Shown piece by piece: positions 1-20,000 of a DNA stretch of 20,000 nt. The notes beneath the pieces are model-generated. The model saw only the letters and a list, made by a program, of their open reading frames with translations, was not told the origin of the DNA and ran no database searches. The stretch spans positions 109,460-129,459 of the IMG/VR virus record IMGVR_UViG_2811995017_000004; one strand, written 5' to 3'. Both the position numbers and the translations under genes were made by a program. The DNA is from an uncultured virus (IMG/VR IMGVR_UViG_2811995017_000004) (lineage: Duplodnaviria; Heunggongvirae; Uroviricota; Caudoviricetes). How positions within the stretch are numbered: position 1 is the first letter of the stretch; every line of letters begins with the position of its first letter.

Positions 1-32
1 CATTTTTAAAATTGCTATTAAAAAAACAAATC

Positions 33-65
33 AAGTCGCTCATTAATTGGGCGACTTATTTATTA
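33..65. terminator. Probable bidirectional intrinsic terminator
   Basis: Hairpin AAGTCGCTC-attaatt-GGGCGACTT (33-57) with T-rich tracts on both strands. It overlaps the stop codon of the Arc-like gene. Confidence 0.7.
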
Positions 66-214
66 TCTTCTTTATTTTGATTATCCATAAATTCTTTAAG
101 AATGTGCACTATCTGTCCATTTAAGCTTCTCATATTGTCGTCCGCTTCTTTAACAAGCTTAGAATGAAGCTCCTTAGGAAGCCTTAATGTCATTCGTTCA
201 ATCTCCTTTGACAT
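56..214 (-). CDS. Arc-family ribbon-helix-helix DNA-binding protein (52 aa, not in ORF track)
   Basis: Hand translation: MSKEIERMTLRLPKELHSKLVKEADDNMRSLNGQIVHILKEFMDNQNKEDNK. It has the Arc pattern (TLRLP...L...A....RSLN.QI..IL) and a strong SD (GGGGAGG on the - strand, ~220-226). Confidence 0.88.
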   Translation of the reverse strand: MSKEIERMTLRLPKELHSKLVKEADDNMRSLNGQIVHILKEFMDNQNKEDNK

Positions 215-302
215 GGAACCCTCCCCTTACTTACACTGCTTTACACTAACCACACATACAGAATACTAACACAAATCAATCGAATAAAAAGTAAATATTT
301 AA

Positions 303-340
303 TTGACAACAGTGTCATTATGGTGTCATAATAGTGTCAT
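303..340 (+). promoter_or_regulatory. SigA-type promoter overlapped by three GTGTCAT direct repeats (putative operator)
   Basis: TTGACA at 303-308, 18-bp spacer, extended -10 TGnCATAAT at 324-332. GTGTCAT occurs at 312, 323 and 334 (11-bp period). Confidence 0.7.
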
Positions 341-364
341 AATAAATCGAGAGGATGACTAACA

Positions 365-619
365 ATGTGGAGTACAAATGTGTATGGCACTATTATTCTT
401 ACCGTTTCGCGCAAAACAGCAGCTTCAAGCAAATGTTTAGCAATACTGGATTCATACTATGCCATATCCGATGACAGAGTTGATTTAACAGAGTTAACTT
501 TGCTTCACCAAAATGGAAAAGTTCTAGGGACTGTAAAGATTCACAATATCGATTTAAGATGGAATGGTTTTTGTTCTAAGTTCAAAAGTGGAGATGTAAA
601 CTGTGGCAGTAATAATTAA
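365..619 (+). CDS. Hypothetical protein (84 aa)
   Basis: ATG with GAGAGG upstream. First ORF after the promoter and overlaps the next ORF. No family recognised. Confidence 0.5.
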   Translation: MWSTNVYGTIILTVSRKTAASSKCLAILDSYYAISDDRVDLTELTLLHQNGKVLGTVKIHNIDLRWNGFCSKFKSGDVNCGSNN

Positions 620-2060
620 TCAATTTGTTAAAGTCCGAGCAAGTAACAGAAACAAAACTTATTATGCCAATTTGGGTTATACGCCAAATGAAAAACAAGA
701 ATTCAAAATCCATTTAAAAGATCTCCCATTATCGAGTCCTTCTGAGGTTAAAATTGTATGTGATTATTGTAATAAATGTTCAAGTAAACCCTACAAAAAT
801 ATTTCTAGTCAAAAAAACCATTTTTGTTCACGAGAATGTGCTAACAATTTTCTAATAGGTAAACCTTCGTGGAATGCGAGGCTAATACATATTAAATGCT
901 CAGAATGTTCAAAAGATATTATAAGATCTGAATGGGAAACTAAACAGCATAAAAACCTTTTTTGCAGTAGATCTTGTGCAGACAATTTCATGAGAAGGAA
1001 TAGAAAAGGAAAACTGAAAGTAAAACGATATGAATTAAAATGCTCTTTCTGTAATGCGACTATTGAAAGAACAGAAAATGAGTTAAAAAGAGCTAAAAAT
1101 CATTTTTGCTCTCAAAAGTGTTTGAGTGAATTCTCTAAAGGTAAGCCGAAAAATACTAAAGAAAAGATAAAGAAACTATGTCACAATTGCAATAAGCCAA
1201 TATACATGACTCCATATAGAGCTTTACAAAGTAAACGAACATTTTGCTCAAGAAATTGTCGTTCTAGTTGGATGAGAGAGTCAGATGAGTACAGAAAAAT
1301 TGTTTTTAAAGGAAAAAGCGTGGAGCTTACATGCTCTAATGAATCATGTAACAAAACATTCACTCGGAAATTTTCTGAACTAAAAGAAAAGAATTTTTGC
1401 TCTATGGAGTGCGCAAAATCACTCAAAAAACTATCCTTTATAAGGAATAATCCTAATCCAAAGAAAGAAAAAATAAGTGTCAGCTGCTATACATGTGGTG
1501 CTGGTAAAAAGGTACATGAGAGTGTTTTTAAAAAGAATAAACATTTTTTCTGCTCCTATGACTGCTACCATCAAAAAAGACTTGAAATTACTGAAAAGAA
1601 AGTTACTTTGACTTCAATTCATAAAAAAATAAATAGGCTCTTGAATGAATGTGAAATAGAACACATCAATGAAAAAAACATTGGATATTTTTCATTGGAT
1701 ATATATCTACCTGAACATAAACTAGCCATTGAAGTTATGGGAGATTATTGGCATGGACATCCACAAAGGTACAATTTCAATAGTCTCAATAACATTCAAA
1801 AAAAGAACATCAAAAGAGACTACAGAAAGAACAGATATATCACAAAGAATGGCATAGTAATTCTCTACCTTTGGGAGAACGATATAAATCAAGATTTTGA
1901 GTTGTGCAAACAGCTTATTTTGAAATTTATTTCAAAAAGAGACGGTCTTCAAAATTTTCATAGTTTCAATTGGGCACTCGACAGTAATTCAAAAATAGTT
2001 TTACGAACCGAACTTTTTTGTCCCTTTTTTGATTATTTTCAAGGAGATGAACAAAAATGA
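603..2060 (+). CDS. Putative endonuclease: six Cys4 Zn-ribbon repeats plus a C-terminal Vsr/DUF559-like nuclease domain
   Basis: Six CxxC...FCSxxC units: CDYC/FCSREC, CSEC/FCSRSC, CSFC/FCSQKC, CHNC/FCSRNC, CSNESC/FCSMEC, CYTC/FCSYDC. C-terminal LDIYLPEHKLAIEVMGDYWHG...KRD..K......G..ILYLWE.DI matches the Vsr/DUF559 pattern. Very Lys-rich. Confidence 0.8.
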   Translation: MAVIINQFVKVRASNRNKTYYANLGYTPNEKQEFKIHLKDLPLSSPSEVKIVCDYCNKCSSKPYKNISSQKNHFCSRECANNFLIGKPSWNARLIHIKCSECSKDIIRSEWETKQHKNLFCSRSCADNFMRRNRKGKLKVKRYELKCSFCNATIERTENELKRAKNHFCSQKCLSEFSKGKPKNTKEKIKKLCHNCNKPIYMTPYRALQSKRTFCSRNCRSSWMRESDEYRKIVFKGKSVELTCSNESCNKTFTRKFSELKEKNFCSMECAKSLKKLSFIRNNPNPKKEKISVSCYTCGAGKKVHESVFKKNKHFFCSYDCYHQKRLEITEKKVTLTSIHKKINRLLNECEIEHINEKNIGYFSLDIYLPEHKLAIEVMGDYWHGHPQRYNFNSLNNIQKKNIKRDYRKNRYITKNGIVILYLWENDINQDFELCKQLILKFISKRDGLQNFHSFNWALDSNSKIVLRTELFCPFFDYFQGDEQK

Positions 2061-2308
2061 AAAAATACGTTAATCATTTGACATTGACTATAGCCGCTTG
2101 CCAAACAACACTTGGAAACTCTGAAGATGGAGCTAAACGATTTACAGAGTATGATCTCTTGGATTTTGGAGAGTTTGAAGAACTTAAAGAAATAACATTA
2201 ATAAATTTTGACGGTGATAAGATAACCCTTCAAGCCTTTAATATGGGGCTTGAAATTGAGGACACCGAAGAAATCGATGAAGAAGATGAACTGCTATACA
2301 TAAAATAA
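2057..2308 (+). CDS. Small acidic hypothetical protein (83 aa)
   Basis: ATGA overlap with the nuclease stop and SD AAGGAG (2041-2046). About 21 D/E against 7 K/R by hand count. Confidence 0.8.
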   Translation: MKKYVNHLTLTIAACQTTLGNSEDGAKRFTEYDLLDFGEFEELKEITLINFDGDKITLQAFNMGLEIEDTEEIDEEDELLYIK

Positions 2309-2320
2309 ATGATTTTCTTG

Positions 2321-2350
2321 ACTCTGCTAATGCAGAGTTTTTTTATTTTT
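2321..2350 (+). terminator. Intrinsic terminator closing the nuclease cassette
   Basis: ACTCTGC-taat-GCAGAGT followed by TTTTTTATTTTT. Confidence 0.8.
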
Positions 2351-2396
2351 GTCCACCTCTCCCCCACTCTTCGCTTTGAAAGGATGTGATTATTAA

Positions 2397-5300
2397 TTGA
2401 GCCAACAGTTGAAAATTGTAGTTACTCCAGTTGCCGACACCTCCGCTCAATCAGTTGAACAAATTAACAAGCAACTTAAAACACTACAATCTAAGTTAAA
2501 CTCCCTTCAGCTCCAAACAAATATTGATGCTTCTGCTTTAAAAACCCTCAAAGAATTCTCTTCTGCAATTGAAACATATCAAAAAAATCTTAAGAATTAC
2601 AATCAGACAGTTAAAGAAACACAAACGGTCATTAAGAATGCTGATGGGACAACTGAAAAAATCATTCAGCAGCACAAAAAGAATGGAGAAATACTTCAGC
2701 GAGAAATTAAGACGATTGATAATCGAAATCAAAAGATTCGTCAAGAAACTCAAGAAACAGCAAAATTAACCTCTGAAATTCAAAAGCTTGGCCAAGCTCA
2801 AAAGATAATTGAACGTCAAAATGCTCAAGGTATCAAGACAGGCACTACTCAAAAAAATCGTGATGGTTTTAAGGATATTACGTACAATCTCGACCAAAAT
2901 GGGAATATTAAAAACTCAACCACTGTAACAAATATTGATCAACAAAGAAAAGCAATCGAACAGCTTAGAGTAAGCCTACAAAGACTAAAAGAGCAAGGGC
3001 AACTGTCTGAAGTCACGCTCTCCTCTCTTGGAAGAAAAATTAATTTAGTTCAGTCTACAGAACAAATTGAAGCACTCAGAGTCAAGCTTAAGACTCTTGA
3101 TGACAAGTCAGCAGCAGTTGCAAAGACTAAAGAGCTTGAAAGGCAGTTAGAACTATATAGAAGACAAGCACAGGTAAATACTCAGAACCTGCAAAACAGA
3201 TACGGCAGCTCATTGAGCAATACAAGTAATCAACAGCTTCAACAGTATTTGAATTCAGTTAATCAATTAACTGCAAGGACACCTAATCTAAGAAATCAGA
3301 TGGCTAGTCTTAATGTGCAGTTTAGGGAAATGTCCTCTAACATTGCTGCTACTACAAGGCAGACAATGAGTTTTGGAGAGCAGCTTCAAGTAGCAATGTC
3401 CCGCGTGCCTGTGTGGATGGCATCTATGACACTTTTTTATGCACCTTTGAGACTGCTTCAAGATCTCACCAGCCAAGTAATATCGCTTGACACTCAAATG
3501 ACTGGCTTACGACGGGTTATGGACTTACCTGATTATAAGTTTAACGAGCTTCTTCAAAAATCTATTGATTTGAGTGATGAGTTAGCAAACAAGACTTCAG
3601 ATGTTCTAACTATAATGAACGAATTTGGGCGTATGGGTTACAAAGATGATGAGCTATTAGATCTAACCAAGACAGCTCAAATGATGGAGAACATTAGTGA
3701 ACTACAACCTGAAGATACCGTTAAAGCTCTCACAGCAGCGATGGTCAACTTCGGAATTCAATCTAAAGACAGCTTAAAAATCGCCGATGCATTGAACGAG
3801 GTTGACAATAATTTCCAAACAAGTACATTGGACTTGGCTCAATCAATGAGAAAGTCAGCTGCCGCTGCAAAAGTATATGGCGTGAGTATGGAACAGCTTT
3901 TAGGATACACAACTGCTATTCAATCTAGTACCAAAGAATCTGGTAACATTGTCGGTAGAATAATTGCTGACATTAAATCTCTTCTGATTGACTTGGAAAT
4001 CCTAACGTTCAGTCGAGGACGACAAGGGGCAAGCGTAATGGTAGCCTGAACGACTGAGTGAAGAGACACAGAAATGTGAAGCGACAGTCTGAACTCTATG
4101 GAAACATAGAGAGTGAGGTTGAAGCGCCTCACCGCCATTTATAATGGTCAGTAGCCTTTTGGTGAAAGTAACAGAATTGAACGCCTTAAAAACAATATTC
4201 GCCAGAATCCAAACAAATGGAGCAGCCATTAAAAGTCTTGAGAGTGTAGGAATTGCAGTTAAAGATGTAGGTGGAGAAGCTATACCTGTATCTGAAATCC
4301 TTGAGAATCTTGCTTCTAAGTGGGACAGTCTCTCTGAGGCACAGAAGCAGCAAATCGGGGTTTCGTCAGCAGGTATGTTTCAAAATACTCGATTAATTAT
4401 AGTCGCCTTATACAGTAATGTATAAGTGAAAACCCAGTGAACCCTATTGCTCAGGGGTGTGTCCTTTTCACAGGATGCTAACGGTGGAACTCTAAGGGAG
4501 AAATCCTATGACAATACCGTGCCAAGCCTATTTTAGGAAGGTGTAACGACTAGCCTAACGGCGTAGAACAGACATTGAGCTACTGTTCAAAGTGCTGGGC
4601 ATCCTTTTAGGATGAAGATATAGTCTAGTCCCCTACTTAAATATCGGGAAACCGAGGGTATAAACGTTTTAGCGCTCATGGAGCAATGGAGTACGGCTAC
4701 CAAGGCCACTACTACTGCAATTAACAGCCAGGGATCTGCAATGCGTGAGCAAGAACGATACTCTGAAAGTTTGGAAGGACGCCTCAACAGATTGTCTGCT
4801 TCTTGGTCAGGTCTTGCAGCAAATGCAGGTGATGCTTTCCTTTCTGATGGAATAATTTCATTTGCCGAAATATTGAAAGATATAGTCCAAGCAGGAGCAA
4901 GCGTAACAAAAACAATTGGATTTTTGCCAAGTGTATTCGCGACAGCATCTGCTGCAATTCTCCTGTTTAATAGCAATCTAAGGTCAACCATGATTCTTGC
5001 CGGATCAAATATGGGAACCGCGTTAAAGTCTCTTATAGCTAATTTTAGTTTGCTCAATGTGGCTTCAACTGGTGCTGCCGCAGGACAGAGAATGCTTGCA
5101 ATTGCGACTAACGTAACTTCTGTTGCAATAACTACATTAGGCAAAGTAACCAAAACAACAATGGCTTTTCTTGCAGGTGCTGTACTGCCTATGGCAGGTT
5201 TCATGGCTTTAGGCTTCGTAATCGAAAAACTTGTCTCTGCTTTTTCTGATGCTAAACAAGAACAAGAAAAGCTTGCAGAGTCACAAAAGAAAAGCGTTGA

Positions 5301-8300
5301 AGCAATAACCACAAATAAAGAACAGACCGATCAGTTAATACAAAAATATAAAGAGCTGCAAAAAGCAAAAGATAATGGCTCCCTCTCCCCTGACAAGGAG
5401 CAAGAATATCTACAGGTCACGCAACAATTAGCACAAACGTTCCCTAATTTGATTTCTGGCTATGACTCCCAAGGTAATGCCATCATTAAAAATAACGAAG
5501 CATTAGAAGATGCCATAAAATACACCAAAGAATTAGCTGAATTAAACAAAAAAGACATTCAAACTGGCGCAAATAGCAACTTTAAAGAAACCCTCAGTGA
5601 TATCAGTAATCTGACTGATGAAATGAAAGAGTATCAAAAAGTTGCAGACCATTATAAAAACAACGATCGGCCATTCTGGGATATCTTCGACAGCGACAGT
5701 GATTATAAAAATTTTGGGATTAAAGCTGAACAACAAGCTCTTCAAGTCAACCAGAAGCTATCTAGCTCACAAGCTAAACTTAGAGAGCAAGTGCTGCAAA
5801 CTGTTGACGCTTATAACTCCATTAAAATCAACCCTCAGTTAACCAAAGATATCAACGAAGCCTTCAATAAAATTGACTTTAGTAAGATGACTTCTGATGA
5901 ATTAGAGTCGTTTTCCATTAATGTTTCAAAATACATGGATGACATTCAGAAAGCATTGGAATCAGGGAATAAAGTTGATTTCTCAAGAGCATCTCAAGCA
6001 CTTCAGAATTTAATTAACCAACAAATCAAAGGTTCTGATGAAGCTGACAAACTTTCCTTATCTTATGATGACCTAAAGAATGCTATAGACTCTACAAAAA
6101 ATGCTGCTGATTCTGCAAAGGTCACTTGGGATGAAAATGGTGAAGGGGTAAACGAATTAACAGGAGAAGTCGAAGATTTAAGTCAAAAGCTCAAGGATGC
6201 TAAAGGCGATCTAGAGGCAATAAAAGCTGTAATGGACGATTTGGTGGCTTCTCAGCAAACAGAACTAGCTATTTCTGCCCTTCAAAATGAAGCATATGAT
6301 TCTTTTGCTGACTCCATCTCCCCTCTCAATGAACTGCTTGAGAAAATGGCTGAAGGAAAAAGCATCTCAGCTGCTGAAGCAATGAAACTGGTTCAAAAAG
6401 AAAAAGACTTGGCTGGAGCTATTAGTGTTGAAAACGGCGTAGTTAAATTAAACCGAGATGCTATCATAAAACTACGTGATGCAAAACTTAAAGCATACAA
6501 TGATATGCAAAAGTCAGTTAAACAGGATCTAATCAACCAGGCAAACGCAACAGTAAAGAAAATAAAGAACTATGGTTTAGAGGTCAAATCAATCCAGACT
6601 GTTGCCGATGCGCAAGCCAACCTTTCCAAAATGAGAAAACAAGTAGACACTTTGATGGAAAGTGGCAATATCCAGATGGCAATGCCAATCATTAAAGAAA
6701 TAAACGAGTTGAGCGACGTCACTGGACAGTTAGAAGATCTGGATAAAATGGCTGAATTGGCCAACTCATCTTTAAATGAAGTTGGTACGTCCCTTGAGAA
6801 ATATTCTGATGAACAAGAGAAAGCCAGCAAAGAAACTGAGAAATCCAAATACGTCATTGATAAATATAAAGAAGCCCTTGAAAAAGTAAATGCAGAAATT
6901 GAGAAATACAACAAGCAAACCAATGATTATCCTAAATGGTCACAAAAATACAGAGACGCAATCAATAAGGAAATCAAGGCATTAGAGCGTAAGAAAAAGC
7001 TAATGCAAGATCAGATTAAACTGCTGAAACAGCAAATCAAATCTGGTTATATTCCTCAAACTGGACTTGTTACCTCCTCTTCCTCTTCTGGTTCTTCATC
7101 AGGATCATATTCTTCTGGAGGATCATATTCCGGAAAATACTCTTCTTATATTAATACTGCAGCAAGCAAATATGGTGTTGACCCTGCACTAATCGCTGCG
7201 ATTATTAAACAAGAATCAAACTTCAATGCCAAAGCTCGTTCTGGCGCTGGAGCAATGGGTTTGATGCAACTCATGCCTGGTACTGCAAAAAGTCTAGGTG
7301 TAAACAATGCATATGATCCTTATCAAAACATCATGGGCGGTACAAAATATATCGCTCAAATGCTCAATAAGTTTGGCGGCAACATTGAAAAAGCATTGGC
7401 TGCTTACAATTCGGGGCCAGGAAACGTTATTAAATACGGTGGCGTCCCTCCTTTCAAAGAAACACAAAATTACGTTAAGATCATTCTTTCCAACTACAAT
7501 AAGAGCTTATCTACTGCGACATCAAAAATTGCTAATTACTACACCAGCGCGAATGGATTTAGAGTAAGCTCAAAATTTGGACAAAAAGAAAGTGGTCTCC
7601 GCTCCTCCCCTCATAAAGGATTAGACTTAGCAGCTAAAGCAGGTACTCCTGTTAAAGCTTTAAAAGCTGGTAAAGTCATAACCGCTGCCTATTCTAAAAC
7701 AGCAGGCAACTGGGTTGTCATTCAACAGGATGATGGAACAGTTGCAAAATACATGCACATGCAGAAAGGTCTTAAAGTCAAAAAAGGCGATGTTGTTTCT
7801 GCTGGTCAAACAATAGGTAAAGTTGGAAGCACTGGACATTCAACAGGAAATCACCTTCACTTACAGATTGAACAGAACGGAAAACCAATCGATCCAGAAA
7901 AGTATATGAAAGGTTTGACGTCTGACCTATCTCAATCTGAAGCCGAAAGACAACAGGCTATTGCTCAAGCAAAGTCTGATCTAATCGGCTTACAAGGTGA
8001 TTTGGACTCAGTAAATGATCAGATCCAAGAACTTCAATATGAATTAGTTCAATCTAAGCTCGATGAATTTGATAAGCGTAAATCAGATTTGGAAGTTAAG
8101 ATTGCTAAAAACGAATCCTTAGCTAAACACTACCTCACCGACAGCAAAGAATTCCGTAAATACACTAACGAGCAAAAGAAAGCTGTTGATGAGCAGCGGA
8201 AAATTCAACAGGAAAAGCTCAATTGGATTAACAAAGAGCTTAAAACAAACAAAAAGCTCAACTATGCTCAACGTGATCAGCTTAGAGAAGAACTGAAACA

Positions 8301-9606
8301 GGCCAAATTAGATTTAATCTCCCTTGAGGATCAAGTCAGAGAGCTACAAGGTCAGCTTGTTCAATCTAAAGTTGATCAAGTACTCAACAACATCGAGAAA
8401 TCAGTCAAGAAAACTGAGGGTAAGCTTAAAGATGTTGATATCAAGATTCAGATGACTGAGGATGACAATCAAAAAGTCAAATACTACAGTCAGCAAGTAA
8501 AATTGATTCAACAGCAACAAGCTGAAGCCAAAAAGTACATCAAACAGCTTGAGGAACAGAAAAAGGCAGCTAAAGGTTTTCCTGATATCCAGAAACAAAT
8601 CACAGAGGAAATTGAAAACTGGAAAGATAAACAAAAGGACTACAACCTTGAGCTTTATAACACCAAGAAGTCCATTAAGGATATTTACAAATCACTTGCA
8701 GATGAAGTCGTTTCTATTTATAAAGAAATGTACGAAAAGATGCGTGATATTGAACTTGAAGCCCATCGAAAAGCAACTCAAAACATCATTGATGAAATTG
8801 ACAAAGAAGACGATGAAGCCAAGTTCCAGAAGTCCCTTAAAGAGAAACAGGAATCCATTCAGGAAACAAAAGATCAAATCAATAAGCTGTCTTTAGATGA
8901 TTCTGATGAAGCCAAAGCAAAATTAAAGGATTTGGATAAACAGCTTCAGGAACAAGAGCAAGACCTTGAAGAGTTTCTGAAAGATCGTGAAAACACGAAA
9001 CGAAAGGAAGCACTCCAAGATCAGCTTGAAAAAGATGAAGAATCAATCAACAAAAAGTATGATGACCTTGTTAATGATGATCGAGCCTTTAAGGAACTTG
9101 AGAAAAAACTTTTGGATGGTAAGATAACCGATATTGCTAAACAGCTTAATGAATTCACTAAGTTCATCAACAGCAACATGGATTCCATCGGTAAGAGTAT
9201 TTCAAACAACCTTATCGATAAACTTAAAGAAGCTTCCAATGCTTTAAATGTCGTGATTGCCGGAAATAAAACTGGCAAGAAGGTTTCCTCTTTTGATGTT
9301 GGTGGGTATACCGGAAAATGGGGAAGCTCAGGAAAGCTTGCTATGCTTCATGAGCAAGAGCTTGTATTGAACAAATCTGATACAAGCAATGTCCTGAAAA
9401 TTGTTGAGCTGACTAGAAACATCTTCGGAGACATTCCAACAAAAGCTACGCTCCCTTCCCCTTTTACTGCACCTAATCAAACGACAAGCAATCAAACAAT
9501 CAATATTAACTTTAACGTGGATAAAATGACTGGTTCTAAGGCTGATGCAGAGAAATTCTTAGGAGAAGTGTATAACATTGCATCAGCTAGAGGAGTGAAA
9601 ATTTAG
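2397..9606 (+). CDS. yomI: Tail tape measure protein with SLT lytic transglycosylase and M23 peptidase domains (CwlP/YomI-like); spliced join(2397..3956,4180..4393,4667..9606), 2237 aa
   Basis: TP901-type TMP core ([17 protein letters not shown]). SLT motifs [25 protein letters not shown] (~7140-7500). M23 motifs HKGLD, YMHM, HLHLQ (~7560-7910). Splicing joins [17 protein letters not shown] and QNTR-F-LALME. Exons total 1560+214+4940=6714 nt, i.e. 2238 codons. TTG start with SD AAAGGATGTG. Confidence 0.92.
3957..4179 (+). ncRNA. Group I intron 1 in the tape measure gene (223 nt, no internal HEG ORF)
   Basis: Exon ends in U3956 and intron ends in G4179. P1: UGUCGGU pairs with GCUGACA (3966-3972), giving U.G at the splice site. 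P3 UCUCUUC(3978-84)/GAAGAGA(4060-66). P7 GACUG(4052-56)/CAGUC(4085-89). P8 CACA-GAAA-UGUG. P9 CUCUAUG-GAAA-CAUAGAG. Confidence 0.88.
4394..4666 (+). ncRNA. Group I intron 2 in the tape measure gene (273 nt, IA-like, no internal HEG ORF)
   Basis: Exon ends in U4393 and intron ends in G4666. P1 CGAU/GUCG(4402-05) with U.G. P2 CUUAUACA-GUAA-UGUAUAAG. P3 CCCAGU(4433-38)/GCUGGG(4594-99). P7 GACUA(4548-52)/UAGUC(4621-25) with J8/7 GAAGAUAUAGUC. Two hairpins between P7 and P3' (P7.1/P7.2). P8 CAUCC/GGAUG. Confidence 0.92.
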
Positions 9607-9637
9607 AGTCGGCAAAATTTGTCGGCTCTTTCTTTTT
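9605..9637 (+). terminator. Terminator-like hairpin after the tape measure gene
   Basis: AGAGTCGGC-aaaattt-GTCGGCTCT followed by TTCTTTTT. Confidence 0.65.
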
Positions 9638-9659
9638 AGAAAGGATGTGAGAAACATCA

Positions 9660-10421
9660 GTGATAAGAGAGAGCCGTTACTTTTTCTTCGGAGATAGAAA
9701 ATCAACAGATATGGGGATTGAAAATGTCAATACTGAAGGCGGTTTAGTTGAAGAAACATTTCTAGCTACCTCTTCAATAAACGAGACAACCATAAAAGGA
9801 AATGACACTCCCTTTTATGAAGGAAAAAAACGCGATCCTAAACAATTCAACCTTAATTTTTATATTGTAGATTACTGGAATGATAAAAGACTCGCTGACA
9901 TTAAACGATGGCTGGATGTTGATACATACCAGCCTTTATCTTTCAGTGAAAACTTAGACATCGTTTATTATGCTATGCCTGTTGATACAAATGATTTAGT
10001 TCATAACGCAAGCAAAGAGGGCTATGTCAGGTTAACAATGCGATGCGATTCCCCTTATGCCTACAGTAGATCGATAACCACTCCATTGTACGATGCTTCT
10101 AAGGAAGACATTACAATTGAAATCAACAATAAAGGTGAATGCACCATTGTCCCATCGTTTAAAATTCAAAAGATTGGTAAAGGCGATGTTCAAATTGAAA
10201 ATCTAAGTAACTTCTCCTCCCCTTCTAAGTTTATTGATCTTGAGGATGGCGAAGTCATAACAGTTACAGGTGAAAAAGAGATTGTAGATTCATCAAAATA
10301 TGGAGACGAACGATACGACAATTTCAATGAAGAGTATCTTCAACTCGGTTATGGAATGAACCGAATTAGAGTGACAGGCAGATGTAAAATTCTTTTCAAC
10401 TATAGATTCAAATATCGTTAG
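9660..10421 (+). CDS. yomH: Distal tail (Dit)-like protein, YomH-like
   Basis: 253 aa directly after the TMP. Has CDSPYAYS and L..G.N.I.V.G motifs typical of siphophage Dit/tail family proteins. SD AAAGGATGTG. Confidence 0.8.
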   Translation: MIRESRYFFFGDRKSTDMGIENVNTEGGLVEETFLATSSINETTIKGNDTPFYEGKKRDPKQFNLNFYIVDYWNDKRLADIKRWLDVDTYQPLSFSENLDIVYYAMPVDTNDLVHNASKEGYVRLTMRCDSPYAYSRSITTPLYDASKEDITIEINNKGECTIVPSFKIQKIGKGDVQIENLSNFSSPSKFIDLEDGEVITVTGEKEIVDSSKYGDERYDNFNEEYLQLGYGMNRIRVTGRCKILFNYRFKYR

Positions 10422-10424
10422 GAG

Positions 10425-13064
10425 GTGTCGGTACTGTTTCAAGAGGTATCAAGATCATTCAATTTATTAAAGCCCAAACTTTCCCTAGCCAAAGCAAATA
10501 AAAAGAAAATCGCCAACCTGGTTGATGTCTCAAACGTTAATTTGACTATAAAGTTAGGCGAAATTAATGAGCTTTCCTTCACTGTGCCTTTGAAAATTGA
10601 GATAGACAAACAATGGGTAAAGAACCCCCATCTCAAGAGATTGAAGCTCCGAAGGCTGGTGAAATTGTCTGCTTATAATTTCAAGGATGAATGGTTTATC
10701 ATCAAAACTAAGCAAAAATCAGGGGCAGAGAATGAATCAGTTACATTTACCTGTATGTCTTTAGCTCATCAATTAAGCTACCGGAAAGTCAGAAGGTACG
10801 AAGTCACTTCCTATAACATGAAACAGGTAACTGATGATTGTTTTGCAAATACGAACTGGAAAGCCGGATATATCAATCCACTATTCAATGAAAAATTCAG
10901 GAGTTTTGATATCACATCTTCAACCAAGTTAGATTTCCTAATGAAAATTTGTGAAACGTTTGAAGCTGTTCCGGTGTTTGACACTATAGAAAAAAAGGTT
11001 CATTTCTATACTGAAGATGAAGCGTCAAAATATAAAGGAATGAGAATTAAGTACGGCCAATACTTAGACACCATTGAAGACACTGAGGAGCTTGAAGAAG
11101 TTTGCACCAGGCTTTATGTGACTGGTAAAGATGATCTTTCAATTAACGCGGCCAATCCAACCGGACAAGCATACATTGAAGATTTTACGTACTACCTCTA
11201 CCCTTTTGAACGAGACAAGGATCGAAATGTAATATCCCATAGCTATGAGATGAGTGATGAATTATGTCATGCCATTCTTGACTTTAATGAGTTCATCGAT
11301 TCTCAAACAGAAACGTTCTCCTCCCTTCTTGCTCGACAAACTGAAGAAGAAAAGAAATTGGCCAAATTGAAAGCTCAAAAGACGCAGCTTGATTTAGAGC
11401 TTCAAGTTATTTTGGATAAGATTGTAGTCGCAACTGAAGCGAAAGATCCCACTGCTGAATTGATTAAAGAAAGAAATGCGAAAGAAGCAGAGATTGCTGC
11501 TAAAAAGAATGAAATCAAAAACAGGGAGAATTTGATTGCCGATATTCAAAACAAAATTACACTTTTAAAGGGAAAATTAACCCTTGAAAGTCATCTTAGC
11601 AATGAACTCAAAGAAGAGTTGGCTGAGTTTATCAATGAGCAAGAATGGTCAAATGACAACCTATATGATGAAACTGACCTTTATGAAGCTGGTCTGGAGG
11701 AAATGAAGAAACGAAATACCCCACCAGTCAATATCACAATGAGCATCGTAAACTTCTTTGGCATCATAAGTGAACATCAAAACTGGAATCGGCTTTCTAT
11801 TGGGGATATTATTCGAGTTCAACACGACCGTTTAGGCATCGATGTTAAAACAAAAGTAATTGAAATGAGTTTTGATTTTGAATCTAATAAGATCAATTTG
11901 ACTATTTCAAACTCAAAACGTGTTGAGACTGTAAAAGAGAAAATGGTTAAGCTCGTTTATACCATAAATCACATCGACAATGATTATGCTGTTAGAAAAA
12001 TTGATTGGATGAAGACTGCGGAAAACTTCAACATCAGGAATGATCGAATTTCTACTCCTGTCGCAGCCCCTACGGTTAAATCAGATGGGACAGCGATCTC
12101 TCATGAATACAACGATAATGGATCGGTTGATATTGTTTTGAAATGGGAGTATCCAGAATCTGATGAAGATCAGTACAACATAGATGGATTTGAAGTATAT
12201 CTCTATTCCAGCGAATCATCTGATGAATATATTTTTGGTTCTAAGATGAGTCATGAGGAAATGGTAAATGTGAAGTATGATAAGCGTTCCTATAAATTCA
12301 CGGGATTAGCATCAAATAAATACTACACATTAGGTGTTAGAGCCTACCGTAGGGTTGATGCAGATATTGAAAGAGCAGGAATTATTCTTTCAGATATTGC
12401 TCAATCGAAACATGCTTCTGAAAACCCCTACCTCCCTTCTGCTATTGCTGAGGTCAAAGGGAGAGTGAATGGATTAATTCAAGCAGTTTCTGAGGTAAGA
12501 CCAGAAAATCCGGATGTAAACACTGTTTGGATTAATCCCAAAACGAATAAACAGGAACTTTACGACGGTGAAAAGTGGATTGAGCAATCCGTTACATCCG
12601 CTGAATCTTTGAATGGATACACTGCTGAAGTTGCATCAACTCCTAATACAATAGCTGTTCGAGATGAAACAGGAACAATTAATGCTTCAATTACAGGAAG
12701 TGCAACTCAACTCGGCGGTTATGATTCATCTGCGTATGTTCTTAAGTCTGATCTCCCCTCTTCTCCTCAATACGCAACAGGAGAGTACATCGGTGACGGA
12801 AAGCAAAGCAGATCAATTAGTTTAAACTTCATTCCTACTTTGGTCAAGATTTATTCTACTTCCCCTACTGATTCAACACTTATCATTCAAAACAGTTTAG
12901 GTGGCTACTCAATTCAAAATGGAGAAGCAGGTTCCTACCTTAAAGGCGGCGATAAAACATACGGGTCAATGAATTTGAATTATTTTATTACCGGCTCAGA
13001 CATCAACACACGCGGAAATAAGCTGAACGTTAAATATATTTGGGAAGCATTCAAACAAAATTAA
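10425..13064 (+). CDS. yomG: Tail spike/baseplate (Tal-like) protein with FN3-like domain, YomG-like
   Basis: 879-aa ORF with TRLYVTGKD, NPTGQ.YI.DF, an FN3-like segment (KWEY...GFEVYL...FTGLASNKYYTLGVRAY) and C-terminal RGNKLNVKYIWEA, as recalled for YomG. The true start may be CTG at 10434. Confidence 0.85.
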   Translation: MSVLFQEVSRSFNLLKPKLSLAKANKKKIANLVDVSNVNLTIKLGEINELSFTVPLKIEIDKQWVKNPHLKRLKLRRLVKLSAYNFKDEWFIIKTKQKSGAENESVTFTCMSLAHQLSYRKVRRYEVTSYNMKQVTDDCFANTNWKAGYINPLFNEKFRSFDITSSTKLDFLMKICETFEAVPVFDTIEKKVHFYTEDEASKYKGMRIKYGQYLDTIEDTEELEEVCTRLYVTGKDDLSINAANPTGQAYIEDFTYYLYPFERDKDRNVISHSYEMSDELCHAILDFNEFIDSQTETFSSLLARQTEEEKKLAKLKAQKTQLDLELQVILDKIVVATEAKDPTAELIKERNAKEAEIAAKKNEIKNRENLIADIQNKITLLKGKLTLESHLSNELKEELAEFINEQEWSNDNLYDETDLYEAGLEEMKKRNTPPVNITMSIVNFFGIISEHQNWNRLSIGDIIRVQHDRLGIDVKTKVIEMSFDFESNKINLTISNSKRVETVKEKMVKLVYTINHIDNDYAVRKIDWMKTAENFNIRNDRISTPVAAPTVKSDGTAISHEYNDNGSVDIVLKWEYPESDEDQYNIDGFEVYLYSSESSDEYIFGSKMSHEEMVNVKYDKRSYKFTGLASNKYYTLGVRAYRRVDADIERAGIILSDIAQSKHASENPYLPSAIAEVKGRVNGLIQAVSEVRPENPDVNTVWINPKTNKQELYDGEKWIEQSVTSAESLNGYTAEVASTPNTIAVRDETGTINASITGSATQLGGYDSSAYVLKSDLPSSPQYATGEYIGDGKQSRSISLNFIPTLVKIYSTSPTDSTLIIQNSLGGYSIQNGEAGSYLKGGDKTYGSMNLNYFITGSDINTRGNKLNVKYIWEAFKQN

Positions 13065-13079
13065 TACGGAGGTGATCAT

Positions 13080-13877
13080 TTGGAAGATACTGCAAAACTT
13101 TATAATGATCCTATTCTTTCTAAGAAGAGAAAAGGATCGATTGATGATCCTTACCAGCTTTACAATGAAACACAGGTGGTTTATAACGGAAAAGCTCAAT
13201 TAACCGAAGTCCCCAACAGAGAAATGAGAGTTGAAGTCACTGGGGACGACAAAGTGTGGAAAGAAGTTGAAGACGGTGAGTTACAAGACGACTACTTTAG
13301 GGTTGATTACCTTAATGGAGTTGTCTATTTTAATGCCTCAAATGAAGGGAAATCTCTTCAATTCAAATACAGCGGCGAAGGTGCTTATTACTTCCCAGGC
13401 TCACGTATTTGGACAAAACGCGACGGAAATGAAGTTGTTGAAACACTCGACTCATTGACTGAAAGAACACGAAAAGCGACAGAAGAATGCGAAGAAGCAA
13501 CTGAGGAATCAAGAGAAGTTACAAAATGGACTAAGTATGCTACTTCAGATTATGAAGATGTGGTGGCTAACACAAGGAAGATATACCTCCCTAAAGTTTA
13601 TACATACACAGATATCATGACTACATATCCAAACCCTCAAATCGGATGGACAGTTGTAACCGAGGACACACACATTGAATGGAGATGGGATGGGTTTGAT
13701 TGGATCGATATAGGTGTGTCAGATGCCTATGATGGATTCAATGTAATCGTCAGTGAAGTCCCTCCTAACAATGTTAATCACTTATGGCTCCAAGCACCTG
13801 TCTCTCCATTTGCAGCAAGAATCAAAAAATCAGAGACTGCTCCCCTTACCAATCAAATATGGCTCAAGATCGAATAG
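13080..13877 (+). CDS. yomF: Phage tail/baseplate protein, YomF-like
   Basis: 265 aa, SD GGAGGTG and TTG start, syntenic position after yomG. Confidence 0.7.
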   Translation: MEDTAKLYNDPILSKKRKGSIDDPYQLYNETQVVYNGKAQLTEVPNREMRVEVTGDDKVWKEVEDGELQDDYFRVDYLNGVVYFNASNEGKSLQFKYSGEGAYYFPGSRIWTKRDGNEVVETLDSLTERTRKATEECEEATEESREVTKWTKYATSDYEDVVANTRKIYLPKVYTYTDIMTTYPNPQIGWTVVTEDTHIEWRWDGFDWIDIGVSDAYDGFNVIVSEVPPNNVNHLWLQAPVSPFAARIKKSETAPLTNQIWLKIE

Positions 13878-13895
13878 CAATTCAGGAGGTATATA

Positions 13896-16460
13896 ATGAA
13901 TTATTTAAAATATTATGATCCACTCTTGGAAAAGTGGGTCTCTATTGAACTTGAAGCAATAAGCTCAGACGGGGAAAGATGGACAGCCCCAATGATTACA
14001 GAAAAATTTAAAGAAGTATTAGGCAATATCGGCGACGTTAAACAAGATATCATCAATGTCAAAATTGAATTTCAAAAAGAAATCACCAATGTTTCGGATA
14101 AGATCAGCAACGTCGAAAAGATTATTGGTGATGTATCAAAGTTTAAGGTTATTGGTGACACCCTAGTTGATAAAATCATTAATGAATTCAATATGAGAAG
14201 TGTTAATGTTAAAGATTTTGGAGCAAAAGGAGACGGAGTAACTGACGATACCGCTGCGTTTGAGAAAGCTATAGGAAGTGGATTTTCAAGTATTTACGTT
14301 CCTGATGGCACATACATGGTCAAAGGAGTTAAACTTCCCTCTTTCACAAAACTTTATGGCAATGGTATGAAGTCAGTGATCAAACTTCATCCTGATACCC
14401 CTCCTACTACACATGTCATTACAAACAAAGATTATACAAATGGTAACTCATATATCCAGATCGAAAATCTGCTTGTTGATTGGAATTTAAATAAAAAAGA
14501 CAACAAGATTGGATCGGGGCCAAATGCAAGCTGCGTAAACATCACTAACAGTCAATTTGTTTGGATTAATAAAGTTCACGCAAAAGATGCTGGTCTTCAT
14601 GGTTTTGATGTCACCTCTCCAAAGTACAACTCTTCCTCAGATGGTGCTGAATACTATCAGCCTAAAGGTTCCAAGTACGTTTGGATCGACAATTGTACAG
14701 CTTGGAACTTCGGGGATGACGGGTTCACAACTCACTTTTCTGACTACATTTTCTTTTCAAATTGTTATTCATATGATGGAAATGGTTCGGCTCACCGTGC
14801 TGGAGGCAGTAACACAAATGGTTTTGAGATCGATGATGGTTCTAAACATGCATGGCTTATGAACTGTCATAGTAGAAAAAATTGCAGAGGTTTTGAAGTA
14901 AAAGCGCACGCTTTAGCACCTGCAGCCCAAGATGTTCATTTTGTAAATTGTTCCTCTGAGAATGATATTCGAGGCTTTGACTTCAGACATATTGGATTCC
15001 ACCGCGCTTCAGATCCAGTTTCAAAAAGTGCTTTTAATGTTAGTGCTACAAATTGTAGAGTTCTTAACCCTATTTTCAACAGCTTGTATGAAGGACTGTC
15101 CCCTAGAGCCTTGGTAATCTCCGCATTTCGCAATGTAAATATAAACAACTTCACAGCAATTGGAGATCCCTCTTATGACTACAAAGGAAATCCTGCAATT
15201 GCAACTCAATTTAAATCTAGAAACATTAATTTAAACAATATTTCCGTTTCTGGCTTCAAGACGGCTGAAGCAGACATTTACGTGATCGGAGGAAGTCAAA
15301 AATCTGACAACGTAAATATAAGCAATATCAATTCCTTTGAATCAGCGAGAGTCGGTGTAAGAATCGGCAGCAAAACAGAGAATGTAAAATTAACCAATGC
15401 AAGCTTAATCGGGTATGGTCGGAAAGATAGTGTTGGTGTTTATTGCTCGAATTCTCAAGCTTACATATTTGGAGTCACTGCTGAAAAGTATGGCAAAGCT
15501 TCAACAATCGCTGGCTATGATTACTCATATGTTCCAAACAACTTTAAAGGTGGGACAAGAGCTGCCACTACTTCTGGACATGTTAAAACATCGACGGGTT
15601 TTATCGCCGCTTCTTCAGGTACGCCAGAAGTTACTGGAGAAGCATCTGCAGCTATTGGAACAACTGGAGGAGCAAAGGCTAAAGGAGTTCGAACAGGGGT
15701 TTATTCTTCATCTGGCGGAAGCTCTGTTGATGGTTCCCGTAGCACAGTCATGTCTTCGAATGATTCCCATATTGAAGGTGAAAATGTCTCTAGAACCATT
15801 CTGTCTTCTGGTGGGGTTAAGCTCGGAGCAAATGATCGCTATATGGTTGTTGGCGGATATGGAGAAACCCCTTCACGTTCAAATATAAAGTGGATGCTTA
15901 ACTCTATGAATGGAGACATCTCCGCCACAGGGAAGATCAATGGTGGAGCAACATTCAGTGACTACGCGGAGTATTTTGAAAGCCTTGATGGCAAAAGCAT
16001 ACCTTCTGGAACCATCGTTACCCTTGAAAAAAATAAAATAAGACCTGCTCAAAAATCTGAATTTATGCTCGGCGTTATATCTGAAACAGCAGGAACTGTA
16101 CTTGGAAGCGCTGAGGTTTATTGGAAAGATCGTTATTTAAAAAATGAGTTCGGCGGTCTTATTTATGAAGATGTTCTTGATGAAAAAACAGGCGAATACG
16201 TCAAAATGCCTGTTGAAAACCCTGAATGGAAGTCAAAAAAAGATTATATACCAAGAGAACAAAGACCTGAATGGAATATCGTAGGACTTGTTGGACAGGT
16301 GTATATTCGCATTGATGGAACTGTCGAAGTTGGAGATTGCATTGAAGCAAATAACGGAATAGCTACAAAATCAGAGAACTCCACTTGGAGAGTTATGGAG
16401 ATTACAAAACCATACTTTAAAAAGGATGGATATGGAGTGGCAATTTGCTTTATTAGATAA
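13896..16460 (+). CDS. Receptor-binding appendage/tailspike: pectin-lyase-like beta-helix plus C-terminal peptidase G2 autocleaving chaperone (phi29 gp12-like)
   Basis: VNVKDFGAKGDGVTDDT beta-helix start. FGDDGFTTH, NGFEIDDGS, KAHALAPAA and FRHIG motifs. C-terminal S|DYAEYFES.DG, GVISETAG, LKNEFGG, EW..VGL.GQ and GYGVAI, as recalled for phi29 gp12. Confidence 0.88.
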   Translation: MNYLKYYDPLLEKWVSIELEAISSDGERWTAPMITEKFKEVLGNIGDVKQDIINVKIEFQKEITNVSDKISNVEKIIGDVSKFKVIGDTLVDKIINEFNMRSVNVKDFGAKGDGVTDDTAAFEKAIGSGFSSIYVPDGTYMVKGVKLPSFTKLYGNGMKSVIKLHPDTPPTTHVITNKDYTNGNSYIQIENLLVDWNLNKKDNKIGSGPNASCVNITNSQFVWINKVHAKDAGLHGFDVTSPKYNSSSDGAEYYQPKGSKYVWIDNCTAWNFGDDGFTTHFSDYIFFSNCYSYDGNGSAHRAGGSNTNGFEIDDGSKHAWLMNCHSRKNCRGFEVKAHALAPAAQDVHFVNCSSENDIRGFDFRHIGFHRASDPVSKSAFNVSATNCRVLNPIFNSLYEGLSPRALVISAFRNVNINNFTAIGDPSYDYKGNPAIATQFKSRNINLNNISVSGFKTAEADIYVIGGSQKSDNVNISNINSFESARVGVRIGSKTENVKLTNASLIGYGRKDSVGVYCSNSQAYIFGVTAEKYGKASTIAGYDYSYVPNNFKGGTRAATTSGHVKTSTGFIAASSGTPEVTGEASAAIGTTGGAKAKGVRTGVYSSSGGSSVDGSRSTVMSSNDSHIEGENVSRTILSSGGVKLGANDRYMVVGGYGETPSRSNIKWMLNSMNGDISATGKINGGATFSDYAEYFESLDGKSIPSGTIVTLEKNKIRPAQKSEFMLGVISETAGTVLGSAEVYWKDRYLKNEFGGLIYEDVLDEKTGEYVKMPVENPEWKSKKDYIPREQRPEWNIVGLVGQVYIRIDGTVEVGDCIEANNGIATKSENSTWRVMEITKPYFKKDGYGVAICFIR

Positions 16461-16485
16461 GTCGCTTGGACGATTGGAGGTTCAG

Positions 16486-16644
16486 ATGAATACATTAAGT
16501 TTCTACAACAAAAAGAAAGATAAATGGGAAGACATCTACACTGTTGCGGTCACAGATGGGAAAAACATTCTCACCGCATCTGAATTGTTTGAGAGATTGA
16601 AAACTTTAGAGGATGAAGTTGCTAAGCTAAAAGGTAAGACTTAA
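16486..16644 (+). CDS. Small protein (52 aa) resembling the N-terminus of the upstream appendage protein, with a coiled-coil end
   Basis: SD GGAGG at 16476-80 places the start at ATG 16486, not 16426. Sequence MNTLSFYNKKKDKWEDIYTVAVTDGKNILTASELFERLKTLEDEVAKLKGKT. Confidence 0.75.
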   Translation: MNTLSFYNKKKDKWEDIYTVAVTDGKNILTASELFERLKTLEDEVAKLKGKT

Positions 16645-16734
16645 AGGAGGTGATTCAATTTTAAATAAAATTTAGATTTCATTCAAATTACATATTAGCA
16701 AAACAGAGAAAACAAGAGCATATGTGAGAACGAG

Positions 16735-16764
16735 AGAGATTGGTAAACAGCCAGTCTCTTTTTT
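16735..16764 (+). terminator. Intrinsic terminator between tail and lysis genes
   Basis: AGAGATTGG-taaacag-CCAGTCTCT followed by TTTTT. Confidence 0.7.
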
Positions 16765-16795
16765 AATGCTCAAAAACAAACAGGAGTGATTTAAT

Positions 16796-17884
16796 TTGGT
16801 TAAAGTCGTAAAAAATTTTGTGAAAGTCAATCAATACACTCGTCCAGGTCTAAAGCTTTCTGGCGTTAAAGGAATTGTAATGCACTGGACTGCAACTCCA
16901 GGAGCTAGTGCGTTAAATGAGCGAAATTATTTCAATGGTACATGTATTGCTGACAAACGTTATGCTTCTGCTCATTACTTTGTAGATAGAAATGAAGCGC
17001 AATATATTATTCCTGAAAATGAAATGGCTTATCATGCACACGATCAAAACCGCTGCTTTGTGAGCTTCCTGAAGCCGAATGCGAACCAAACATCGATTTC
17101 CGTTGAAATGTGCGTGGAGAAAAACGGCACCATTCATGATGAAACTGTGCAGAATGCTGCTGAATTGGTTGCTGATCTTTGTAAAAGATTCAAATTGTCT
17201 ACAGATAAAATCGTCCGTCATTACGATGTCACAAATAAAAGCTGCCCTGCTCCTTGGGTAAGTGACTCAAGCAAGCTGGCAGCATTTCGCAAAAAAGTTG
17301 ATGGACTGCTCGGAAACAAAACTGTTTCAAATTCTACAGCTCCCTCTAGTAAAGGTTCTTCCTCCTCTACTGCTGCAAGTGGCTCCCTGAAATCAAAAGT
17401 TAATGGTCTTCGCTTTTATTCTAAACCTTCTTGGGAAGACAGAGATGTTGTTGGTACAGTGAATAAAGGCTATGGTTTCCCTACTGTTGTTGAAAAAGTT
17501 AAGGTTGGAAGTGCTTATCAGTACAAAGTTAAAAACTCTAAAGGAGCAACATATTACATTACTGCATCTGATAAATATGTTGAACTTTCAGGCAATGTGA
17601 AGACTGCCTCCTCCCCTTCTAAATCAACAGCAACAAAATCTAGCTCTCGATCTTCTTCCATTAAATCTGTAGGGAAAATTAAAATTGTTGGAGTGTCAAA
17701 TGCTGCAATTGTCATGGACAAACCTGATCGTAACAACTCAAAGAATATCGGAACAGTTAAACTTGGCAGCAAAATTGACATTTCTGGATCAGTGAAGGGG
17801 AAAAATAACCCTAAAGGCTATTGGGAAGTCATTTACAATGGCAGACGCGGTTATGTTTCAGGTCAGTTTGGTACAAGAGTCTAA
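16796..17884 (+). CDS. blyA: Endolysin: N-acetylmuramoyl-L-alanine amidase with C-terminal cell-wall-binding domains
   Basis: Amidase_2 motifs IVMHWT, ASAHYFVD, AYHA, ISVEMC and IVRHYDVTNKSCP. Ser-rich linkers and SH3-like C-terminal domains (LRFYSKPSWED, YWEVIYNGRRGYVSGQFG), as recalled for SPbeta BlyA. Confidence 0.92.
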   Translation: MVKVVKNFVKVNQYTRPGLKLSGVKGIVMHWTATPGASALNERNYFNGTCIADKRYASAHYFVDRNEAQYIIPENEMAYHAHDQNRCFVSFLKPNANQTSISVEMCVEKNGTIHDETVQNAAELVADLCKRFKLSTDKIVRHYDVTNKSCPAPWVSDSSKLAAFRKKVDGLLGNKTVSNSTAPSSKGSSSSTAASGSLKSKVNGLRFYSKPSWEDRDVVGTVNKGYGFPTVVEKVKVGSAYQYKVKNSKGATYYITASDKYVELSGNVKTASSPSKSTATKSSSRSSSIKSVGKIKIVGVSNAAIVMDKPDRNNSKNIGTVKLGSKIDISGSVKGKNNPKGYWEVIYNGRRGYVSGQFGTRV

Positions 17885-18015
17885 TTGATTTTTAAATATC
17901 TTTAAGGATATTTGTTGATCTAAATTTATCAATGAATATCCTCTATTTCTTTTGGAGGTGAACAACGTGGGATGACGTACACCTTCTTTATTAAGGATAA
18001 AGGACGGTTGAATTT

Positions 18016-18402
18016 GTGGCAGAAGTAGATGTAAATACACGATTAAGTGTATTAGAAGAAAAAATGAAAAATCATCAAGAAAAAATTACAAATTTAGAAG
18101 CAAGAACTGAAGACATGAGCCGACTAACAACTCTTATGGAACAACAAATCGAAATAAACAAAGATACCCAAAAACAATCGCGAGAACAATTTGTCACATT
18201 GACTGAGATGAATAACAGCTTAAAAAATTTAAGTAAATCATATGAAAAGCTCGATAATCGAGTGGGCATTCTTGAGCAATCAGATTCCAATAGAAAAATC
18301 GACCCAGGTCAGTTCGGTAAAGATCTTATGTACAAAGTTTTGCCAACCGTGATTGCAACATTAGTCGGTGCATGGTTGCTTATACATTTTGGACTTAAAT
18401 AA
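18016..18402 (+). CDS. Holin-associated protein (coiled coil plus C-terminal TM helix; XhlA/BhlA-like role)
   Basis: Coiled-coil N-terminus and one C-terminal hydrophobic segment (VLPTVIATLVGAWLLIHFGL). Lies between endolysin and holin. Confidence 0.7.
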   Translation: MAEVDVNTRLSVLEEKMKNHQEKITNLEARTEDMSRLTTLMEQQIEINKDTQKQSREQFVTLTEMNNSLKNLSKSYEKLDNRVGILEQSDSNRKIDPGQFGKDLMYKVLPTVIATLVGAWLLIHFGLK

Positions 18403-18420
18403 GAAAAGGAGATTGATATT

Positions 18421-18675
18421 ATGACTAAAATCAACTGGAAAGTAAGACTTAAAAAGAAAACATTCCTTGTAGCAATTTTCTCCGCAACACTTTTATTTGT
18501 TCAATCAATCGCTGCAGCATTTGGATATGATTTGACTGCATTTGGCAATGACCTTACGGAGAAATTTAATGCCTTCCTTGCGTTTTTGACTGCAATGGGC
18601 ATTATCGTTGATCCAACAACTAAAGGTATCTCTGACAGCGAACAAGCAATGGATTATGAAAAACCAAGAGAATAA
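18421..18675 (+). CDS. Holin, phi LC3 family
   Basis: INWKVRLK N-terminus, two TM segments and the GIIVDPTTKGISDS signature. SD AAAGGAG. Confidence 0.9.
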   Translation: MTKINWKVRLKKKTFLVAIFSATLLFVQSIAAAFGYDLTAFGNDLTEKFNAFLAFLTAMGIIVDPTTKGISDSEQAMDYEKPRE

Positions 18676-18693
18676 TCGTAAAGGGTTGATTTG

Positions 18694-19002
18694 ATGAAAA
18701 CAACAATTACATACTCCCCCTATCCTTCAAATTTTTCGGAAGTCAAAATTGACACTGGTGAAGATAAATTTATAACGCTTCGTCTTGTTATTCCTCCTGT
18801 GGTTTCAGATGATGATGCTGCTTCTCCTGATAATTCGAATACAGAGAATAATGCAACTCAAACATCAACAAATACGTTGATGGAGCCTATTTTAAAATTT
18901 GAAGTTAACGATGGGATAGCAACTGAACAGGTTATGGATATGAACAAAGAGGACGCAACGGTTTTGTTGCAGGTGATTAGAGATTTTTTAAAACAAATGT
19001 AA
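18694..19002 (+). CDS. Hypothetical protein (~102 aa)
   Basis: Open frame after the holin with SD-like AAAGGGT (start TTG 18691 or ATG 18694), followed by a terminator. No family recognised. Confidence 0.7.
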   Translation: MKTTITYSPYPSNFSEVKIDTGEDKFITLRLVIPPVVSDDDAASPDNSNTENNATQTSTNTLMEPILKFEVNDGIATEQVMDMNKEDATVLLQVIRDFLKQM

Positions 19003-19010
19003 CTCAGCAT

Positions 19011-19040
19011 AGAGGGGACTTTCCCCCTCTTCTTTTTTAT
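19011..19040 (+). terminator. Intrinsic terminator ending the lysis operon
   Basis: AGAGGGG-actttc-CCCCTCT followed by TCTTTTTT. Confidence 0.8.
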
Positions 19041-19095
19041 TATCTAGAGGTAACATTTCGGTTCAGCCAACAAATTTTACCTCTAGATAATAAAA
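19035..19095. repeat. Perfect 19-bp inverted repeat with 23-bp spacer
   Basis: TTTTATTATCTAGAGGTAA (19035-53) and TTACCTCTAGATAATAAAA (19077-95). Confidence 0.9.
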
Positions 19096-19097
19096 TT

Positions 19098-19126
19098 TTC
19101 CCAAAAACCCAGTTATATGGTATACT
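19098..19126 (+). promoter_or_regulatory. SigA-type promoter of the type I toxin
   Basis: TTCCCA (19098-103), 17-bp spacer, extended -10 TGnTATACT (19118-126). Confidence 0.65.
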
Positions 19127-19194
19127 AAATGCTGTACAAAGCGGCTCACTCAAGGGCGGTCTGGCTCACTCCCGATAGAAAGGGGGTGAGAAAA

Positions 19195-19278
19195 ATGTCA
19201 ACTTATCAGAGTTTAACTTTGATGTTTATGTTTGGAATGTTCATTCTGGCATTGTTGACATATCTAAAAAAGAAATAG
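19195..19278 (+). CDS. Type I toxin, BsrE/BsrG/BsrH (holin-like toxin) family, 27 aa; not in ORF track
   Basis: MSTYQSLTLMFMFGMFILALLTYLKKK: one TM helix with a basic C-terminus, close to BsrE/BsrH as recalled (STFQALMLM..FG.FIIALLTYIKKK). Strong SD AAAGGGGGTG. The 5'UTR CTCAAGGGCGGTCT is complementary to the 3'UTR AGACCACCCTTGAG. Confidence 0.9.
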   Translation: MSTYQSLTLMFMFGMFILALLTYLKKK

Positions 19279-19551
19279 ACCACCCTTGAGACCTGGAAAG
19301 TTACAGGGGTAGTCTATTTCAATAGAAAAGACACAAAAGAGCTTTGGCCGCTATTGGCCTGCTTTGTGCGATTGACTCGACTGTTCCCAGCAGTCGGGTC
19401 TTTTTTATTTTATGCATTTTTTCATAAAATAAAACTAATTTGCAATACTTTTGCTTAATAAAATGGCTTATGTTCCATGCTAAGATGTAATGCATTTCAT
19501 TAATCTAACTAATATAACATTATTATGCAGTTTTATTGTGTTGTTGCTTCA
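19266..19551 (-). ncRNA. Putative cis-antisense antitoxin RNA (SR4/SR5-like)
   Basis: Consensus leftward promoter at 19558-19586. A - strand terminator hairpin (AAATAGACCACCCTTG...CAGGGGTAGTCTATTT, 19273-19319) with a U-tract lies over the toxin stop. Convergent overlap with the toxin 3' end. RNA ends are approximate. Confidence 0.7.
19374..19411 (+). terminator. Terminator of the toxin mRNA
   Basis: GACTCGACTGT-tccca-GCAGTCGGGTC followed by TTTTTTATTTT. Confidence 0.85.
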
Positions 19552-19557
19552 CCATTT

Positions 19558-19586
19558 ATTATAGTCAATGGTATACTTTTTGTCAA
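19558..19586 (-). promoter_or_regulatory. Perfect-consensus SigA promoter (leftward)
   Basis: On the - strand: TTGACA (19586-81), 17 bp, TATAAT (19563-58). Confidence 0.85.
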
Positions 19587-19644
19587 TTGCAGTCTTCGGT
19601 GATGGTTGCATTTTGAGCAGTTCCCAAAGTGAAATTCAAGAATA

Positions 19645-19673
19645 ATTGTAATGCATTACATACTTTTGGTCAA
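19645..19673 (-). promoter_or_regulatory. Second leftward SigA-type promoter overlapped by a 14-bp palindrome
   Basis: On the - strand: TTGACC (19673-68), 17 bp, TACAAT (19650-45). Palindrome TGTAATGCATTACA at 19647-60. Confidence 0.6.
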
Positions 19674-19819
19674 TCTAAAAAAGAATGTAACGCATTACAA
19701 TTAATTAGGAACAGCCAACTTCTTAAAGAAAACATGTCATGATTAAGTCAATTAACAAATGTGCTGTATTTATTGAGATCCTTAAGAGCATGTTTCTTAC
19801 AGAAGTGAATACAGATGGC

Positions 19820-19851
19820 TACAGAGAGACTGTAAGTCTCTCTGTATTTTT
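19820..19851 (+). terminator. Strong hairpin; terminator-like on the + strand and located just downstream of the Phr-like gene
   Basis: TACAGAGAGAC-tgtaa-GTCTCTCTGTA followed by TTTTT. Confidence 0.7.
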
Positions 19852-19862
19852 GTTTTGTGTGG

Positions 19863-20000
19863 TTATGAACCCGCTCCCCTTGATGCAAGTAAGTTGATTG
19901 TGTTGTCTGTGTGGAATGTTTCATTTAAGAATCCTGTAGCACCTGCTAAAACAAGCCCCAGAGTTGCAGTAATAAAAACTGTTACAGCTAATTTTTTCAT
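19863..20000 (-). CDS. Phr/AimP-like secreted signalling peptide precursor (45 aa; not in ORF track)
   Basis: MKKLAVTVFITATLGLVLAGATGFLNETFHTDNTINLLASRGAGS: Sec signal peptide (MKK plus hydrophobic stretch) and a C-terminal A|SRGAG(S) with Arg at position 2, as in Phr peptides. The ATG is at the window edge, so the SD and receptor gene are not visible. Confidence 0.72.
   Translation of the reverse strand: MKKLAVTVFITATLGLVLAGATGFLNETFHTDNTINLLASRGAGS

Follow-up and report, generated by a model that had tools for sequence, protein, structure and literature searches.

A free-standing zinc-ribbon EDxHD endonuclease gene beside the intron-bearing tape-measure gene of an SPbeta-like provirus: a candidate partner in collaborative homing

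The window, by which we mean the whole stretch of 20,000 nucleotides of SPbeta-like provirus DNA that was analysed, encodes a predicted zinc-ribbon/EDxHD (Vsr-like) homing-type endonuclease (P0001; 603..2060, plus strand) upstream of the tape-measure gene yomI, which is interrupted by two ORF-less group I introns. On balance we favour the reading that this ORF is an active free-standing EDxHD homing endonuclease from a lineage tied to the tape-measure gene, and that it mobilises the yomI introns in trans. The first-pass annotation had described a free-standing Vsr-like/EDxHD nuclease adjoining the intron-bearing yomI; the match to PDB entry 3r3p, the predicted fold, the gene order and an empty site in a relative all agree with that description.

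Results

The nuclease gene has a GTG start and encodes 485 aa. The N-terminal 320 aa comprise a small N-terminal domain and six C4 zinc ribbons (zf-FCS/MYM/TRASH-like; array at aa 53-321, 759..1565, plus strand) with a putative role in DNA binding. By regular-expression count the six units start at C53, C99, C147, C193, C244 and C295 and follow the pattern C-x2(4)-C ... C-x3-C, with FCS or FCT preceding the last pair in every unit; at least two such units occurred in 3 of 2000 shuffles of the protein. The Vsr-like/EDxHD nuclease domain (aa 333-445; 1599..1937, plus strand) carries D366, E377, H384, D406 and K409, and its motif D366...L-A-I-E377-V-M-G-D-Y-W-H384 is encoded by nucleotides 1698-1754. 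Both the count and the position of the motif are in line with the six CxxC...FCSxxC repeats and the C-terminal nuclease motif at about 1692-1760 that had been noticed earlier.

Profile searches place the protein near known families at modest scores. Its top curated family match is TIGR00632 Vsr (E 7.7e-7, aa 333-427), with 29.4 bits, far under the cut-off of 97.85, and the Pfam Vsr match (E 0.016, 15.5 bits) lies below the gathering threshold of 27. Pfam zf-FCS (PF06467) matches over four stretches without reaching its gathering threshold of 22.4 (E 0.016, 15.5 bits); the same family scores 24.2 bits in the related cassette of locus L103, and many relatives carry it as a precomputed assignment. 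The catalytic domain of I-Bth0305I (PDB 3r3p) aligns to aa 337-442 with an E-value of 0.057 (phmmer), and the MYM-type finger 2das matches with an E-value of 0.048. Searches with family profiles matched no NUMOD or HTH family in the N-terminal region.

The AlphaFold2 model of P0001 has a mean pLDDT of 91.3, and the ribbon array is modelled as repeated hairpin-helix units with pLDDT >90. In Foldseek the model retrieves the Vsr structure 1cw0 (E 2.3e-5) and 3r3p (E 3.2e-5, target-normalised TM 0.82, 26-27% identity), so that the structural check suggested by the first-pass annotation came out as a match to both Vsr and the I-Bth0305I catalytic domain. The catalytic residues of I-Bth0305I are described as Asp196, His213 and Asp222 (PMC3239194). 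In the alignment with 3r3p, D366 and H384 pair with the positions changed to alanine in the D196A/H213A crystal mutant, and D406 pairs with the conserved Asp. D366, E377, H384, D406 and K409 are invariant among 64 aligned relatives; the ORF is intact and of full length relative to these, with the 24 ribbon cysteines and all catalytic residues conserved. From the model and the sequence, ORF 603-2060 is predicted to be an EDxHD-type (Vsr-like) homing endonuclease, and it probably has nuclease activity.

The target proposed for this activity is yomI. Exon 1 (2397..3956, plus strand) covers PF10145 positions 3-134 and ends in U; it is followed by group I intron C (3957..4179, plus strand; 223 nt, ending in G), at PF10145 ~135 with positions 134 and 136 on either side. 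Exon 2 (4180..4393, plus strand) precedes group I intron D (4394..4666, plus strand; 273 nt, after U4393 to G4666), and exon 3 (4667..9606, plus strand) contains the SLT and M23 peptidase domains. The intron boundaries were set from the reading frame, the sequence and the U/G rule. The Rfam group I scores of intron C (25.3 bits, E 5e-4) and intron D (43.3 bits, E 2e-9) are below the gathering cut-off of 50 bits; both introns are missed at that threshold and were found only by an E-value search of a short stretch. Two earlier observations hold: neither intron contains an ORF, and thus neither encodes its own endonuclease, and the nuclease gene ends about 1.9 kb before the first of them (1,896 nt from the stop at 2060 to the intron C start at 3957).

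Copies of intron C, 85-99% identical, occupy this site in L013 and in 13 further SPbeta-like loci. Intron D is 91-95% identical to an intron at another site, site A, of other loci; the two insertion sites have no more than ...CGAT in common, and reverse splicing accounts for this better than movement driven by a nuclease. The 3' core of intron D also gives a 52-54-nt megablast match to phages of Staphylococcus, Enterococcus and Brochothrix.

The nuclease gene lies in a 2.2-kb cassette (58-2275) between the terminator of a yomJ-like gene and yomI. The yomJ homolog ends at position 46, with a terminator-like stem-loop at its 3' end (33..57, plus strand), and a second terminator-like stem-loop lies upstream of yomI (2320..2339, plus strand), both from a terminator scan. 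At the left edge lies a gene for a 52-aa Arc-like ribbon-helix-helix protein (56..214, minus strand), which scores 26.6 bits with Pfam Arc (E 5.5e-6; cut-off 20.4). Oriented divergently to the nuclease operon, it encodes a candidate repressor. A promoter-like site follows (303..344, plus strand; TTGACA-18-CATAAT, 11/12 matches, TG), to be read as a consensus match only, since 11 such sites occur in the region against 9.7 expected from shuffles. Three 11-nt direct repeats, GTGTCAT(T/A)AT(G/A), overlap this site at 312-344 and are a candidate operator.

Two small genes without family assignment frame the nuclease gene. orf84 (365..619, plus strand; 84 aa) overlaps the nuclease start with its 3' end and is 61-76% conserved in relatives, whichever nuclease comes next. 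The acidic orf83 (2057..2308, plus strand; 83 aa) overlaps the nuclease stop with its start (ATGA) and is 89-98% conserved, including beside unrelated nucleases and Bro-N. This conservation led us to set aside orf83 as a nuclease inhibitor, and the idea that orf84 and orf83 are halves of one gene split by insertion was rejected, as they are adjacent or fused in no locus.

One relative, L102, lacks the cassette and matches its flanks at 87% identity; homology to this empty-site locus sets the cassette edges at 57/58 on the left and at 2275/2276, inside orf83, on the right. At ~540-2042, between the conserved orf84 and orf83, no close relative retains nucleotide homology. In other relatives the nuclease gene alone is exchanged in this slot, for unrelated nucleases or a Bro-N gene. 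Among the replacements are other zinc-ribbon/Vsr forms, a protein of 608 aa, and proteins of 591 and 774 aa that carry homing-endonuclease-associated repeats (PF18780, E 2e-24 to 3e-36); in L115 a gene of this kind has decayed to a 71-aa remnant. A megablast of the whole window against phage records returned nothing for the nuclease gene, and matches of ~75% to SPbeta phages downstream of 6808.

Relatives of P0001 were sampled in viral contigs (IMG/VR proviruses; 164 relatives) and in metagenome contigs (201 relatives), two collections that overlap. In 77 of 89 loci encoding a relative, the nuclease gene lies within a split tape-measure gene, with pieces on both sides in 69. Against a profile derived from yomI, the breaks map to model positions ~83-95 or ~134-155; in a sample of 24 such loci PF10145 places them at ~84-87 or ~122-151. 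Distant tape-measure pieces were compared by Pfam coordinates, pairwise alignment being uninformative. The break sites preceding the nuclease gene are two, site A (PF10145 ~86) and site C (~135), the latter being the position that intron C has in the window; intron-encoded relatives occupy that very position.

A group I ribozyme core is found directly 3' of the intron-encoded nuclease genes. A covariance model built from intron C located a core between the nuclease stop and the downstream exon in 44 (plus two partial) of 57 intron-class loci searched, and in L011 a narrow search gave Rfam group I signals flanking the nuclease gene on both sides. When three whole loci encoding such relatives were searched with Rfam by E-value, no group I signal appeared; the covariance model and the narrow search recovered cores where the whole-locus search gave none.

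In the other 12 of the 89 loci, as for metagenome relatives, the nuclease gene is free-standing, with a tape-measure gene 0.2-2 kb downstream and with differing flanking genes; beside such genes in distant phages no homologs of orf84 and orf83 were detectable. Of the 17 free-standing relatives that could be evaluated, seven (L007, L050, L079, L088, L184, L225 and L226) adjoin an uninterrupted PhageMin_Tail domain, so an intron is unnecessary for coexistence; one of them, the nuclease of L184, is 48% identical to P0001. Trees of the nuclease domain part a site-A from a site-C lineage (labels clustered equally well in 0 of 500 shuffles) and place the three other zinc-ribbon nucleases of SPbeta-like phages in the site-C lineage. 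P0001 falls in a separate clade of 22 rows, with members 40-55% identical and all five members of known context free-standing, which the tree (support 77) assigns neither to the site-A nor to the site-C lineage. By pattern count, the relatives carry between zero and nine zinc ribbons.

Intron occupancy was mapped with intron queries (blastn) in 69 SPbeta-like loci. Intron C is present in 4/4 loci with a zinc-ribbon/Vsr gene versus 10/65 without, and within clade A in both of the loci with such a gene versus none of the seven without; these counts include near-duplicate contigs and are uncorrected for shared ancestry. The co-occurrence check proposed by the first-pass annotation shows an association that is positive yet incomplete: intron C accompanies the gene in all four loci, and ten loci have intron C with no such gene at this place. 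Immediately around the insertion point (~9 nt at the end of the 5' exon and one nt at the start of the 3' exon), the two clade-A loci with the gene also show donor-type synonymous changes, and these are missing from the seven intron-less clade-A loci. Such donor-type bases flanking intron C are what double-strand-break-repair homing would leave (co-conversion); selection for P1 pairing could account for them instead. Site C is 1.9 kb from the 3' end of the nuclease gene and 3.4 kb from its 5' end, which is long for co-conversion, and close proximity has been described as needed for such mobilisation (PMC2790892).

Discussion

The favoured explanation links these observations in the following way. 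When a prophage or phage with this region shares a cell with a related SPbeta-like genome, the enzyme would cut the yomI of the other genome in the cluster of intron sites (codons ~465-595), the best candidate target being an uninterrupted site C. Repair templated by the donor genome would carry over one or both of the ORF-less introns and, if the conversion tract were long enough, also the nuclease cassette, whereas the donor's own yomI would be spared because intron C (perhaps also D) splits the target site. Such a process would be collaborative, or trans, homing. Since most relatives lie in tape-measure introns at the spots of the ORF-less introns of the window, P0001 probably cuts the tape-measure gene of rivals, and it probably helps the ORF-less yomI introns spread; we infer the target from relatives that are only 28-54% identical to P0001. 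Within this explanation we lean towards a lineage associated with phage tape-measure genes, most of its members being encoded in the 5' part of group I introns that interrupt the PhageMin_Tail domain at two fixed sites and a minority, P0001 included, being separate genes a short way upstream of the tape-measure gene. The original proposal of a collaborative-homing partner therefore stands in part: intron-encoded relatives at the same PF10145 positions and the association with intron C speak for it, and the ten intron C loci without the gene and the seven of 17 uninterrupted tape-measure domains speak against it.

The same ten loci also fit classical intron-less homing, which we consider rather unlikely. 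Here P0001 would cut near its own slot, for instance at the empty junction of the yomJ terminator and the yomI leader or in the orf84/orf83 flanks of genomes with a different nuclease or none; it would spread itself alone, and the yomI introns would be bystanders that move by recombination, by reverse splicing or through lost intron-encoded nucleases. The exact presence/absence polymorphism with the empty site in L102 and the exchange of only ~540-2042 between conserved orf84 and orf83 fit such a course, a conserved flanking gene being the usual target of free-standing homing endonucleases (PMC6083498); with unrelated nucleases in the same slot, targets in its flanks also fit, as does the mere CGAT common to the two sites of intron D. 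Left unexplained, however, are the relatives within tape-measure introns in 77 of 89 loci, the constant place upstream of the tape-measure gene despite differing flanks in distant phages, and the 4/4 and 2/2 association with intron C.

A resident nuclease that no longer homes, being either domesticated or in decay, seems less probable still. It would serve the phage, by excluding related superinfecting phages or as a regulated nuclease under the Arc-like repressor, or be heading for loss, as the remnant in L115 illustrates. P0001 belongs to an old, diverse free-standing clade and does not look like a recent escape. With its gene come a divergent Arc-like gene of its own, a terminator and a promoter-like site overlapped by three 11-nt repeats, and seven free-standing relatives coexist with uninterrupted tape-measure domains. 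Yet the ORF is intact, with its catalytic residues and 24 ribbon cysteines conserved, the rapid gene turnover in the slot is typical of selfish elements, and exclusion by cutting the tape-measure gene of a rival would be mechanistically the same act as homing. That P0001 is a Vsr-type T:G mismatch repair or restriction-type nuclease unrelated to mobile elements is highly improbable: although TIGR00632 Vsr is its top curated match and one database source labels a relative AbaSI family restriction endonuclease, both Vsr profiles score well under their cut-offs, the gene sits in a phage tail module with no cytosine methylase beside it, and neither long zinc-ribbon arrays nor relatives inside group I introns fit such a role.

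Returning to homing in trans, a more specific and decidedly tentative version may be considered, in which one lineage is seen in both states of the pathway proposed for the birth of mobile introns, and this at the same two sites of a single gene, the window enzyme cuts site C (or A/D), and the number of ribbons sets the length of the target. In one state the gene would stand alone next to a tape-measure gene whose introns lack ORFs, and in the other the nuclease ORF would be embedded in the intron itself; the introns would shield their own yomI from the window enzyme, which would drive their spread. If true, the zinc-ribbon array would be a natural modular DNA-recognition scaffold.

The closest characterised enzyme is I-Bth0305I, an EDxHD homing endonuclease from the recA group I intron of Bacillus thuringiensis phage 0305phi8-36 (PDB 3r3p; PMC3239194, PMC2677866). 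P0001 resembles it in the nuclease fold of the predicted model, in the catalytic Asp/His/Asp and in being phage-borne in Bacillus, and its intron-encoded relatives share the location of the nuclease ORF in the 5' (P1) part of the intron (PMC2677866). Unlike I-Bth0305I, which has two NUMOD/HTH motifs (PMC3239194), P0001 has six zinc ribbons; it is free-standing, associated with the tape-measure gene instead of recA, and of marginal sequence similarity (E 0.057). NUMOD motifs are described for only some members of the EDxHD family (PMC2677866), which is known from introns, inteins and free-standing genes. Membership in this family, with intron association or an optional free-standing position, is reflected here in the cassette polymorphism and in the relatives within tape-measure group I introns. 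Campylobacter phage Hef-type homing endonucleases, placed in the same Vsr-like family (PMC3239194), give weak tblastn matches to P0001 (28-31% identity over aa 232-404); they differ in genomic context, and no zinc-ribbon array was seen in their matched parts.

Collaborative homing with demonstrated cleavage is described for F-CphI and the psbA intron of cyanophage S-PM2 (Zeng, Bonocora and Shub 2009, cited in PMC6083498, PMC2790892). The arrangement here is alike, with the nuclease gene standing on its own beside a gene whose group I introns lack ORFs, and by analogy we propose that the intron interrupts the target of P0001 and is itself mobilised by the enzyme. F-CphI differs in having an Endo VII motif and not a Vsr fold, and in lying directly beside psbA; P0001 is 1.9 kb from the nearest intron, a larger gene-intron distance than in the F-CphI case. 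Cleavage was demonstrated there and is presumed for P0001, whose lineage, unlike F-CphI, is also intron-encoded at the same sites. MobE and the nrdB intron likewise combine a free-standing nuclease with a nearby gene bearing a non-autonomous intron (PMC2790892), and here as there mobilisation would proceed by co-conversion. MobE, however, is an HNH enzyme; it cleaves elsewhere than where the intron is inserted, and its action was shown by genetics (PMC2790892).

In Bacillus cereus-group prophages, the introns TMP-IVS1/2/3 also occupy several sites in one tape-measure gene and are mostly ORF-less; a given site can hold different introns, and similar introns recur at more than one site (PMC2504315). 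The survey reported a nuclease in only one tape-measure intron, an enzyme of the H-N-H type, and neither Vsr-like nor zinc-ribbon nucleases, whether free-standing or intron-borne; it calls the route of immobile tape-measure introns into different phages puzzling and leaves it open (PMC2504315). In the open-access literature we found no description of zinc-ribbon EDxHD nucleases, of SPbeta-like yomI introns or of their association. For the spread of ORF-less group I introns to unrelated phages, the locus offers a concrete, testable answer, namely a tape-measure-specialised nuclease lineage whose intron-encoded and free-standing members would act on the same sites. Its more than 150 natural variants provide material for studying the pathway from free-standing to intron-encoded nuclease and the reading of DNA by zf-FCS-like ribbon arrays, and could show whether such nucleases shape mosaic boundaries in the tail modules of SPbeta-like phages.

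A search of the provirus for HNH_3 found none. Other homing-type genes in the provirus are a GIY-YIG gene near 73.8 kb and LAGLIDADG genes near 14.3-14.8 kb and 28.1 kb, and two further group I introns are located at 15.6 and 27.0 kb. All of these lie more than 35 kb from yomI and were not taken as partners of the yomI introns.

The nuclease and its cassette

The window forms the final 20 kb of a 129-kb IMG/VR provirus, and SPbeta proteins match its tail module (tblastn). The yomJ homolog ends at position 46, the tape-measure gene yomI (2,285 aa in SPbeta) is recovered in three pieces (2397-3956, 4180-4395 and 4672-9576), and yomH, yomG and the remaining SPbeta-type genes follow downstream. 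Whereas yomJ and yomI are 54 nt apart in SPbeta, the window has 2.3 kb of additional DNA between them, including the ORF at 603-2060. This ORF opens with a GTG ten nucleotides 3' of a GGAG, and Met-starting relatives match its product (485 aa) at the N-terminus. The first-pass annotation read the protein as six zinc-ribbon repeats with a C-terminal Vsr-like nuclease, an observation borne out throughout by the unit count, the Vsr-family matches, the fold and the conserved residues. Of its 28 cysteines, 24 make six units of the form C-x2(4)-C...(F)C(S/T)-x2-C, spaced by ~46-50 residues; at least two such units occurred in 3 of 2000 shuffles of the protein. The C-terminal third is Vsr-like (TIGR00632, E 7.7e-7, well under the family cut-off) and matches 3r3p, the catalytic domain of I-Bth0305I (E 0.057), in an alignment where D366 and H384 face the two alanines of the D196A/H213A crystal mutant and D406 faces the third catalytic Asp. 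The best PDB matches of the AlphaFold2 model (mean pLDDT 91.3) are Vsr (1cw0, 1vsr) and 3r3p, with a TM of 0.82 on the target, and D366, E377, H384, D406 and K409 are invariant among 64 aligned relatives. The predicted nuclease identity of the ORF is well founded.

L102, a related provirus with flanks 87% identical, has ~17 nt instead of positions 58-2275. By its predicted features, this cassette resembles an independent transcription unit. A 52-aa Arc-like ribbon-helix-helix gene (above the Pfam cut-off) lies divergently on the minus strand, facing a promoter-like site with its -10 region under three 11-nt direct repeats (GTGTCATTATG once, GTGTCATAATA twice), all within 56-344; the gene and repeats look like a candidate repressor/operator pair for the nuclease operon. 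The small genes orf84 and orf83, 5' and 3' of the nuclease gene, overlap with it through their starts and stops, and the cassette has a terminator-like hairpin.

Nucleotide homology to seven close relatives is lost only at ~540-2042, the nuclease gene itself. In relatives, the slot is occupied by proteins of 591 or 774 aa that have two or three copies of the homing-endonuclease-associated repeat (PF18780) and a nuclease-like C-terminal end, by a 608-aa protein, by a Bro-N protein, or by three more zinc-ribbon/Vsr proteins (474-594 aa, 28-34% identical) in which ribbons flank the nuclease on both sides. Such turnover of genes is the pattern shown by selfish nuclease genes.

One further locus, L115 (= L094), is a decayed nuclease cassette: orf84 is absent, and a remnant at 3842-4054, directly 5' of orf83, shares 97% identity with the C-terminal end of L116's zinc-ribbon/Vsr protein (594 aa).

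Relatives of the nuclease in tape-measure genes

A large protein collection held 427 relatives of the nuclease at E <=0.001, the closest being 53-44% identical, with named ones from Bacillus pumilus, B. safensis and Niallia. The 16 closest were aligned and used for a scan, which yielded 10 genome loci and 164 viral-contig matches, 80 of the latter being used; all ORFs of these 90 loci were searched with a profile seeded from residues 381-620 of the uninterrupted yomI of L107 (the PhageMin_Tail region, PF10145). The domain lies on the nuclease gene's strand in 89 of the 90 loci, the exception being a weak archaeal match. In 77 of the 89, the nuclease gene is inside the tape-measure gene, with domain pieces on both sides in 69, and the break maps to profile positions ~83-95 (38 loci) or ~134-155 (37 loci), with 2 loci mixed. 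Pfam searches of 48 flanking pieces, from 24 of the split loci, give the same two places: 20 of 24 upstream pieces match PF10145 with ends at 84-87 or 122-140, and 12 of 24 downstream pieces with starts at 83-87 or 130-151.

A covariance model from ten copies of intron C, one of two yomI introns of the window, was run over 67 non-duplicate loci and, in 44 of the 57 intron-class loci and partially in 2 more, found a ribozyme core that extends from the nuclease stop codon to the downstream exon; Rfam gives group I signals on either side of the nuclease gene in L011 (E 2e-5 each). This core directly 3' of the nuclease and the L011 signals show the relatives in split genes to be intron-encoded. 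The ORF occupies the 5' portion of the intron, an arrangement also reported for the Vsr-like ORFs of recA introns (PMC2677866). The 3' ends of some nuclease-bearing introns are 74-80% identical to that of intron C. In the remaining 12 loci, and in further metagenome contigs, the gene is free-standing and lies 0.2-2 kb 5' of where the tape-measure gene starts. These forms are longer (median 5.5 ribbons vs 2-3 by pattern count); their flanking genes are different, and homologs of orf84 and orf83 were not detectable beside them. The lineage occurs in or just 5' of tape-measure genes; this placement, together with the well-founded nuclease identity, makes the tape-measure gene its most likely target.

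Some intron-encoded relatives have additional sequence within the intron: in L029, L030 and L033 ~530 nt lies between ribozyme core and downstream exon, and in L087 1.8 kb lies between nuclease gene and core. A Lachnospiraceae contig (L006) carries a skipping-rope RNA (RF02924, 74.7 bits) at 14633-14715, downstream of the tape-measure region.

Introns of yomI

Rfam reports two sub-gathering group I signals in the window's yomI (3935-4111, 25.3 bits; 4385-4647, 43.3 bits). Boundaries that keep the reading frame, with U as the last base of the 5' exon and G as the last base of the intron, give intron C as 3957-4179 (223 nt) and intron D as 4394-4666 (273 nt); both are without an ORF, confirming that neither encodes an endonuclease. 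In PF10145 coordinates exon 1 stops at 134 and exon 2 begins at 136, which puts intron C at the second break place of the split genes (site C). The first (site A, ~codon 465) holds an ORF-less intron in other SPbeta-like loci. Scanning with aligned yomI N-termini yielded 68 SPbeta-like loci, near-duplicates and the 16 from an earlier scan included. Across a stretch of ~130 codons, yomI has four intron sites (A ~465, B ~503, C 522 and D ~593), and single genes carry from none to three introns in a patchy distribution (loci L093-L108 and L114-L181). Counting the window, 51 of 69 loci have no match to any intron query, and 14 have intron C copies 87-99% identical to the window's. PMC2504315 describes three group I intron sites in tape-measure genes of the Bacillus cereus group; most of these introns are ORF-less, similar introns can occupy separate sites, and one site can hold unlike introns. 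Introns in SPbeta-like yomI were not found in full-text searches of open-access papers.

Intron D is 91-95% identical to the site-A intron of L100, L102 and L105 (near 7395-7680). At both sites the intron is preceded by ...CGAT and begins TAATTATAGTCGCC, and the 3' exons are unlike. In other loci, site D is occupied by a different intron of 336 nt. This pattern fits movement by reverse splicing directed by a short guide sequence. Over 52-54 nt, the 3' core of intron D (4613-4666) is 96% identical to sequences in 66 records of Staphylococcus, Enterococcus, Brochothrix and Bacillus phages, in some of them close to annotated DNA polymerase genes; this group I intron core is thus widely shared. 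In L093 and L096 (~7200-8075; same contigs as L114 and L117), exon 1 continues through codon 518 and, ~245 nt later, a second copy of codons 504-525 precedes intron C; this is a partial exon duplication around site B, perhaps a scar of imprecise break repair.

Association of nuclease and intron C

The proposal that the free-standing nuclease mobilises the yomI introns in trans led us to compare their distributions. As raw locus counts, uncorrected for shared descent, intron C is present in 4 of 4 loci with a zinc-ribbon/Vsr gene and in 10 of 65 without; in clade A (loci with exon 1 80-83% identical to the window's) the figures are 2 of 2 and 0 of 7. The ten loci with intron C but no such gene count against the link, as does L115, where 71 aa of the gene remain and intron C is absent. 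The two clade-A loci with intron C share the window's final nine exon bases, ATYGTCGGT, and the seven intron-less ones have ATAGTGGGA there, with unchanged amino acids; the bases just 3' of the intron are donor-type in one of the two. Donor-type exon bases are what would be left as the trace of a short co-conversion tract from break repair, or they may have been selected for pairing with the intron's guide sequence.

In the specific mechanism proposed, the enzyme would cut yomI at site C where the gene is uninterrupted, while the introns would shield the phage's own copy and be carried along with nuclease-driven repair, following the logic described for F-CphI or MobE in PMC6083498 and PMC2790892. 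However, 1.9-3.4 kb separates the gene from the site, and PMC2790892 stresses the need for proximity. Relatives also coexist with uninterrupted tape-measure domains: of 17 free-standing relatives with a readable domain, 10 have at least one ORF-less intron (L004 only probably) and 7 have none in the domain, L184 (nuclease 48% identical to that of the window) among them. Moreover, the window copy can be assigned to neither the site-A nor the site-C lineage. In a quick maximum-likelihood tree built from 93 rows of the nuclease region, 40 rows form a mostly site-C clade (SH-aLRT 86), which includes the other three SPbeta-like zinc-ribbon nucleases (L116, L124, L166), and 44 rows form a mostly site-A clade (SH-aLRT 89); site labels were as clustered in 0 of 500 shuffles. 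In a second tree, with 29 rows added and the long-branch rows L011, L060, L075 and L090 left out, the window's protein falls in a 22-row clade (SH-aLRT 90) whose five members of known context are all free-standing; since this clade joins the site-A lineage weakly (support 77), phylogeny does not assign the enzyme's site of origin.

The main rival to cutting at site C is ordinary intron-less homing with a target in the slot's own flanks, which is supported by the empty site of L102 and the gene turnover in the slot but does not account for the association of the whole family with the tape-measure gene. Collaborative and trans homing are already known, and the EDxHD family, to which Vsr-like nucleases of this kind belong, has intron, intein and free-standing members (PMC3239194, PMC2677866). 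The full-text searches found neither EDxHD nucleases with zf-FCS-like zinc-ribbon arrays nor a nuclease lineage both intron-encoded and free-standing at one target gene.

Identity to relatives changes sharply both at the nuclease gene and near the intron cluster (2043-3430 vs 3431-3935; 4712-5190); clade-A loci, for instance, are 93-95% identical up to ~3430, with no nucleotide match from there until 3936. These mosaic boundaries coincide with the mobile elements. Outside the window, the provirus has other homing elements (G000:C1, 14247-15788, 27029-28179 and 73750-73986), with two further group I introns that score 98 and 61 bits, a GIY-YIG ORF of 291 aa, and LAGLIDADG motifs in two frames, one of 851 aa (intein-like) and one of 335 aa. 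Near the end of the window, 19133-19398 matches the BsrG family over its full length (RF01412, 125.6 bits, E 6e-30); BsrG is an RNA of an SPbeta type I toxin-antitoxin pair.

What the first reader, a model, noticed from the sequence alone, without database searches (positions are those of the whole stretch)
3940..4690. Tape measure gene split by two tandem ORF-less group I introns around a 214-nt micro-exon
Seen in the sequence: the three apparent TMP fragments rejoin exactly once 3957-4179 and 4394-4666 are removed. Junction 1 is ...AAC ATT GTC GGT|AAC GCC TTA AAA (NIVG|NALK). Junction 2 is ...ACT CGA T|TT TTA GCG CTC ATG (TR-F-LALM). Both inserts follow a U, end in G, form a P1 helix with U.G at the 5' splice site, and carry complementary P3, P7, P8 and P9 strands. 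The spliced product is 2237 aa. Established, from recall: SPbeta YomI/CwlP is uninterrupted, of similar length, and reads [17 protein letters not shown] at this position. SPbeta's known introns are in bnrdE/bnrdF. Introns in phage structural genes have precedent (Twort orf142; TMP genes of B. cereus-group prophages), so the class is not new, but a double-intron yomI is unusual. Inference: the gene is functional rather than a pseudogene, tail assembly requires two self-splicing events, and automated annotation will mis-call it.
Basis: partly seen in the sequence, partly recalled or inferred. Interest (0 to 1): 0.92.

Follow-up and report, generated by a model that had tools for sequence, protein, structure and literature searches.

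The report
Two self-splicing introns in tape-measure gene
The tail-length (tape measure) gene of this SPbeta-like Bacillus prophage is interrupted by two small group I introns that must be spliced out of the RNA to give one 2237-residue protein; the call is right, but such introns in this gene are already known.

Summary
Removing window 3957-4179 (223 nt) and 4394-4666 (273 nt) joins three ORF pieces into a 6714-nt frame. It has no stops, encodes 2237 aa and aligns with SPbeta YomI without a gap across both junctions.

Relatives give natural controls. Intron-less alleles read straight through exactly at 3956|4180 and 4393|4667.

Both inserts hit Rfam RF00028, but below its gathering score of 50 bits: 43.3 bits (E 1.5e-9) and 25.3 bits (E 3.7e-4). 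Both follow a U that pairs with G in P1, end in G, and have P3-P9 with the P3/P7 pseudoknot.

The intron-2 fold is backed by strong covariation: 34 of 74 pairs changed on both sides, 0 of 500 shuffles as good. Intron 1's core never varies, so only 3 pairs covary.

Across 19 contigs, six insertion sites within about 130 codons of the conserved domain carry 0 to 3 introns.

Splicing itself was not shown. HEG-less group I introns at several sites in prophage tape-measure genes were described in 2008 (PMC2504315), and this scan has met them before in other genomes. Verdict: real, a new member of a known kind, of modest interest.

The parts
2397..3956 (+). Exon 1 of the tape measure gene (TTG start, aa 1-520). 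It holds PF10145 PhageMin_Tail profile positions 3-131.
   Evidence: The start matches SPBc2 YomI (LSQNLKI against LSQQLKI).
3957..4179 (+). Intron 1, 223 nt, group I, no ORF. P1 3950-3958/3964-3972 (U3956.G3966 at the splice site). No P2. P3 3978-3984/4060-4066. P4 3992-3995/4023-4026. P5 4000-4003/4016-4019. P6 4028-4030/4044-4046. P7 4052-4056/4085-4089. P8 4067-4078 (GAAA loop). P9 4094-4111 (GAAA loop). 3' hairpins at 4113-4132, 4135-4147 and 4154-4163. Terminal G at 4179.
   Evidence: RF00028 25.3 bits, E 3.7e-4. Helix coordinates. 97.8% of cells paired, 3 pairs with changes on both sides. MFE z -2.61. Absent exactly here in L012, L018, L015, L019, SPbeta, E3 and L045. No Pfam hit on the overlapping minus-strand ORFs.
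4180..4393 (+). Exon 2 (micro-exon), 214 nt, aa 521-591 plus the first base of codon 592. It holds PF10145 profile positions 136-197.
4394..4666 (+). Intron 2, 273 nt, group I, no ORF. P1 4390-4395/4400-4405 (U4393.G4402). P2 4407-4414/4419-4426. P3 4433-4439/4593-4599. Two extra hairpins between P3 and P4 (X 4442-4445/4453-4456, Y 4461-4465/4472-4476). P4 4481-4485/4516-4520. P5/P5a 4491-4511, with a near-canonical 11-nt tetraloop-receptor motif (named from recall) and a GAAA loop. P6/P6a 4521-4542. P7 4548-4552/4621-4625. P7.1 4553-4562. P7.2 4566-4588. P8 4600-4614. P9/P9a 4631-4658 (GAAA loop). Terminal G at 4666.
   Evidence: RF00028 43.3 bits, E 1.5e-9. Helix coordinates. Covariation in 34 of 74 pairs, 94.4% of cells paired, 0 of 500 shuffles as good. 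MFE z -2.57. Absent exactly here in 14 relatives. Homologous to inserts in other phage genes.
4667..9606 (+). Exon 3 (last two bases of codon 592 to the stop), with SLT transglycosylase and M23 peptidase domains, as in YomI/CwlP.
3788..3821 (+). Three intron sites that are empty in the window but occupied in relatives: Z (3788|3789, after aa 464), Z' (3806|3807, after aa 470) and Z'' (3820|3821, inside codon 475).
   Evidence: Z: L044, L045, L048, L052. Z': Geobacillus virus E3. Z'': L048. Window coordinates were computed from the aa positions.
3906..3907 (+). Empty site A (inside codon 504), which holds a 288-289-nt group I intron in L013-L017 and L019.
   Evidence: That intron scores 102.6 and 92.9 bits on RF00028.

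Best explanation
The window is the tail-lysis end of a complete 129-kb SPbeta-like provirus. Its yomI-type tape measure gene (2397-9606) is interrupted by two ORF-less group I introns, 3957-4179 and 4394-4666. They lie in and just after the conserved PhageMin_Tail domain.

Inferred mechanism. On the late transcript each intron folds into the group I core. Guanosine bound at P7 attacks the bond after the U that forms a U.G wobble in P1 (U3956, U4393). The freed exon end then attacks after the terminal G (G4179, G4666). The three exons are joined into one mRNA for a 2237-aa tape measure / cell-wall hydrolase.

Neither intron has room for a homing endonuclease. They appear to spread and be lost by recombination between related phages, carrying a little flanking exon with them. 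The intron-2 lineage has also settled at other sites of the same gene where the 5' exon fits its 4-nt guide sequence.

Shown here: the exact boundaries, the fold, covariation, and presence/absence polymorphism. Inferred: catalysis, splicing in vivo, and the route of spread.
For: (1) Frame and homology. The spliced frame is open for 2237 aa and gap-free against YomI across both junctions. PF10145 is cut at profile position 131|136 by intron 1.

(2) Natural controls. Across 19 contigs, alleles lacking intron 1 (7 listed) or intron 2 (14 listed) read straight through the predicted junctions.

(3) RF00028 hits at E 1.5e-9 and 3.7e-4. The copies in L013, L044, L048 and L052 score 25.6-49.5 bits.

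(4) Intron-2 family, 6 sequences from 3 sites: 94.4% of 443 cells paired, 34 of 74 pairs changed on both sides, 0 of 500 shuffles as good, slid controls 33-43% paired.

(5) Guide-exon covariation. Exon CGAU pairs with guide GUCG at sites Z and C; exon GGAU pairs with GUCC in E3. All 4 alleles with an intron at C have Arg codon CGA before T, against 1 of 14 intron-less alleles. In intron 1 the outermost P1 pair switches U-A to A-U between the exon and the guide.

(6) Intron 1 is 89% identical (199/223) in L036 and L037, whose flanking exons are only 59-68% identical. Its core never varies.

(7) Intron 2 is related to inserts that split a terminase, an RNR alpha subunit, a DNA polymerase and other tape measure genes in Enterococcus, Staphylococcus, Streptococcus and Geobacillus phages.

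(8) Both RNAs fold better than shuffles (z -2.61 and -2.57). The unconstrained folds recover P1, P3, P8 and P9 for intron 1, and P2, P3, P4 and P8 for intron 2.

(9) The same provirus has two more group I introns above the Rfam gathering score, at 98.3 and 60.9 bits.
Against: Neither intron reaches Rfam's gathering score of 50 bits, so neither appears in a default scan.

Splicing was not observed.

Intron 1's core helices are invariant in the 5 distinct sequences available, so covariation supports only P1 and one 3' hairpin. My helix model was drawn partly from the same sequences it was then counted on.

Intron 1 has no P2, and its first in-frame stop is 31 codons inside the intron (ORF 2397-4049). 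Ribosomes could therefore run into the core.

I could find only 1-2 possible P10 pairs for either intron.

Intron 2 has about 38 nt with two hairpins between P3 and P4, where the Rfam consensus has only a short joining segment.
Confidence: 0.9

Rival explanations
1. The inserts are decayed intron relics that no longer splice. The tape measure gene is then a pseudogene and the prophage is tail-defective.
For: Rfam scores are sub-threshold. Intron 1 lacks P2 and an early stop codon. P10 is weak. No spliced RNA was seen.
Against: All three exons stay open over 6.7 kb and match YomI end to end. The intron cores are conserved far better than the flanking exons (89% against 59-68%). Helices keep pairing through 34 two-sided changes. 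The exon codon at site C is the one that fits P1 in 4 of 4 intron-bearing alleles. The provirus is rated 100% complete by CheckV's estimate, as shown by the tool.
Confidence: 0.06
2. The three ORFs are translated separately, as a naturally split tape measure protein assembled from 550-, 93- and 1642-aa pieces, and the inserts are merely spacers.
For: ORFs with possible start codons exist at 4144 (ATG) and 4678 (ATG). Geobacillus virus E3 is annotated this way, as gp42 and gp43.
Against: The cuts fall inside a single Pfam domain. Site C falls inside a codon. The ATG at 4144 lies within the intron, and the 4678 start would drop conserved residues. The spacers have a conserved ribozyme fold with covariation. 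Intron-less relatives encode one continuous protein.
Confidence: 0.03
3. The inserts are assembly or chimera artefacts of the metagenome-derived viral record.
For: The record is an IMG/VR provirus of unnamed origin.
Against: The same inserts sit at the same sites in independent records. Intron 1 is found in 10 other contigs and intron-2-family introns in 7. Public runs hold 89-97% of the sampled words of window 3700-4900. Contigs of run X16 cross all four borders (table 8).
Confidence: 0.01

Closest known systems
TMP-IVS1, IVS2, IVS3a/b group I introns in tape measure genes of Bacillus cereus-group prophages (Tourasse and Kolsto 2008, PMC2504315; passages read)
   Same: These are group I introns without a complete homing endonuclease gene, inside the prophage tape measure gene. 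They occupy several sites, with up to two per gene. Similar introns sit at different sites with adapted P1/P10, and different introns share one site. Presence varies patchily between strains.
   Different: The host phages there are lambdaBa01-like and others, with a TMP of more than 1200 aa. Here the host is an SPbeta-like phage with a 2237-aa YomI-type TMP carrying SLT and M23 domains. I found six sites and up to three introns per gene in this lineage. Whether any site or intron is homologous to IVS1-3 was not tested, because their sequences were not at hand.
SPbeta bnrdE and bnrdF group I introns (Lazarevic et al. 1998, seen only as cited in PMC8270828)
   Same: Same phage group. They are group I introns in an essential phage gene. 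This provirus also has one in its RNR large-subunit gene, beside a LAGLIDADG intein.
   Different: The gene is different. SPbeta's own yomI is uninterrupted.
Geobacillus virus E3 tape measure gene, annotated as two CDSs gp42 and gp43 (KP144388)
   Same: A homologue of intron 2 (69.5% identity over 93% of its length) splits the same domain of a homologous tape measure gene.
   Different: It sits at another site (after EVD, our aa 470), with its guide sequence changed to match (GUCC for exon GGAU). No intron is annotated in the record.
Vibrio phage ICP1 tape measure intron (Barth et al. 2023, PMC10448857; passages read)
   Same: The tape measure gene is interrupted there too, and full-length TMP mRNA is restored by splicing, shown by RNA-seq and RT-PCR.
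   Different: The ICP1 insert carries HNH homing endonuclease genes. The two introns here carry no ORF.
Staphylococcus phage Twort orf142 with three group I introns
   Same: Several small group I introns lie close together in one phage gene.
   Different: The gene and phage family are different. Only the 3' 50-odd nt of intron 2 are 96% identical to inserts in Twort-like phages.

Membership tests
Group I catalytic intron (Rfam RF00028) | Score at or above Rfam's gathering threshold (50 bits) | tested here: not met
   Intron 2 scores 43.3 bits (E 1.5e-9) and intron 1 scores 25.3 bits (E 3.7e-4). Neither appears in the gathering-threshold scan. For intron 2 the model misplaces the 5' strand of P3 because of the insert between P3 and P4.
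Group I catalytic intron (Rfam RF00028) | The 5' splice site follows a U that forms a U.G wobble in P1 with an internal guide sequence | tested here: met
   U3956.G3966 lies in a P1 with 7 exon-guide pairs. U4393.G4402 lies in a 6-bp P1 (4 exon-guide pairs plus 2 pairs inside the intron). Guide and exon covary: CGAU/GUCG against GGAU/GUCC in E3, and U-A against A-U in intron 1.
Group I catalytic intron (Rfam RF00028) | The intron ends in G (omega G) | tested here: met
   G4179 and G4666. All 6 intron-1 homologues in alignment A1 also end in G. In alignment A3, 5 of the 6 intron-2-family rows keep a G in the aligned terminal column and L044_Z does not; L044_Z's boundary is instead read from its raw sequence...TTTCG|AAATT.
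Group I catalytic intron (Rfam RF00028) | Core helices P3-P8 with the P3/P7 pseudoknot, supported by covariation | tested here: met
   This holds for intron 2. P3 has 3 of 7 pairs changed on both sides, P4 2 of 5, P7 1 of 5 and P8 4 of 6; overall 34 of 74 pairs, with 0 of 500 shuffles as good. For intron 1 the helices are all complementary (100% paired) but never vary, so covariation says nothing about them.
Group I catalytic intron (Rfam RF00028) | Precise excision that restores the host reading frame | tested here: met
   In silico only. The spliced frame is open and collinear with YomI, and intron-less alleles are contiguous at the same nucleotides.
Group I catalytic intron (Rfam RF00028) | Guanosine-dependent self-splicing | not testable with these tools
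   This needs in vitro transcription with GTP, or cDNA from an induced lysogen. The public RNA runs gave no usable junction.
Mobile (homing) group I intron with its own endonuclease | An intron-encoded homing endonuclease ORF | tested here: not met
   The introns are 223 and 273 nt long. Only chance minus-strand ORFs overlap them, and those have no Pfam family. By contrast, the provirus's DNA polymerase III alpha intron region carries a 331-aa LAGLIDADG ORF.
TMP-IVS introns of B. cereus-group prophages (PMC2504315) | Same insertion sites or sequence homology to IVS1-3 | not tested
   Those sequences were not fetched. A BLAST of intron 2 over 401 sampled genomes of the order found only one partial match of 48 nt.

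The most novel reading that the evidence does not exclude
The first ~130 codons of the PhageMin_Tail domain in SPbeta-like and related Bacillaceae siphophage tape measure genes form a dense intron landing strip. It has six sites, at least three intron lineages and 11 occupancy patterns in 19 contigs. One endonuclease-less lineage (intron 2) has colonised at least four of these sites (Z, Z', Z'' and C) by matching a 4-nt guide to ...GAU/...GGU exon ends, which would point to reverse-splicing-type transposition rather than endonuclease homing. That lineage also carries a two-hairpin domain between P3 and P4, a peripheral element I could not find described.
Probability: 0.2. Interest if true: 0.45.

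Novelty: new member of a known kind. Interest (0 to 1): 0.3.

Why it matters
The practical value is for annotation. Gene callers will report this essential tail gene as three ORFs or as a pseudogene; Geobacillus virus E3 is deposited that way. Default Rfam thresholds miss both introns, so tail-length estimates and prophage-integrity calls will be wrong.

Biologically it extends the known habit of endonuclease-less group I introns piling up in tape measure genes from B. cereus-group prophages to the SPbeta lineage. It also supplies a compact natural series of 0-3 introns at six sites, with guide-exon covariation and short co-converted exon tracts. That series could be used to study how such introns move without a nuclease of their own. 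It does not open a new question.

Tried and rejected
RNA evidence for splicing. Public runs were searched and four were laid on window 3600-5000. All are Logan contigs from mixed food or fermentation samples.
- No contig joins 3956 to 4180 or 4393 to 4667.
- Run X1 (an RNA library) has contigs at depth 3-5 that cross both borders of intron 1 unspliced. These may be DNA or precursor RNA.
- One X2 contig skips 4386-4695 with 37 other letters between. It fits an intron-2-less relative of the L014 type, not spliced RNA of this phage.
- The high depth over intron pieces is summed over related introns of other organisms.
- Nothing can be concluded either way.

The default Rfam scan of the window found no intron.

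Intron 1 has almost no relatives in the 50,697 phage records: 2 weak matches in Desulfovibrio phages. A megablast of window 3700-4900 found no phage record covering 80% or more of the query.

Searching papers for a 'P3.1' element gave nothing relevant.

An order-wide BLAST of intron 2 (1 of 401 genomes, a 48-nt match) gave no route to compare it with the B. cereus TMP introns.

Two readings of P3 in intron 2 were rejected. GGAUGC/GCAUCC and GAUGC/GUGCU are not kept in E3, whereas CCCAGUG/UGCUGGG is kept with compensatory changes. A GUGAAAA/UUUUCAC pairing was also rejected because E3 lacks the partner.

The global alignments of distant loci (L012, L045, and partly L015, L036 and L044) failed or were gappy, and were not used.
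Full report
**Context.** The window is the last 20 kb of a 129,459-bp IMG/VR provirus that the tool lists as 100% complete. It is SPbeta-like.
- It carries a BsrG RNA at 19133-19398.
- The tail and lysis genes match YomG/YomH-type domains, a Peptidase_G2 tail spike, an amidase and a holin.
- A gene starting at 2397 matches SPBc2 YomI from its first residues.

**Observation.**
- The ORF list shows the yomI homologue as three pieces: 2397-4049, 4144-4425 and 4678-9606.
- Joining 2397-3956, 4180-4393 and 4667-9606 gives 6714 nt and 2237 aa with no internal stop. The global alignment to the 2285-aa YomI has no gap in either row over aa 460-660. It reads NIVG|NALK over NIVG|NSLK, and TRF|LALM over SRF|NAMM.
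- Pfam PF10145 (PhageMin_Tail) covers profile positions 3-131 at the end of exon 1 and 136-197 in the 71-residue micro-exon, so intron 1 cuts one domain in two.
- Exon 3 carries the SLT and M23 domains expected of YomI/CwlP.

**Natural controls for the boundaries.**
- Relatives were fetched by protein, by intron BLAST in 91 genomes of the family Bacillaceae, and by a 20-nt core motif in viral contigs. With SPBc2 and Geobacillus virus E3 this gives 19 distinct contigs, the window included.
- A MAFFT alignment and tblastn chaining with the spliced protein show that alleles without intron 1 read ...GTCGGT AATGCC... or ...ACAGGG AACGCA... straight through 3956|4180.
- Alleles without intron 2 read ...AGA TTC CTA... 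through 4393|4667 (one search lists 7 and 14 such alleles).
- So the inserts are discrete elements with exactly the predicted ends.

**Are they group I introns?**
- The default Rfam scan finds nothing here. With E-value reporting, RF00028 matches 4385-4647 at 43.3 bits (E 1.5e-9) and 3935-4111 at 25.3 bits (E 3.7e-4). Both are under the 50-bit gathering score.
- Copies in relatives score 25.6-49.5 bits.
- The intron that occupies a third site in relatives scores 102.6 and 92.9 bits.
- Both inserts follow a U, end in G, and can be drawn with P1 and P3-P9 (coordinates; see the parts list).

*Intron 2.* I aligned six family members from three sites: window and L013 at site C, a divergent one at C in L044, L044 and L045 at site Z, and E3 at Z'.
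- 94.4% of 443 cells pair and 34 of 74 pairs show changes on both sides. 0 of 500 shuffles reach any of the five measures. Sliding the partner by 1-3 columns drops pairing to 33-43% and leaves 2-10 such pairs.
- P2, P3, P4, P5a, P7.1, P7.2, P8 and P9a all covary.
- A caveat applies. I derived the model partly from two of these sequences, which favours it in the pairing percentage. The compensatory changes in the other four sequences are independent of that.

*Intron 1.* I aligned six copies, five of them distinct.
- 97.8% of cells pair, but the core never varies.
- Only three pairs change on both sides: the outermost exon-guide pair of P1 and two pairs in the hairpin at 4113-4132.
- Unconstrained folding gives z -2.61 and -2.57 against shuffles. 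It recovers P1, P3, P8, P9 and the 3' hairpins of intron 1, and P2, P3, hairpins X and Y, P4, P5a, P8 and P9a of intron 2.

**Guide-exon matching.**
- In the intron-2 family the 5' exon CGAU pairs with the guide GUCG at sites Z and C. In E3 the exon is GGAU and the guide is GUCC.
- At site C all four intron-bearing alleles (window, L013, L044, L052) use Arg codon CGA followed by T. Among 14 intron-less alleles the codon is AGA in 9, AGG in 2, CGT in 2 and CGA in 1.
- All six aligned intron-1 alleles have GTCGGT before the intron.
- These patterns are what a functional P1 predicts.

**Anatomy notes.**
- Intron 2 has P7.1 and P7.2. From recall, these are typical of the IA introns of Gram-positive phages.
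- It has a GAAA loop on P9a. The P5 internal loop reads UCUAAG/UAUGA, and CCUAAG/UAUGG in E3, which is the canonical 11-nt tetraloop receptor (motif named from recall). An L9-P5 docking is therefore likely.
- It has about 38 nt with two hairpins between P3 and P4. Hairpin X is kept with compensatory changes in the Enterococcus phage EF1 RNR intron and in L044, by eye. Hairpin Y shows three pairs with two-sided changes.
- The Streptococcus phage MissG1 tape-measure intron has P3 directly next to P4 at the same alignment position, so this is an insertion. It explains why the Rfam model misplaces P3 and scores low.
- Intron 1 is compact. It has no P2 and no P7.1 or P7.2. It has GAAA loops on P8 and P9 and three small 3' hairpins before the terminal G.
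- I found at most 1-2 possible P10 pairs for either intron.
- The first in-frame stop after the 5' splice site is 10 codons into intron 2 (4423-4425) but 31 codons into intron 1 (4047-4049). The 2008 survey reports stops within the first 27 nt as the rule.

**No endonuclease.** The introns are 223 and 273 nt long. The minus-strand ORFs that overlap them have no Pfam family.

**A hot spot, not a one-off.** In our numbering the sites are:
- Z: after aa 464
- Z': after aa 470
- Z'': inside codon 475
- A: inside codon 504
- B: after aa 520
- C: inside codon 592

Occupancy in the 19 contigs:

| Sites occupied | Number of contigs | Contigs |
|---|---|---|
| none | 3 | SPBc2, L012, L018 |
| A only | 2 | L015, L019 (B. 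paralicheniformis KJ-16) |
| B only | 4 | L036, L037, L050, L051 |
| Z only | 1 | L045 |
| Z' only | 1 | E3 |
| A+B | 3 | L014, L016, L017 |
| B+C | 1 | the window |
| Z+C | 1 | L044 |
| A+B+C | 1 | L013 |
| Z+B+C | 1 | L052 |
| Z+Z''+B | 1 | L048, with a 32-nt exon between the first two |

- Eight of these contigs were found with intron sequence, so the share with introns is biased upward.
- In the protein-based fetch, 5 of 7 viral contigs have at least one intron and 4 of 7 have two or three.
- In species-representative genomes, intron 1 matched in 4 of 91 at E<=0.001 and intron 2 in 3 of 91 at E<=1e-6.

**Signs of movement.**
- Intron 1 is 199/223 identical in L036 and L037, where the flanking exons are 59-68% identical.
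- Against L014, the window is 887/891 identical over 3000-3890. It drops to 12/16 and 39/50 in the exon flanks of site A, which is occupied in L014 and empty here. It returns to 219/223 in intron 1, and falls to about 75-80% beyond site C.
- Against L013, intron 2 is 268/273 identical and the next 54 exon bases are 52/54, but 4721-5000 is 219/280.
- This mosaic fits gain and loss by recombination with short co-converted exon tracts. It is an inference; no direction of transfer was tested.

**What is known.**
- Tourasse and Kolsto (PMC2504315, passages read) described group I introns at three sites of prophage tape measure genes in the B. cereus group. These occur up to two per gene and lack complete endonuclease genes. 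Similar introns sit at different sites, and different introns share one site.
- ICP1's tape measure intron has been shown to splice (PMC10448857, passages).
- For SPbeta itself, the review PMC8270828 (passages) names only the bnrdE and bnrdF introns. In the search listing, the SPbeta-relatives preprint 10.1101/2021.11.22.469490 has no occurrence of 'intron'.
- My searches for 'group I intron' with 'tape measure', and for SPbeta/intron/yomI, found no paper on introns in yomI-type genes. Subscription journals are not covered.
- This scan has already reported tape measure genes with two to four group I introns in other genomes, including SPbeta-like ones. I did not test those notes.

**Verdict.** The two inserts are almost certainly functional group I introns (0.9), although splicing itself is unproven. 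They are a new member of a known kind. The combinatorial six-site hot spot, the site-hopping of an endonuclease-less lineage with guide-exon covariation, and the P3-P4 insert are the only points beyond the ordinary.

Noticed in passing
L006:15574-15788 (-), i.e. G000:C1:15574-15788; flanking ORFs L006:12993-15353 and 15776-16504 (-): A third group I intron (RF00028, 98.3 bits) splits the provirus's RNR large-subunit (bnrdE-like) gene. The downstream exon also holds a LAGLIDADG intein. This is the arrangement the SPbeta review describes for bnrdE.
   Followed up: partly
L007:8029-9299 (-), i.e. G000:C1:27029-28299: A fourth group I intron (RF00028, 60.9 bits at L007:8029-8357) lies between two DNA polymerase III alpha fragments. 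It is adjacent to and overlaps a 331-aa ORF with LAGLIDADG and HTH hits, probably an intron-encoded homing endonuclease.
   Followed up: partly
L009:12367-12430 (-) and L010:8377-8441 (+): A Pistol ribozyme (46.2 bits against a gathering score of 34.5) and a DUF3800-VIII RNA (46.0 against 40.2) elsewhere in the provirus.
   Followed up: no
window 19133-19398 (+): A BsrG-family RNA (RF01412, 125.6 bits). From recall, this is the type I toxin-antitoxin locus of SPbeta. It lies downstream of the holin/lysis genes.
   Followed up: no
window 4440-4478: Intron 2 and its relatives (E3, L044, L045, L048, the EF1 RNR intron) carry two hairpins between P3 and P4, where the Rfam consensus and the MissG1 intron have only a 3-nt joining segment. 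I found no description of such an element. It probably causes the sub-threshold Rfam score.
   Followed up: partly
window 3957-4049: Reading on from exon 1, the first in-frame stop is 31 codons inside intron 1, past P3-P6. This is unlike the early stops reported as the rule for Bacillus phage introns, so ribosome entry could interfere with folding.
   Followed up: no
L048:1480-2140 (-): A related 127-kb viral contig has two intron-2-family introns only 32 nt apart (sites Z and Z'') plus intron 1. Its tape measure gene is therefore in four exons, one of them 32 nt long.
   Followed up: partly
L001 (KP144388 31948-39589): The Geobacillus virus E3 tape measure gene is deposited as two CDSs ('N-terminal' and 'C-terminal'). 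The gap between them is a homologue of intron 2, so the record lacks an intron annotation.
   Followed up: partly
window 603-2060 (+): A 485-aa ORF just upstream of the tape measure gene has no Pfam family. It sits where SPbeta has yomK and yomJ.
   Followed up: no
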